Of a stretch of 64,000 nucleotides of DNA, positions 1-64,000 are shown piece by piece. Numbering within the stretch: the stretch's first letter is position 1; every line of letters begins with the position of its first letter. Position numbers and translations under genes: made by a program. Below the pieces are notes generated by a model, which saw only the letters and a list, made by a program, of their open reading frames with translations, ran no database searches and was not told the DNA's origin. This DNA is from Octopus sinensis (Eukaryota): contig NW_021832231.1 of the NCBI RefSeq assembly GCF_006345805.1, forward strand, positions 62,001-126,000, given 5' to 3'.

Positions 1-450
1 CTGACATACACTGTGTGCGGGACTCCCACTTATGTGGCCCCCGAAATCCTCAAGCAAGTGGGGTATGGCGTGGAAGTGGACTGTTGGGCACTGGGGGTCA
101 TTTGTTATCTGTTCATTGTGGGGTTCCCTCCCTTCCGTTCTCCCGACGGGCGGCAGACTGGTCTGTTCGATCTGATAAAGCGGGGGACTTTTGCGTTTAT
201 GAGGCCCCACTGGGACTCGGCTGCATCCTGTAGGCCACTCATTTCACGTGCAGCTGTCAAGGATTTGATATCCCATTTGCTGAGGACGGACAGACACAAA
301 CGGTTCAAGGCGATCGACGTGTTGTGTCATCCTTGGATACTGTCCCGGGGCAACAGTGTCGACCTCCCCGACCGACTAGACGTCCTCAGGTCACAGAGCA
401 GACTCGCGTTGGAAAGGGAGGCACTCCAGGCCAATCAGTTGATAGTCTAA
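1..450 (+). CDS. Doublecortin-like/CaMK-family Ser/Thr kinase, 3' part (truncated by window edge)
   Basis: TVCGTPTYVAPEIL..GYGVEVDCWALGVICY..GFPPFRS..LF..HWD..KDLI..HPW; in-frame 24-nt intron 230-253 (GTAGGC..GCAG); stop at 448-450. Confidence 0.8.
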   Translation: MTYTVCGTPTYVAPEILKQVGYGVEVDCWALGVICYLFIVGFPPFRSPDGRQTGLFDLIKRGTFAFMRPHWDSAASCRPLISRAAVKDLISHLLRTDRHKRFKAIDVLCHPWILSRGNSVDLPDRLDVLRSQSRLALEREALQANQLIV

Positions 451-580
451 CTGCTTTTAATCGATTTGTAATTTACTGAGAGGTACATTGGGGTACATTA
501 ATGATCACTAATGACCTATTGATGTGCCACAAATAACCACTAATTAGTCCCATGCGGGATGTACAATTATATAAGAAAGC

Positions 581-3030
581 ATGTCCACCACCCCCACGAT
601 GAGGACGAGGCCGACGGTGGGCAATCTTGGACTGCGCGCGCCTCAAAACACCTTCCTGGACGAAATAATCTCCCGATTCGACAAGAAAGGTGAATGTGTG
701 AGTTAGCAAAGATGTCATGATCATCCTCGGAAACCAGAACTTGCCCGGCTGCCCTTTCGTCCACTGCAGCAAAGCATTCAGCACTTTTTTCGGATATAAA
801 AAAGAAGAAATCATTGGGCAAAGTCTGTTCAGAGGATTCATTTCCGGCAACTTGACCGACCAGTCCAAAGTCCGAGATATAAAGGACTGTCTGGATGCCA
901 ACCGGGGCATAAAAGTATCTCTGATGCTCTACACGAAAAGCGGTGGGTGTTTGTGGTTACCTGTAGGCCGCAGTCTGTTCTTCTCCGTGGAAATGTCGCC
1001 CGTGTCCGACGTGGGCAACAACCCGATCTTGTACCTGGTCACATTCCAGGAAATGAAATCCAAATATTCGCAAAACAGTTCGTCGCGTATTGCCTTCCCT
1101 CATCTGCGTAGACCGGAAAGTTATGCGGTCACTTCGATGCAAGTTTTCCAAGACGAACCCCAACCTGAAGCCCTCAGTGCTCTCGGTGGTGGGTGTATGC
1201 AACAGGCCTAGTTGATGAACTTGAACGACGAGCCACTCCCCAAGTATCGCGTGGAGGTCCCGAAGAGTGGGTCGTTCATAATCCTGCACTACTCCAATTC
1301 CAAAACGTCGTGGGACTGGATTATCCTCCTCCTGACTTTCTACACGGCCATCATGGAACCGTTTTACGTCTCATTCAACTTTGGACAACGCAACCTGGGG
1401 ATTATCATTTCCGACTTGATTGTGGACGCCATCTTTTTTGTGGACCTCGTTTTGAACTTCCGGACAACCTTCGTGGACGGCAATGGGAAAATAATATCCG
1501 ACCCGAGACTGATTCGACGGAATTATTTCAAAACGTTTTTCATAATCGACTTGTTGTCGTGTCTGCCATACAACGCCATCCAACAGACCAATCTCAGTAA
1601 CAGGGTTTGTGTCTCCTCTCATTCTGCAAGGGGGCAGAACTCCTGGCCCTCCTCAAAGTGGCCAAAATGCTGCGCCTCCTAAAAGTTGCCCGAAAGTTGG
1701 ATCACTACTTAGAATATGGGGCGGCAGTGCTGGGAATCCTCATTTGCCTGTTTTTGCTGACCGCCCATTGGTTTGCCTGTATTTGGTACGTCATCGGGAA
1801 ACAAGAACTGGAGCGCAATGTCACCTATGGCTGGCTCTCCAAGGTGCGGGCTGAGACCAAAACAAGTATTCCTGTGTGTGACAGAGCAGACCACCTGGGA
1901 ATGAGCTATTTGTCTGCCCTGTACTACACCATGACTTGCATGACGAGCATCGGCTTCGGGAACATTGCCCCCACCACGATGAGTGAGAAAGTATTCACCA
2001 TTTTCATGATGATTATTGGATGTTGGTGTCCGTCCTCATTCCTAGCTCTCCTCTACGCCTCCATCTTCGGCAACATCACCACCATCTTTGCACAAATATA
2101 CTCCACCACCGCCCGCTTCCAAAACATGATGAAAAACGTCCGCCAATTCCTCCACCTCCACGAAATACCCAAAGACCTGTCCGTCAAAATAATCGACTTT
2201 ATGGTCTCCACCTGGTCCACCGAAAAGGGAATCAACTCGGATAAGGTTTGCTTGGTCACCCAACTCAGATCATCAAATGCTGTCCCAGGAATATCCAGCG
2301 CGACATTTATTTCTCCATGTTCAGGCCAACTCTCGTCAACAAGACCATCTTCTCCAACGTCGACGACGAGATCCTCAAAGATCTGGCCTGCAACATCTCC
2401 GTCTATCGGGCCAGTCCTGAAGAGATTTTGTGCAATAGTTCCGAACAGGTGCCCAACATTATTTTCATCATCGCCGGGTCCGTTGAAATTGTGCAAGACG
2501 GCAAAATTGTGGCAATTCTGAGTTATGTCACTCACTAACTGGTAGACGAGGACGACAGTTTCGGCTGCAGTCTGTCCAAGTGGGACAGCACGTCCTACTG
2601 TATGGCCAAGGCAATGACATATTGCGATCTCAGAATCATTGACAAAAGAAAGATACAGGAAATATACAGAATTCGTCGACAGTTCAGCAAATTGTTGGAA
2701 CTGAAACACTTCCCGACATATGACATTGGTACGAAGGTTTCCTTTGCTTTACGAAATAAGGTGTCCGTCGATTCTACCATTGCCGAGACTGTCCCATTCT
2801 CCACTAAATTCCACAAAAACGTCCAATTTACGAAAGAGTCTATTCATCATATTTCATCTCCGCCGAATTGGTTGGAAAGAAAGAGACTGAGTAACTCTGA
2901 CACAGACGACTCCGCTGATTTGGAGGATAAAATACAAACTCTCCAAAACTCGGTGAATGAACTAAAAGATATTCTTACGCGCAATTTGGTTAATCAGGAT
3001 AAAATAATGCAATTCATTTCCAATAAATAA
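581..3030 (+). CDS. eag: Ether-a-go-go (KCNH1/5-like) voltage-gated K+ channel
   Basis: PAS-cap APQNTFLDEIISRFD; PAS domain; ARKLDHYLEYGAAVL; pore YYTMTCMTSIGFGNIAP; LLYASIFGNITTIF; C-linker/CNBHD; several 22-26-nt GT-AG introns. Confidence 0.93.
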
Positions 3031-3744
3031 CTTTTGGTTGAATGAATGAATCATGGGAACTGTTTTGTCCCATCAGCCTATCCTTTTTTGGCTGAAATAA
3101 GGCGGGGGCTATCGACTATTTTGCAAACAAGCAAGCCACGATTAAGTCTGAGCATATAGTAAAATGTTCGAGTTACGACTAATTGGCATCAATTATAAAG
3201 GTCAGAGAAAAGACGCAAAATGGGAGAAAAACAAGACCCTGGAAATTAAATTTCGTCGTTATCATATTATTACTGCTGCCGCACAATCGTTTTCCGTCCC
3301 CACTCGACTGCTCCAGCAGGTGGAAAATCCTGTCCACTGTAGACCGACTTGATTTCGAGGGAACTGTCAGAGTGCCGTCTGAACGATGCAGCCTCCTTTT
3401 CTTCCTATTATCTTTAGCCGTACTATCTTCCTCGTATTAGGGACGCAGTCTCAGTTCGCTAAACGCAAATCCGCCGTTTAAACTGCGGCAAAGTAACAGG
3501 TATTGAGCTCAAAGTGCCAGTAATGGTGTCTAAACTTGTTCCAAGATCTGGAGTAGACGCTCCTTCAAATTAGGCACCCTTGTCCTAAACATGTGCTCTA
3601 AAAGTGCTGACTTTGCTTCTGGCTACTGCCTGTTCAATTTGACTGTCGATTACAAATGGCATAAATGAGTGGATTATTATTGGACAAAGTGAGGGGACAA
3701 CAGGGGTGGGTCAACTCTTACATCAGTTAGGTTAATGATGTTAG

Positions 3745-4131
3745 TTAAAGTCTCCCAGCGTAGAAACGAGTGAGGAAATCGGGTTTGAGAGTCGTCCTCT
3801 CAATATTGAAATAATCCATAATATGGTGGGTCTGCTTCCACATTTCCTGCACTTCCACCAAGTCCATTTCGGCCTGCCATCACACACAGAACTACCTTCG
3901 CAATGACAATGTCGATGGCTCGGACATCCCGAATCCCCCTGTTAAGCTCGAATAAATCCCTTATTTTGGCCTTCACCTCATCCTTTGTCTTTGGCAAAAA
4001 GTATGCGCCCACTATCTCAGTCAAGTACTGCAAATACCAATAAATGGGGCAAGTCTGAGGTATGTCCGGTATAGTCTTAGAACACGTGGTTTTGTTTCGG
4101 TTATCGACCTGGAAATGACTGGTCTTGCCAT
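3745..4131 (-). CDS. NDUFA6: NADH dehydrogenase 1 alpha subcomplex subunit 6 (LYR family)
   Basis: MARPVISRSITETKPRVLRLYRTYLR..IRDLFELNRGIRDVRAIDIVIAK..WKQTHHIMDYF..DFLTRFYAGRL*; two tiny introns. Confidence 0.9.
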
Positions 4132-4340
4132 TTTTACTGCTGTGGATATTCCATGTGCGCAAGAAGAGGACATTCAATCACCACAATGTGCTAATTCAAA
4201 TGGAGTATTAATACATATTTAATTGAACTTGACAAAATTAAATCAAGTCTAAATAAAGACCGATATTTTAAGTGTCTCCTAAGGAGGGAGGATTGGTAGA
4301 TGCCAATGACGAATAATATTACTATTAGTCAGTCCTTAAC

Positions 4341-5547
4341 TCAAAAGTCGCTCTCATCCCTGTCGGATTGTTGGTTGCTTTCCTCGTCCTCCGACACGTC
4401 CTCGTATATTCCATCCGAGTCCCCCGACGTCTGATGATGAGGCAAACATACTTGGTAGTCCAACCCTCCCCCGACATCTACACAACAGTCAGTACGGCTG
4501 TGTCTGCTCAGTCCCAGCAGTGTCGGCTTGTTCTGATTCTGGCAATAACAAAACATGCATGCCTTGTTTTCGAGGACAGCCAGTCGTTCTGTGAGATATA
4601 TCAAGTTGCGGTGTTTCGTGATGTAGTCTGCGTACATGGCCGAGTATGTCGACTCGAGTTGTTCGTACTCGTCCATATACGCGGGACTACACTCCTCATC
4701 CACCACTACCGAAAGTTCTTGAGGGTTTCCAGACGCTTCCTGTTTCGCTCCAACTCGGCCTTCTTCTTGGAAATGCTGTCAGTCAGGGCTGCGAGGTCTT
4801 TCTCCGAGTGGGCGAGATGAGAACTCAGTTTGTCAATGTCCGTCTACACTCAACACAACTCTCACATTCAGGTCGCGGTTGATGGCCCTCAGACACTTCT
4901 CTGCCTCCTCAAAACTCATCTTGGAGCCCTGCACGTGTGCTCGTTTGGCCTGTGATTGTACTGACTGTGTGTCACCCTCAACTCGACTTCGTTGCTGAGG
5001 AGGTCATACAGGTGGGCCCCCGTCTTGGTGATTTGGGAGGCCATTCTTCGGATATTCTTTATTTCGTGCACCCGAATTGGTCAGTGGGAATTACTTTGCT
5101 GGAGATTTCCGAGGTTATTTCCTGGTCGTCCTCCTCCGAGTGGACTGTCCCTTTATTTGCCTGGTGGAGTTGTGTGATGGGTTTGAGGAGTTCTTTGATG
5201 CACCGCTCGTCTGCCTGGTACAGTCGTTTTGTGTTGAGTTTGATGTTGGATTTGGTGACCTGAACAGTCACAATTCGCTCACACAATAAATTCAACGGCC
5301 GTCTTGAGGAAACGGATTCGTTCTGTCTCACTCCCGAGGGAGAGGGGGATGTCGAGGATGGGGTCATATCTGGTTAGTCCTCATCACTCACTTTGTGCAA
5401 ATCCAGGCGAGTATTTCGGCCATTAGTTGGAAGTTGGGCAGTCTGAAGTTGTCATAAGACACCACTCTCGGATAATTCAGCGACTTTAGTTTTTCCACCA
5501 GTGCTGAGTAGAACGAATAATGTACCTCGTGAGTCCTGGAAGCTCAT
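4341..5547 (-). CDS. CLUAP1: Clusterin-associated protein 1 / IFT38
   Basis: MSFQDSR..LNYPRVVSYDNFRLPNFQLMAEILAW; TKSNIKLNTKRLYQAD..IKELLK; PAYMDEYEQLE; acidic tail ending DESDF*. Confidence 0.9.
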
Positions 5548-5561
5548 GATTCCATGGAAAC
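5548..5561. promoter_or_regulatory. RFX X-box immediately upstream of the CLUAP1 start codon
   Basis: GATTCC-AT-GGAAAC (minus strand GTTTCCATGGAATC), near-consensus 14-bp X-box in front of an IFT gene. Confidence 0.65.
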
Positions 5562-5841
5562 AATCCTCTTTATTTAAATAGGTCTTTTGTATAATAAATT
5601 GGCATAACGGAAGAGGAGAGGGCGTGTTATTCAGACATGGCAGTTCTCACTGTGCCCACTCTCGTCTAAGGTGATAAGACGACACTCCTCGACGTTGTTT
5701 TGGTTTCTTCAGAGTCGACGACGAGGGTCAGTAAGCCCAATGTTAATTTTATCTTAATTAATTATTTGTTTTTAAATAAACTGAACGTAAACCCGAAAGT
5801 ACGTGTCTTTGGGTAATGAATGTTTCGTGTGTTTTAGTCAA

Positions 5842-6449
5842 ATGGTGAAGAAAAGAGAAGTGGACATCAAGCAAGGGGATTTGGAGTACGACTTTGATGG
5901 TTCGAGTACAATAATGGACTACCTGACAATGTTCGTCTTTGCCGTGCTGACCACCATTTGTCCACTCTGTACGATCGAATGAACTCATCCCAGGGTTCTA
6001 CTCCCAAATCCTCATATTCGACTTGCTGTCTCTGAATGTGTATTTCCTCACATTCCCGGCACTGAGCGTGGTGGCCCTCACCGCCGCCTACCTCCGCCAC
6101 AAACGCAAATGGCGAGTTTGCACTTACAACATGCGAATTGAGGGCATCACCGTCAAACTGAGGTCGGGGGAGTCCGCCCAATCTCTGAAGAGAGAAATGT
6201 TGCCTTCCTTCTCTATATTAGGATTTTGAGGAAGGCAAACACGGTCGTGTCGCGGGAGACGCTGTTTTCTGCCATTTTCTCGTGCAATGCTGGGTATTTT
6301 GTGGTGCATATCCTGGCATCATACTTTCTGTTCTTTGGTCTCAATCTTAAATGGTGGTCTTTGTTGCTCACTTCAGGAATTTTGTGGCCGCCTATTTGTG
6401 TGCCTCCTCCTTCGCCCTCTTTCTGACTACTGGTACGGCTAAGCAGTGA
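5842..6449 (+). CDS. SSR3: Translocon-associated protein gamma
   Basis: Four TM segments; ILRKANTVVSRETLFSAIFSCNAGYFVVHILASYF resembles TRAP-gamma [22 protein letters not shown]; ends LTTGTAKQ*; 23-25-nt introns. Confidence 0.75.
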
Positions 6450-7714
6450 CGACTTTTAATTACTTATTTACTCTTAAATATGCACTCTATTTAGTTAATA
6501 ATGATTTTTTCAGTCGTTTTAGATAAATTTTGGCCTTTTTCCTGCGCTCTGACTTGTAGGTCGACCGCAAATTGCACCTTAAGTTCCACTCAATGTAATC
6601 TTCTTGGTAATGAAGGAGCCTTGCACGGCCGACAATCCTCCCATGGCACTGCGTTGTGGCCATTTGTATCTCAGTAAGGCATATTTTCATCGCCACGGAG
6701 AACACGTCTATGCGATGTTCCTCGCCGTCCCCTACTTCTGATTAGGATTTAATTATTGTTTATTAATTTGTTAATATACGTGGGTACATGTCAAACTACA
6801 TGCTTTGTAGTAACCTAAACCAGTTCGTCTGCTAATATCAGGAGTTCTGTCGGACTTCTCGGTCTTCTTAATTTCAAATATCCTGCCAAGTACAAATTCC
6901 TAAGAACTATTGAGCATTCTCATAGGTAGTCAATTGTCTTTTAATATTTCATAGCCCTTGAACTTTTTAAAGTCTGTAGAGTTTTAAAAAAATTTTGATT
7001 GAAAAAATTATTATAATCACTTTATTTAAATAATATTTCCAATGTCAAGAAAGTATAGTTGTGCTAAGCCGATTATAAAAATGCCTGATTTCTTGGATAA
7101 AAGTAAGTGTTGTGAAAAAACAAAGTCGATTTAAATAAGTTCGAAGAGTATGTTCAACTCCGAGACTCCTTTGAGGAGTATGATTGGACTAAGAACAGCA
7201 CTGTGTCTCCCGTCTGTTACATCGACAATATATTGGAATCCAAAACGAGTATGATGAGGGATATCCTCAAGTATTCCTACACTACTATTTCAGGGCTGAT
7301 GACACATGGTCAGACAATCCGGATGCTTAATATTTGTTGATTTTATTCAATGTTAATTTGAGAGTTTATTTTTAATTAAATTTGAAACGATGCATCTCAC
7401 TCTGTCCAAAATGACTCCCCTGCTGTTCCCTCAGTCTCCCCTCCTTGACCATCTCAACTCGTTTTGGGAGAATAAAGTAAAAACTGGAGGAATCACGTAG
7501 GAATACGAATGAAACCGTGAAATAGAACACCAAAACAGACTAATATAATTAGGGAATCGCATGATGAGGTCTGAGCTATCTTAGCACATAGGGATAGCAG
7601 GGCAGACGGTTACACTTATAGTCTTCCTTGTTTGTATAATCTGGTATTCGCGACTTTGTAAGAGGCGACTAATGGGTTGGAAAAAAGAAGATAAACAAAA
7701 TTTATAAATGAATA

Positions 7715-8398
7715 TTACACATCCACAAACTCCGAGGAACTGGAATCCGAACTCATCATCAAATCATTGTCTAAATTGAAAAAACGAATAAACCAAGAAG
7801 ATATTCCTTGGGATGCCTGGCAACAACATTTTCCATGTCGTCCTCAACATGGGAGTCTGATTCCGAGTCTGATAAATTTTGCAGCTTCGAGGGAAAAGAA
7901 TTCTCTGCTATTTTAACCAAATTCTCGCTTTTCTCAACGTTTTCTGGAACTGTGGGCAATATATTTTCGGCTGGGTATTTAGAGGACTGGCACAGCCTCT
8001 TTCCAGGGACAATTTGAGCACCAAATCTCTGCGACCTTTTGACGTGAATTGCACTGGAAAGGCGTTCCAAGATCAATCTTTTATTAGCCTGGTCAATCAA
8101 TATAATGCACTCTCTTGTGGTTGTGCGTTTATTTCCTTTATAAACAACACTTTCCTGTTCGGAGGCTGCGTCTGGCATGTTTACTAATGTTGGATGAACT
8201 ACAGTCACTGCTTCATCTTCCAGTTCTAAAATGCCTCGATTTTCATCCACCGAGGCAGGCTTAAAGTCGTCTACATTAATTTAGAGGGCATAAACAGCGG
8301 AGTGTGTGGTATTCCGTTTGGCACTCTCTTTTTGCGTAGAAGGAATTGCCCAGGATTAATTTGTAATTTCCGTCGGGCAGATTTTGAAAATGGTTCAT
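7715..8398 (-). CDS. EAF: ELL-associated factor (EAF1/2)
   Basis: YKLILGNSF..YHTLR|YDFKPASVD..YKGNKR..ECIILID..LILERLSSAIHVKR; ends DDLMMSSDSSSSEFVDV*. Confidence 0.88.
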
Positions 8399-8499
8399 GG
8401 CTCACCAAATATTAAATATGATATAAAATTAACTTTTGTTTAAACATGAGGATACAAATAAAATATAGGAAATGAAAAATTAAACTATATATAAACGCA

Positions 8500-8955
8500 A
8501 AATCTCGGGACGTAGATTGTGGCCGTAAAACCCCAAACCGAGATGGGCAGATTCTGTTAGAACTTTCTGAAGATTATGGCTTTCATATTCTAACGTCGCC
8601 AGTTCAAAACCACTATTCATCTCATGAGGTGATTGCTTAGAGTTATTCCTTGTCTCTGCTTCGTTAATCAACTATTGTCAATCTTGAAGACAAAATCGGA
8701 GTGATCATATACATATATCATTATGTTTTCAATTCAGAACTTACTTGGAGAAAGATGTTTTATAAATCTTCGAAAACAGACTGGGCTCTCTTCCACATAT
8801 TCATAAACATGGGGCTTGATATGAAGAAAATCGAACCAAATCAATCAATAAGACGCCTGAACAAAAATAATTCGGATTTCAGGAAACTAATTTTGGTTTT
8901 TCTGGTAACGTATTCGCCAAAAACTATCCTTAGTAAAACCAGAAAGAGTAACTAA
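8500..8955 (+). mobile_element. Degraded non-LTR retrotransposon APE endonuclease/linker remnant
   Basis: NRDGQILLELSEDYGFHILT..IGSDH-like and KTDWALF motifs, with stops and frameshifts. Confidence 0.55.
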
Positions 8956-8970
8956 TACGCGTATTCAACT

Positions 8971-9114
8971 TTTTTTATTTAACCCGAGAATCACCAACAG
9001 TTAATTAGGGTAATTAATTAGGTGATTCCAACAATCCTCAATATCTTTCTCAGCTTTTCCCGATGTTGGACTCTCGACCCAACGCAAGTCGGAACAGACG
9101 GGGAACAGTTTTCG
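8971..9114. repeat. ~145-bp dispersed repeat, copy 1 (probably a LINE 5' end on the minus strand)
   Basis: Near-identical to 30137-30282 (TCACCAACAGTTAATTAGGGTAATTAATTAGGTGATTCCAACAATCCTC..GGAACAGACGGGGAACAGTTTTCG). Confidence 0.85.
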
Positions 9115-9377
9115 AAAAGAATTGTATCGGGGTGATGTGCTTCTGGTCACTAATTGACATATTATGGTCTTTTGACAGTTGGTACTGTTCAATGGCTAAG
9201 AATCCGTATTCGACTTTAGTTCACCTAATGCTTTCCTTAATTATTTTTTATTTCTATGATTATATATTTTCTAGTTAAACTTGACTGAATTAAAAATAAA
9301 ATTTTCAAAATTATATTTTTCACGATTTTCATTAATTTCTTGTGGTTCACTTGTCTTGGTTTTAGTTTTGAGTATAG

Positions 9378-9840
9378 ATGAAGCGAAACCCACTAGTAAG
9401 CTCTTCAAGAAGAAAATCGAGGAGACGTCACTTTCAAGCGCCAAATCATATTAGACAGAAAATGATGAGCTCCTCCCTTTCTCCAGAAATGCGCCAAAAA
9501 TTCAAAAGAAGATCCCTCCCCATTCGCAGAGAAGACGAAGTTTCAGTATTTGACCATTTTGTTATAATTAAAAGATTGTCCGTGGCCGTCATCGTGGCAC
9601 TCAAAACGCCAAGGTGACTCGAGTCTGTCGGAAAAAGTTTGTGGTCTATATCGAGAGGATTCAGCGGAATAAAGTGAATGGAGCCACAGCCAATATTGGA
9701 ATACACCCCTCCAATGTTGATAATTCTGTGATTAATTGCAGCTTGTGATTACCAGGGCCAAGGTGGATAACTACAGAAAGGCTCTCATTTCTAAGAGGGA
9801 GGAAATTCCATCGGATAAGTACACGGCTGTCACTGTTTAG
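9378..9840 (+). CDS. RPL26: 60S ribosomal protein L26 (uL24)
   Basis: [31 protein letters not shown]|[18 protein letters not shown]; introns of 29 and 26 nt. Confidence 0.95.
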
Positions 9841-10079
9841 TTCATTCTCTATTAATTTTCTGGTTATTTTAATTTTTCGATGAATGTTGTAAGACGCCAT
9901 TTTTAAATGGCCTATTCATTTTACTGTAATCTTAATATTGATTACCTGCCGATATTCTCATTTTAGTGACTTCAAATTAAAGAAATATCAAAAAAGTATT
10001 AGGGAATGGGTACTTAAATATATTGCTTTGGCGGTGATCTATTACAATAAAATACATATTATTTATTTGACTAGTAACC

Positions 10080-10330
10080 AGGCACAACAATAGCCATCTA
10101 TTTAACATTTTTGACAATACTTGGCTCAGAAAGCTCAGAAAAAATCGGAGCATTTAATTTCAGACCAAAAGGAAATTCCGTGTCACTAATACTGGAGGCT
10201 GCCCTTTGGAACCTACGAGCAAAAATGGGCCAATTTCCATAAAGAATTGATTTACGCGGATGCCGTAGACTTTCTCTCTGAATACATCAGAGATACGACA
10301 GTCCCTGACTATACAACCCAAAGCGTACAG
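10080..10330 (+). mobile_element. Reverse-transcriptase remnant (RTE-like LINE)
   Basis: LEAALWNLR..LIYADAVDFLSE (degenerate YADD motif). Confidence 0.45.
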
Positions 10331-10451
10331 TTTGAATGAAGCATGTACTGAAAACGTGAATGTATTTCACAGACGATAACTACATTGGAGAATGACCCTT
10401 ATCATCAATTTTTAACATAATATTAATTAACTAATGAGTTATAGACGTCGA

Positions 10452-13400
10452 TTAGTCGACGTTCAAAGTCAAACAGACGCCCTTAAGGATCCAATGACTG
10501 AGATGTAGTGTAGTCACGAGGTCTGCCTCAAACACAAGTCCGACACCCATTGCATTTCTCCTGTCGGAAGTAACGTAGACTGGTGCTTTGTATGTGTTCT
10601 GGAAATGTATGCTAACAAGTACGTGGAGTTTTAGTCGATGAGCTTCAATGGGAGTTATCTTCAGGATTGGGAGTGGCTCCACCAGGCATTTGGGTCTCTG
10701 AGGCGCCAAGCACCCCTCTTCGACATCCCACGAGGCACCCTCAATGAAGAGTCCTTGAACGAAGCAACCTGCTCAAGTCAGAATGGCAAGACAAGCCTTG
10801 GTGGAGTTTCTCGCTGACGTCTTGTTCGGTCTTGTAATTTGTGACTGTGGTGAACAACGTGGACTTGTCCAACGGCCACTTGTTGAGACGGCAGGTTGTC
10901 TGGACCAGTGCCGTAAGATAGGACTCTGGGACATGGATGCCAGAGAGCCACATCACGTTCGGCTCCCCCTCTTGGACCCAGTCCTTGTACAGCTGATATC
11001 GTCTCAGCAAATGTTCGATCCAACTGCCCAAAGCTTTAAGTGTCATTGGAGCAAGTCCTCTCCAAAGTTCTGGGATTTTTCCATTGAATAACGCGCGGGA
11101 AATATCTTCGAGTTCATTGCTCATCCCAATTTCGCCAACCAATGCCTAATTTGAGCAACCCAAGCACTACTTTTTGAAGTAGATTGAGTGATAACTTGAT
11201 TGTGGTGGTTAAATTGTTGAATCGTTCGATTTCCTGGAGGAGAACAACCCCCGTCGGCTGAATGTCGGAGCCCATTTCTTTCCTTATTTCCTCCAAATTG
11301 AACGGTTCGGACAATTTTTTAAGAATATCTCTGGCAATATTGCCAATGAACTCATCTCGACTCATTTCAAGTCCAATGTTGGCCGTTTGCGGCTGCATGT
11401 CAATCAAATGGTTCCATATCGTCTTGGCAGCCTGAAACATCAAGTCAAGCCAAGACCGTGGTGTACGTTGATATTTCCGCATTTGGGTCCAGCCCGAACG
11501 CCTCCGGAGTATTGGTTAGTGGGAGAGTCTCGATATAGGCGAGGTATCCCTCCTTTTTGCCCTTGTCGGGGGGAATGCAATAGTCGACGTTTTTGTCGCA
11601 GTAAAAGTGGAACAACTGGAACGTGTCGAAAATAAAATCCCCCATGTATTCATTCATGTACGTCCGCAAGATTCTCCTGTCGATTTCGTCGATCGCTCGG
11701 CCTCCGTACATGACCTTAACAGGTCAGGCCACGTGTCTTACCTCCCCAATCAAATATTTGAGGGTGTTCCAGGGAATCGCGTTTTCACTCGAATCCCTCT
11801 CTTTGTCCAAATATGTCTTGAGAATGTCGAAGCAGACTGAAAAGTCCGAGTCGTTAAAATCGTAGGGGATGTTCCACCCAATTTTGCCATACTTTCTTCG
11901 CTCCTGCACAACTGCGTGGAAAAAGGACAGGACGAAGACCAGCGGACTGAACGCTGGGTGCGCGCATTCCCTCAGTGCACTGTCCGATATCTTGACATAT
12001 GTTCCGTGCAAATTCAGTTTAAGACCATTTGGCGGTTCGGTCACGACCTGGAAATTAGTTTCCATCACACACCTTCATCGACCTCTGCAGAATCCCGATC
12101 GGGAACAGTTCGGTGGGCTCAGTCGTAATCCAAAGCCTAAACTCGGGGTGTGGTTTGGTGATTTTTTCCAAACTTTCTTCCAGTGTTTTAAGCCAGTCCA
12201 CCAACAAATGGCAGTTCTGGAGCATCAGCCAATGACCCCGCTGGACAGCTACTTCCAAGTGCTGAATCGCGATCTAGGGCTGTGGAGACAATTCCATACA
12301 TGTTCCTGGCCCTGCCCCATGGAAAGGAATTTGATGCGATTGGGGTCAAAGTTAAGACTTTCTGCCAACTTTAGCAGGTCTTTCGCGGGGTCTGCCCCCG
12401 GGGAGAGAATAAAGACGACGGGAGAGGCAGCAATGCTTTGTTCGTATATGGCCGTGAAGGTAATGATCGGCGGAGATATATACACCTCGCCGATGCTGTC
12501 CGACACAAACTTCTCCATTGCTCTGTACACCCTGTCTATTCGGAAACACCGTAAAAGCATTAGTTTTTGATATTTCGATATCTCGTTGTAGATTGTTGGG
12601 TACTCGACTGATTCTGGTGCATCGTGGGATACCCACTGGCAATGTCAGCACTATTTCAACCTCAACCCACTTTTCCTCGTTATTCGAAATGTCAGCCAGT
12701 AAAGTGGAAAAAGTGTTCCCGCCGATTTCCACCAGACGCACAATGTCTTCCCAGTTGCTGTCCTTGAGCCATTCAAATGGTTTTGGGGTCGTACTCTTTT
12801 CCAGAGAAACATTTCCCTGCATTTGCACCAACAATCTACTTTAAGGAAAAAGTCGATTTCCTCTTGCTTTATTTCTCCGGCATTTTCCAAGATTCTGACC
12901 GCAATTTGAAACGAAAAAAGAAGTTTGTGTTTTTCGAAAATGCCTGTGATTAAACAAAGAGAGTGTACCAGTGCACCCGTAGTAGTATACATTATATGTG
13001 AGGCAATTGATTATGTTTTCCAGCCTCTTCTTGAGTTTGGAGTCGGGCAAACTTTTTTTCAGCGAGAATTGGAACACGTCGAGGAAGGCAGACAGCGAGT
13101 ACTGGTACATTGAATTGACCAGCGATAGTTCTGCGAGCACGAAAAAGAGAATGGCCCCTCTTCTCGCTACGGGTCTGTATCCATCACGCAATTTCTCAAT
13201 GTCGCGGGAAGTTATCGCCCCGTTTTTCAGTTTGGCACTGACCTGGGTATTAGCCACGTGAATAATACTTCCGAAGCCTTCATTTTGGTTTCCTCCAGAG
13301 TTTCGATGAGTTCTGTGTTGTCCAACATGTTTCCCGTCGACGTCGTCAACTCCCGTAAAAGCGAGTCCTCCAAATCTTTGAGCAGATTTTTATTCTCACT

Positions 13401-16400
13401 AATCCGTAAGACGCAGGAATGATTGCCTCGTTTCCTGAATCAGTCTCTCACGCTTTTCCTCCAACTCGCGCCGCTCGAACTTGACTAACACACTGAGCAG
13501 TTGGTCCTCAAGTCCCTTTGGTAGAACACCACGAAATACTTGGAGAGTGACTGTGTAGTTGATCACGATCAGTTTGCCGAAAATACTCGACCCGTACTTT
13601 GGATTGGGGAGTTTGGAGTTGAGGTATAAGCGAAAGTTGGGGTCATAGTCGATCTCCTTGTCACCCAAGATAATAAATTCCCTTCCCTTGTCGCCTGAGA
13701 ATGACCACAAACACAGACCCATGATTTTCTTCTCGATTACATTGTCAATGATTGGGTCAATGAACTCATCGACGTCTTTGAACAAGACCGGGAAACCATA
13801 TTTGATCGCTAGTTCGAGTTGTTTCAAAAAGTCATGGTCGTTGAATGTGCAGATCTGCATTATTGTTCAATGATACCTTCAGGTTGTTCTTTTCTTCTTT
13901 CTTTTTGATCCAGTTGAGTGCTTGTTGCTGGGGATCAATGCACAGAGCATATCTGCTCGACATTGTAGTCAGCATTCCATTTTGAATCGAAAGTTCGTCG
14001 GGAGGCAGGTTTTCAGATGTCCACCTACTTTTCGACTCGTTTGAGACTACCGACTGATTTCCACGTCGTTGATTAACAAATTCTCGACTCTGAACGGCTG
14101 ACTCAAAGGGATGTCTCGTCTGATCACGTCCTCCAACCACATTTTATATAGCATTTCATGTCTGTACTCGTGGCTGAATGCTCCCAAATAGCTCAGAAAT
14201 GACGCCGAGAGCAAACAATCGCCCAACAGCTTTACTCCTGAGATTCTGAGCTGCAGCAGGTCTTCATGCCATCTACCTACGTCCAAGAAATAAACAAAAC
14301 CGTATTTTCTCGGAACTCAATCCATTTATCAGTTTGTCGGCAGCAGCGAGTCTCCTCTCCATTATTTCTGTTTCGTTCATCAAGTTCTGTTTTTCGAGGA
14401 TGGCATCTTCATATTTCTTGGCAAGATTTTTCAGCTGTTCCTCCAATTGGCTCAACGAAGCCATGACTTTGTTTAAATCTCGCTTTGCAATGAAGAATTC
14501 CTTTTCCAGTTTAGCAACCTGCAAATATTTTTACGAAGCCGGCCTTTTCCCTCTTTGGCTTGATGAGCTTGGCCACTTCACAATAGCCAATGACCGCCCT
14601 GACAAACTTGAGAAGTCCAGCTCCAGCCTTACTCACAGACCGCATCGACTCGATCGTGACATCCGCCATTTCCTTGCCTCCAAGGTGGCCTATGTTCTTC
14701 ATTCAAGAATGCATTGCCTTTGACAAAATTGAGTTGTTTTCCTGTTATTCCGTCGACGTCCATTTCCATGAGAACTTTGATGAAATTTGCTTGCGACATT
14801 ACTGCGAGCGAGGCCTTCCACGAGACTTCCTTGGAACCCAGAAAGACAGCCACACACTCGCACACAAACTGCACTGGCTTGGGCGGTTTGGAGAAAGATC
14901 TGAAAAATCCGAAAATAATCAAACTTTATCTCAACCACGTCGGATTTGTTTAAATCTGCCAAGGCCAATCTGGCTGCTTCCAGAATAGGCAATGCCTCGT
15001 TGAGCGCATCCTCCGCCTCTTTCTAGGAATAAAATGCGAGGAGTGCCTTCTCTTTCCCAATGACGATGTTTTGTTCTTGTATTTCGATGCTCTTCTCCGT
15101 CGAAATAATTTTTTGTTCCTCGGCTATTTCCGTCCCTTCTGAGATTTCTTTTAGCATTTCTTCACATGCCAGAGACTTTGCGGTGACTGCGATTTTCTGT
15201 TTCTCGAGTTTCTTGTTCATTTCTACCAACTCAATGCCAGCTTCCTCGATTTTTTTTAGGCCCGTCTCCAGTCTTTCACACTAACGAATGATCTGGAAGG
15301 ACTTGCCTGGCCTAAAATGAAGGAGTCATTTGATGTGAGTAAATTGAGGTAGCACTTGATGAAGTCGAGGTAATTTTTCGGAGTCACAAAATTCTTTCTT
15401 CTCAGACGTTGTTCGAACTTGAGCGAGAAGTCGCTGACGGAGTTGTGGACCATCATGATGTGGGCGAGGATGTCCTCCCTTTTCTCGAGAGGGACCAACG
15501 CATTCTAAGATTAGCAATACGCTCCGAACCTCGGGAGGGATGTACATTGAGGCGACTGCGTACAGCGCCTGATTGGGCCAGGGAAAGAACCAGTTAATTG
15601 TGCAGTTATTGACCATTCCTGCCACATGCACTCATTGCCATACCAGGAAAATTCCGACATCGAGTTCGTAGCAGGTCCCCTGTCGGAGTCATTGACAACA
15701 CGACGTGGAGGTTGTTCGCACATTTGCTAACAAAATGTTTCCAGATTTCTTCCTTTGAAGAATTCGAATACAATTTGACTGCCTCCTCCCGGATCTGAGG
15801 ATATGCCGTGAAACCTCAACCTGGCTTATGATCCCATCCTTCTCGTCTTCAGTATACAAGGCCGGGACCATTCCAGAGGTCAGCATGTTGTTGATCAGTT
15901 CTAAGAAGCCTAGAGAAGGTTAATGCAATAGGACTGCCTTCTTCGACAATGTTATCGTCGGTGAAGATAAAGACCGTTCTTTTATCCTCAATCCCCAATT
16001 GGTTGTACAAAACCTTCAGATCTTCCCTGAACGAATTTTCGTTGTATCCGCGCGACAGTTTGATTTCAAAAATTTGACATTCACTTGCGAATGCTGCGAG
16101 TTTGGAGAGAGTTTGTTTTCCACTGCCTCCGACTCCAATAAACAACACGTGCCCTCTGCTCATTTTGAATATTCGATTGACGCGAGAAAAGTGCTCGATT
16201 GCGTCATCGAATAAGACAATGTTCATCGGGGACTTGCCTTCGTTGTATTCCTGCAGTATCTAATTCGTGCTAGTTTTAGTGTTTATTAACTTCCTGCAAG
16301 TGCACACGTGCCTCTTCATAGTTTTCGATTTGCCTGTATATTCGGATGTTGTGCTGAGAGGCCGCATAGTCGCCGAAAAGAATGGGGTCGGCGAGAATTG

Positions 16401-19400
16401 TCCCCGCCTCTTTGGGCATCGACTCCTCAACAATTTTTTTCATCGAGTTCTAAGGTTTTGACCTACAAGTACATTGAGGAGGTTCTGGTCTTGGAAACTG
16501 ATCAGTCGGTCTCGGAAAACTCGGAGACACTCATTTCTCCAGAGACGAATTAATTCGATCGATGTCAAAAAGGCGTCGTTGGTAGAAAAAAGCAGTCCGT
16601 TGAAAATACGGGACAGGTCCCTTAAATTGAAGATGTAGTGGAATTTTGAGGGTGTCGGGGGCAGTTCCTTCACACATTGCCTGGAATGAGGCAGACAGAC
16701 TACCAATAGACCTGAATAGTCATTTTCGTAAGAAGGGGAACTATCTTTACAATCTCCTGGGAAAAGGAGGAGACGTGACTGCTCAGAATTGTGTTGTATA
16801 TGCTGAACAGAGATTCGTCGGAAGGGAAGGTCGTGGCCATGAGAGTAAACATTGAAATGAATCGCGGATCAATGTCGTTACGACCACCCCCGGGAATGCC
16901 CATCGACGCGAAATAGTCCACATCCTTGATTATTTTCCAGTTCAGGTCTTTTTGTCGGTCGTATATCCCTCCGCGGTCCAGCAACTGCTTAAGTAGTGCT
17001 ATTGGCTGCTGAGTTCCGTATGTGTCGACCTGCCGTGAAAAAGTTATGCAAACTTGGGGCATGTTGAGGTCGTCCAGATAAATCACGAGTCTTTTTCCGG
17101 GAGTTGGTCCATACGAGTCCTTGCTTCGCTTTTCGACATTCGATTCGATGTTTCGCTGGACATCCAGAGAAGTCGTCCGGGAAGAAAAATTCATGTTAAT
17201 GAATACCTAAATTTGAATTAAAACGATTCTTACAGTTTTCTCGCTGTCCATTTTCCTCAGGTAGTTCAGAATGGTGGCAGTCTTCGAGGTTCCCGTGTCC
17301 CCGACGAAAATTACGGGCTTGTTATTTTGATGACACAGCTCAAGAAACCACTCTCCTCTCACTGTGTCGATTGTTGGGACGAGAATTTCGTGAAATAGTT
17401 TTGACTTGTCGTGAATGTATTTTGGGATCAAGTTCTTCCAGGGAATCCATTTGCAGGCCTCAATGTCCCAGAAATAGTCGTAGAGTAAATAATCCGCACA
17501 TGGGAGTTCGTCTAAAAGTCTCCATTTCCTAACTAACTTGGCCCTGCGAGTATTTTCTCATTGGCCACTGCAGGTTTCCCACAAATGACTCGCAGTTCTC
17601 TGTCAAAATGGACTCGGCAAGTCTCGTTCAGAGTGGCCCCAACACTCCAAATCAGTGCCTGAATAAAACAGGCTTCCAATTGGTCGTAGTCAGCAATTTC
17701 TTTGGTTATAGTCATTTTCAGAAGTGTGCAGAGTTGGGTTATCTGCGCAGTCTACAAACAAGCACAACCAAATTAAGTGGAGTTTGAGGAATAAATGTCC
17801 GCATTTTGACTTTATTGTTTCCCCCAACTATGCCTTCAGTCATCAAGTCGACGGCCGAATAGACATACTTCCCGAATAACGACTCAATGTTTTCTTTCAT
17901 CGATTTGAATTCAAATAAATTGAGCCACTTGTCCCAATATGGCTGAAACCCCAAATTTTTGGGGTCGACATAAACCATCCCAGCGCGGGAAACAGTAGCA
18001 GGAGAAGCATACTTCAAATCACCGACCTAAAATGATTTCTGGAACGAACCTCGAACAACAGTGCGCAGTGGGACTGGAGTCGAATTCTCTCACTGTTGGC
18101 GAGTGTCAGCAGTTTATTGTCGTCCATCACGGAATTCATGTTCTCCACCCACAACGCATCCACATCGCCGTCAAACACGACATATCGTCTTTCGTTCTTG
18201 TCCTGAGGCAGAGGCCGGTTTATTTCACGGAATATGTTGGAAAGAAGCCCGTCAGTCCAATCACGGGTTGTGGGATCTAATATTCCGTATAATTCGACGA
18301 CGGGCCTGTCCTTTGGGTTCAAAATGAATAGTTTGGTGTGTATCCCGAGTCTTGGAGTAGATCAACGAAATAACCTTGTTTGAGCATCGGCCAACGTTTT
18401 GATAACCACCGATTTGCCTCCCCCCGTTGGCCCCACGATCATGGTGGTGTGCCTCGTCATCATTGTCTCGTGCATTTGTACCACTTTGTTGACCTTCGGA
18501 ATCAGTAAAGGGGCAACTTGTGATTCGAGCAAAACGTAATTATTTTCCCTCAAAGAGGTTTCCACTGCGCCATGGAAGTCTGGGTACCGAACTCGAGGAC
18601 AGTCGAGCCCGGGGAAAAGGTCGGAAATCAGTCCAAGGAACAGAGGGACGTCCTCGTAGATGAATTTGGGCTGGTTCATATCTCTCAGTGCTCTCATCAG
18701 GACCACTTCCTGTTCTCATTAGATAAAGACGAGACCTCCGAAAGATCAGGGGAAGTTCTTTTCAAATCACCGGCCATCACAAGCACTGATTTCAGAGCTC
18801 GGAGTCCAAAATCGTAGTGATATTGTTTGGACAGTTGTTCTCTGGCCAATTTGTACAGCACTGTCATCTTTTTGGCCAGTACCTAACAGTGGGAGAGAAT
18901 GAGTACTTTAGCAGTCAGAAACCCCTCCGAAAAGAGCATGATTTCACAAATTTGCTCCAAATCAGGAACTACCACGACTACTGGTCGGAACAGAGCCTTG
19001 ATGGATTCGGGCAATTCGGTGCGTCCTGCATAGCCAGGGTTCATGGTGATGAAGATTCCGACGCGACTGTCAAAGGGGATCTCGACGCCTTCGAACTAAG
19101 TCGATCAAATCATTCAAAAATGCCTGGAATTTCTTCAATTTCATGATCAGGGCATTTTGGATAGTCCTCAATTGCGTGGATATCACCGACAACACCGAGG
19201 CGTCGATTCTGTTGAATTCGTCAAAACACCCCCACGCACCCGACTGACAGAGACCAGAGAAAATTTTCCCGATGGCCTGAGTCAAGGACCATGTGGAATA
19301 CCTTGTAATCCATCCCTTCTCCACAATTTGTCACGACGCAAAGGAGACCAAGTGCTTTCGCCAAGTCTTTCACAGTTTCGGTTTTCCCAGTCCCTGCAGG

Positions 19401-22400
19401 GCCAGCCGGGGACCCCCCGAGACTCATGGAGAGTGCCTGGATATAATGGGCAATCGTGGACCTGAGTGAGCGTCAGGTAAATGCGGTCGGTCAAAGGAGT
19501 GATGACGAGACGCCCGTTGAGGCCCATGTACTCGTAGCCATAGTCGAAATTCCCCGAACATTGCTTGACCACCAAATTGTCGACGTCCTTCATCCAATAA
19601 AAGCGCAGTTGACTGTCCCACTCGAACTCCCGCACGTCCATAATGCTTAAATAGACCCAACTGCATACCTGTTCCTCACAAAACTGTCGACAATGTCCCG
19701 GGCATGCACGTCTATGATCAGAATTGTGTTTATTTTTTTCCTGTCGTTCTTGGAAAGGGACGACCGGACCTGTCTAATGCCGACAACTGCCATACCTGCA
19801 CCACCAAGTCGCTGATTTGATGATGAAGCAGTTGCAGGTACTCCTTAAGGGCAGTCTTCTTCCCTTTCCTGATTTTCTCAAACACATCTTCCACTTCCCA
19901 GGTCCACCAAATCTGGATTGCGGCAAGACAGACCATTCCCTGGTAGTCTTTGATCCACGAAATTCTGCGGCGTCACCGGAGTGGACAAACCTGGGTTTCC
20001 CCTCGAAACGATAATAGAAGATGGCCTCCTTTGTGATCTGCCGGTTGGAAGACCGCATTTCCTTAAGAACGTCCGTCATCCAGTCTTCCACTTTCCCGTC
20101 AGCCAAAATTGGTCGCTTGTAGTCCATGATTTCCTTTTCCGCAGAAATCATGGCGGAAACCAACAACTCTCCACTCCCTCCTTTGTCGAACTTTAACGAC
20201 TTGACGTTATCGAACATCTAGAGTGGTGTACAGCACATACTTTGATGATGTGTTCCTGCACACACTCGGGATCACTGCTTCCCAAAATGCTCAACAGTTC
20301 GTCGTCGGAAATAAAGAAAAACCGTGGGAAAACGTTTCGTTTTGACTCGAGATAGTCGTTCAGGGATTTCTGGCATTTGTCGAGTCCTGCGGCCAGACTG
20401 TTCATTTCGTTCAATCGACCTTTGACGTGACATGCAAATTTGATTTGCGTATTTTTGGCTGTTTCCCCCATGATCTACCGTGGGAGGACGGGAACAACCC
20501 CCTTGAAGGTCTTGTCAAGGCTATCAAAGGCTTTGGCTTCCTCTGGAAGTTGCATTCGAATGTCGCCGCCAATAAAGATTCCTTCCAAGTACATCCATTT
20601 GCGCTGGACGTTGACCCACACCTTCAATTGACTGGGGACTAATACGTCGATCACTTCGGAGATCAGGGACAAGGACTTTTCCCAGTGCCGCACACTGTTG
20701 ACAAAGGGAGCCGCGAATCGAGAAGCAGCCATGCTCTGCAAATTGAGGGAGTTGTCGTCGATGATTTGCAGAATGTCCTCGACACTCCCGATTATCCACC
20801 CCCGATTGGTAGTGCCCTTGGTGTACATTGAAATGCTGAAGCGCAGGTTCGTCCACGTGTCCTCTATCTCTTTGATTCCCTGAAATAAGAAAAGGAGCCT
20901 CGCCTTTTCGATCGCCATTTCCTTGATGGCACATGTCACGATATTCGAGATTTCATCTTGGAAATCGTGCAAATTCATTTCAAAGACGCTGGAGAGGGTG
21001 AACGTGTCTGGGTTGATGTCGAATCTCTTTCCAGTCTTTTCCATCAAGTTGTTCCAGTGCCTGACGGGTTTATGGGGCTGAGTACCTTTCTCTCAAGGCC
21101 TCGTTCTTCAAATCAATAAAAAGGGGCAGCGATTCCTTGAATTGCTTTATTTTGTTTTCGACGATTCCCCAAAGTTTGAAGCCTCTTATTTCTTTTGCTA
21201 GTTTTCTCAGCGCTTTCAAAAATTCGTCGATTTTTTCGCTCAAAGTCTGCACATTCAAATTGGACCACAATATCTCTGCCCAGGTTTCCCGCGCTTTCTA
21301 CGTGAAAGGTCAAAGGTTCTGAAAACCCTCTGTTCCGAATATATCGCAAAGATTTCCCTCAGTCCTTCCACGTCTTTCTCAATTCTGTTTAGTTCGGGGT
21401 GATTGCTAATTTCCAAATCAAAGAGGTGTTCAGCATTCAAAATTTCCTGGCGTTCAGTGAACAGTTTCTCGAGTTCTCCACTGAAATCGACCAACAAACT
21501 TTCCCCTAAATTGACAATAATCAGGAAACCCGCTTCAATGTCAGTTCCACACAGCCCGGGACCGGATTCAAAGTATCGATCCGCGAATTCTTTTACTTTG
21601 GTGGAAAACTCAACGATCGAATTTTTGGTGAGCTAATTTTAATGTTGAGCGAATACTTCGATAAAACGTCTCTTGACAAGTGTAAGGCCCACGTCTTTGA
21701 CTTTGGATTGGTACACGAGTGACTGCCATTTCTCGTTAATAGTCTCCACCAACTCCTGTTCCTCGTTTGAATAGGGGAGTTCGTACATCGACAAATGTCT
21801 AATTTGACTTTGGGATTTTTACCGATAGCCTTCGACGAGTTGGTATATTTTTACTTCAATCTCCAGTCTATCTTTTTTGATGTCGGAAATTGCTTTCAAG
21901 ACAAATTTCAGCTCTTCCAACGTTTCGGGCTCAACCGCCAGTTGTTTGTATTTGTTCTATTGATTATCCAGTTAGGTGAACATTGACATAATCTCGGACG
22001 TGGAATAACGAGTCTCTCACCGAATCGTGCAAATGATTTCCCAGACATTCAGTCCATTTGTTTGCGTGTTCTTTGAGAGAGGCAACCAAAGGCTGCATGT
22101 TTATTCGGAGACACTCAATGTCTTGGATGTCGTTAGCTTTCTCTATTTCTTTGATGATTTTGGTGTAGAGCTGAAATTGGTCGTCGAAAGCGACGATGGA
22201 CGGGCCCTTGCTGAACCATTTTTCAATGATTGTTGCCTAGGTGGGCTGAAAGGCTTTACTTTGTCCACTTTCCAGATCGGCCGATATTTTTTCCATTTAG
22301 ACAAATAATTGTGACTGTTTGTGATAAGTCGCTTGACGATGTTGATCGAATTCTGGTACAATTCGTTGATTGAGTGGTGCATCGATATGTCCAAGTAGAA

Positions 22401-25400
22401 CGTGAAGGAGAAGGGCTCGTTCTTCCCCGCCAGTTTGATGGGCTTGGACTCGATACAACTCCCATTCAGCCACCGCACAAACGATTTGGATCTACAAACC
22501 CTGATCAGCTGCTTTGAGAACCTTTCGACACAGTCCCTGATCGACTGCAAGATCAAGCTATATATTTCGTTGGATGATGGATTTATTATAACGTAGGGAG
22601 AGGCTAGCATGGCTTCGATTTGGAACAGGGGTTCGTCGCCCTGCAAATCTCTGAGAAAGTCGCGAATATTCCGTGTGATCATCTGAGTAGTGATTGTTTA
22701 CATTACCCGCAAAAGTGTCTCGAACATAATCTTTTCCCAGTGCGCGTAGTACGAACTGAAGAGAGGCAACTTTCCCGTAGACGATTGCGCGACCAGTCCC
22801 TCGATTTTCATGATTAGAGGACCAATGGCCCGGTATTTTTTGACCAAATGTTTGACATCCTTATTTCTCTTATTCTCGACATACTCAAAGTATTTCTGTG
22901 ATAACAATGACTGGCCGTACCTTGCACCCAACCACTCCAAAGGCGTTGTTATCGCGCTTGTATAAATTGGTCGATTCGATGACGTCGAGTCGTGACTTAA
23001 TGTCCAAGGAGTTTTTCTCGACTTGAGTCACCAGCGATTCAAACTTGGTTATGGCCTGGATATGAGGCAAGCTTAGGCAACCAGGAGACATCGTTCCACG
23101 TAGTCGTCGATCACCAGTGAACTCCATTTGAGGCGCTTGTTCCCCACCATCACAATCTTTGATAGTTGCTTCAAATGATGTTCGAAAATGCAAATCTGCG
23201 TGTTCTAACAACGTCCAAACCTCTGCAGGCTTGACTGACTTTATGACTTGGAGATATCTTTCCAACATGTCCTTGATGTTGATTTTATAACGGAAAAAGT
23301 TGTCCTCCAATAAGGCAACGTTTTTGACGGATTCGGGGACTTTCAAGTTGAGTTTTTCAAAATTCTTGGCTTCAACTATTAGTTCCTGAAGTTTCTCGCT
23401 GAAATTGACGACGTAATCGCTGTCCTCGGCGACTACTCATAAACAGTAATTATAGACGTATTTCTTGCTCCAACTTGGACGTCCCCTGGTAGTCGGCATT
23501 CCGTTTGGTGATCAAGCTTCTGTCCAACAAATCCTGGAGTGTCGCCTCGGCACTTTTCATCCAACTGGAATGCTGGAAGTCTTCATATCTCTTCATCTTT
23601 TTTGCCACTGTGAGGTACTTCAGTTTGACCTGCAAAATTAATCGTGGGAACAACCTCCTTCCCGAAGTCGGTGTTCATCATATTATCCATCGTGAGCAAC
23701 TTTACCATCATGTTTTTTATGGTGAACAGCAAGTTGCGGGACCACAGTATTGAGCCCGACATTCTTGGACTGTTGAGATATATTTGCGGGTGGTTCTTTT
23801 CGAAGATCGCGTCCACTTGGTCGATCTGCCCAATCAGTCACACGGAAACCTCTTTGCTGAATTGCTGCAAAATATTATGGAATTTTTTGTTAAGGTCTTG
23901 ACAAATAATTTCCCGAGAACGAATATTTTTGAATTTGGCGAGCATGGAAAAGGCGGCCTCTGACGACCGAAGAGTCTTGAAACTGTCGTTGATGAGCTGC
24001 AGTGCTTGCTTCTCGATCAGAACGACTTCGTTGGTAAACCGATTCATCACTTGGGCCCAGTTCGTCTGATTCTCGAATTCAAAAGGGTCAAATTTGATCT
24101 GCAATGGGACACACTACTGTCACTTGACGGAATGGGATCACGAGATTCTCAACTCGTTTGATGACTGCGGTGATTATGTCCGCGTCGTAAATGATGGACT
24201 TGAGTTCGGGGCCGAAGATCCCGGTGAACTCGACGATGGACTGCATGTTATTGGGGACAGGGCAACACTGCCTATCTTGTCAATGTCGTTGCAGATGTCC
24301 GTCATGTAGTCAGTCCGCCGGAATAACTTGGATCTGTCAAATTCCCAGCGATTTCCTTTCCCAGAAAGCTCGATTTTCGAACGAGTGGCGAAATACTGGC
24401 TCTTCCAGAACTCGAGGACTTGAACAGCCTCCCTGGTTAGTTTGAGGATCAAATCAAAGTCTTGACTGAGAGGACTGTCAAACACAACAGGATTACCATT
24501 CAAATATCGTGGGGATTGCGAGGACCTTCCTTACTCTGTCAGAGATTTCCCAGGCAATCTTCTCCATGAGGGGGACCATGCACTCGTCCTTGTTGTAGTA
24601 CCTGGCAATTGTCCAAATCATCTTGAGGACGTTCATCATTTGAGGAATTGTGTCCATTACGATTGCGAAATTAGACCCGTGGGCCAAGTTCTGGACAAAT
24701 ACAAAGCGGGGTACCTTAAAGTGGCGTTCGAGTGTCATCAGGAACTTGATGTTGTCCTTGGCCTCGCTGTACAATTTGATCAGATCAAAGGAAATCCTAT
24801 TGAGCGTGGAAAACACGTCCGGTTCCTTTATTTGAAGGACGGTAATGATCTTGATCACTTCGGGGGTCTTGAGTTCCTCCACCAGAGCACTTATGTCCGC
24901 ACTTCTTTCACGCCAGTAGTCCACTTCCGAGAGAGGTCCATTTCCCATTGGTTTCTACGAGTTTGGTAATCACAGCAGAACTCTTTCGTTTATTTGTTGG
25001 ACTGTCCTCGTCACATGGTCTATCCACTTTTCTGCGGTGGTGCAACACATTTGGACGCAGTCCTTGTTCTTCATCAGAATCTCTGGGGGGAGGGCGTAGT
25101 CGATATCGGGCAGGGACAGTCGGACTCTGTTTCTCAGCTGGCTCATTGTCCTGGTCGTGTTCTGCATGAACTTGTAGAAATGTATCAGAAACTCGTCACG
25201 CAAAATTGATCGGACTGTTGACCTACGGAATTGAGTCGTCCAATAATCACTTTTTTTGTTCAATGTCTCCTCCAAGTCCGCCCTCCACCACCTGATTTAT
25301 GTGCAATTCGGAAGCTTCAGCATATCCACTCTCCAGCTGGACTATCTCGTTCCCAGAATGCTGAAGAGCGGGCACGTACAGCTAAGCCGTCAACCAATGA

Positions 25401-26046
25401 GAGGACCTGGGACATTAAAATAAACATTTCGTTCAGTGTTTTTCCCTGCAAACAGCCGTGAATGACTGCCCGAGACATAATTTTGTCTGCCTCCTCCAGC
25501 GAATAGGCCAACGGAATTAATTCGCCAGTATTTTTCATAAAGTACACAAACTCACTTTCACCCACGTCCCCCGGAAGTTCGTCGACGGAGAGTGATATGA
25601 CTTGCTTCAAATATTCTTCTCTGACCACTTTCTGATGCTATGTTTATCCACAGAATACTTTTATCTGGTCTGGTTCCTCGTGTTCTGACCTCATTTCCCC
25701 CTCCGACATTTGTCGATATTCTGTAGACTCTGCGTCTGGCAATTTAGTTGGCGTATTTACCCTCTTGTTCGTTATTAGCGACGGATTCGGGTTGTTCCTC
25801 CACATCTGCAATTTATTATTGTGGAAACAGACCGACGACGTACTCCCTCACAGCGTTTGTCTCAGTCACCACGAAGAAAAGGATGGGCAATGCCGACTCG
25901 TTTTGTGTCTGACTAAAGAATTTGGATATTGCTCTCTCTGCCAAAGAGTCGTTCTCCTCCAGAAAGTCGGCAAAGACATCATCTTGCGATATATGATAGC
26001 AGTCGTAAATTATGTTTTTAATCCATTCCACTCTTTTGTCGTCCAT
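10452..26046 (-). CDS. DNAH10: Axonemal inner-arm dynein heavy chain 10 (I1/f alpha), about 70 tiny introns
   Basis: P-loops [32 protein letters not shown]; [34 protein letters not shown]; [20 protein letters not shown]; N-term MDDKRVEW; C-term [14 protein letters not shown]. Confidence 0.93.
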
Positions 26047-26054
26047 TTGAATGG

Positions 26055-26067
26055 GTTGCCAGGATAC
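26055..26067. promoter_or_regulatory. RFX X-box within 9 bp upstream of the DNAH10 start codon
   Basis: GTTGCC-AG-GATAC, 13-bp X-box form in front of a ciliary gene. Confidence 0.6.
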
Positions 26068-26217
26068 TGCCTACTGGACTGGGGGTTTGCCAGCAATCAC
26101 ATTCCCTACATTTAATTTATAAAAGATTCCAAAAATGCAACATTAAAGAACGCTTGACTAAATAGTGCGCCCAACAATATCAGAGAAATGTCTTAATTAG
26201 AACAAAAAGTGAGTTAA

Positions 26218-27513
26218 TTAATGTGGCTGAGTGATGAGTTCGTAAAGTCTTTCTGAAAGAGTAAGCACGGAGAGAGTACTCTTGTAGTACTCGGTCGACT
26301 TGGACTCGTCAATGTCGAAAGTCGACTCGAACTTGCAAGTGACGGGCTCGTCGCCTGGCTCGTGGAACTCGGCAAGAAAAGGGTGAGAGATCGCCTCCTC
26401 GGGGGTGATCCGGACGTCGACGTCAAACTGAAACATTTTCTCAAGCAAGTCGACGGCTGGGAGTGAAGGAAGACTACCTTCGTCCGACGCCTGAGAAAAG
26501 TACTCCTTAAAGTCGACTCTCGGATAAAACTTTTGCTTCATCATGAACTTCCTGGCCTCGACACTGGTCAGTTTGTCCACGAACTCTGCACTGGGAGTGC
26601 CCAGGAACTTGAGGATTTTCAAAAGTTGGTGAGTGTCTGGACTGACTAAACAGAGAATACGGCTTTTGCCCGGAAGATGACATGGCCGACGAGCATTTCC
26701 CCGAATATGCACCCAATGGACCAAATGTCGACTGGGTCAGATGGGGACATACCCGTGTGGTTGGGCTGCATCCAGTTGAGGATGATCTCGGGGGCACGGT
26801 ACCAGCGAGTGGCCACATAGCCCGTCTGCAGTCCCAAGTTGACCTTGCGGGCCAGTCCAAAGTCCATTATCTGGAATAGCAAAAGTGGTGACCTTGACTT
26901 CGCAGTTCTCCATGAGTCCGATGTTGCTGGGCTTGATGTCCTGGGACTAACAAAGGGGGATTACTCGGTGGATTATGCCGGCCGAGTGAATGTACTACAA
27001 GTAGAGGAAACAAGCACTTTAATGGCCCTGAGTAACTGGTAGAGAATGAAGCAGATCTGTTCGAGGTTGAGTTGCTGTGTTCGAAGGACGTTGTCGAGGT
27101 CACTGTCCATCAGGGGCATTGTGAGGTATCTGGGAATAGAGAGTGTCGCCTACATGTCGTCGAAGGAGTCGTAGGACGTGTTGGGGGTGAAAAAGTCGAG
27201 CAGTTCAATGACCTAAGATGAGGAGGCGACTACATGCATTCTCGTGCTTCATGTGCTTCATTATCATCAGTTCTCGACAGGCCCTCTTGGCGTGCATGCT
27301 CGTCGAAAACACACTTTTCAGTTTCTTGATGGCCCTGTACTTGTCCTCCGTTCGGTCGTACGCCCTGCTACACGTTGGCCACACACTCTACTAGACATTC
27401 CCGAATGCCCCGTGCCCGATCAGGCTCACTTGCTCGTACTTTGTGGGCATCTCCAGTGCAATCGACCCAACCTTTACGACGTGAAATCCGGGCTTCTTTG
27501 CATTACAAGACAT
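26218..27513 (-). CDS. p38: p38 MAP kinase
   Basis: IGHGAFGNV; [19 protein letters not shown]|VI; [10 protein letters not shown]|DIKPSN; [24 protein letters not shown] (TGY activation motif). Confidence 0.92.
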
Positions 27514-27589
27514 TATAAAATGTTCACAATTTATTTCCGGTTATTACTTTATAATAAAATAACTCAATAAACATTCTCAACCAAGCTTT

Positions 27590-29810
27590 AACCAAGATTA
27601 AGGAGTATTTTAATAATTAATTTGTTTAATTTGGAATATGGATATTGCTTTAAAAACTATACAATATGTTCGTAAAATTAGTCCTACTGTACAACTCCTC
27701 CTCTTGGGCACTCAGGAAATGGAAAATCTGAATTCCTTCCACAGAATGCAGCTGAAATACATCCTAGGAATCTTTTGGCCAAAACGCATTTCAAACAAAC
27801 ATCTCTACTCCAGGTACAATGCACACCCGTTGGACAAAGAAATAAGAAGTAATAGATGGGGCTTATTCGGTCACATCCTAAAAATGGACAGGAAAACTCC
27901 TGCAAATCTCGCAATGAAACACCACTACGCCCCACATCCGGGAACAAACTTCCGAGGAAGACCACGAATCACTCTACCAACCCTCCTGACCTAACTTTGA
28001 TTGGAAAAGGGCTGAAATCAGCAGACGATCTTGAGCACCTGAGGGAACTATCGAGGAACAGAGGGACTTGGAAGCGATTAACAAAACGCATCCAAGAGAG
28101 GGTGGCACAAGCGAGATAACTTTACTAACGTTATTTTGCGGTGTGCTTATTAATAATAATATTGCTTTAATTCAGGAGTCAAAGATTCGTGTTCCAAAAA
28201 GACCGAAAACTTAAAAAGGTGGAGGCCTCCTAACCATTATCAGATTAATGTTATGAACCTATCAAACAAGATATTGGCCATTATGGACATGGAAGATCCT
28301 TTAAAACAAATCAAAGTAAAAATAAGTTTGAGATCCTTCCGGGTGACGATATATATACCTCCTGCGTCTTCATGTTATAGAGGATACCGTCCTAAACTTG
28401 AAGATTTTACAAGATTGGAAAAAATATTAATGTGCGGGGATTTGAATGCAAAAAGCCCCCTATGGTATAAAAACCAACCATTAGACCAAAAAGGATCTAT
28501 TGGACAGCATTGACGATTTGTTAATTCTGAACGACCGGAACAAGAACTCCTTCCAGAAATGGTGACTCCCGAACGTCACCCGATATAACTCTAGCTGCCC
28601 AATCCATTGCCCAAACATTCACGTGGGACGTTATTTATGATTTACATACAGATCATAATCCAATACTCTTGAAAGTCCAAGGAGAACACAAGATGAATAG
28701 AACTTGTAATACTTTTATTAACTTCTTACTTGCGAATTGGCTTGGGTACACGTATTTTATTGAAGACTCCTTAATATCTTTCCGGGTAGAGAACTTTTCC
28801 TCGATAGATGCGGCTGTGGGATATATTAATGAAAATATTTTGCAAGCCCGAAAGAAGTTTATTTCAATGGGGAGATTCAAGTCTTTAGATAAATTCGACA
28901 TTGAAACGAGGGCCCTTTTAATTAAAAGAAACAAGCTAAAGAAAGCTATGGGCCAAACAACAGTCTTGAATACAGAAATCACAAATCTTAATAAAGTAAT
29001 AACCAACAGGATTACTAAGATGAACAGAGAAAAATGGGAGTCAACTGTGATGAACATAAACAGAAACACAAGAACATCGTCGTTATGGAAAACCTTACGG
29101 AAACTCAAAAAGATACCCAGCCACCATACACCATATGTCACCCCTGACACACTAGTAAAATTTTATGTTAGCATAAGCCACAAAACGTATTTTGAAAATG
29201 GAACATGAACCGAAACACAAAAGAAAAAATATTAATACAATGAATACTTCAAACCCTTGGATGTTTTTCATGTAATTAAATACATGAAAAATACAAGGTC
29301 AAGAGGAGCTGACGATATTTCAATTGATGAATTAAAACACTTTGGGCCGGTGGGAATCGAAGCCCTTACCCAAGTTTTTAATTACTCAGTAAACAAAAAT
29401 GAAATTCCGTCATTATGGAAAAAATCACTCATACACCCGATACCGAAAAAGGACAAATCTCTGAACGATCCACGGAGTTAATTCTCAACAAAATTACTCT
29501 TTTGTTAGAATTACCCAGTTTTCAAAATGGATTTAGAAGAGATCGTTAAACTTCTACATATCTTACGAAGTTGACTCAGTTCATCTCAGATGGACTGAAA
29601 TACTCAAAACCACATCAATCAAAACAACGATACCTCCCAAACGGGTTCCCACAAGGATCCCCCTTATCACCAATCCTGTTCAATTTATTTAAAGAGACCT
29701 CCCAAATCCAAAAAACGAAGATACAATCCTTTTATCATACGCTAACAATCTAATTATCGCAGCAAAACATCAAGATTACAAAAAAGCCACGCGGAAAGTT
29801 CAGGAAAATA
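27590..29810 (+). mobile_element. Decayed APE-RT LINE (Jockey/I-like ORF2), interrupted by an RTE-like 3' fragment
   Basis: DIALIQES (rejoined across the insertion), IYIPP, CGDLNAKSPLW, SPDITL, DH, SRGADDIS, WKKSLIHPIPK, GFPQGSPLSPILFN. Confidence 0.8.
27654..28158 (+). mobile_element. 5'-truncated RTE-like LINE with (TAA)n tail and 12-bp TSD
   Basis: RWGLFGHILKM..FRGRPRITLP..DDLEHLRELS..W; tail TAATAATAAT; TSD ATATTGCTTTAA at 27642-27653 and 28159-28170. Confidence 0.85.
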
Positions 29811-29879
29811 AACGGTGTTCCGACAAATCTTCAGGAAGGTCTACAAGTTGTTCCGATAAGCGGATTTCATTCTCAATTG

Positions 29880-30282
29880 TGTGGATAAAATAGGTGAACC
29901 ATTTTCTCTTTTAGCCGTGAAATTCACATGTATTAAACGCAAACTACTCGGACACCTACGTGTTCACTTTCCTGATTTTCTCAGCAGGCACAAATGCCCT
30001 CTCCAGCATTCGAAGATCACAAAATATGGATCCCTCTGTTTTGTCTCCTTGCCTTTGCGACCAGCAGTATCCTTTCTAAACGTTCGCGTGTGCTTTTTTG
30101 AGACACAAATCTTCTCTAAGACGTCCTCCGGGGCAATTTTTTTATTTAACCCAAAAATCACCAACAGTTAATTAGGGTAATTAATTAGGTGATTCCAACA
30201 ATCCTCAAGATCTTTCTCAGCTTTTCCCGATGTTGGAATCTGGACCCAACGCAAGAGCGGAACAGACGGGGAACAGTTTTCG
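29880..30282 (-). mobile_element. Probable LINE 5' end/ORF1 remnant, containing copy 2 of the 145-bp repeat
   Basis: 30137-30282 matches 8971-9114; minus-strand LLVIFGLNKKIAPEDVLEKI resembles an ORF1 start. Confidence 0.5.
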
Positions 30283-30399
30283 TATTGAACCGGGTTTATT
30301 TGTCTGTCGATTTAATAGTTTTAATATTGTTTTATTTAATAGTGTGGTTTTTCAAAAAATGGATTGATTTATAGACTGAAGAATACACTTTCATTAATT

Positions 30400-31635
30400 A
30401 TGCCTTCGGAAGATGGGGACGTAGGAGTACTAATCGAGGAGTGGAAAGTGCCCTTGGGGAGTGTGATCGACCAGGACACTCTAGCCAAAATGAGGTCAAA
30501 AAATACAAGGTAATTAGGACAACAAACAATGCAGGAAATATTACAAAACTCAGAACGTCCTAATGCGGGCAATTTTAAAGGTCGAAGGGAGTGATCCGAC
30601 AAACACGGAGGTAAGGACAAGCGAGGACATGTGGATTTGTGGGATATTCCTCCTGAACATGGTAGTGGTGGTAATATTCCCAGCTGCTCCTGTCGGGGAA
30701 AGTAGTGGCCACATTCCTGAGTGGGTCTCTGGCCGTGCTGTCGAGCACAATGGACAGTGTTGTCGACATTCTGGCCCTGCTTGTCGTGTTTGTGACCAAC
30801 TGGCTCAAACGAAAGAAAGACCGGCGACAATACCCCTTCGGTCACCACCCCCGCGGGAGACTTAGGGAGACGGTCGGTGGGGACGGTGGGGCACCTGATC
30901 ATGTCGGTGTCGATGACTGTGGTCTCCCTCCAAGTCATCTTTGAGTCCATCAAGGCGCTGTTTTCGGGGAAAATAGAAATTGAACTGGACGCAGTGTCGA
31001 TCGGAATTTTATCGGCCACGATTGGTAGATTATCAGCACATGTGTGATTAGTCTCAAAGGCAGTCCTCTTTCTCCTCCTTTTCGGGAAGAAGACTCCCCC
31101 CTTCAGGACGATTCACAAGGACAGCTTCAACGACGTCCTCAGCAACTCGTTTACTTTGATTTGTGTGTTCGCTGGTCAGTCGATGTGAATGAGTTGTAGT
31201 CACCCAAGGAGTCCGCAACTGGAGCCCCAACTGGAAGTATTTGGACCCCCTGGTGGCCATTGCCCTGTCCTCCTACATTGTGGTGGGGTGGGTCCTCGTC
31301 TCTCTCGGTCTGCAGTGTTGCCCATTTAAGATTTGGGGAGGAGACTGAGTGGAGTGACCGCGGACCCTCACTTCATCCAGCGACTGGCCTGGGTGTGTCT
31401 CAACCACCATCGGGACATAATCAGCATTGACACGATCCGCGGAATCCACTTTGGGGACAATCTGATTGCGGACGTGCACATTGTCCTGCCCCCTTCCATG
31501 GCACTCAGCACAGCCCACGACATTGGCGAGTCACTCCAACTCAAACTCGAACGGTTCGAAGATGTCCAAATGGCCTTTGTGCACCTCGACTACGAGTCCG
31601 ACCACCATCCGTCCGTCGAACATGTGTTTAAATGA
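30400..31635 (+). CDS. Cation diffusion facilitator, Mn-CDF/MTP8-11-like metal tolerance protein
   Basis: SGSLAVLSSTMDSVVDIL; YPFG; DSFNDV; YLDPLVAI; IDTIRGIHFG..DVHIVLP..AHDIGESLQLKLE..AFVHLDYE..EH. Confidence 0.88.
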
Positions 31636-31677
31636 TAGTTGTATCTTTTATTCAAAATTGTGTTTTATTTGTATAAA

Positions 31678-31935
31678 ATGTCTGGTGGTGGTGCGGATGC
31701 CGAGTTGCTGCAATTCGTGCAGGCCGAGAAGGCAAAGGCCGAGTTGTTAGAGCAGGTGAGGATGGTGATGAATACGCAGATTAACGTCCTCTGCGGGAAG
31801 TGTTGGGACATGTGCGTGGACAAAGTGGATCGACCACTCTCGGCCGGCAACAACAACTGTCTGAAGGACTGTGCCACCAACTTTGTCAACTCTACCCTAC
31901 TCATTGCCCAACGATTGGTCAATAACACTAAATAA
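31678..31935 (+). CDS. TIMM8: Mitochondrial import inner membrane translocase subunit Tim8
   Basis: DAELLQFVQAEKAKA..KCWDMCVDK..NCLKDCATNFVNSTLLIAQR (twin CX3C); one in-frame 24-nt intron. Confidence 0.9.
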   Translation: MSGGGADAELLQFVQAEKAKAELLEQVRMVMNTQINVLCGKCWDMCVDKVDRPLSAGNNNCLKDCATNFVNSTLLIAQRLVNNTK

Positions 31936-31949
31936 CATTTAACACAATT

Positions 31950-32961
31950 TGTCAGTCGAAAAGAGAACAAACCCGGGAGAGAGTACTGGCCATACTCCTC
32001 TGCAGGGATAAGGGCGGACAGTACTCTTGTATATACTGAATGTTATGTTGTCGCACACATTCAACTCGTCCCCCCACACATTCCACTGCAGACACGGCCG
32101 CTGGGAGTCATCAACACTCCTCACCCACAAATCATCTCCGAATTTGAGTTGGCAGACGTGCACGACTTGGGTGGCCACCACATTCCTGGTCATACATACT
32201 CGTCGAAAGTGTAGACCCACACGGCTGCTGATGTGGCAATGCCCAGTGCGTGGTAGTGTCTCCCGTTGTTGGGGGCAAACACAGAGGGGGCGAGTCGGGC
32301 AGTTCAAACACTCTTTTGCGATTGCCTCCCAAATCTGTGAGGACGACCGACCCACATTCGTCCCCACCCACAGCCACTGCCAGCAGAGGGGGGAACATTC
32401 TTAAATAGGCAGCCCAAGGAACCTCGAGTTACTCCAGGAGAGTGAGCGAGAGGGAGCCTGTAGGTCGATGGAGTGGAGAACAACCCAACTGTCGAGGAAG
32501 GCAATGTTATTGCTCATCATAACATTAACCAGCCCGTCAATACTCAGACCGGCCTCACACTTACGACTGCCCACAAACCAGTGTCAGGTCGTAGGGGGAG
32601 AACTTGGTGCAAATGACTGACTTGTTCCAGTGCCCCAGTCGACAGCAGACCCTCCAAACTCGGGTAGTCTGCCTTGGGGGAAGGAGGTGACCTTTTTCCT
32701 GGAAAATAAAGACTTTGAAGTCTGAGGCGCCCGAGGCAATGACACTGCCAACAGGCTGTGAGGACGCGGCCATTGTGGTGCTGGGAGTGGGGGAGGCTTA
32801 GTAACCCGCAGTGTGGCACTGCATCTCCACGTATCGCCTGTCCTATCCCAAACCTTGACCGACGAATCACTGGAACATGTCAGCATTCGCGTGCTGTTGA
32901 AATTGAGGGCAATTGAATTGATCACATCTTCGTGCCCGGATTTCACTTGCGTACAAGGCAT
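31950..32961 (-). CDS. SEH1L: Nucleoporin Seh1 (WD40), divergent; 3' end approximate
   Basis: HEDVINSIALNFNSTRMLTCSSDSSVKVWD..WRCSATLR resembles Seh1 [38 protein letters not shown]. Confidence 0.75.
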
Positions 32962-33086
32962 TATTATTCTTTCCAATATATTTAATACATTTCCTGGAGT
33001 GGGACGAGGAATGGCTTTTTAGCCTCTCACAGTACAGTTATAATTAATAAAGTAAATAGTTTAAATAAATAAGTGTTGTTAGTTGA

Positions 33087-34478
33087 ATGGAGGACGAAGA
33101 ACAGTTCAACGACACAGTGCGTGAATATGTGGTGGTTTCCCAGTGTGACCCTCCTAGGTTGTCTTCCTAATGTGGATCACCGTCTACCTCGCCTCCTTCT
33201 ACACCATCGGGAGATATCGCACAAGTCTGAAAGTGCTCTACAGGACGGATGACCGAGTGACCCACTACTTGACGTACTATTGTGTCCCTCCTTCAGTTTC
33301 TCCATCTGCTCACTCGTCCTCTCCTTCGTCCTGACCAGCACTCTCCTCCTCCCCCTCTCCATTCTCAACCACGAGATCACTCACAAATACCCCTCCTTCC
33401 CCACTCTCAGCTGTTCCCTCATCAATTGTAGTCGACTGACTCCACTCTCTAGGTTTGTGGTACTTTGTGTCCTCCACTGTGGGGGTGCCCTACCTTCTCC
33501 TCATTCCATACTTCCTCCTCGAGTCGGCCCGATTCCGCGGACCATTCAGAGTAAGGACTACTCCACATTGCAGGGCATCCTCGGGAGGGTGAGTGAGGCC
33601 GTCTGCGTGCTGTGCCTCCTCGGTTTGGTCCTTCTCCACATTGCTTTCATTGTGCAGGACCGATATTCCAAACACTACTTCTCTCACCTCTACGAACAGT
33701 TTTATTCCATTTTGTGTCTTCTCGGAGTCGGTTTCCACCTGTGTAAGTCACCTCGGCTTGTTGTAGTCTGCGCTCCCCGAGGACTGTCCTCCCTCATGCC
33801 ATTTCACACGCGACGGACAGTCCGATTGCTTTATTTCACTTATTTCGTTTATTCCGCGTTTGGGAGTGTCCGTGATGGAGACATGACTGTAATCCTCCAT
33901 TCTGATTGACAGGGGGATCCCTCCAAACTCGGCCCTTTGGTGGATGTGGGAATGATTTCGTACGCTTATTCGGTCATTTTAGAATATTCACTGCGTCCTC
34001 CTTCTACGGCTTATACAAACTTCCCATTCTCGGCCAGTATTTGCGACTAAGGAGAAATGCCACTTCCGCCTCCCGTCTTGTCCTCAATTGCCTCTTCTTG
34101 GTGCTCCTGTCCTCCTCCCTCCCTCTCTCCGCCAGGATTATTGGTTTCTGGTCCTGTTTTAATGCAGGAATGACCAGACTTGGACTCGGAGGATGCTTCT
34201 CTGCCCTATCTTGGCCGAAGAATGGAAATGTGTTGTTTGTGTACAATTTTGTGTTTGTCTGTGCTTTGTGGTGTTCGCTTGGAGTTTGGGACTGCTTTCG
34301 TGTTTTGGGGGTGTGTATTGCAGGGCTGAGTTGGACTGCCAAATCGAGAGATTGTGCACGCCTCTTTTTTTTGGTTGTCTGGATATCCGCATTGGCCTGT
34401 TTATTGTGGGCGGACATGCCAGTCAGTTATTCCACTACGCTCACTCTCGCGGGATTCCTCAGTCTGTCCCATACTTGA
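33087..34478 (+). CDS. LMBR1: LMBR1/LMBR1L (limb region 1) membrane protein; 3' end approximate
   Basis: EEQFNDTVREYV; LLLPLSILNHEI; PYFLLES..F.G; LNCLFLVLLSSSLPLSARIIG|MTRL.L.G.F..LSW..N..VLFVYN. Confidence 0.78.
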
Positions 34479-34624
34479 TTTATACTGTGAATAATATATT
34501 TATTCTTTGTCGCCACTTTGTTTACTCGTGTATCTGTCCAAGTCCTTCCTTATTTTGCCATTTAATGGGTATTTCGGGGAAAGTATTCTAGTGAGGTTGG
34601 CCTGACTGATTTTATTTTATTCCA

Positions 34625-34696
34625 CACTTCTCTAACCAACCATTTAGTCCTATCCAGTGCATAGAAGCAACTAAGAATGAGTTGGTTAGAGAAGTG
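34625..34696. repeat. 72-nt hairpin (16-bp perfect inverted repeat plus imperfect inner stem)
   Basis: CACTTCTCTAACCAAC (34625-34640) pairs with GTTGGTTAGAGAAGTG (34681-34696); inner CATT..TAGT/ACTAAGAATG and CTAT/ATAG extend the stem. Confidence 0.8.
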
Positions 34697-34996
34697 ACAA
34701 TTGAGTAAAGGGCATAGAATGAACAATGATAATTAACACTCGATTCCAATAAATGATTTAATTTTGGATAGTTGCAGATAAGGATTTAAGGATAGTTGCA
34801 GATAATTAGTGATGTCTAATCCTCTTAAATAAATCGGGTTAGTTTTCCATTGTCACATCCGCTATTAAATATCCTTGTTATAAATTAAGTGAAATATATT
34901 AATGACAAAAAATGTTTTAAAAATAAAGTTTAATAAAAATTGTTAGAATATAAATTATTAATGAATCAATTATGTTGAGGTTTATTTTAACTGTTG

Positions 34997-36759
34997 ATGT
35001 GCGATCCGGACACTAACTCTCGATCCGTAAAATTCTCAGCAGTATTGACGACCACCATAAACTACTTGGACGAACCTCCGAACCTCTTCTCCACCTGTAT
35101 CCCCCAATCCTAACATCCCAGCAAATTCCACCGAAATAATCGAGAACTACAAAAAGTCCTCCATCCAATACTCGTGCAAGCCAATCCCGACAGTCCTCAA
35201 CCAACTCTCCGTGAGTGCACTCCTCCCTTAACTCCACAGGCCATGACTTTGAACGACGACCGATTTGAGTGTCTCAACCTGGCAAGTAAGACCGCCCGTC
35301 GAGGTAGATTTGCGTCTCCACTTCAACCAATGTGAGGCACTCGAGGAGGTGTTTCGACGGGCGAGGTTCCGCTCTCTGATTCTCGACGGGGTCACATTTG
35401 ACGAGGAGGTAAGACCCCCCTCTTACGACAGGGGGCCATTTCACTCTTCGAAATAATCAAGTACTACGATTCCGCCCTCAAAATATCGCTCTGCTCGGCG
35501 AAGGGGTTGGGGATTCGTGCGTGGGGGGGACTGATGAAGATGTTGAGAGGAGTAAGCGAGTGTGGTCAGCCCAGACGTCCTGCCTCTGCCAACTCAGTCT
35601 GAATGGAGTGAATTTGGACGGAGGGGGACTGGTGTATTTGTCCAAGTCCTTCCGTTGTGGGGCGGAGGTGAGTGTCCTTCGACTGGAGAACACAAACATG
35701 AACGGCCCCAACCTGAACGAGCTGGGTTGTCCCCCCCCGACATGGCAGTGAATGGACTCCGCAATAACACGGCCATCAGAGAGTTGTATTTGGGACGGAA
35801 TAATATTGGACTGGACGACGTGGCCTATCTCCGCTACATGCTCGCTGGGCAGTGTCGACTGAGACTGATTGACTTGGCCAACAATGACCTGCGAGTGAGG
35901 GTGTTCCTCATTCCAAGGACTCGGGCTTCATCTCCCTCCTCAACGCTAACATGGGGTACCTCGCACACCTCCATGTCTCCAAAAATGCAATCACTGCCAA
36001 GTCGATGGCCACCCTCGCTGGTTTTATGGTTGTGTTGTCGATGAGTGTGTTCTTAGACCACTTGTCGTCTAAAGTGTGTTGTCCTCAGCAACAATCCCAT
36101 CGGGGACGAGGGAATGGCAGTCCTCAAGCCTGGGTTGTTCAAATGTGGGCGACTGGTCCGTCTGGAACTGCGGAATTGTGGGCAGACGTCGGAGGGTAGT
36201 TGACTACTCATTTGCAGGCGTGATTGCCCTCTCTGAGTACTTGGCCGAGTCGAGGACAATTTCCCAGATTGATTTGAGAGGCAACAACCTCAAGACGGCT
36301 GCCTTCTTTGCTTTGGTGTGTTCTCTCCGTCTGAATCGGTCTCTCCACCAACTGCTGGTCGACTCCTTCCCTCCCAATGTACATATGTCCCCCAATTTGC
36401 AGATATTGGAGATGGAGGAGGCTGCGGCGGCGGCCAACCTAATCGAGGGGATGTTGGAGAGGAACAGAAGTGACCCGAAGAAAGAGGAGACGACGTCAAT
36501 ATTGAGTTACGAGACGAGCAGTGTGTTGGAGTATTCGGGAGCACTGGCTGCTGTGGTGAGTGTGTGTTTGTATACTCAGACATCGACTGGCAATTTTATA
36601 GTCGCGGCCTCCTCCAAAGTGTTCAGATCGTAGTGATTGGGTGTGATGTGTAGTATTAAGGGGCTCCTCTTCGGCAGAAAGTCCACTTTGGCTGACGAGG
36701 ATTCTCTGGAGACTGCGTCGGTGGACATGTTGTTGCAGGATGTCATCTCCGAAGAGTGA
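34997..36759 (+). CDS. PPP1R37: Protein phosphatase 1 regulatory subunit 37 (LRRC68)
   Basis: RSVKF PP1-docking motif; CEALEEVFRR..DEE|GAISLFEIIKYYDSA; RI-type LRRs (LRLENT, IRELYLGRN, LIDLANN, IDLRGN). Confidence 0.85.
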
Positions 36760-36866
36760 TCACTTTTTATATATTTTTAAACCCTTAATAACTCTTACTT
36801 TAAAGTCAGTAAAGGCTAGCGGGTTTGGTTAATAATAAAGTATTGATTATACACGTTATTGTGGTG

Positions 36867-37542
36867 ATGAGCAAGTCAAGCAAATCACAAGAAGACTGGC
36901 TGTGTGAGGACCCCCAGTAGACACGACTTGATCAAATAGGTGTGGAAACGTCAACTTTGCCCGCCGAGCAGAGTGCAATCGCTGCAGAAAGCCACGTGCC
37001 AAACCAAAGGTGGAGTCCGAGGAGGACCAGTTGGTGATGTCGGGGACAGAAATCGGGAAGGAGGCGGCCGAAAAGAGCAACGGGCTGTACAGTGCCGACG
37101 ACTGGTCCTGCAAAAGCTGCGGAAACGTGAACTGGGCGCGGAGGAATCGCTGCAACATTTGTTCTCTCCCCAAATTCCGGAGAGTGGAGGAGCGGACGGG
37201 TTATGGGGGAGGCTACTTTGAGCGAGAACAAGTGGAGTACAAGGAAAAGGTGGACTCTGATGGGGAGTTCGACGAGGTCTTGTCCTGACTAAGTGCTAGT
37301 TTGGGATGAAGAAGAAACGGTTTCGAGTGAGTGCCCGGCAGAGGAGTCCGACGACCAGCGAATCGGTGATGTGTGTGTCTCATTGCAGAGTGCGTCTGAT
37401 GAGGACGTGGATCTGTCCAAGTACTCCTTCGGGGACGCAGAGAGTGGATAGTACAAATATGCTCCTGTTCCTGTCGTCTAGTGTCCTCGGGGATCAGTCG
37501 TCCGGGTCAGACAGTCCGCCTTCCAAGAGGACGTGTCATTAG
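36867..37542 (+). CDS. ZRANB2: Zinc finger Ran-binding domain protein 2; stop at 37452 or 37542
   Basis: CGNVNFARRAECNRC; GLYSADDWSCKSCGNVNWARRNRCNIC; EERTGYGGGYFERE.VEY..DGEFDE|FG.KKKRFR; DVDLSKY. Confidence 0.93.
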
Positions 37543-37661
37543 TTCAGTGGGCACTTCTGATTTCAATAAATTGTGTCTTTATTAATATAATTAAATATTT
37601 TTTATTACTAGTACGACTGGCGACCCCACTCTCAATAGTATTTTGTTTTCTAGTTGGATAA

Positions 37662-38173
37662 ATGGACCAGAGTACAAGAGAAGGTCACAATTAAGGACGT
37701 TTTACCTTTAGAAGTGACTAATATATTCGAGTTGTTGGACAAGGAAAAAACTGGCAAAATCCCAACGTCTGATCTGGGCCTTGTTTTGAGGTGTCTCGGC
37801 CACTCCCCCTCACTTTCGGAGGAGAGGGCTTTAGCATCCCAGGCAGATCCAAGCAGTATTCATTTTTGCTGTCACTGCGAGGTTCAAACTTCATAGAACT
37901 AAACAAATTGATGAGCGTCATCTCTGCATTGTCGGGGGAAAGGAACGACCAGGAAATAATCCAAGCATTCCAAATTATAGCCAACTCCACCACCCAAGAA
38001 ATACAAGTTTCCGTCCTTAGAAATGCTCTCCTGAGTTACGGCGACAAGATGGGGGCAGATCAAATCGACCAGATCATGCAATTGTTTCCACAGCAGGACA
38101 ATGCAAAATTCGACTATAAAGGTCAGGTGCAGTCGGGTAGTCCCTAGATTTCGTTCGCCAGCATCGACTGTGA
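37662..38173 (+). CDS. Calmodulin-like / myosin light chain-like EF-hand protein
   Basis: IFELLDKEKTGKIPTSDLGLVLRCLGHSPS..EIIQAF..LRNALLSYGDKM..FDYK|DFV; three tiny introns. Confidence 0.8.
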
Positions 38174-38329
38174 ATCAATTTGTTACTTTTAATCCTTATT
38201 CATTATTTTTCCGACATTAATTAATATGCACTTCCGTATTCCGTACCTTCTTAAAGTATACGTTGGCATTGTTTTTTTCAACTAAGGAGGAAAATAGGTC
38301 GATAAAGTACAAGGGAGAAACCAGCAGAA

Positions 38330-40030
38330 AACAAATTCGCTTACATATAATTGGATTAGAATATTACTAATCTGCTCAGGCTTGATAAAGCACATACAAT
38401 TCTGCCAACACATCTTAGAACCCTCATTATTTAGTATATCCTTTTTGTGTAATGCCAATGAAAGTTACGATATCGCTCCGCCTTTCGTTTGTTGACAATT
38501 TATCTACTGAAGTGACACCCAATTCCATTGTCGTACTCGGCACTAAATTTGTAGAGCACTTGCAATTGTAGTATCGACCCCAATTTCCGCAAAGCTATTT
38601 GACATGATACGCAGAGTGATTTTTTAATCTCTTAGACTTTAAAATCTCCGAAGCTTTATCTCCATAGTCTAATATTAAGTGTTCCTTTTCGTGGCATATT
38701 GATATTTTGAAGTTTTGAGAGCCCAGGTTAAACATCCGAACAGCCATAAACGTTTGGCTTTCAGGCGAGAGCTTTTCAATTTCAATGACTTTCTTGTCTA
38801 AGTATTTCGTCCACAATTGACCTGCCCGGACTCTTATTTTGTGAAGGATTCTGTTTCTTTGATTTCTTAGCTCTCTTTTATTTCCAACAACGATTTTCGA
38901 TTTTAGGCGGATATCGCTTTAGTGCTCTGACATTTCCCTTATTGTTGAATCTAATATGCGTGATTGTTGTTTGGAAGGCTGTCTTTATAGCAGATAGTAT
39001 CCGCAGCGCCCTTTTTAACAGCCACAACCAACTTTTTCAGAAGAACGTCTGGCTTCTCTGCCATATTTAGTTGTGATATATGTTGCTTGATATTATCGAT
39101 ATTTTGTTCTTTTCACGGTATTGTTTATTAGTGCCTCGTAGCTAGTCTTCGCTGTTTGGTGTTAGCTGAGTTGTACTGGGCAATGTTGGAAAACAGTTTC
39201 TGGATGCATATCCGAGCCACTGTTATTCTGTGATCGCTGTTTGTTACTGCTCCTTCATATGAGCGAATTTTTATATTCATTTTTACATAGTATATAATCT
39301 ATTTGATTGTATATTGTGATTTCCCGACCATCTTGGTCTTTTTTTAGCCAGTCCAGGCCGTCTTATGTCGGGCCGGATGTTGAATGGCTGTTGCAGAGAT
39401 AGAGACCAAATCTCAGACAAAAGCCAATTAGACACTCACCGAATGAATTTCGATTGCCTCTTCTGTGCCTTCCGATACATACTTCTTAGTTTTTCTAATG
39501 TCTGCTTTGGCATTTCAGTCTCCGCGAAAAAAACAATTGTTTTTTTGTTCAGTTCTGCGTTGGAAAGGCTTGCATAAAATTCGTCTAACTCATCAGAGGT
39601 AGCCAATATTCTGCCCGCATGGGGTGCATATACGTTGATAATAGTAACAATCTGCTCCTTGTTGATTTTAGTTTGATTTGAAGAATATGATCATTAACAC
39701 TACACATTTTGTACTCCTGGTTTCTCAACGAAGTCCGAACTGCGAATCTTATTCCGTAGTATCGGCACTCCGACGGTAGTAACATTTGGTAGTAACAAAT
39801 ACAACATGGGACTCCTCGACCAGGTTTGTTTGGCCAAAAATGCCAGATTTTGTCGACTTACCGCAAATTCGTGATCTAAACTTAGGAAAGTCCGCAACTT
39901 CAGTTTAATTGCCATGCACATTGGTGTAAACTGTTGGGACAGGATGAACACGCTCAATTTGTCAGTTCGTGTCCTCCATTTCCGGGTCACCTTCTTCCGG
40001 CCGTAGGTCCTTGGGGACTCTCGTGATGTT
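38330..40030 (-). mobile_element. Decayed RTE-like LINE (endonuclease to start of RT)
   Basis: GIRFAV..NDHILQIKL..YAP-like, IDYI-like and SDH-like endonuclease motifs with many stops; no tiny-intron structure. Confidence 0.6.
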
Positions 40031-40039
40031 GGGAGACTA

Positions 40040-40637
40040 TTTTCTTCAAAAAATTCTAAAACACGTGTGTATAAACAAAAATCTCATGTCTTGTCTATGT
40101 CTAGCGAATCTAATTTGGAGTACTTTTGCAGAGTCCTTTGTTAGAAAGCACGCTCGGTCCTCCTATGTCGGAGTCCTCGATTCCATTTCTTTTCTCCAAA
40201 TGACCCCCTGGGCAATCAACAAAAAAATTGTTTCACGTCATGTCCCACTTTTTTGGGAAATGTCATTACTTGTACTTGGAGAGTTACAAAGAGAGAATCA
40301 AGTCTGGTCTTTTTCCTTATATTTAGATTTCCGGTCAAGTTGGAGGAACTCCTCATCTCCTATGCCTTTCTCAAACCCTCCGCGAACGTCCAGACCGTGG
40401 AGAGCACGGTGAGGAGAATCCGCTGCCGTCTTTCAATCGCTTTCAATGTAATCCTCAGTGCAACTTTAGGTGTTGGAAAGTCCCTTCTGGTTTCTCTTGT
40501 TCGCGGATTTCCGTGGTCGGTGTTACCGTGTGGCGTCGTATTTAAACCACACGGGAAATGACGCTTCCCAGGGATTGCTTCAATTCAACGTGGGGAAACC
40601 CCTGGGACCCAATGGACTGCGATGGTTGAAGATCCAA
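40040..40637 (+). pseudogene. POLRMT: Internal fragment of mitochondrial (T7-like) RNA polymerase
   Basis: GVLDSISFLQMTPWAINKKI; CRLSIAFN|[51 protein letters not shown]; no N-terminus, no catalytic motifs; retains tiny introns. Confidence 0.8.
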
Positions 40638-40770
40638 TTCTCTGCCAATTCTCTCAGGTTGTCGAGATCATCAGCAGTTTCGAGTTTCCTCCCAATAATT
40701 TTGAGATCCTGATTTAGCACCGATGGAAGTGTTGTCCTTGGTCTACCTCGGAATGCGTCCTCTGTTTCCC
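40638..40770 (-). mobile_element. RTE-like LINE C-terminal fragment (same family as 27654-28158)
   Basis: [39 protein letters not shown]. Confidence 0.8.
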
Positions 40771-40878
40771 AACTGGATTTAATCTTTGAGTAAATTAGAT
40801 TGTTTAATGAAAAATAATATTAAAGGAAAATTTGAATAAACTTAATAATCCCTTTAAATAGATCGTATTAATCTTGTT

Positions 40879-41493
40879 ATGATTACCATTTTCCCCGAAT
40901 CGTGTGAATTTCGGCGTATTTAGACTTGAGTAAAAACACTAGAAAGTCGCGACGTTTCCCAGAAAGAGACAATTCGCTTAACAAATACCTCCAACGCTGA
41001 GTCTGTGCACTTTAAAGTGAAGACAACTGTTCCTAAGAATTACTCAATCCGCCCAAACAGTGGCTTTCTGTCTCCACTCGAAGAAATCAGCCTTTCTCGT
41101 CAATTCGAGGTGTTTATTTGTAGTCACGTGGCAACCCGGAGATTCTGCTTCGACTCCAGAAAAACACCGTTTTTTGGTTCAGTACTTCGCCGCCTCCCAG
41201 TACGCTAAGTTTAAGGTTCGTCCCCTTTTTTACTGCAGTGGTCCGAACTGGACCCGAAACAAATTTCGTCGAAACAGTTCTCGGCGAATTTCCCAGAATT
41301 TTCAAACACTCCCAAAGATTCTTTGGAAGGCGCTAAATTTGTTTGGAATTATGAGACAATGAAAGAGCAAGTTGGCGAAGCACGTGTGCCGAATTCGCGA
41401 CGTGATCTCATTGGCATTGGTCAAATATCAACCCTTTTGGGAATTGTCATTTTGTGCATTATTTCGTTTCTCGCGGGTGCTTATCTGTTCTAA
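40879..41493 (+). CDS. VAMP-associated protein-like MSP-domain tail-anchored protein
   Basis: IRLTNTS..VHFKVKTTVPKNYSIRPNSGFL..KHRFLVQ; C-terminal TM LGIVILCIISFLAGAYLF*. Confidence 0.85.
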
Positions 41494-41905
41494 CACTTAC
41501 TAAATTATACTTTGCTTACCTTGATGAGTACTGTTGGCTTCTACATGAGTCGATAGTTGGACTAGTAATGGTACTAGGTGTTGTCTAAATCGACTTTTTG
41601 AAAGAATTTCTTGGTGTTTGTCTCTGTTTATTTTCACAATTCTGGCATTGTTTTGCGCGACTTTGCTCTGTATTTGTGATTCTTACCCCAAAATATAATT
41701 AATATAAAATTTCGAGAAAGGCACTATTCCCCCTATTTAGAGCAGTGACGCAATTCTACAAATCAATCGAATTGATTCTGTTAATTCTATTGGACATAGT
41801 TCAATGGGGACCAATTCAAAGAAACATTCGTGGTTTGTTTGAAATAAGGAAAAGTTTATTTTATTGAAAATATCAAGTCATTTACAGCTATATTTGTCTA
41901 AGACA

Positions 41906-43078
41906 TCATATTTCCCCATCAGTATATTCACTCATAAATGGCTTGTACTGTCGATAATTCTCCCACATGGCCCCTACAATTTGACTCGTGATTATGTCGC
42001 TGGAATTCTTGGATATCAAGTGAAGGATCAGGACCCCGTCAGTCATAATGAAATTGGAAACAAATTCTCTGCATCTCCGTCTTTCCGTAGCAGAACTGTA
42101 CTTTCCGGCAAGTCTCAAATGTTTTTTGATAAAGCGGTATCGACTGAGAGGGAGCATAAGCGCAAAGAACCACAACACAAAGTTGATGCAAGTGAGAATT
42201 GCCGTGATGACCAACCAGAACCAAATGAATATAAATATCTTTTCGTTGAACAAGTTAATAGGGAGGACACACTGTACTCGATAATTATGGACAGCCCCCA
42301 GTTTCCTGACATCAAAGTCACACATTGTAATGGTCGGGAAGCCAGGAGTAAGGTTTATCTGATCGACACCAGAGATCAGTCCTCGAATCATTTTAAAGCC
42401 ATACATTCCATACTCCGAGCCCAGAAAACTGTCGAGAAGTACAAGCTGAACAACAGTATTGGCGACGTACAGAAGCTTAGTGATTAAGTAAAGAATCGAG
42501 ACATATCGACCACTCGTGAAGCAACCGAGACGACCAAAGATAGTTTTGGCAATCTGTTGGTGGTCGAGGTAATTGTCGATATATCTGGTCACGTGCTTGG
42601 CTATTTTGTCCTTCTCGTCAATTCGAAGAGTCGATTGGAACATTTCGGCGGCGTCGATGATATTCTGGATTGTGATTCCGGATTTCCTGTTGAAGCTTCG
42701 CCAAATCATGCCGGGAATGTAAAACAGAATGGCCTGAGCCAGGAGGATGAGGGGAACCCACTGGTAATAACTGATCTCCAAATTATTGGTTTCTTCAGTG
42801 CCGGGGAGAGGCAGGTCTCGTCGAATGGGATAGTAATATGTGTTTTTGACCCAGCACACTTTGTTCATGTACTCGACGTGGGACTCTTCTCTGCAGCTGT
42901 CGTAGCACCAACATGATATGGGTTCGCCCACGTACTGCTTTGTGGAAACAATGATGGAGAAGATTATCAAAATGATGACAGTGTAGCGGTGGTTCAGACG
43001 GTCAATTCCGTCGTCGTCCGTGCTGAGTGTTTGGGAGGCGGCCACAGTAGCAAATGTTCTGATCAATTCCCCGGGCAT
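41906..43078 (-). CDS. Innexin (single exon)
   Basis: DDDGIDRLNHRYT; QYVGEPISCW; YYQWVPLILLAQAILFYIP; FPTITMCDF; VQCVLPINLFNEKIFIFIWFW; DGVLIL. Confidence 0.97.
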   Translation of the reverse strand: MPGELIRTFATVAASQTLSTDDDGIDRLNHRYTVIILIIFSIIVSTKQYVGEPISCWCYDSCREESHVEYMNKVCWVKNTYYYPIRRDLPLPGTEETNNLEISYYQWVPLILLAQAILFYIPGMIWRSFNRKSGITIQNIIDAAEMFQSTLRIDEKDKIAKHVTRYIDNYLDHQQIAKTIFGRLGCFTSGRYVSILYLITKLLYVANTVVQLVLLDSFLGSEYGMYGFKMIRGLISGVDQINLTPGFPTITMCDFDVRKLGAVHNYRVQCVLPINLFNEKIFIFIWFWLVITAILTCINFVLWFFALMLPLSRYRFIKKHLRLAGKYSSATERRRCREFVSNFIMTDGVLILHLISKNSSDIITSQIVGAMWENYRQYKPFMSEYTDGEI

Positions 43079-43546
43079 TACAGAACTGCTCACACGGGCA
43101 CGAAGTCAATTATAAGCACAAATTATGACCGAATATAATCAAATTAGCAGTCAGTCAATAACCAACTGATTGTCCCAATAGGAAGGTGTCAACAAATGGG
43201 AGACATCATAAATGGTCGAACATGGTCTTACTTAAATGGTCGAAGAGTTCACCGAATTTTCATCAAATCAATTCATTATCGGCATTGCCTAATTAGCAGA
43301 TTTGTACTCCAAAGTGAATAGATTAATTGACCTCTTTGATATCGAATTATTCTTAAAAGACAAATGTTTGTGAATTATTCTTAAAAAACGAGATTATTAC
43401 ACTACAAACTGCTGGACTCCCTATCAAACTGGAACCCTCTTAAAAGTATATTTATGAAACCAGAACAATCATTGTCTATCTAAACAATACACACACTAAT
43501 GGACTATCATTAAACAGAATCCCCGTTGAAATAGAACAACCGTTAA

Positions 43547-44531
43547 TTACTCGACATCCATATAAGGAGGAGGAACATCCTCACCCTGAAGGTGCATTGT
43601 GGCAGGGAAGGGACCCTCGGAAGACTGTCCAACACGCCCCAACTAATACAACTCACACAACACATCCCACAATTTCCCGCAGACCCTCCTCGTCCACAAA
43701 CTCAAATTGCCGTTCAGGACCAATAACCGCCACAGAAACATTCTGGGGATATTAGCAAAGAAAACCTCATCCGTCAGCATACAAGGCACCGAATAAGTGA
43801 GGGACTTGACACACCAAGTCTCCAAAAGAGTGACCTCGGCTACAAATATGCTCAGACAATACAAGTTGGCAAGTCGGGGAGAACACTCTCCAAGAACGTG
43901 GCGGCGGACTGTGACCGACTTCCAATGGCGATGGCCTTGCAACTGTCAAACGTGGCCGGGGGAGACAGAGAGTACAACTGAGGACCAGAGTCCTAACAAG
44001 TGAAGGGGACAGCAAACATCGACACCCGCGATGAGGACACCCACCCCGAATGGACGGGACCCATATCTCTGAGTTTGTGGCTGCATTTCTTGTGGGATTA
44101 ACAAAAAGGGCAACTGAGGACGAGAGCCTGGACTAATTGACTGATTGGAATATCTCGGTCGAATTTCCACCGATAGGACACACACAGTTCTTTCATGTAG
44201 TCACTGGGAGTACAGATTGGGGGATACACAAGTCGACGACCGTCCGACATGAGTCCCGACATTGCCACGCCCACATGTTTCGACACTTTGAACACTTTTT
44301 GTGGATAGTGGGACAAAACGTTGGCCCGTTTCTTGGTTTTATGGACTGAGGGAGAACCCTGAAGCCGGCGATGACTACGTGAGTATTCGACTTGGCCCCC
44401 ATCGAAATGGAGCCCTGTTTGACTGATTCCATCGCATATTCTATCTGGTGGATTCTCCCGTGAGAACTCCAAGTGCTTACGTCGCTGTCGTACTTTTTAA
44501 CGAACTAATATTATAATTGAAAGGAGACCAT
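43547..44531 (-). CDS. PSMA1: Proteasome subunit alpha type-1 (alpha6)
   Basis: M|FVKKYDSDVSTWSSHGRIHQIEYAMESVKQGS; TQRYGSRPFGVGVLIAGVD. Confidence 0.93.
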
Positions 44532-44733
44532 GTCACTACAACGCGGAATAATCGACTATTACAAAAAATATTTAATATTTTATTAATATTTAAAATGAAT
44601 AAGGTACTATTCAGACTCAGGATTTTCGTTACTGATAAAAAGTCAGTAAAGTTATCATCAAAAAACTATTTCATTTAAATAAAATATTATTCAATTTAAA
44701 ATTTATAAAATAAAATCAATTAATTGTTGGTGA

Positions 44734-45731
44734 ATGAGAGTCCCGTGTCCAGAATTTCTACTAGCATGCACTCCTTGTGCGTGCACTGCCTTGCTATACG
44801 AGGGAGGGTGGCTGGTCACAGGGGATGGACAAGGATACATCACTCTGTGGGATATTCCACGACTAAAGAAGACGGGCCAATGGCGACCCCACGAGAATGT
44901 ATTAATATTTAAAATTTATTAAGAAAATAATCTGGCTGGATTTGTTGAGGGATAATTCTGACACGTTTTCTATTCTTTCCTACGCACTCACCGAGCACGT
45001 AAAACTATCCAAAAAAGTAAATTCGAGTTGGTCTTGGCAAGGTTTAAATCACCCTGTTTTATTCAGTTTTCGTGGATATCGAATATGCCGACTTTAATGT
45101 TTTCTCTGCGACGTGGCTGAAGTGTTCTCTCCTCCTTGCCTCCACGTCCAGAGAGTCGGGACGCGTTTGAATAGTCACGTCAATGTAGACCTGCCTTCTC
45201 AAACGGGAAGACGATTCTTTCTCGAAAACATTTATACACCCAACGGGGGATACTCCACTGATCACTAAATTGACTGCGACCGACTCAAAGTTGTATTTCC
45301 TGTGCGGACATGAGAGTGGACTCATTGTCGTGCATTCCAACTCCTCGGACTTGGCACAACACTGGGTTTCTACTTCATACCAAATTCACGGAGATGCGGT
45401 GACGTGCTTTGATGTCTGGCATGATTACGTCATTTCTGGGTCGGTTGACAAACACGTGTGCAAGTGGTCGCTTATTGGTGGAGAAGTGAGGTCTCGACAT
45501 GTCCTTCCGAACGAGGGAGTGGCGACGTGTGATATCCGCAGTGATGGACGTGTGGCTGTTCTGGCCTGTTTTGACTGTTCACTGCGCGTCCTCTCTGCTA
45601 AGAACTTGAGACTGTTGGCCGTCATTGACTACCACAAAACACACAGAATCCAGTCGGTCCTCCTCTCCAGTCCCAACTACGTGTTTTCGTCCTCAGCTGA
45701 CAAGCTCATATATTGTCTTAAACTGTTCTGA
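44734..45731 (+). CDS. GNB1L: GNB1L/Asa1 WD40 protein
   Basis: MRVPCPEFLL; GHESG; LPNEGVATCDIRSDGRVAVLACFDCSLRVLSAKNLRLLAVIDYH resembles GNB1L [32 protein letters not shown].FH. Confidence 0.78.
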
Positions 45732-46050
45732 TTTCTTGTTAAATCAACACACATAAACGTAGGTCTATTCCGATTTGGGTAGGCACTAAATGGGTTTGTG
45801 AATAGCTACTCGTCACTGGAATTGTTTTTTAGTCACTTCTTTCTCGTGACTTGTGCCTTCTCGTCCATCTGTTTGGTAAAGTTAAGAAAACACAATCAGA
45901 AAATTATTTTTTTTAATTTTTTTTTGATAAATTGATGACTTCACTCAGTCTGCGGCTTCTATAGATTTCATTTTTAAAATCTTAGTTTCAATTTTTAAAC
46001 AGCACATTAATCAATTTATAATTAATTAAAAAATTATTAAATAAAAGAGC

Positions 46051-49000
46051 ATGCATGGTGAGTGTGGTCTACCAATTCTAATAAACCGCCTGTTTTCAGT
46101 CGAACTAAACCAAACTCTCCAAAAAATTTCAACCGGTAAACCCGCCTAATAAAATCCAAGAACTACATAAAGGAAAGCACACACTGCTACAAATAATACA
46201 ACAACTGAGGTACATAATCACCCCATTCCAGACCATATCTGCTTTCCTCAGACACTTTCAAACAAAGTCGGGCTTTCATTCTACTGGCTCACCTCGTCCA
46301 CTCACTTCCCCCAGGCTTTTTCGACGACGGGGGACGTGAGAATAGTCCAGTCAATTCTCTGGTCGTGTTTATGAGTGGAGAAGTCATTCGAACCCCCCAA
46401 GTCGTGCCCCACGTTCTTCAGACCATGCAAGGAGTGCTCCTTCATGGCACGACCGACACGCTTTTGGGGGACTTTCTTCTCAATTTTATGAATAAACAAG
46501 TTGTTGAGACTGTCCATACTCGGGACATCCTCTCCTTTTGTCGGCTTGTGAATGCCTTTGTGGATGGTTCGCAGGGTTGTTTGGTGAGTCACTCAAACAG
46601 ACTTGTCTGGGTCGTTTGTTGGGGAGTTTATTCGATTCATTTGGGGGGAGGATGATCACCGAGTGTTGATTCCTATTTTGAAGCTAATTGGCCGGTTCAA
46701 TCAATTTGGTTGTGTTTAATTCGCATATTTTAAGGATACTACGAGGAGGCTGACAAGTATTTGCACAAACTTGAAAAATATATATTTAAAGAGGTTATCC
46801 ACAATCGCCAAATTATTATTAAATTACGAATTAATTAATGATTTATATCAATTACAATTTTACCTATAGGAATCAAAATATGACAATCACGACTTTCTGT
46901 TTGAGTCATTTTTGGAAGCAGTGATAAGTACATTGAGAGTGAGCCCACAACCAGCAAACATGTGTGTTGATTGGTTCAGCAATACTTTTGAAAGTTGTTT
47001 GACAAGTCGCCACCGAACGTATTATCTCCGAACCATCGTTCGACCGTTGTTTGTATATTTATAGAAATCACTCTTCGAGGCCGGATTGGGACAAGAACAA
47101 ATATATGTCCAACAGTTTTGCAAAATTTATTCGGAATTACAAATCCAAGTATGATTGTGGGTGGACTGTAGACTGTTTGCCTCATTGGGGATGCACTCCT
47201 CGACAGGGCCTACTTGGATCTCCTTTGGTCACTCATCCGGGGACTTGGTCAAGTGGAGGAATGTGTCACTTCCATCTACGACTGTACTCCCCACTCCTCC
47301 ATCAGGCCTGTTTGTGGAGGCACTTTCTGATTCGAGTTGTTTCAAGCACGTATTATTGAGGACAGTCCTGTCTGCGGATAGTAAATATGCCATAAAGTAT
47401 GCCACTGACATTTGGGGAGAGTTGGTCAGGGAAATTGGCAGTCCTCAGGTCAGTTTTGTGTTTGTATGAGCAGAGTGCAGTCAGTAGTGGGGAACTGCTG
47501 CGAGTTATGGACTCCCTCACGAAGGTCATTGCCCCCTTCGCCCTACAAAACCCTCTTTTGGGGGACATTCTATCAATTGTTGGACGATTTGTGCAGGATA
47601 CTGACCCAAGTCTCTTTCCTTGCATTCTCGGAGTGTGTTGTTCGGTGGTGGAAGCAATGGACGAGGATTTACTCGTCAACGTGTTTTTGTATTTGGTCAA
47701 AATGGATGATTTGTATGTGTGTTCCACATTCCATAGATGTTTTGATCATGTCGAGTGTGTTGCACATTTCGTCCGGAAAGCAGTCCATCCAATCGGATGT
47801 CATTTCCTTCGAACATGTGATTGGGTTGATTCTATTTTAGCACCGACTGCCCACACGTCGACTGTCTTTGCCCTCTCAGCAATGTGTGGACACTGTGTCC
47901 AAGACGTGCTCGACTCTCTCCTTGCTAATCTGCGCCTCTCACCCCAAAGTAATCACACTAATAAGTCAAGGTCGTCCCTTTGCCCTTTATTTGCTCGGAT
48001 TGCGGCATTCTGGCCACCCGGACTTTCTTGTCTGGTGGATTCACAAATTGGATTGGATTGTGGGAGTGTGCGACCTTTCTCGTCTTATTTTGCTTTCCTC
48101 GACCATCAAGGACTTGAATCTCGTGTTTGATGTGCCAATATCTGTTCTAGTCTGACTGACTCGTCCCGACGTCTCCTAATAAACACGTCTCTCACTGCCC
48201 TTCGATCAGTGAGTGATTGCATTCTTAAATTAGGACTCGGTCGAGTACAAAATTCCGTTTTTATGTGCCTCCGTGATGTCAAAGGACGCCATCGAACAAG
48301 TCCGTGAGAGTGAAACTCGACTGTTGATTGGGGCGTTGTGTTCTGAGAACTTTCCTTTCCATTTTGACCAACAAGTTGTCATCACTGGAATTATCAAATA
48401 TTATTCCGCCTTCCCTGGATTTGAAAGTTGTCATATTTGATATTGCAGCCTCCCATGACTGGCTATGCGACTCACTTCCGTTGTGGTTCACTTCCACCGT
48501 CTTGCGATTTCTAGTTGAGCGGAATGCAACATGTTCAACTGTTTCCTGCTTATTTAGCCATGTGGGTGTCATCACACATTCTTAGATATTGGCTAGAATT
48601 GGATTCAGTCTTCTGGAGGCGATTTCTTTTTGTGAATTCGTGTTTGATGTTTTTGAGAGAAACGTGTTTATTTATAAGCACGAAGAGTTTCTATACGAGC
48701 AACGACTCTCTCAATCTTTGTGGGAACCTCTCATGTCCCTCCACCAGTCACAGACTGCATTGGGACTTGTTTTGTTGAGTCTATTCGTCAAGTGCAGTTC
48801 TATTCCTGCTCTTTGTGGAGACATGGTGAAGGAAATACTGCCGGTTCTGACAAATTTAATGTCTGTGGAGGTTGGGTCTTGTTTTGAAGACGTGTATCTC
48901 ACGGATTTCCTCATGAAAGTGCTGCTGATTGTATTGGACTACCGGGATTATTTCCCTCTCGAATCACAATTGGGAGGGTTTGTGGACTATGCAGTGCGAA

Positions 49001-49223
49001 AGGGCGGGAATAATGCATTGCCAGTACATTTTCCAGTCATTTGTAGAGGGGGCGTTGTACCTTCTTGATGTTTTTGGAAAAGCTTTCGTCGGTCAAGTGT
49101 GGTGCGTCCACACGGCTGAATTATATGAGCTTAATTAAACCTTTTTTTGATGACAGAAAGCGCGTAGTGCGATTGTGTGCTGTCAAGGCTTATTCTGCCT
49201 TTTTGAAAATTGGGGATTACTAA
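46051..49223 (+). CDS. MMS19: MMS19 cytosolic Fe-S assembly HEAT protein, divergent; start approximate
   Basis: FIRFIWGEDDHRVL resembles the MMS19 FIQVMDGEKDPRNL motif; C-terminal DDRKRVVRLCAVKA resembles DDKKRLVRKEAV. Confidence 0.65.
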
Positions 49224-49332
49224 TTGTGCAAATTTGGATTTTTTAGTAAATTGTGATCAAATATTATTTTTTATTTCTGAGTTCTTCAGGAAGAGAAAGG
49301 AAAGCAAGGGAGAAGTACAGGTCATGAGCTTT

Positions 49333-49830
49333 TTAGTTGTGTTTTTGGTGTATTAAAAATACTACAAAGTATAGCCAATGCGTGTTCACTATTTCAAAAA
49401 ATCTGTTCCATTCAATTAGTCTGTCGTCATAAACAGTATCTTCCTGGTTTTCTCTATTCTCAATTTCCTCCTCCTCTTTCCAGATTAGGCTGTCTAATGT
49501 TAGAAAGTCATGAATGCAGCATTTCTTAAAGAATCGTTTCGCAGTGCTACATATTTCTACGACTGTTAAATCCATCCTGTTATTATTTTCTTGTTGATAA
49601 ACTTTGAGTTTGAATGCAGTAGTAATTAAGTTGCTCACTGGGTCATGTTGGGTTGCCTTGATTGAAACAGGAATGCTTCTCAACTTGGAGTATTTCTTTT
49701 GTTGTTTCAAAAGTTGAGTATTAATTCTCTTTAAGGAGAACATAAAAACAAAAATTTACCTAAAGTAAATAAGGAAATTCGAACTATAAACATTTTGTGT
49801 GCCCATCACTTCTCCAGCATATACAAAAGT
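49333..49830 (-). mobile_element. Possible pogo/Tigger-like DDE transposase remnant
   Basis: RFFKKCCI..LD..IW followed by an acidic tail resembles pogo C-termini (SFKKCGIS..LDG.ED.LW). Confidence 0.35.
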
Positions 49831-50149
49831 CCTAGCAATAATTTGTGTCAAATTCTACAACTGAAATTAGAATTAGGAATAATCATCCTCCAAGTGAAGT
49901 CATTGTTAGATCTGGTGACGAAAGAGAGCCTGTAGAAATAGTGACAAGACCTGCAAGTAGACAAACCGATCAATTTTTAAGGATACTGCAAAATCAACTT
50001 TGCTGACCATTTGAGCTAGTTGAAACTTAGACAAAATTTACATTTGATCTGTACAAATGAATTTAATACTTACGATTTCGTTATTATTAAGATGATTTTA
50101 ATAATTTAATTTAATCGATTTTGATAGCATCCTTCATTTGTTTTTCGTT

Positions 50150-50284
50150 ATGGTTAATAAAACGCGTAAATGGGATGACTTATATGTGCAATATGGATTC
50201 ACCAAATCTTTTGGAACAGGAAATGTGGATAAGGCGCAGTGTATGTTGTGCGATGCTTTAATTGGAAACAATTCATTAAAACCT
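50150..50284 (+). mobile_element. Buster-type hAT transposase, 5' half (BED finger) - element A
   Basis: MVNKTRKWDDLYVQYGFT..KAQCMLCDALIGNNSLKP; ends in TSD copy CAATTCATTAAAACCT (50269-50284); left TIR not found. Confidence 0.8.
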
Positions 50285-50720
50285 TTTTTTTCCTCAAAAG
50301 GATTTTATTTATGTAAACCAAAAGAGAAATAGTCATTGGCAGATAGCCAGAGTATTGCCTCTGACTATTGCTATAGATATTCTTTCGATTAAATACCGGT
50401 GCTCACACGGGTCGCCGGTAACCCTTCCGATTAATGAGGCAATGCGCTGGAGTAGGGTCCGAGTAGAAGGCCCCTGTATTCCCGACGTCTCAACAGCCAG
50501 GGGGACAAACACTCTCCCATTCCCAATTCCAGCGTATTTCTCAGCTTTTCTCTTCTCTGCCCGTTCAGACGGGGCTCCAGGATTCTCGATGCATAATTTG
50601 ATGTTCTGATTGGAAAAGGAGTTCACACACGTGACGTCCCAAACCAGACACTTTCCCCTCTGGAATGGAAATGTGGTCATCCCATCGGGTCTTCTGCCGT
50701 CCTCTACGAAAATCAGAGGG
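50285..50720 (-). mobile_element. CRE-like (RLE-type) non-LTR retroelement 3' end, copy 1
   Basis: DGRRPDGMT..G.CLVWDVTC..AEKRKAEKY..FVPLAVETSG..ISIAIVRGN* (PD..D restriction-like endonuclease); short A-tail. Confidence 0.85.
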
Positions 50721-51082
50721 AACAAAACATAGGGAAAAAAGAAAGATGTAAGTCAGTATTTGAATAAAAAGAACAATCTTCAAAAAGAAAAACGCCAGAT
50801 GTAAGCAAAACTCAGGAATATTTGCGTCTAAAACTTAATTATACACAAAAATGTTGAAATTTAGGTAAACTTTAAACAAGACCGACATTAAAAAAAAGTA
50901 AATGATCATTTTAAGGAAGAAGTAAAGGGAAATATTATAAAAATTAGAATACCTACTACACTTTTAATGAAATCTACAAAATAACTTAAATTCAAGTTCA
51001 TAACTATTACATTTAATAAACCACGTTACTTAATGAGTTTAAATCGAAAAATATTTTAAATGTATTAAGTTACATAATTGGA

Positions 51083-53423
51083 CTAAAGTTTTGATTGATA
51101 TTTATATGCGGAAAATCTCAAAGCAGCCAGATAAAAACCTTGAAACAAATTTAAGAATACGAAGATAAATTGCAGAAAAACTGAATGGTGATACTTTATG
51201 AAAAAACCAAAAACCCAAGTTATGCCTTAAAAAATAAAAATAATTTACCAAAAAAGAATATTAATCCGAATAGCAAAAAAAATTCTTTAAATTTTGAAGA
51301 GGTGTTTTTTGAAAATGATTTTTTTTGTGTTCTATTCTTATCGAGAGTAATAAAGATGAGTATGAAAATAATGACATTAATAGCTAAGCAAATAGCAATA
51401 GGGAAGTATAAGCCCAAATATAATGCAAGTCCATTAAGCCAGCATCTAAAAATGAAGTTAAACAAAAACATTTGTTTTTGCATATACATTTTCCAATTAA
51501 TAGCAGATATGATGATTGGTGGAATGATGGGAACGCCTAGTTGATTTTATTATTAGAAACTGACCCCAAGCAGTACAAAATGCAATTTTTAAAAAATCGA
51601 CTGGAATATTTCCAAAAACTCGAACAAATAAATAGTAGAAAAAAACCCCTTCTACTGTCATCCAGGCAAACACAGACAGCAGTAAATAATGCAGTAGGAA
51701 TCCAACTGCCCCACAACTCCTATTTTTACCGAACTCCATCCCAAAAGCAAAAACAAGGTTCATCAGAAGCATTGCAATGCATAAATTTAAAAATAAATGA
51801 AATGAATAAGATTTATGTCCATTTCTGAAATTTAAAGTAATCACATGACCTCCAAGACACAATCGAGTAAATAATGACGACAATCTCTGTTATTATTGAT
51901 ATTGCAAGACCAACATTTGTAAGAATGCTCAGCCATTTATATTCTTTTACTATAGACGGGTCCTATATGCAATAATTATTTCACAAAAAATACAAAAATG
52001 ACTGCAAAATTAGTCAGATGAGTACACGTACATTGTATCCCATTTTTTGTAATCTTACTGGTGCATCCATTTGACTTCCAGTCTTGTGTGGACACATTCA
52101 GATATACACAAACTGATTTTATAGTGAAATCTTATTTATTTTTATACAAATATACTTCCCGGAAACTCAAGTTTTATTTTCAAATTGTGAATCGGTTCGT
52201 TAGTATTCACCAATATCCCCACAACAGATGTCTGAAGCTTTGATTTATTAAAAATGTTAAAAAGTTCATCGTTCTTCCAAAAAACAAATGCTATTTTTAG
52301 TTTTGCAGATTCTTACAGGTAAAATATTTTATTTTACCTTCTACTAAATCCTGAAGATGTTTTTTGTCAAATTTTATTTTAATTGCGGATTCAGTATTAT
52401 CTAGAATCGACGAATTTATGTTTGTTCTGTTCAAAGTCAACAACTTTGCATCAAAATTTTCTAAACTAAATCTGGTTGTGCCGGGTTTGGCATCAGTAGA
52501 AATTATTATATTTGTTATGGTCTTCATAATTCTAATTAAATTAAAAATTATGTATGACTTGATGTTTGTTGATTTCACCATTTCATCAGAAACTGTGGAT
52601 TTGGAATAAGACAATTGATCGCTGATTTTAGAAAGAATTGCCTAAATGCAATAATAATTTGGTTGCAATTGTTTTATACTGTAAACAAAAAATACCTGAC
52701 TTTCTTTTTCCGTCAAGTTATTTTTTGCATTTGCATAATTCAAAAACTGGTTAATGTTATTTACTTCCTATTAATTATTTTCAGTACTCCGGTTCACCTC
52801 ATTTGTGCTTTCGACTTGGATTATCTGAAAATTCCTAAATATGTCGTAATTGCATGTTACAGTTCTTGATTCTTTTACAAACAATAATTTTATTATTACC
52901 ATTTCCATTTTTACATTCTTTAATGTCACCTTTTGAAATAGAATCTATGTTAGGACAATAATCGTGGATTTTTTCACAGTTTGAAATATATTGATCGTGT
53001 TTATTTTGAATTAAATAACCGAAATATCTGTCATGACAGTCCCTAAGCTGCAAAAACATCCATGGGCAGTAAGTCAAATCATTTATATATCTAAAATTAA
53101 ATTATTAATTAGACTTTCCGTCCAAACTGTAAACATTAGTCCCATAAGCATAAACATTCAATTCAGAGAAGTTCACAGTTCCAAGCCATCCTAGATCTAA
53201 AAAAAATGTGAATATAATTACCATCACTAATGTTAATATTCAATCATTTTAAAATATTCTTCATATATTGTTATCGGTTTGTAATTTGTACTCCATAAAC
53301 TCATGTATTCAAACCATGTAACATTTTTAATCTTTATGTAGTCATATGAAATAACTATAATAAATAATTCTCAAAATTACTCCAGTTTTCATAAATAAAC
53401 AAAAATAAGATGAAAGTAAACAT
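51083..53423 (-). CDS. Adhesion GPCR (signal peptide, Cys-containing ectodomain, GPS, 7TM); possibly pseudogenised
   Basis: GPS CVY..W.SNGC..CTCTHLTNFAVI; LNLCIAMLL; CGAVGFLLHYLLLSVFAWMTVEG; AWGVP; CWL; GITWVFG; NLFQGF; apparent frameshift near 53235. Confidence 0.85.
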
Positions 53424-54317
53424 TCGTATTTTTATACTTCGGATTGGAATATATAGCTAGCGACAATTTTAGAATAATGACAACCGCTAACCATTTTTTT
53501 ATTGCTGTACATCGAGTTGACATTTGATCGTATAAAATAATTGCTTCGGTTCTGCGAATCTGAAATTTTTTAATAAAATTGGTATATATTTGTTTAATTT
53601 ATTTATTGAGAAATCGTTGAATGATCGTATCAGTTCGAATGTTTATTTTGAAAAAAGCATTTAATGTTATTTCGATTTGATTATTGTATAAAATACACAT
53701 TGTCATTACCAATATGAATTAGAATTATTGTGGTTAGCTTAAATTCTAGGAATTCGCATGAGTTTTTAGAATTTTATCAAACCGGAATACACATTAACTC
53801 CCACAACTACGTTAAACGTGATCATGCATAAAAGATTACTGTTCTGCAACAGCCTTGTTAACAATCGGCAAACAGCCAGACGAGAAAGATTAAATCACTA
53901 TCTTTGAGAAGATCAATTGCTCGAGCATACATTTTATGGTCTTTTGCGTCCCAAGTAGAAAATACCCAACACAAATCATGTGCAAGAATACTCTTTGTCA
54001 CGTGTTGTCGCTGCGACACAGTATTGAGAATAAAATTGAAATATTTTTTAAAAACAACCACTTGTGATAAAAAGCGCAAATAGTCCGACTATTTTCTTTA
54101 TGATCGGTTAGGATGTGTTTATTTTTGTATTGAGGTCAAAAAAATAATACAAGAGCAATAAAAGGTGGTAAAACATGTTCAAAGAAAAATACAAATGATT
54201 AACCAGAATAAGATTATCGAACTGAATATATAATCTCTCACCTGGGTCAATTTTAGGTATGATTTTGATTGGAAGAGGAAGGCTGCTATGGTTTTTTTAT
54301 CTTTGTGATGTGTAGTG

Positions 54318-56576
54318 CAGGGGTCGGGAAAAATTTTTAGAGAAGATTTAATTTTTGACATTCTTGTAAATTTCTATAAATTAAAGAGCCATCTTTTACT
54401 ATTTTTCCAATTAAAAATTCAATAATAATTATGAATTTATTAAAAAATTAATTATTCTCATTAATGAGAAATGTGACTCCTCATTTCTTTGGATAGTTAT
54501 CTAATGTCTGGATCGTAACTTGTCAATTTTAATCTGAGGTTTGATTCTAGATTCAGTTCTGTAATTTTGTTTTTTATTTCGATTTGATATACAGTAAACC
54601 AAAAAAAAACGAACACTACATTTTTCCTAAAATTTCCAAGAAACGAATCAAAAAAAATCTAAATAGAATTTTAACAATAATAAACAAATAAAAACTAATA
54701 TTTTTATTTTTGCAAAAAAAATATATTTACCGCCTTTTTACGGCAAAAGTATAATCTGAACCAAAATAAAAAACGAACAAAATTTTTTATTTGTAAATGT
54801 TATTAAATATATGATTTTTTTAAAAAATTATTAATATTTGGGACGCTATAATAACTTATTATGGCCAGACAATTGAGTTTTGAAGAAAAGGGAACAATTA
54901 TCGGTATTTACAAATGCGGAGAGACGTATCGCGAAATACAACGTATAACTAAAAGATGGTGTAAAAGATCACTTGATACCATATCGAAAACAATTCGAAA
55001 ATATAAACAAAATATTCCATGCACAAGAAAATATGGTTCTGGTCGTCCCCGGCTCCTAAATGAAGAAGATTTTTAAAAAATCAATAAGGCAAGGATTGAA
55101 GATCCAAATTTTAATTGCGTAAAATATGCGAAGGCATTGAAAGAAGAAACTGGGAAAATGTAACACCTGAAACAATCAGAAATACACTAAAACAAAGAGG
55201 TTTCAAAGCATTTCCGCCTACTAAAAGACCACATCTTACTAAAAAACACAAAGAACGAAGAATGGAAATCTGTCAAAGATGGAATATGCTATTGGAATCA
55301 CGTTATATTCAGCGACGAATGCAAATTCAACTTAGTAAACAACGACGGACGAAGATTTGTATAAAGACAACAATCCGAAAAGTTTGTTTCCGTAATATTA
55401 CTGAAACCGTAAAATTTGGAAAAGGAAGTGTGATGATATGAGGTGCATTTACGTCTGAATATTTTAGTAATCTGGTTTGAATAAAAAAAATAATGAATGG
55501 ATCATTGTATGTTAACATTTTGGCAAACAATTTGTTGCCATTTCTGGAAAAAATTAGGATTATTGATCCAATTTTTCAACAGGACAACGACCCAAAACAC
55601 ACATGTGACCAAAACCAAAGACCCAAAATATTCTTTGAGACTAATAATATCGAATTGCTACCTTGGCCAGCGCAAAGCCCGGATCTTATCCCCATTGAAC
55701 ACGTATGGAGCTATATGAAGGCAAAAATAAGGGGGAAATCGTATTCCAAAAAAGAGGAACTTTTTGAAGAATTACAAAAAATTTGGAATGAGATAGGAGT
55801 GGATTATGCAAAATCATTGGTAGAGTGAACGAATATTGTCTGTAATTGCGACACGTAGTGGGCATACTAAATTTTAATTTGTAAATACAATTTTGTTCGT
55901 TTTTTATTTTTGTTCAGATTATACTTTTGCCGTAAAAAGGAGGTAAATATATTTTTTTTTGCAAAAAAAAATGTTATTGTTTATATATTGTTAAAATTCT
56001 ATTTAAATATTTTTTTTGATTCGTTCTTGGAAATTTTAGGACAATGTAGTGTTCGTTTTTTATTTTGGTTTACTGTAAGTTAGAAAACTATAGTTGTTTT
56101 TAGATAAAGGTATATTATTATCTTGATCAAGATTTTTGTCTGAATATTTTTAGCAAGTTTTTCCAGTTTTCTTTTGCGAGTAACCCACTAAATATTTTTG
56201 CAAAATTCGCGTGCTTTGTGTTAAAATGGTTCTCTAAATTTGATTTTTTGTTTCGATTTAAAGTTTTCTGACAAATAAGGCATTCTCGTGGTTGTTTTAA
56301 ATTAGATGTGAATGCAAAAGATTCAGTCTAATTTGATTGAAAATGTCGCGTATTATCAATTTTTGTATTTCTAGCCATATATAAATTTAAAATTGAGATT
56401 TAATGGTCACCCCAACGACGCCGCATTGTGTATTGAATGACAGTTTCCGCGGAGCACGGCGACCGAGATTTTCTGAAAAAGCCAACCCGTCTCTTTCTAG
56501 TGGCTTTTTTCAAGAAGAGCCTAGTTAAGATTTAAAAGCCACCAAAGCCTAGCAAGCCAGCTTTTGCCGACTCCTA
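54318..56576 (-). mobile_element. Internally deleted SPIN/GTF2IRD2-like hAT element hosting the Tc1 insertion
   Basis: Ends CAGGGGTCGGGAA / TTGCCGACTCCTA; minus-strand RHFQSN*TESFAF..CLICQK..KKSNLENHFNTKH and C-terminal LESNLRLKLTSYDPDI..SH*; left flank GTGTAGTG (nnnTAnnn), right flank only 5/8 match. Confidence 0.65.
54592..56075 (+). mobile_element. Tc1 transposon, IR/DR type, defective transposase (54861-~55870)
   Basis: TA TSDs; ~200-bp inverted repeats starting CAGTAAACC with inner repeats of ACCAAAA.AAAAAACGAAC; GSGRPR, FSDECKFNL, FQQDNDPKH, WPAQSPDLIPIEHVW. Confidence 0.93.
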
Positions 56577-56921
56577 AAGTGGTGGATTCCTGGGTTCCCC
56601 AAATCACAAATAACAAGTAGATTTTGACCAAGGATTCAAGAGTTAAGGGAAATTCTGAAAAACGTGAATTAATGGTGAATATTTACTGCCTAATTAATAT
56701 GTTGAGCATCAACCAACCGTATACTCAATTCCTTGCGTTTGATTTAAAGCGTTTTGTCATAATTCTTTATATCATTTCAATATGTGGCATCAAGTTTAGG
56801 CCACCAATAAACCAAGTTTCATATAAATAACGAAAATGCAAGCTGTTATTAATTTGATTTACCCAAGTGCTCGAAGTAGCAAATTTTCACCTTTTACTGA
56901 GGCTTGTAAGCAAGTCTAAAC

Positions 56922-59095
56922 CAGTGTTTCTCAACTTTTTTTTCCCTGAGGCCCATTTTCAGGGTCATATAAAAACTCAGGCCCATTGCCTTTAATAAAA
57001 CTTTGATTAACAAAAAAGTATTTTTATTAACATAAAAAATCTTATTAAAATGTCAATGACTACACTGCTCTTGATGTCTATCTATCAATTTGTCAAGTTG
57101 AATTTCCAGATCTTGGTTCAACCTCAAACGTAAGTCTCCTCTCTTCTCAATCTGCAATTGATTGCGTTTTTTTGTGAGTAAATCGTTTGTTGCAGAAAAT
57201 CCTGTCTCAACCAACCAGTGGTGGGAAAGCCAAGTACAAACGGAACAACTTTTTCAAAGAGTAATGGATGAATCGATTCTACTTTCATCCATCCATATAA
57301 GCCATCCCTTTCAATATTTTTCATAATACTTTGTTCTCCTTCAGTTCAAGAAGTTCTCCAGCAATAATAGGATCAATGTCTTTTTCACTTAATACGTCAA
57401 AATGTGCTATATCTATAATCCAACTAGGCGGATTCATTTCGATGATATCTTTAATCTTCTAGTCATATCTTCTTTCAAGCATTTCAAGTGGTCAGTGCAG
57501 CTTGCGATTACTTCTGAGCTCGGAGCAGTTTTGGCAAAATTACAAAATAAGCAAATTCATTTTTTTGAAGATGCATCTTCCAGAGACATAACTTGTTCAA
57601 AAAAGAGCGTACTTTCTCAGCACTATCTATCAGATTAGCATTTCGCCCTTGCAGTGTCATGTTCAGTTGGTTGACATGTGCGAATAAGTCAGCCAGGTAA
57701 AAAATCCTTGCTTTGTATCGTTGTTATTTATCACTGAAAACAAAGTCTCAGCTTTATCTTTCTGCTTCTTGCTACAAGCTTGTGTTTTCATGTCATGAAC
57801 AAAAATAAGAACCATATCCCACATTTCAGCAAGACGAACTAGGGAATTTCCTTTGGAAAGCCATCTCACTTCAGTGTGCATGAGGAGTCTCTGGTGGTCC
57901 TCATGTTCACATAAATGTTGAAATAGGCGGTCATGCAAAGCATTGGCTTTGACAAAATTCACTGTTGAAACAGCGACTTTCAATGCATGTTCCATGTCAT
58001 CATTGAGAGATTTAGCACAAAGATGTTCTCGATGGATGATGCAATGAATTGCCAATATATGAGGGGCAACTTTTTTTAATTTAGCTACAAAGCCATTCTG
58101 TTTGCCGGTCATAGCGCTGGCACCGTCTGTTGCAATCTGCAACAGATTTGACAGAGGGATCCCATTATCGTACAGATAGTCGTAAACAGCCGCATATATA
58201 GTGTCGCTTCGTGTGTCAATCAACTTTTTTATAATAACATTTCTTCATGAATTGCCATTGCATCAATATATCGGACATAAGTAAGTAATAAGGCAGAATT
58301 GTTGATTGTTGTCTCATCAATTTGTAGTGAGAACTTAGAAACTTTTAATTTTTCCACAAGCTGTTTCTCGAGGTTTTCTGCCATTTCAATTTGCCTTCTC
58401 TTCACTGTGTCATTAGACAATGGGATTTTTTGTAGAATGTTGGCAGCCTGTTCTCCTAGCAGTTCTTTAGCACAGATCAACATTGCTGGCTTCACCAGAC
58501 GTTCTGCAATTGTATGTGGCTTCCCCACCTTAGCAACCAGTTCACTCACTGCATAACTGACTTTTAGTGTCTTGTTATTATGCTCATTTGCTTTTTTTAA
58601 GCAGAATTCTAAAGTTTTTGGAGCATTCTTTTGCGTAACTCCACTTTCTTCCTGAAATAGCTGCGCTCCTTTCCAACAGAAGCAGGATGCTTCAACTGTT
58701 GATGGGCGAACAATTTTGATTTCTTCATGGAAACATTTGTCATTACTAAGCCACAGTCCACACATTCAGGCCTCTTAGAATCAGCACTTGATGGGATGAA
58801 GCCTAGTAATAAAAAATCAGTCTGGTATTTGCGTGTAGTCTTCTTCTTTTTTCCTTGTGTACTTTTGACATGAACTATACAATCAGGCCTATAATATTTA
58901 AATTTAAATATGACAATATCATTAAATTAAAAACAAATCAAATCAATTTGAAAATAATAACGAATAAAGATTTATTAGTATTAGTATTAACATATTTTCT
59001 TTGAGGCCCACTCCAGGCCCAATTAAATCTTCAGGCCCATTTCAAAATTTCTCAGGCCCACAAGTGGGCCTGGGGCCCAACGTTGAGAAACACTG
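56922..59095 (-). mobile_element. Full-length Buster-type hAT transposon with frameshifted transposase
   Basis: 14-bp TIR CAGTGTTTCTCAAC; perfect 8-bp TSD GTCTAAAC (56914-56921, 59096-59103); AGGCCCA subterminal repeats; FSLQIDETT, ATDGASAM, HCIIHREHL, HTEVRWLSKG. Confidence 0.95.
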
Positions 59096-59135
59096 GTCTA
59101 AACGACCCAAAAAGCCTCTCTACTTTTGCTTAGAC

Positions 59136-59525
59136 TTTTTTTTTCTTACTTATTTTATTCTATTTATGTAAACCAAAAGGGAAATAGTCATTGGCAGATA
59201 GCCAGAGTATTGCCTCTGACTATTGCATAGATATTCTTTCGATTAATACCGTGCTCACACGGGTAGCCGGTAACCCTTCCGATTAATGAGGCAATGCGCT
59301 GGAGTAGGGTCCGTAGAAGGCCCCTGTATTCCTGACGTCTCAACAGCCGGGGACAAACACTCTCCCATTCCCATTCCAGCGTATTTCTCAGCTTTTCTCT
59401 CTCTCTGCCCGTTCAGACGGGGCTCCAGGATTCTCGATGCATAATTTGATGTTCTGATTGGAAAAGGAGTTCACACACGTGACGTCCCAAACCAGACACT
59501 TTCCCCTCTGGAATGGAAATGTGGT
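59136..59525 (-). mobile_element. CRE-like retroelement 3' end, copy 2 (direct repeat of copy 1)
   Basis: Near-identical to ~50305-50678 with small indels; different tail junction; 5'-truncated exactly at the TSD. Confidence 0.88.
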
Positions 59526-60710
59526 CAATTTATTAAAACCTGCCAATTTATTAAGCGTTCGGCTCACTCTGATAATACAGATAGTCTTGATGTTTTTAAA
59601 TTAAAACGAATCAAATATGATGATCACGGGACCCTTACATCATATGTATTGTCCCGGACCGCAAAATTATATATGGAGGTTTCATATGAGGCCTTTTTAA
59701 CAAGAATTATTTGTAGATTGCTCGACTTATAGCCAGAAACAAAGTATTTCATTGTTCTGGAGAAAAACTAATAAAACCAGGTGCGTTACTAATGATTGGG
59801 AAAGATGTTGAAAAAGAATTTAAGAATATACCACTTTTGAATGATACCATCTCTCTATTAATGAGATGTCAAAAGATTTGCTAGAACAACTAATTTTTTG
59901 TATTCACCACAGTCAATTTCCAATAAGCATCCAGTTGGATGAATTTACAGATATCAGTTCAATGTGCCACTTAATAGCATTTTTTCGATTTGTTAAAGAC
60001 GATTCTGTCGTGGAAGAGTTTTTATTTTGTTTGGAATTGACAGGAAGAACACGAGGAAATGATATGTTTCATCTCTTTTCGTCTTTCCTTGTTTCCAATA
60101 ATATTCTCTGGACTAAAGTTGGGTCGATATGCACTGATGGAGCACCTGCCATGCTCGGACATTGATCTGGTTTATTGCACTGGTTAAGGATGTCGCACCT
60201 CATATCATCGCAAACCATTATGGAATACATATGTATGCTCTTGCTGTAAAGACGATGCCTCAAGAATTGAAAATTGTTCTTGATTCGACCGTAAAGTCAG
60301 TTAATTTTATTCGTGCGAGGGCGACTAATCATAGGCTTTTTAAATTATTGTGTGAAGAAATGAACATTCAGTACTAATTTTCCACACTGAAGTTCGGTGG
60401 TTGTCATGAGGAAGGGTGCTTAAACGGGTTGCCAAACTAATTGGTGCACTCACTACTTTTTTACAAGAAATAAATAATATAGAACTTGCCAATATGTTCG
60501 CAGATTATGCCTTCAAACAAAAGTTATTCTATCTTGCTGATATATTTGGAATAATAAACGAATTAAATTTATCCATACAAGGTAAATCTTTCTTTTTTTA
60601 TCCTGAAGGTAAAGCATAGAAGTTTTTGAAAAAGTATCTGAATTTAAGCAAAAGTTGAATTTATAGAGGAAAAAATTAACTAAAAATGTTATTCCCATGT
60701 TTCCGATGTT

Positions 60711-61471
60711 TATTTATTTATTAAACACCAAGATGCAATTCGAGACCGATCTCTATGGACATCCTGGAGTCCAGATGGCGACTCTTTGGACACATATTAA
60801 GACTTGACAGCCTCACTCCGCCGATATCGCGATGGAAAACTACTTTGCCCATTCCAAGGAGACTTCCGGGAAGACCCAGGTCCTCTGGCTACCACGCTAA
60901 ATGAAGATCTAGCTGGAATTAATAAAAAACTGAAAAATGGCGATGATCTCGACTCACTCAGGACGATCGCAACTGACCGGAGAGCCTGAGACGCATGACC
61001 GGGAGAATTTCATGGTGGCACAAGGAAGCTTAATTAACTTGTGACTTTTCCGAAAGTGCTTTTAATAATAATAATAAACACCAGACCACAGTTAAGACCA
61101 AACTAATTAGCGTGTGATCCCGACGCACTTCGACGGAGATCCTCCGGAAGTTCATCCTATGCAAGTGCATCGTCCTGCGCGACGATGTCCCGGGAGAGGA
61201 GAGCTATTGGTCCTTTTTCGGTGAGCATTAGGTGCCCCCTCGGCGTTTCAAATCATCTCGAAATCTCCAAGTGAATTTGGTGGACCACGTAACGCCTTTC
61301 TAAGGCCGGATAGGAAGGAGATCCTTTTTGACATACTGTGTCGTGCCAGATGTACTCGTCACCTCACAGGCAAAGGAACTTCGACGAGATTAACCCCGAC
61401 TCCAAAGTAGCCTCTTCTGGATTCGAACCCACGACGGCTGAATTCCAGTATCCAGAGCATACTCTTCAGCC
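60711..61471 (-). mobile_element. tRNA-derived SINE inserted in hAT element A
   Basis: Minus-strand head TGGCTGAAGAG (A-box-like)..GGTTCGAATCC (B-box); (TAAA)n tail; ATGTT at both flanks; removal restores FPM-LEELIG in the transposase. Confidence 0.7.
60731..61074 (+). mobile_element. 5'-truncated RTE-like LINE nested in the SINE
   Basis: RWRLFGHILRL..DDLDSLRTIATDR; (TAA)n tail; TSD TAAACACCA at 60722-60730 and 61075-61083. Confidence 0.85.
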
Positions 61472-62504
61472 ATGTTGGAGGAATTAATTGGAAATAATAA
61501 ACCTGAAAAATGGATTATTTTACAAATCGACGAACACCGAAAAAATTTGCAAATTAAAATCTGAGAATATTTTAATAGCGATCAGATTGTTCCCTGATTG
61601 GATTTTAGAACCTTTTTTGTGTAAGATTGATGAGGCTCAGGAACTTCCTTTTCTACAAAAATTAATCGATTTAAGAAGCTCTGTGACTGCAAGGGTTACT
61701 TTTATAATTTTTGTGATTATTCAGATATGTTTCAATTCTTGCACACTTATGGAATTTTGGAGTAAAATGATTTTCGTTATTGACTATGGCTAGTATGCAA
61801 TATTTAATTCCTTATCCAACAACATACTTATGCAAAACTGCGATGTCTTGCTTATCATTTATTAAAAATAAATCTCGTAGTCGATTGAAAATTAGAGATG
61901 ATATGCGACATGGATTCAAATATTACAAAACTTGTTGCAGAAAAGCAACAACAAATATCTCACTAGAATTAAATCTTTTACACTTTTTTCACATAAAATA
62001 TTTTTTTTATTTTTTTTAGTTAGAAAATAATTCATCTTTTATAATTAAATCATTTATCTCAAAAAAAGATATGTTAAAATTTAAAAATCAATAGGGGGTA
62101 CTAGGGATCCATTTTTAAATTTATCAAAAATTTGAAAAAAATTAAGAACCGCTGTGCTAGACAATCTTTTAGGCACAAATTTTATTATTACCCGCATGAC
62201 CACCAGGAAAGGTATGGTAGGTTAGGTGATCTCGGACTCCAATATTTTCAAATTCCTCCCAGATTGTCCTTTACCGATCCAACGGTTCTCCGATTTCTTT
62301 TTTCACATGATTGGAGTGCAATTTTATGACAAAGCTAAATCCCTCTGCCTAGTTTAAAATTACTCCAAGAACGTATAAGCACGTCTTCAATAAATAAACC
62401 GAATCTTGCTTTAAATCTTCTGTCTGCAGTAAATAAAGTGAACTGAGACTTTGATGGAATATTCATTTGTCAGCAATTGGTCTCATTTAAGGTTGTAAAT
62501 GTAC

Positions 62505-63540
62505 TTAAAAATAATAATTTTTATCAAAGAAAGTCTCAAAAGTAAATTTTGACGGAGGTACCAAACTGTGGAAAGCAGTTTTCCTTCGACCCAGAAATGT
62601 GACCAACGCCGCAATATCAGAACGTGCCTCATCCTCGACCACCAACTCTCCCAACACCCTCATCACCCCATCCGTCCCCGTCGTAACCGGAAAAGGAAAA
62701 AACAACCCCTCAGGCACTCCATACGACCCATCCGAGCCCACCACGACTGCACTATACATTTCCTGCACAAACAAGCTCAATATACCTCCCCTCCTCCAAT
62801 TATAGCAGTCCACACTCCACTGCCCGCATTCCCCAAAAGTGACCCCAACTAACAATAGTCTCAACATAAACACATTTCCGGCGTATTCTCTCATACTATT
62901 TTTCGACCAATCAGAGACTCGTTCGAATGCCAGCCAGTGAGAATCCCCACCTGCCCAATCGTAGCAACCCTTGTCCTACAAATGTACACAAAAAGTACAT
63001 TTTCCTCAAAGTGGGGACCTCCCTTTGACAAGACTGCCGACAAATGGGGAATTGGGAGATTGAGTGCTGTCTGGCTGACGATTGAGGCAAAACAATCAGC
63101 AAAGGGGCCCACGAAAGTGACCTAAATGACCCAGAGTGGCAACCTGGATGGGCTCACGGACATGGTCGCGGAGAAAGCAGGCCATGTTGTAATACAGCAC
63201 TGCATAACGGCGGATCAAGTCGAAGCACGTTTGTCCGGAGGTGAGGTGGTAGTTGTAGGCGAATATTATGTAGTTGGCTAGGCTGAAGTCGCGGGGATCG
63301 GAGGAGACTTCAATTGCTGAGAAATCGTTCAGGTAGGGAGATATTTTCGCTTTTATTGTTCTTACCAGACGAGCCTTGAGAGAACTGTGGTCAAAAATGA
63401 CAATACGTGTCTTGAAATGTGGATTGTGAGCAATTTACTTTTTTAGTGTCAAATACACCTTGAATTTTAATGTTAGAAACAAAGGACTCTATGAAACTGT
63501 CTGATGGTCCTGCAATAAGCACGGTCACCACATCGTTCAT
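62505..63540 (-). CDS. Divergent cytosolic malate dehydrogenase-like protein (MDH1/MDH1B-like)
   Basis: N-terminal VTVLIAGP; GWHS at the WGNHS position; C-terminal SDGSYGVPEGLFFPFPVT. Confidence 0.55.
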
Positions 63541-64000
63541 GCTGAACCCGCGTCTTTACAAATTATATTTATTATAAATTAAACAAATCCAGTTTAAAAT
63601 ATAAAAGACAACAACCATTCAGTGCCTTTAGTCAATATAAGTTTAATTAAAAGTTCAAGAGATGACCAAACTTGGGATAATATATCCACTTTTTGTATTT
63701 TCTGAATTTAGTCTTTTTAGAAAGAATTACCAAACTTGTTCTAAAAATAAGAATTCACCCACCAGAACTGCAAAGATGTGGCCAGTGGCATTAGTCACCT
63801 TCTGCTTTGTTAGGAATTGGTTTGAAGCTTTGTTAGTCATGAATAGTCATTTCCTGACACAAAATAGTAGTCTCTGAAGTGCAAATTGTGGTTGTCATGT
63901 TTCGACACGAAATAATTACAAACATGGCACTTTAATTCGTTTTTTGCACAATTGCCCAATTTCCCACTCAATTAACCGAACTATTAGTCTAACTGATTTT

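Follow-up and report, generated by a model that had tools for sequence, protein, structure and literature searches.

A receptor gene within a split hAT element

The window (the whole stretch of 64,000 nt that was analysed) contains a hAT element that is interrupted by a receptor gene and the DNA around it. From left to right, the hAT element encloses one copy of a 16-nt repeat, a 3' end of a predicted RLE-type non-LTR retrotransposon (end A), the cargo, a second such 3' end (end B) and the other copy of the repeat. This structure is present in the assembly as earlier described, and it comprises the following features.

50077..50284, plus strand: left part of the outer hAT, with the transposase start (MVNK...NNSLKP); 83-94% identity to other hAT copies
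50269..50284, plus strand: left copy of the target-site duplication (TSD), CAATT(C/T)ATTAAAACCT; single copy in 8 other hAT loci
50285..50714, minus strand: RLE end A, comprising 413 nt from the 3' end of the element, a tail tag specific to its source and poly(A); 99.0-99.5% identity to its closest copies
50715..59135, minus strand: cargo, a collinear copy of G000:C8702:352818-357320 (the parent-type locus) plus extra insertions
50715..50800, minus strand: 5' stub of an old relic from a related RLE family (parent tblastn match at 357237-358350)
51083..53423, minus strand: adhesion-type GPCR gene (7tm_2), with 14 introns of 23-54 nt in the gene model
54318..56577, no strand assigned: small hAT-type non-autonomous element, with terminal inverted ends in window and parent; about 510 nt in the parent
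54592..56075, plus strand: Tc1/mariner element flanked by TA dinucleotides, in a stretch of 1705 nt missing from the parent
56407..56518, minus strand: old RLE 3'-end relic, present in the parent too
56922..59095, minus strand: inner hAT with the 8-bp TSD GTCTAAAC, of a very young high-copy family; missing from the parent
59136..59527, minus strand: RLE end B, consisting of poly(A), a unique tail and 371 nt of the 3' end
59526..59541, plus strand: right copy of the TSD, CAATT(C/T)ATTAAAACCT
59542..62154, plus strand: right part of the outer hAT up to its 3' TIR; 89-93% identity to other copies

The 16-nt repeat brackets the cassette as proposed, its two copies (50269-50284 and 59526-59541) agreeing at 15 of 16 positions, a match with a chance probability of about 6e-8, or about 2e-5 once the register is allowed for. 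The 16-mer occurs uninterrupted, once each, in eight distinct other hAT loci, all of which (8/8) represent empty targets. A single outer TSD encloses A, cargo and B, and neither A nor B alone is flanked by a TSD of its own; the host-gene segment in the hAT element is, as claimed, one insertion bounded by one TSD. No alternate or empty copy of this particular hAT locus, whose flanks are unique, was found in the one collapsed assembly, nor were canonical single-insertion intermediates, whose absence such an assembly cannot prove.

The outer hAT element has no 5' TIR in the window, where homology begins at 50077, and its right part holds an additional insertion at about 60711-61471. We take it to be a Buster element from its motifs and the central TA of its 8-bp TSD; Pfam detected no hAT domain in the hAT fragments. 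That the two halves might stem from different families is refuted: another hAT locus (L142, on C9002) contains both the 16-mer, once, and a 7-nt deletion in common with the right half of the window copy, and both halves thus belong to one family. All three DNA transposons attributed to the cargo are present as well, but the small hAT-type element is found already in the parent, and only Tc1 and the inner hAT are absent there. The inner hAT corresponds to one short-read contig of 2179 nt (depth 2671), the two differing by 2 substitutions and 9 gaps.

The retrotransposon family and its two ends

The family encodes, at locus L102, a single open reading frame of 928 aa with a reverse transcriptase (RVT_1, E=3.7e-14) and a PHD finger. 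RLE-type elements are defined by a C-terminal CCHC knuckle and a PD..D endonuclease motif; the frame contains both candidate motifs (CRC...H...C and RPDG...WDVT), and Pfam found no APE family in it. Judged by this coding capacity, the family is an RLE-type non-LTR retrotransposon. The narrower label 'CRE-like' is a tentative lead; none of the 120 homologs among the matches listed carries a clade name. Copies have an A-rich tail, varying 5' truncation and lengths of 62-2976 nt (an early idea of a short element of fixed length was dropped), and at least 115 young 3' ends of the family were found.

Trypanosomatid CRE inserts site-specifically, a trait that is not universal in the CRE clade, and some RLE clades are site-specific. 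CRE had been considered as repeatedly targeting this 16-mer, in which case a site-specific element would have entered the same 16-mer of two independent hAT copies, with the inner halves lost later. The existence of such clades speaks for this route, but among 88 distinct copies 31 have a TSD of their own, 8-17 nt long (cross pairs: 250 of 7656), and the sequences of these solo TSDs all differ from one another. The targets are varied and have in common only the insertion motif TT|R, which is present in 15 of the 17 solo TSDs that could be scored, the background being 5%. In addition, the other hAT loci are empty in eight of eight cases and the inner junctions fall in one contiguous parent segment. 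On these sequence comparisons, a site-specific double hit is effectively refuted.

As noticed previously, A and B are directly oriented 3' ends with different tails and truncation points; they are 96.6% identical over 379 nt. With their different tails they represent two distinct element molecules, each having a tail and, at its 3' junction, the insertion motif in full (B) or in part (A). The left start of A stands as given before, whereas its right end lies at 50714 and not at 50720, other copies running on with CCTGCAGG. Its tail tag also occurs on three other records, which represent two distinct solo insertions, one with its own TSD of about 9 nt, and A is thus an ordinary product of an active source. 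It joins the cargo through a 4-nt microhomology (AATC, read against the C8896 copy). The tail of B was found once in the assembly; its poly(A) adjoins the cargo where the parent reads GAC TT|G (junction b), which fits TT|R, while the hAT nick, T|G, fits T|R only and is a weaker match. The last 2 nt of B (CA) overlap the TSD, forming a 2-nt microhomology.

Diagnostic SNPs were mapped along both ends, as had been suggested, but among 41 aligned copies A and B have every subfamily allele in common and differ only privately, so that no crossover is mappable and concerted insertion is inseparable by sequence from recombination of earlier insertions. The last 126 nt of B are clean and its changes lie 3' of these. 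Its indels resemble assembly errors, since short-read family contigs restore the six listed and the DNA next to B has an equal excess of deletions.

Other cassettes of this kind were sought within this one RLE family: none exists among 10 other same-orientation pairs, five of which are duplicates of one insertion, and none of the pairs has an outer repeat. A cross-TSD survey of 102 copies (39 from BLAST, 60 from pattern matching, the one at C8896:83k and both ends in the window, but not a further 9 listed and 15 unlisted pattern hits) yielded no convincing reciprocal pair, and the other high scores represent AT-rich chance, with 29 of 10302 cross pairs scoring at least 10. The C8896:83k copy, tried as a reciprocal product, has A's tail and is a solo insertion inside a tandem repeat.

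The cargo and its parent-type locus

The search for a donor of the GPCR segment led to a collinear locus of 4.5 kb, inverted and 240 kb away on the same contig (G000:C8702:352818-357320). The cargo is 95.5% identical to it over 50708-54379, and 46 of 1920 non-genic sites differ. The two bridging ends carry 4 private changes in 784 nt where 9.4 are expected (P ~0.04), and the distances among the window, its parent and a third paralog are roughly equal (92, 90 and 86 of 2153); because of these too few changes and near-equal distances the segment may in fact derive from a different allele or paralog.

Adhesion GPCRs have a GPS-like motif ahead of a secretin-family 7TM domain and a long N-terminus. 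The gene in the cargo shows a 7tm_2 match and, in its model, a GPS-like motif (W..NGC...CTCTHLTNFAV), in agreement with its previous identification as an adhesion GPCR; its N-terminal region is highly variable among the paralogs, of which there are five others. The frame is open apart from a 2-nt gap in exon 2, which is likely an assembly error; a window-type contig has 348 nt over the 346 positions concerned. All 14 introns of the gene model (14/14) are retained and lie in the sense orientation of the RLE element. They can be spliced, as X2 contigs skip two of them and an X3 contig one of those two; at the window-private sites within X2 (51644, 52620) the other allele alone was seen. The cargo also includes 1.8 kb of DNA upstream of the gene, and an rpS15 start follows about 165 nt downstream of junction b.

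According to the preliminary description, the segment moved as a composite unit with LINE ends already on both sides, or by retrotransposition of a read-through RNA running from one resident copy to the next. Neither is supported, as no young RLE is present at either cargo boundary in the parent-type locus or in the C8896 copy. Nor was there an excision scar, i.e. parent flanks joined to a young RLE, at C8702:353-357k, C8896 or C8702:548k (right flank), the sole occurrences of the flanks; the last of these is an rpS15-like paralog without a young RLE. The old RLE relic in the parent extends outward in a register different from that of A. An older RLE-GPCR-RLE bracket in the parent, whose relic ends are 79% alike, had no outer repeat on inspection.

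The retained introns had been taken to favour a DNA template, and with 14 of 14 sense introns kept this is the most likely reading: the GPCR segment was likely copied as DNA from the locus 240 kb away. An RNA origin would require either one reverse transcription with two template switches (from element RNA to an unspliced transcript from near the rpS15 promoter and on to another element RNA) or an unsampled allele with an RLE at b from which read-through started. The three parts are indeed co-oriented inside one TSD, as in tripartite LINE chimeras (PMC2104539), and a divergent transcript could start near b, about 165 nt from the rpS15 start. The intact sense introns and the upstream DNA argue against it, however, as do the match of b to the genomic insertion motif, the absence of an RLE at b in both homologous loci and a source in cis, which would be unexpected. 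We regard an RNA origin as highly improbable.

Slightly less improbable, and still quite unlikely, is that the junctions are real and their connections wrong, either through a 240-kb inversion, with the order hAT-left, A, cargo, rpS15 ... relic, cargo, B, hAT-right, or through haplotypes that the assembler mixed at the RLE repeat or within the cargo. Polishing of the region is poor, with 15 gaps in 379 nt and 9 in the inner hAT, and several duplicated segments occur among the assembly loci compared. In short-read contigs compared over 50680-60400, the window-type GPCR contig has a depth of 33 against 86-154 for parent-type contigs and joints, and none of the contigs listed bridges a junction; contigs break at the repeat. 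However, a misjoin cannot create a TSD or motif-true junctions, the repeats are about 400 nt long, and the cargo copies are 2.4-4% apart and differ by two insertions. A misjoin at the RLE should also leave RLE-joined parent flanks elsewhere, and none were found.

Origin of the cassette and known systems

We propose, with a probability of about one half, that two target-primed reverse transcriptions, one in the hAT element and one at the parent, were resolved with 4.5 kb copied between them, a route absent from the preliminary description. A ribonucleoprotein would nick the hAT element and make cDNA A (430 nt, source tail included), while a second would prime at the parent TT|G, about 165 nt upstream of the rpS15 start, and make cDNA B. 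The 3' end of cDNA A would engage the parent at AATC, 4.5 kb away, that of cDNA B would anneal at CA to the far end of the hAT nick, and repair synthesis would copy the intervening segment. Resolution might be direct, without crossover. Alternatively, a 240-kb inversion with duplications of 16 nt and 4.5 kb might arise first and be reversed later, when the two copies of the cargo recombine. Tc1 and the inner hAT were likely inserted afterwards.

Consistent with this proposal are the single outer TSD with none for A or B alone, the eight empty hAT targets, the collinear parent in cis at 240 kb with no young family member at its boundaries, the 14 sense introns kept with 1.8 kb of upstream DNA, the match of junction b to TT|R (15/17 against 5%), and the derivation of A from an active source in a family with a 928-aa open frame for PHD finger and reverse transcriptase. 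On the other hand, two events are demanded within one cell, the hAT nick fits TT|R less well, the bridges carry 4 private changes instead of 9.4 (the source may be another allele or paralog), no second cassette occurs in the 10 other same-orientation pairs and no junction-spanning read or contig is among those listed. The duplication of 4.5 kb also exceeds the 419 bp given in the accessible text on tumour L1 bridges (10.1101/2024.08.27.596794).

With all subfamily alleles shared by A and B, the sequence fits recombination between earlier insertions equally well. Here a solo copy Y would reside in the hAT element with a 16-nt TSD, and a copy X would link b back with a, either in a 4.9-kb circle (which includes the circle route suggested earlier) or at the junction within a tandem duplication; crossover or gap repair via the 378 nt common to X and Y would then place the cargo into Y. 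Such recombination predicts exactly the tails, truncation points and TSD seen; a length of 16 nt is normal for solo TSDs, which measure 8-17 nt, at least 115 young 3' ends are available as targets, and B, clean in its last 126 nt and altered 3' of these, could be a hybrid. Extrachromosomal circles are reported from dicyemids, although their median of 702 bp, in the available text of PMC6543705, falls short of the roughly 4.9 kb required. Three separate events are needed, no intermediate or scar was found in the assembly, no parent flank occurrence joins a young RLE, the hAT locus has no alternate copy there, the B tail is unique in it and the B indels look like assembly errors. We therefore consider recombination after integration possible, though clearly the less probable origin.

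Whether by concerted insertion or otherwise, the segment did enter the hAT element, as the preliminary description held in proposing a mechanism of receptor-gene mobilisation; as a mechanism this has one case and no second cassette. Since the cassette lacks ends of its own that would allow it to move again, it is likely no mobile unit but a duplication that happened once. It is rather unlikely that pairs of RLE insertions act as sutures in a recurring DNA-templated cis duplication of whole intron-bearing genes, promoter included. If they did, they would contribute to the growth of a variable family of adhesion GPCRs in the genome of this parasite and would represent an inherited counterpart of the two-L1 bridges of tumours; from a single case we make no claim on the origin of the five other GPCR paralogs. 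The concerted route itself, if true, would extend two-insertion bridging beyond tumour L1 to RLE elements and to plain gene duplications. The rival routes differ in the intermediate alleles that they predict.

Dispersed intron-bearing duplicates are not usually attributed to non-LTR elements, whose copies lose introns. Duplications via circular DNA likewise place an intron-bearing segment at a new site; they typically show permuted order, in contrast to the cargo, which is collinear with the parent, and a circle opened inside its RLE copy would likewise be collinear. Retrocopies flanked by LTRs through double template switches have a retrotransposon on both sides of a host gene and microhomology joins, but involve LTR elements and spliced mRNA and are movable again (PMC5131818), whereas here the ends are non-LTR, the cargo is unspliced and no further mobility is evident. 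The tripartite chimeras of Magnaporthe and mammals similarly combine three same-sense parts in one TSD with a 5'-truncated LINE 3' end as tail; their parts are RNA copies (PMC2104539), in contrast to a middle part with 14 introns and upstream DNA and a 5' part that is a second tailed, truncated element end. In L1, inserts may include genomic DNA templated close to the insertion site (PMC11702581) and two cDNA intermediates recombine in reporters (PMC13526784); as proposed for the cassette, ends made by target-primed reverse transcription capture nearby genomic DNA and are joined by microhomology, but these are cell-culture systems, and the accessible text of both reports describes no whole gene between two element ends under one TSD.

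An inherited LINE-gene-LINE cassette with introns under one TSD was not found in a literature that lay mostly outside the subscription journals; supplements of the tumour preprint may hold similar cases. In tumours, reciprocal translocations and inversions are known in which a pair of synchronous L1 insertions forms the bridges and the heteroduplications of the target measure 18 and 419 bp (10.1101/2024.08.27.596794). As here, two independent non-LTR 3' ends serve as bridges, share a target duplication and have no TSD of their own. Those events are, in the accessible part of that preprint, somatic, balanced exchanges by APE-type L1 with duplications up to 419 bp, whereas the present case involves an RLE-type element, a gene-bearing insertion of 4.5 kb and an intact parent-type locus. 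The cassette is a variant, in one instance, of known LINE-bridged rearrangements. Within one TSD it combines two element ends with a receptor gene of 14 introns that is apparently intact, and the same genome also shows both the empty target and the parent-type locus.

Target site and retroelement ends

A 16-nt sequence at positions 50269-50284 of the window (G000:C8702:62001-126000, taken from a 2.72-Gb assembly) recurs with one mismatch at 59526-59541, for which the chance probability, allowing for register, is about 2e-5. The site is covered in 12 of 21 scanned hAT locus records, representing 8 distinct loci, and all 8 carry the 16-mer once and unbroken; furthermore, a 7-nt deletion is common to the window's right hAT half and one of these loci (L142). 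On this sequence evidence, both halves are one element, not parts of different families, and the repeat is a true target site duplication (TSD), as held in the preliminary description. Searches with the window flanks, aimed at an empty allele, found no alternate allele of the locus. The outer hAT contains a further insertion at 60711-61471; one of its ends is T-rich, and it includes a fragment which we take to resemble the C-terminus of another LINE.

The insert is bracketed by two same-orientation 3' ends of one retroelement family (RLE):

50285-50714, RLE end A
59136-59527, RLE end B

These are 96.6% alike over 379 nt, and no crossover could be mapped along them because they share all subfamily alleles. 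The family's 3' end has at least 115 exact matches in the assembly, and one copy encodes a 928-aa frame with PHD and RT domains and a C-terminal zinc knuckle and PD..D motif. Among 102 RLE copies surveyed (88 distinct), 31 had their own TSD of 8-17 nt, versus 3.3% when the rule was applied to cross pairs. The targets differ among these TSDs; the family is thus not site-specific, and repeated targeting of the 16-mer by RLE is rejected. Where TSD ends were definable (n=17), TT stood at the end in 15 and a purine followed in all 17, a motif (TT|R) present at 5% of background positions. Neither A nor B has a TSD of its own; the sequence next to A's tail matches that next to B's 5' end. The tag in A's tail recurs in three other records from two solo insertions, of which one has a ~9-nt TSD; B's tail is unique.

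Under the rule used, a TSD was not seen in ~2/3 of the family's distinct copies (loci L097-L211), some of which may be blunt insertions and others bridges of deletions or rearrangements. L120 and L131 (C13217) are RLE ends 1.3 kb apart with an equal truncation point, ~140 nt of common 5' flank and different tails; they may represent a further local duplication linked to the element. Several RLE families have left relics at high density (~1 per 10 kb in C8702:310-370k and 475-580k and C8896:50-90k), and a second direct-repeat pair lies at 8970-9121 and 30137-30289 of the window (~146 nt, 95%, 21 kb apart).

Cargo, parent locus and GPCR gene

The cargo (50715-59135) is collinear with C8702:357320-352818, an inverted locus 240 kb away (the parent), and is 95.5% identical to it in the GPCR part. 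The parent lacks the inner hAT and a 1705-nt stretch holding Tc1; a small hAT-type element is present. No young RLE was found at either boundary of the parent or of a homologous C8896 locus whose GPCR interior is deleted, which speaks against a unit already flanked by LINE ends or a read-through donor, as envisaged earlier. Searches with both parent flanks revealed no excision scar. However, exclusions drawn from the assembled parent are limited, since the cargo may come from a different allele or paralog. Outside genes, cargo and parent differ at 46 of 1920 sites, and in the 784 nt of the bridges A and B there are 4 private substitutions versus 9.4 expected at half the cargo rate (P about 0.04). 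The window copy, the parent and a paralog at C8702:320k are about equidistant, GPCR paralogs show signs of conversion, and one dicyemid has a reported heterozygosity of 1.24% (PMC6736024). In the C8896 locus (67225-68072), ~850 nt of other DNA replace the GPCR interior. The inner hAT (56922-59095) belongs to a family collapsing into one 2179-nt short-read contig (depth 2671, ~20x parent-type depth; 2 substitutions); it is likely a DNA transposon that spread very recently or is still active.

Junction a, between A and cargo, shows a 4-nt microhomology (AATC) when read against C8896, the parent being off by one base. It lies within an old remnant from a related RLE family, out of register with A, so that, from its sequence, it is not a homologous crossover. 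At junction b, between cargo and B, the parent sequence is GAC TT|G; it matches the insertion motif and precedes the start of an rpS15-like gene by ~165 nt. A pyrimidine-rich run resembling a ribosomal-protein promoter begins right at b; the rpS15-like gene (Pfam Ribosomal_S19; L049:2100-2660, C8702:352.1-352.7k) has homologous stretches at three loci, the other two being C8702:548k and C8896:68.9k.

With a model of 14 introns, four translated GPCR paralogs (of five found) have open frames of 644-656 aa, and the window copy is open apart from a gap of 2 nt in its exon 2. This gap is likely an assembly error, as a short-read contig of the window variant has 348 letters for the 346 positions 52946-53291. 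The same contig matches the window where the parent differs (51 sites), which shows that the variant exists outside the assembly's consensus; the run X1 may be the source sample and so not an independent population. Introns of 31 and 54 nt are skipped at CT..AC ends in contigs of run X2, and the 31-nt intron in one contig of run X3 (run types not on record). From the intron lengths of 23-54 nt, the dicyemid median of 27 nt (PMC6543705) and the octopus label on the retroelement's nearest named database matches, we infer that the contig is dicyemid DNA co-assembled with its cephalopod host. An innexin frame of 399 aa (41906-43105, minus strand; Pfam E=1e-101) is uninterrupted, while tiny introns break up other genes of the region. 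Adhesion-GPCR paralogs number at least six (window 52946-53291; C8702:320k, 353k, 491k; C8698:5k, 53k); their N-terminal regions differ by ~15% between copies whose overall divergence is ~4%, and alleles are shared in a patchy pattern suggestive of gene conversion or selection.

Routes to the cassette

The region is error-rich (9 gaps versus the inner hAT contig; 15 gaps in 379 nt versus the parent), and the indels in B are probably also errors. Among the contigs listed, none bridged a junction. Of the 31 variant sites listed and within the alignment (part of a table with 107 further rows), 29 have the parent's allele in X1; the other two lie where the assembled parent has a 43-nt gap. With a depth of 33 for the window-type contig versus 86-154 for parent-type contigs and joints, a comparison made without a single-copy control, the cassette haplotype may be a minority. 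A wrong connection in the assembly is improbable, and the cassette is probably real.

The mechanism can be narrowed to two DNA routes. On the + strand the insert reads as one path, from the hAT nick through cDNA A, parent a to b and cDNA B to hAT at CA, requiring two priming events, at hAT and at b. Concurrent priming at both sites with cross-resolution is favoured, with a probability of about one half, because it would need no unseen intermediate, would account for the motif at b, for the kept introns and for a source in cis, and is not without precedent: two synchronous insertions are described in 10 of 13 L1-bridged reciprocal translocations, and an L1-bridged inversion has 18- and 419-bp duplications (10.1101/2024.08.27.596794). 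Since target and parent lie in opposite orientation on the same contig, crossing over would give a 240-kb inversion between two cargo copies, whose recombination would restore the assembled order. Recombination of a solo copy in the hAT with a second copy, located at the junction of a tandem or a circle, would produce the identical sequence. The circle origin proposed in the preliminary description thus predicts what is observed, but neither scar nor alternate allele was found, and we regard recombination as a distinctly less probable route. RNA routes are unlikely, although the cassette is laid out like tripartite chimeras (PMC2104539); the gene has the same sense as the element and keeps all its introns, which argues for a DNA template, in agreement with the earlier expectation.

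The search for further cassettes, covering one RLE family in an incomplete survey, found an outer TSD in none of 10 other same-orientation pairs, and no cross-matched TSD pairs stood out. The literature searched, of limited coverage, yielded close relatives and no inherited cassette in which two non-LTR ends enclose a gene with introns within a single TSD. Known from a single case and not found in that literature, the cassette represents a variant of LINE-bridged rearrangement.
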